Sequence record: EF517047.1
Strand: one strand, 5' to 3'
DNA: 541 bases
From: a phage
Shown here: positions 1 through 541 of the stretch, in pieces
Position numbering within the stretch: the stretch's first letter is position 1
How the letters are laid out: each line of letters begins with the position of its first letter
The notes under the pieces: model-generated
Databases searched by the model: none
Seen by the model: only the letters and a program-made list of their open reading frames with translations
Told to the model about the DNA's origin: nothing
Translations under genes and position numbers: made by a program

Positions 1-1
1 T

Positions 2-292
2 ACTGTGGAGGCAGGACGAGATGAGATGGCTGTAGGCTCTCACGCTAAGGGTTACAACCACAACTCTATCGGCGTCTGCCTTGTTGGTGGTATCAACGAT
101 AAAGGTAAGTTCGACGCTAACTTTACGCCAGCCCAAATGCAATCCCTTCGCTCACTGCTTGTCACACTGCTGGCTAAGTACGAAGGCGCTGTGCTTCGCG
201 CCCATCATGAGATAGCGCCGAAGGCTTGCCCTTCGTTCGACCTTAAGCGTTGGTGGGAGAAGAACGAACTGGTCACTTCTGATCGTGGATAA
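2..292 (+). CDS. 3.5: T7-type lysozyme / N-acetylmuramoyl-L-alanine amidase (gp3.5), 5'-partial; C-terminal ~96 codons plus TAA stop
   Basis: Frame beginning at position 2 translates as TVEAGRDEMAVGSHAKGYNHNSIGVCLVGGINDKGKFDANFTPAQMQSLRSLLVTLLAKYEGAVLRAHHEIAPKACPSFDLKRWWEKNELVTSDRG*, which I recognise as the C-terminus of T7 lysozyme. The ORF track's 5..292 ORF is the same frame; its GTG at 5-7 is an internal Val codon, not the true start, and the frame is open to the window edge. From memory of the T7 protein there are two conservative differences (GGIDDKG to GGINDKG, HEVAPK to HEIAPK). The AHHEIAPKAC segment contains the His and Cys residues I recall as zinc ligands and the Lys needed for amidase activity. 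Confidence 0.95.
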   Translation, partial: TVEAGRDEMAVGSHAKGYNHNSIGVCLVGGINDKGKFDANFTPAQMQSLRSLLVTLLAKYEGAVLRAHHEIAPKACPSFDLKRWWEKNELVTSDRG

Positions 293-293
293 T

Positions 294-316
294 TAATTGA
301 ACTCACTAAAGGGAGA
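294..316 (+). promoter_or_regulatory. phi3.8: T7 RNA polymerase class II promoter, phi3.8-like (-17 to +6); predicted +1 at G311
   Basis: TAATTGAACTCACTAAAGGGAGA at 294-316 aligns to the T7 promoter consensus TAATACGACTCACTATAGGGAGA. The core CTCACTA and the GGGAGA initiation region are intact, with mismatches at -13, -12, -11 and -2. It matches my recollection of the native T7 phi3.8 promoter. The 45-nt spacing from +1 (311) to the downstream ATG (356) is the same as I recall for T7 phi3.8 and gene 3.8. Confidence 0.9.
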
Positions 317-331
317 CCACAGCGGTTTCCC
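311..331 (+). other. RNA stem-loop at the 5' end of the phi3.8 transcript (8-bp stem, 5-nt loop); possibly part of an RNase III R3.8-type processing structure
   Basis: GGGAGACC (311-318) pairs with GGTTTCCC (324-331): 311-331 G-C, 312-330 G-C, 313-329 G-C, 314-328 A-U, 315-327 G-U wobble, 316-326 A-U, 317-325 C-G, 318-324 C-G. Loop is ACAGC (319-323). I paired this by hand; no energy was computed. From memory, T7 has an RNase III site (R3.8) between phi3.8 and gene 3.8. Confidence 0.5.
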
Positions 332-344
332 TTTGTTCGCATTG

Positions 345-349
345 AAGGT
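345..349 (+). promoter_or_regulatory. Shine-Dalgarno sequence for gene 3.8
   Basis: AAGGU at 345-349 (within GAAGGT 344-349) is complementary to the 16S rRNA 3' end and sits 6 nt upstream of ATG 356-358. Confidence 0.65.
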
Positions 350-355
350 CAAATA

Positions 356-541
356 ATGCGCAAGTCTTATAAACAATTCTATAAGGCTCCGAGAAGGCAT
401 ATCCAAGTGTGAAAGGCAGCCAATGGACCTATACCAAAAGGTTATTATATAGACCACATTGACGGCAATTCACTCAACGACGCCTTAGACAATCTCCATC
501 TGGCTCTCCCAAAAGAAAACTCATGGAACATGAAGACTCCA
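356..541 (+). pseudogene. 3.8: Gene 3.8 homologue (HNH endonuclease-like), 3'-partial, interrupted by an in-frame TGA at codon 19 (410-412); may be inactivated or depend on UGA readthrough
   Basis: ATG at 356 with SD, then MRKSYKQFYKAPRRHIQV, TGA at 410-412, then in the same frame with no further stop KAANGPIPKGYYIDHIDGNSLNDALDNLHLALPKENSWNMKTP to position 541. The downstream part carries the HNH-type motif (DHIDGN...N...NL...N). As I recall it, T7 gp3.8 reads HIQVWEAANGPIPKGYYIDHIDGNPLNDALDNLRLALPKENSWN, so TGA replaces a Trp codon (TGG) and the next codon is AAG where T7 has GAG. The ORF track lists nothing here because of the stop. Confidence 0.7.

Follow-up and report, generated by a model that had tools for sequence, protein, structure and literature searches.

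Layout of the locus and the interrupted gene 3.8

The window, by which we mean the whole stretch of 541 nt analyzed here, matches T7 10870-11410 over its full length without gaps and at 98.0% identity, and no record in the phage collection is nearer to it than T7. It covers the 3' part of the lysozyme gene, the phi3.8 promoter and the first 62 of the 121 codons of gene 3.8, counted from ATG 356 (Table 1). Gene 3.8 is collinear with its position in T7, behind gene 3.5 and phi3.8 and before gene 4. It occupies the same site and uses the same start codon as T7 gene 3.8 (NP_041974), a homing-endonuclease-like gene of the HNH_3 family (PF13392), and is identical to it at 180 of 186 bases. Unlike in T7, a stop at codon 19 interrupts its open reading frame, its Shine-Dalgarno sequence is weaker, and the substitutions E20K, P39S and R48H are present.

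The phi3.8 promoter is identical to that of T7, with zero differences between 284 and 344, and its start site, annotated at T7 11180, corresponds to window position 311. The lysozyme frame stays open, while three changes alter codons 87 and 126; two of them (212 and 214) fall within the single codon 126. Both residues, D87 and V126, are invariant across six natural relatives, whereas the window has D87N and V126I.

Table 1. Features of the window and its differences from T7 (window coordinates)
Feature	Position	Strand	Details
Gene 3.5 (lysozyme/amidase), 3' part, codons 56-151 and stop	1..292	+	T7 alignment/annotation; frame open
Changes within gene 3.5		+	G>A 95 (D87N); G>A 212 and 214 (V126I); C>T 283 (synonymous)
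phi3.8, T7 class II promoter, TAATTGAACTCACTAAAGGGAGA	294..316	+	NC_001604 annotation
Gene 3.8 Shine-Dalgarno	344..348	+	T7 GGAGG to window GAAGG (G>A 345)
Gene 3.8, part still open: 18 codons, then TGA 410-412 (W19*)	356..412	+	synonymous G>A 394 within
TGA AAG, for TGG GAG in T7	410..415	+	tandem G>A 412 and 413 inside a GGG run; 5' G at both
Gene 3.8 codons 20-62, now untranslated, with the HNH_3 core	413..541	+	E20K (413); synonymous (427); P39S (470); R48H (498)
Changes from T7, positions 95 to 394			95 D87N; 212 and 214 V126I; 283 synonymous; 345 intergenic; 394 synonymous
Changes from T7, positions 412 to 498			412 W19*; 413 E20K; 427 synonymous; 470 P39S; 498 R48H

The codons GTG TGA AAG lie at 407-415 in frame with ATG 356, and the frame is otherwise open until the end of the window, with the translation MRKSYKQFYKAPRRHIQV before the stop and KAANGPIPKGYYIDHIDGNSLNDALDNLHLALPKENSWNMKTP after it. 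The sequence bears out the original observation of an in-frame TGA in an otherwise open and homologous frame. Wild-type T7 gene 3.8 (NC_001604 11225-11590) reads GTG TGG GAG at codons 18-20, and codon 19 is TGG in T7, Escherichia phage NC-A and Yersinia phage Y. The alignment to T7 and these relatives, which had been named beforehand as a check, found the window alleles to be derived, and it confirms the proposal that TGG GAG is ancestral and that two adjacent G-to-A changes (412 and 413) produced W19* and E20K.

We searched 5.8 billion proteins and aligned T7 gp3.8 with 22 of its homologues. Of these 23 sequences, 21 have Trp at position 19, and the remaining two have Leu and Tyr; the Trp at this position, which had been described as conserved, is highly conserved but not invariant. 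None of the 23 has a stop at position 19, all of them having a sense codon there. A start codon farther downstream, which would make codon 19 non-coding, was also looked for among the aligned homologues and none was seen.

The only recognisable domain of gp3.8 is Pfam HNH_3 (aa 14-56), which agrees with the earlier assignment of the gene as an HNH-endonuclease homologue, and the stop falls within this domain. With W put back at position 19, the window translation reaches 51.7 bits over aa 14-56 (cut-off 24.8), and T7 gp3.8 scores 56 bits. A search of PDB sequences with gp3.8 yielded nothing beyond spurious matches to a designed kelch-like repeat protein and to Fab chains, which we left aside. 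H15, D33, H34, N46 and N58 are kept in the window frame, while W19 is replaced by the stop and R48 by His. R48 occupies a nearly invariant column, being at least 90% conserved among the aligned homologues, and P39S lies within the HNH core.

Translation from ATG 356 would end after 18 residues, ahead of the HNH catalytic core, and with TGA at codon 19 the window lacks an intact reading frame over the whole core. There is no in-frame restart codon (ATG, GTG or TTG) between the stop and Met59 (530), and a restart at Met59 could not yield an active enzyme because this residue lies past the invariant D33, H34 and N46 of the core. Judged from its sequence, gene 3.8 of the window is a pseudogene of the HNH_3 endonuclease family. 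The predicted pairing of the Shine-Dalgarno sequence with the 3' tail of 16S rRNA changes from -10.5 kcal/mol with GGAGG of T7 to -4.4 kcal/mol with GAAGG of the window, and the change at 345 is thus a second, independent hit on the expression of gene 3.8.

A one-directional set of differences from T7

The window differs from T7 at 11 positions in 541 nt (2.0%). Read on the + strand, nine of these are G>A and the other two C>T. No indels or transversions relative to T7 were found in the window, and all bases outside the 11 transitions are identical to laboratory T7 throughout. At every one of the 11 sites the same base is shared by T7, Escherichia phage NC-A and Yersinia phage Y, which makes all 11 window alleles derived. 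The stop had been presented as a stand-alone event. It is real, but it is not isolated, as 412 and 413 are only two of the 11 changes, all of which are G:C>A:T. Natural divergence over the same stretch looks different: NC-A and phage Y differ from T7 at 18 and 23 positions, respectively, with a mixed spectrum in which GC>AT changes account for only 33-39%. At these shares, the chance that 11 of 11 changes would be GC>AT is 6e-6 to 3e-5.

The changes also have a preferred sequence context. When read on the strand bearing the G, the mutated G is preceded by a 5' G in eight of 11 cases, as compared to 67 of 269 G:C sites (25%) in the region (P=9e-4). For 5' purines as a class P is 0.14, with 5' A in none of the 11, in what is a small sample; this speaks against MNNG as the agent, which is said to favour both purines. 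Two pairs of changes, 212/214 and 412/413, are no more than 2 nt apart, which is mildly unusual (P about 0.05); the tandem 412/413 falls in a GGG run with both G in the favoured context. The contexts expected of cytosine deaminases (APOBEC- or DddA-like) are not enriched, TC being found in 5/11 (P=0.115) and CC, with the 3' C deaminated, in 2/11 (P=0.81).

The changes are biased 9:2 toward G on the coding strand (P=0.03). The coding strand is the one that is not transcribed, and its excess of G>A may stem from transcription-coupled repair or from an asymmetry of alkylation damage between the replication strands.

Gene 3.8 carries six changes in 186 nt and the lysozyme gene four in 292 nt, a difference in density which is not significant (P=0.20). 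A higher density in gene 3.8 was considered as a sign of relaxed selection and dropped on these counts. Since the mutational load extends beyond gene 3.8 and the two densities do not differ significantly, we do not claim selection for the stop, merely a lack of selection against it.

Exact scans of viral, metagenome and genome contig collections did not find the 32-mer spanning the stop. Three other derived alleles were likewise absent from the same collections, while a scan with the wild-type 32-mer, used as a positive control, did recover T7-type contigs. The partial lysozyme product of the window has no exact match in the gene index.

Possible origins of the stop codon

A spectrum made up only of G:C>A:T changes at G after a purine is the behaviour of agents that alkylate the O6 position of guanine. 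We regard it as probable that the window represents a T7 lineage after intense G:C>A:T mutagenesis, in which the stop passively inactivated a gene that the phage can do without. As the cause, repeated treatment with an alkylating agent of the MNNG or EMS type is most likely, during laboratory evolution or a mutagenesis experiment. The analysis shows which region this is, the 11 changes and their direction, the context bias, where in the domain the stop falls and that the gene is dispensable, while we infer the agent, an origin in the laboratory and that the stop was not selected for. Earlier, a genuine inactivating mutation in a dispensable and possibly host-toxic endonuclease had been listed as one option. 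The inactivation of a dispensable gene stands, while selection against a toxic endonuclease is not needed to account for it, given the one-directional signature across the whole window.

Published work on T7 provides parallels. GC>AT changes dominate in T7 after mutagenesis with nitrosoguanidine or hydroxylamine, and in high nitrosoguanidine T7 acquires about four viable mutations per genome per infection (PMC6042481). The T7 nitrosoguanidine experiment has been cited as increasing the mutational load by two orders of magnitude (PMC8923235), and T7 has also been passed repeatedly through 180 mM EMS (PMC7438504). O6-methylguanine lesions and mutations induced by MNNG prefer G with a 5' purine, both in cells and in naked DNA (PMC11381349), a context which the window changes share through their 5' G. 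Like the window, both the MNNG-mutagenised T7 of Springman et al. 2010, which PMC6042481 and PMC8923235 cite, and the EMS-cycled T7 (PMC7438504) combine a T7 backbone with many mutations per genome, dominated by GC>AT.

The density of changes in the window is close to the neutral expectation for four mutations per generation over 200 generations (lambda 10.8). The MNNG line of T7 described by Springman et al. in 2010 (Genetics 184:221) reportedly carried a mean of 245 mutations per genome. At 11 changes per 541 nt (2%), the window is locally denser than this mean load (P=7e-4), which speaks against the alkylation reading. The window haplotype could also be a consensus of polymorphic variants.

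The events leading to the pseudogene were probably as follows. O6-alkylguanine pairs with T at replication, which converts G into A, preferably at a G that follows a purine. In gene 3.8, the third base of the TGG at codon 19 lies in this context, and its change would give TGA, upon which translation would halt after 18 residues, ahead of the HNH catalytic core, and no active endonuclease would be made. The mutation would not have been purged by selection because gene 3.8 is dispensable for T7 growth, and the gene is probably decaying passively, with a weakened ribosome-binding site and three further missense changes.

A stop codon in this gene is not a surprising outcome of such treatment. There are 16 sites in gene 3.8 where one GC>AT change creates a stop, and five of these 16 are the third base of TGG, by construction a G after G. 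With the per-site rates measured in the window, at least one stop is expected with a probability of 0.49-0.55 over the whole gene, and of 0.22-0.27 within its first 62 codons. The mutational load of the window thus fully explains a stop in gene 3.8.

Among the alternatives, a sequencing, assembly or DNA-damage artefact is unlikely. Cytosine deamination of the template, or a mosaic contig of low-frequency variants, could have produced a haplotype that exists in no real genome; the window is short (541 nt), no deposited genome matches it, and deamination damage would likewise give only GC>AT changes. However, deamination is not expected to favour C before C, which is the same as G after G, and this is at odds with the 5' G bias (P=9e-4), and the deaminase contexts are not enriched (P=0.115 for TC and 0.81 for CC). 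Eleven false calls in a consensus of 541 nt would also demand extreme damage, while ordinary sequencing error would give indels and transversions, of which there are none here.

Trace readthrough of the UGA, as had been suggested, is plausible as biochemistry, but it is very unlikely that the phage makes use of the TGA as a leaky opal codon. Low-level readthrough of UGA by tRNA-Trp is established in E. coli, and tRNA-Trp could read UGA-A at a low level, restoring Trp19 and giving a small functional amount of full-length gp3.8, so that a possibly toxic nuclease would be attenuated. The frame after the stop is open until the window end, and the translation with W19 restored still scores well above the HNH_3 cut-off. 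Such a function is hard to reconcile with the lack of the stop in any relative, since a sense codon is found in 23 of 23 homologues and W in 21 of them. The weakened Shine-Dalgarno sequence would lower output further, the product would carry both R48H in its nearly invariant column and P39S in the HNH core, and the mutational load alone explains the stop. Programmed UGA recoding, either readthrough or selenocysteine, shares with the window an in-frame UGA followed by an open homologous frame; the window differs from it in that its stop is conserved in no relative and a robust downstream structure lacks support.

The structure in question is a predicted RNA stem of 409-413 with 469-473. Here, G412A together with C470T would replace a G-C pair by A-U, and with G413A a G.U pair likewise becomes A-U. 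The stem has z = -2.1, but in T7 its pair probability varies between 0 and 0.98 with the flanks used. The same kind of "compensatory" pair arises in 99 of 600 random sets of GC>AT mutations (16.5%). We rejected G412A/C470T as a compensatory change of the stem on the grounds that it is expected by chance at this frequency and that the stem is not robust in T7; for leaky readthrough, a context-dependent stem with a compensatory change at chance level counts against the idea.

Natural or enzymatic hypermutation, in which a DNA deaminase of host or phage, or some comparable defence activity, edited a wild T7-like phage, has a very low probability as well. Cytosine deaminases acting on single strands also make one-directional GC>AT changes with a strand bias such as the 9:2 seen here. 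Against this, the backbone is that of laboratory T7 outside the changed sites, while 18 and 23 differences of mixed type separate T7 from its nearest natural relatives; the 5'-TC and 5'-CC contexts are unenriched, and the tested alleles occur in no environmental contig. We give only slight credence to a related view, that the GC>AT hypermutation is enzymatic editing of T7 during infection, for example by a bacterial defence deaminating or alkylating phage DNA, with the opal codon as collateral damage, or, in a weaker version, that the UGA was kept as trace readthrough titrates a harmful nuclease. An engineered knockout of gene 3.8 via an introduced stop, another of the options listed earlier, is extremely improbable: gene 3.8 is often engineered in T7, being replaced by inserts (PMC6042481) or deleted in genome-reduced clones, but nine further unselected, random-looking transitions lie elsewhere in the window, three of them hitting codons 87 and 126 of the lysozyme gene, a designed stop would usually be TAA or a series of stops rather than a lone TGA with an adjacent missense change, and the allele is found in no deposited engineered T7.

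Gene 3.8 as a dispensable gene

Gene 3.8 is non-essential, and a T7 strain has been described in which it is largely replaced by another gene (PMC6042481). Many deposited "mutant T7 clone" genomes align to the window only as far as position 384. One of these viable clones, MZ375241 ("clone T7_50L"), lacks T7 11254-11542 and hence most of gene 3.8, what is left of the gene being joined to gene 4. The "primase/helicase" CDS of MZ375241 is annotated from the gene 3.8 ATG, the site concerned being 982-984 of the compared MZ375241 locus, and the same deletion of T7 11254-11542 recurs in many deposited mutant T7 clones. The MZ375 records presumably stem from the CiPGr genome-reduction work; the main text of the CiPGr paper names neither gene 3.8 nor the MZ375 accessions, and the main text of the PhageMaP essentiality preprint does not mention gene 3.8.

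Natural phages also do without this gene. A gene 3.8 homologue is missing between the lysozyme and primase/helicase (gene 4) genes of T3, Yersinia phage WX1 and Klebsiella phage GP-2. In T3 the site is taken by a small gene 3.7, with the phi3.8 promoter and gene 4 coming right after it. Homing-endonuclease-like genes typically show a patchy distribution, and gene 3.8 fits this pattern. Two gp3.8 variants in public assemblies (P0013 and P0017) have frameshifted C-terminal parts and are truncated, their gene calls beginning at the GTG of codon 18. These cases point to disruption of gene 3.8 in further T7-like genomes. The T7 clones of the MZ375241 type and T3 resemble the window in that gp3.8 is lost while lysozyme and primase/helicase are kept. 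The routes are different, however: the T7 clones lost the gene by deletion and T3 never had it, whereas the window keeps the DNA and shows inactivation by point mutation.

In the window, a known process has turned a known gene into a pseudogene. When a laboratory phage is heavily mutagenised, nonsense mutations in its dispensable genes are to be expected; the present one has little biological weight, and W19* tells us nothing new about HNH endonucleases or stop-codon decoding. For annotation, the appropriate label for the window is a mutagenised T7 derivative carrying a gene 3.8 pseudogene. The more general lesson is that a stop codon which looks isolated should first be viewed together with every difference that separates the sequence from its nearest relative, and only then be given a mechanism.

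Follow-up and report, generated by a model that had tools for sequence, protein, structure and literature searches.

How is a catalytic motif to be understood when it lies intact and in frame behind a stop codon? The window, by which we mean the whole stretch of 541 phage nucleotides analysed here, raises this question near its 3' end, where a frame opening at 356 runs into a TGA at 410-412 and the HNH motif follows at 452-529. This arrangement had been described in an initial annotation made from the letters of the DNA, and it is borne out by our analysis. The reading that we favour, with a probability of roughly 0.82, is that the window carries a mutagen-induced knockout of the non-essential gene 3.8 in a derivative of phage T7 with a heavy load of G:C>A:T changes, that is, an ordinary loss-of-function allele and a feature of known kind rather than a new expression mechanism. 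We infer a laboratory mutagenesis origin for the window and, as a separate matter, the absence of a functional gene 3.8 product.

Identity and layout of the window

The window aligns without gaps to positions 10870-11410 of phage T7 (NC_001604), over 541 of 541 bases, at 98.0 % identity and with no indels. It is colinear with the T7 segment running from gene 3.5 through phi3.8 to gene 3.8, promoter and leader included. Gene 3.8 of T7 (NP_041974) is a free-standing gene resembling those of HNH homing endonucleases and is located between the lysozyme gene 3.5 and the primase/helicase gene 4. The window agrees with it in locus, promoter phi3.8, leader, start codon and frame, with 56 of the 62 codons unchanged and the same residue at 57 of the 61 sense codons; however, it differs in a weakened Shine-Dalgarno sequence, a stop at Trp19 and the substitutions E20K, P39S and R48H, and only an 18-residue peptide can be read from it. 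The features are as follows.

1-292, + strand: 3' two-thirds of gene 3.5 (lysozyme/amidase), codons 56-151 and TAA, from T7 identity and annotation
294-326, + strand: class II promoter phi3.8 with its transcription start at 311, same as T7 (T7 annotation at 11180)
295-343, + strand: R3.8 RNase III processing site within the leader, same as T7, positioned from the annotation of Yersinia phage Y
343-348, + strand: Shine-Dalgarno sequence of gene 3.8, changed from GGAGGT to GAAGGT by G345A, from predicted pairing with the 16S 3' end
356-412, + strand: translatable part of gene 3.8, 18 codons (MRKSYKQFYKAPRRHIQV) and TGA, with G394A silent (R13), from the frame and T7 comparison
410-412, + strand: premature stop, G412A, TGG (Trp19) to TGA, from T7 comparison
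413-541, + strand: remaining codons 20-62 of gene 3.8 in the window, predicted to be untranslated, with E20K, G427A (silent, G24), C470T (P39S) and G498A (R48H)
423-452, + strand: out-of-frame mini-ORF MDLYQKVII with its stop, judged incidental and present in wild-type T7 too
452-529, + strand: HNH core of the HNH_3 / I-HmuI type, with D33, H34, N46, L47, H48 (in place of R), N55 and N58

Read from 356, the frame gives MRKSYKQFYKAPRRHIQV, the stop and then KAANGPIPKGYYIDHIDGNSLNDALDNLHLALPKENSWNMKTP, and so covers the first 62 codons of gene 3.8; the stretch from D33 to N58 (DHIDGNSLNDALDNLHLALPKENSWN, 452-529) is in the same frame as the gene 3.8 start. Across 284-344 there are zero differences between T7 and the window. 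The equivalent of phi3.8 is annotated at 8882-8914 in Yersinia phage Y. An Rfam search of the window gave zero family matches.

Translation beyond the stop codon

After the stop, the sole in-frame ATG is at 530-532, behind the motif and without a Shine-Dalgarno sequence (duplex dG -0.9), as the initial annotation had it. On scanning for in-frame ATG, GTG and TTG between 413 and 529, none was found. Reinitiation was rejected on this ground, there being zero in-frame start codons between the stop and the motif. With no restart codon available, an HNH-containing product is possible solely through readthrough of the UGA, and the earlier proposal to this effect is supported. Initiation at the gene's own start is also affected, the predicted pairing of the Shine-Dalgarno sequence with the 16S 3' end falling from -10.0 to -3.5 kcal/mol with G345A. 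An uninterrupted frame leading from a usable start codon to the motif, as would be expected for a functional gene, is absent from the window.

The ATG at 423, which lies out of frame, does encode MDLYQKVII followed by a stop, as previously described, and we found no evidence that this mini-ORF is used. In wild-type T7, a strong Shine-Dalgarno-like GGAGG lies 6 nt upstream of this ATG, the version in the window being GAAAGG.

Could the UGA nevertheless be misread, most plausibly by tRNA-Trp, such that a low level of full-length functional gp3.8 is made? Among the stop codons of E. coli, UGA is the leakiest and can be read as Trp, and the frame downstream of it is open and retains its match to the HNH_3 family. 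There is also a non-catalytic role for gp3.8, since the preprint in which H34 is taken as its predicted catalytic His reports that the GAPS4 defence is blunted even by T7_3.8 H34A, which is catalytically dead (bioRxiv 10.1101/2025.09.07.674715). However, T7 and the natural relatives examined have TGG at this codon, and the TGA is therefore a new mutation rather than a conserved recoding site. In addition, the Shine-Dalgarno sequence is weakened simultaneously, the invariant R48 is replaced, and the pattern of changes in gene 3.8 fits neutrality. Of the two marks of programmed readthrough, the stop is not conserved, and neither an Rfam element nor another recoding signal that could act as the stimulatory signal was found in the window. 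On this evidence, we consider functional expression by readthrough very unlikely.

The eleven differences from T7

The origin of the stop had been overlooked in the initial annotation. It is a TGG>TGA substitution, and it is one of 11 differences from T7 among the 541 bases, every one of which is a G:C>A:T transition (9 G>A and 2 C>T on the + strand), a uniformity that had likewise gone unremarked.

95, G>A: lysozyme D87N
212 and 214, G>A and G>A: GTG to ATA, lysozyme V126I (two changes in one codon)
283, C>T: silent, lysozyme D149
345, G>A: Shine-Dalgarno sequence of gene 3.8, GGAGG to GAAGG
394, G>A: silent, gene 3.8 R13
412, G>A: TGG (Trp19) to TGA
413, G>A: E20K, forming with 412 a tandem GG>AA
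427, G>A: silent, gene 3.8 G24
470, C>T: P39S
498, G>A: R48H

Since the stop itself belongs to this set of transitions, a plain knockout is the simplest account of it, rather than readthrough expression. Seven of the changes fall in gene 3.8 when its ribosome-binding site is included. The base on the 5' side of the mutated G is G in 8 of the 11 cases, against 25 % expected (p=0.0012), and by trinucleotide class the window has four changes at GGA and two at GGT, along with a single tandem; the strand bias of G>A over C>T (9 vs 2) is marginal (p=0.04). A spectrum that is exclusively G:C>A:T and biased to GG would mark the window as mutagenised T7 over its full length, the lysozyme part as well. 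Six random G:C>A:T changes in this part of gene 3.8 would produce one or more nonsense codons about one time in three, as estimated from 6 stop-creating sites among 85, and the stop therefore requires no special explanation.

Two pairs of mutations are at most 2 nt apart (212-214 and 412-413), an outcome with a chance of about 0.05 if the changes were placed at random on G:C sites; these paired mutations may come from clustered damage.

Comparison with mutagenised T7 genomes

A protein-level search found the T7 records AY264775-AY264778 (isolates K, K115, P and P82), which we take to be the mutagenised, bottlenecked T7 of Bull et al. (2003, J Mol Evol 57:241). K (AY264775) and P (AY264777) were compared against the accompanying wild type AY264774, from which they differ by 417 (1.07 %) and 307 (0.78 %) substitutions respectively, 93 % of them G:C>A:T in both. 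In these two genomes, the 5' base of the mutated G is G in 41-43 % and A in 39-41 % of cases, the top trinucleotides are GGA and GGT, and 2-3 tandem GG>AA changes occur per genome. The same 541 bases hold 8 changes in K and 7 in P, all of them G:C>A:T. Missense changes in gene 3.8 comprise A11V, P25S, A43T and G89D in K, and G37D, P39S and D45N in P. In the records of this set, several non-essential genes are demoted to 'similar to gene X'.

The window therefore resembles K and P in its T7 backbone, the dominance of G:C>A:T, the 5'-G context, the GGA and GGT classes and the tandem GG>AA. It is, however, identical to none of the deposited mutagenised genomes, having C283T in common with K and C470T (P39S) in common with P. 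The frame of gene 3.8 is open in both K and P, whereas a nonsense codon interrupts it in the window. The density of changes is also higher in the window (2.0 %) than in K (1.07 %) or P (0.78 %), and at least 11 changes are reached in 6 % of K windows and in 0 P windows. A 5'-A context is seen in 0 of the 11 changes, although about 36 % would be expected under the context model from K and P (P ~0.006), and the mutagen or process behind the window may be different from that of K and P. As 25 mutated sites are common to K and P genome-wide, where chance would give about 7 (an estimate from 417 x 307 over ~19,300 G:C sites), recurrent hot spots are plausible, and the single changes that the window has in common with K and with P point to mutagen hot spots or parallel selection.

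Mutagenesis of T7 with nitrosoguanidine or hydroxylamine gives mainly GC>AT changes (PMC6042481), and the O6-methylguanine mechanism has been described (PMC5306230). The G:C>A:T load of the window, 11 changes in 541 bp or 2 %, a figure that describes these 541 bp and not the genome as a whole, would be of the kind made by guanine-alkylating or cytosine-modifying mutagens such as these two, together with population bottlenecks.

The changes might instead be other than real alleles, with cytosine deamination or other damage or error entering through a read or assembly of low coverage. C>T and G>A are exactly the changes that deamination produces, and the source is merely 541 bases long. However, the 5'-GG context and the GGA and GGT classes match those of mutagenised T7, unlike deamination that is free of context. 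Furthermore, the lysozyme changes are all conservative or silent, one of them being a natural variant, which suggests filtering by selection. An artefact of this sort is thus very doubtful.

Less probable again is biological hypermutation, in which T7 would have been edited by a host- or phage-encoded DNA cytosine deaminase or defence system. In its favour, one could point to changes that are exclusively G:C>A:T and to their strand bias (nine G>A, two C>T). Known DNA cytosine deaminases, however, prefer TC or the 3' C of CC, whereas on the C strand it is the 5' C of CC that is changed here, and K and P, which are chemically mutagenised, show the identical preference for the 3' G of GG. It is exceedingly improbable that the load stems from DNA editing during T7 infection, for instance by a bacterial cytosine deaminase of anti-phage or interbacterial type that favours, unusually, the 5' C of CC; if it did, gene 3.8 would have been killed as a side effect of a defence that hypermutates phages, much as APOBEC edits retroviruses. 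An APOBEC3G-like signature was considered and rejected, the mutated base being the 3' G of GG and not the 5' G. A UV signature, as might be read into the tandem GG>AA and dipyrimidines, was set aside as uninformative, as chance alone puts about 75 % of C sites in a dipyrimidine and the same tandem GG>AA occurs in K and P; UV-treated T7 is reported to give mainly GC>TA (PMC6042481).

Three k-mers bearing the mutations were also searched for as exact matches: one is absent from IMG/VR, metagenome contigs and GTDB genomes, and the other two are absent from IMG/VR, the wild-type control k-mer being recovered in the scan. The exact protein of the lysozyme fragment gave no match. A search of plasmids and E. 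coli genomes returned only clones of the pLysY type, which end at window position 429 and lack the window's mutations.

Constraint on gene 3.8 and on lysozyme

The two conservative changes that had been counted in the 96 lysozyme codons were recovered as D87N and V126I, along with one synonymous change. At the position of lysozyme D87, N is found naturally in Yersinia fPS phages. The further suggestion that substitutions are concentrated in gene 3.8 stands as a trend and not as a significant excess (6/186 nt vs 4/292 nt, Fisher p=0.20). Counted by mutable site in the window, the excess of gene 3.8 over gene 3.5 gives p=0.10 per G:C site and p=0.11 per GG site. The changes within gene 3.8 comprise 3 missense, 2 synonymous and 1 stop, where random G:C>A:T changes would be expected in the proportions 0.60:0.33:0.07. 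These types equal the random expectation and are therefore compatible with no selection on the window's branch.

On taking K, P and the window together, the ratio of nonsynonymous to synonymous changes is 11:4 in gene 3.8 and 5:6 in gene 3.5, which is suggestive, albeit not significant; these counts were made by hand with a record discrepancy at 11062-11063 left out, the uncorrected ratios being 11:4 vs 7:8 (p=0.26). At these two positions (window 192-193), the 'wild-type' record AY264774 has GT, whereas V01146/NC_001604, K, P and the window have TG. The GT is probably a record error or a private variant, and it adds two to the apparent lysozyme differences.

Relaxed constraint on gene 3.8, as proposed in the initial annotation, is consistent with the window's own branch, where the types of change fit an absence of selection, but it does not extend to the T7 lineage, in which natural dN/dS is low. 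Pairwise dN/dS was estimated by the Nei-Gojobori method for unsaturated pairs of natural T7-like phages. For gene 3.8, it lies between 0.02 and 0.10 in the six unsaturated pairs whose dS is 0.25 or more, and it reaches 0.39 in less diverged pairs, which have few substitutions; for lysozyme, it is 0.03-0.20 over unsaturated pairs. Individual values for gene 3.8 are listed below.

T7 and 04922B: 0.07
P509 and KP32i194: 0.03
P509 and IME205: 0.05
P509 and TH49: 0.02
KP32i194 and IME205: 0.07

Judged from these ratios, purifying selection on gene 3.8 in nature has about the same strength as on lysozyme. This argues for a useful function of the small HNH protein in natural T7-like phages.

The HNH motif and its family

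The segment after the stop matches the Pfam family HNH_3 (PF13392) by itself (E=4e-11), and the HNH motif can therefore be regarded as real and not as a chance open frame. The conceptual readthrough translation matches the same family with E=6.6e-14, and wild-type gp3.8 scores 56 bits against HNH_3. D33, H34, N46, N55 and N58, the residues expected of an HNH_3 / I-HmuI-type coding sequence, are all there, the exception being the conserved Arg of the N-L-R motif, which is H48 in the window.

No variation is seen at D33, H34, N46 or N58 among 27 homologues; position 19 is W in 25 of them, and position 39 is P in 20 and S in none. R48 is R in all 26 homologues having that position and is also R in I-HmuI. 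The substitutions P39S and R48H relative to T7, which the initial annotation had proposed, are both real; neither S39 nor H48, which would have been unremarkable if common in functional homologues, was seen in any of them. Given the invariance of R48 in the homologues and I-HmuI, R48H is very probably damaging.

The relationship with I-HmuI was recognised only when PDB was searched with a profile built from gp3.8 homologues; a search with the single gp3.8 sequence gave spurious matches alone (a designed Kelch repeat and Fabs). The family profile aligns with I-HmuI (PDB 1U3E) at E=7.6e-9, the pattern DH.DGN...NLR....N..N being shared. In contrast to I-HmuI and HNH_3 members, the motif of the window is predicted to be untranslated and the Arg of NLR is replaced by His.

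The full gp3.8 is 121 residues long and its C-terminal half is AP2-like. Beyond the window, the family profile matches AP2/ERF domains in PDB over residues ~62-121 (7wq5 with E=6e-4, and 7et4), and remoter homologues of gp3.8 carry the Pfam domain PF00847, from which an architecture of HNH followed by an AP2-like DNA-binding domain can be deduced.

A probable course of inactivation

In the mutagen-induced knockout that we favour, gene 3.8 would be silenced at three successive points. The weakened Shine-Dalgarno sequence would lead to poorer ribosome loading, as the predicted drop in pairing suggests; translation would then end after 18 residues; and no restart would take place ahead of the HNH motif. 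The motif downstream would be the recognisable remnant of a freshly inactivated gene, remaining in frame because no indel has occurred. As the lost codon was Trp, misreading of the UGA by tRNA-Trp would recreate the wild-type residue 19, although such misreading would be expected at no more than trace level, and its product would be scarce and would carry H48 where Arg is otherwise invariant. The puzzle of a motif after a stop codon can thus be mimicked by a gene that was inactivated only recently, and before recoding is proposed, differences from the nearest reference deserve to be checked for their type and context.

Natural relatives and dispensability of gene 3.8

Of the natural relatives in which the two genes occur together, Escherichia phage NC-A and Yersinia phage Y are the closest, with 18 and 23 differences from T7 in this stretch respectively. 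These differences are of mixed types, with 33-39 % G:C>A:T, and 13 and 18 of them are synonymous. They lie mostly in lysozyme, with one each in gene 3.8, and none of the 11 changes of the window is shared with either phage. At the natural proportion, the probability that 11 of 11 changes would be G:C>A:T is ~1.6e-5.

In both NC-A and Y, gene 3.8 is nearer to T7 (dS 0.03-0.07) than is the adjacent lysozyme gene (dS 0.31-0.60). Recent spread of the HNH gene, whether through homing or through recombination, would be expected to leave such a mosaic pattern.

As for other T7-like phages that might lack gene 3.8, a check proposed in the initial annotation, the gene is indeed missing from T3 and Escherichia phage C5, where the phi3.8 promoter region is followed directly by gene 4. 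Its absence there is in line with a different view of the window, namely that it comes from a natural relative of T7 whose gene 3.8 has lost its homing function and is in decay. Free-standing homing-endonuclease genes do decay, and a natural premature stop is known at codon 104 of the homologue in Klebsiella phage IME205. Natural divergence, however, is mixed, mostly synonymous and found in lysozyme, with gene 3.8 nearly unchanged in NC-A and Y, whereas the changes of the window are solely G:C>A:T, lysozyme and leader included, and match no natural variant of these two phages. Natural decay is accordingly rated as improbable.

In the laboratory, T7 can do without the gene. Gene 3.8 is non-essential, and no effect was detected in T7 in which it was largely replaced by a T3 gene (PMC6042481); viable T7 lacking genes 2.8, 7.7 and 3.8 has been built (preprint, bioRxiv 10.1101/2025.09.07.674715). 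That heavily mutagenised T7 stays viable with non-essential genes such as gene 3.8 knocked out is already documented.

In IME205 (KU183006, 901-1266), the stop falls between EVVS and IYR, at a position that is Trp in its relatives, and the homologue is annotated as a shortened 'homing endonuclease'. A laboratory deletion of gene 3.8 after codon 10 is seen in the T7 clone T7_50L (MZ375241, 1156-1240, of which the part equal to the window is 356-384), with an in-frame join (MRKSYKQFYKELGGNC) to sequence lying immediately before the start of gene 4A. In many laboratory T7 clones of the series MZ3752xx, gene 3.8 is likewise deleted after codon 10, and their match ends at the same base as in T7_50L.
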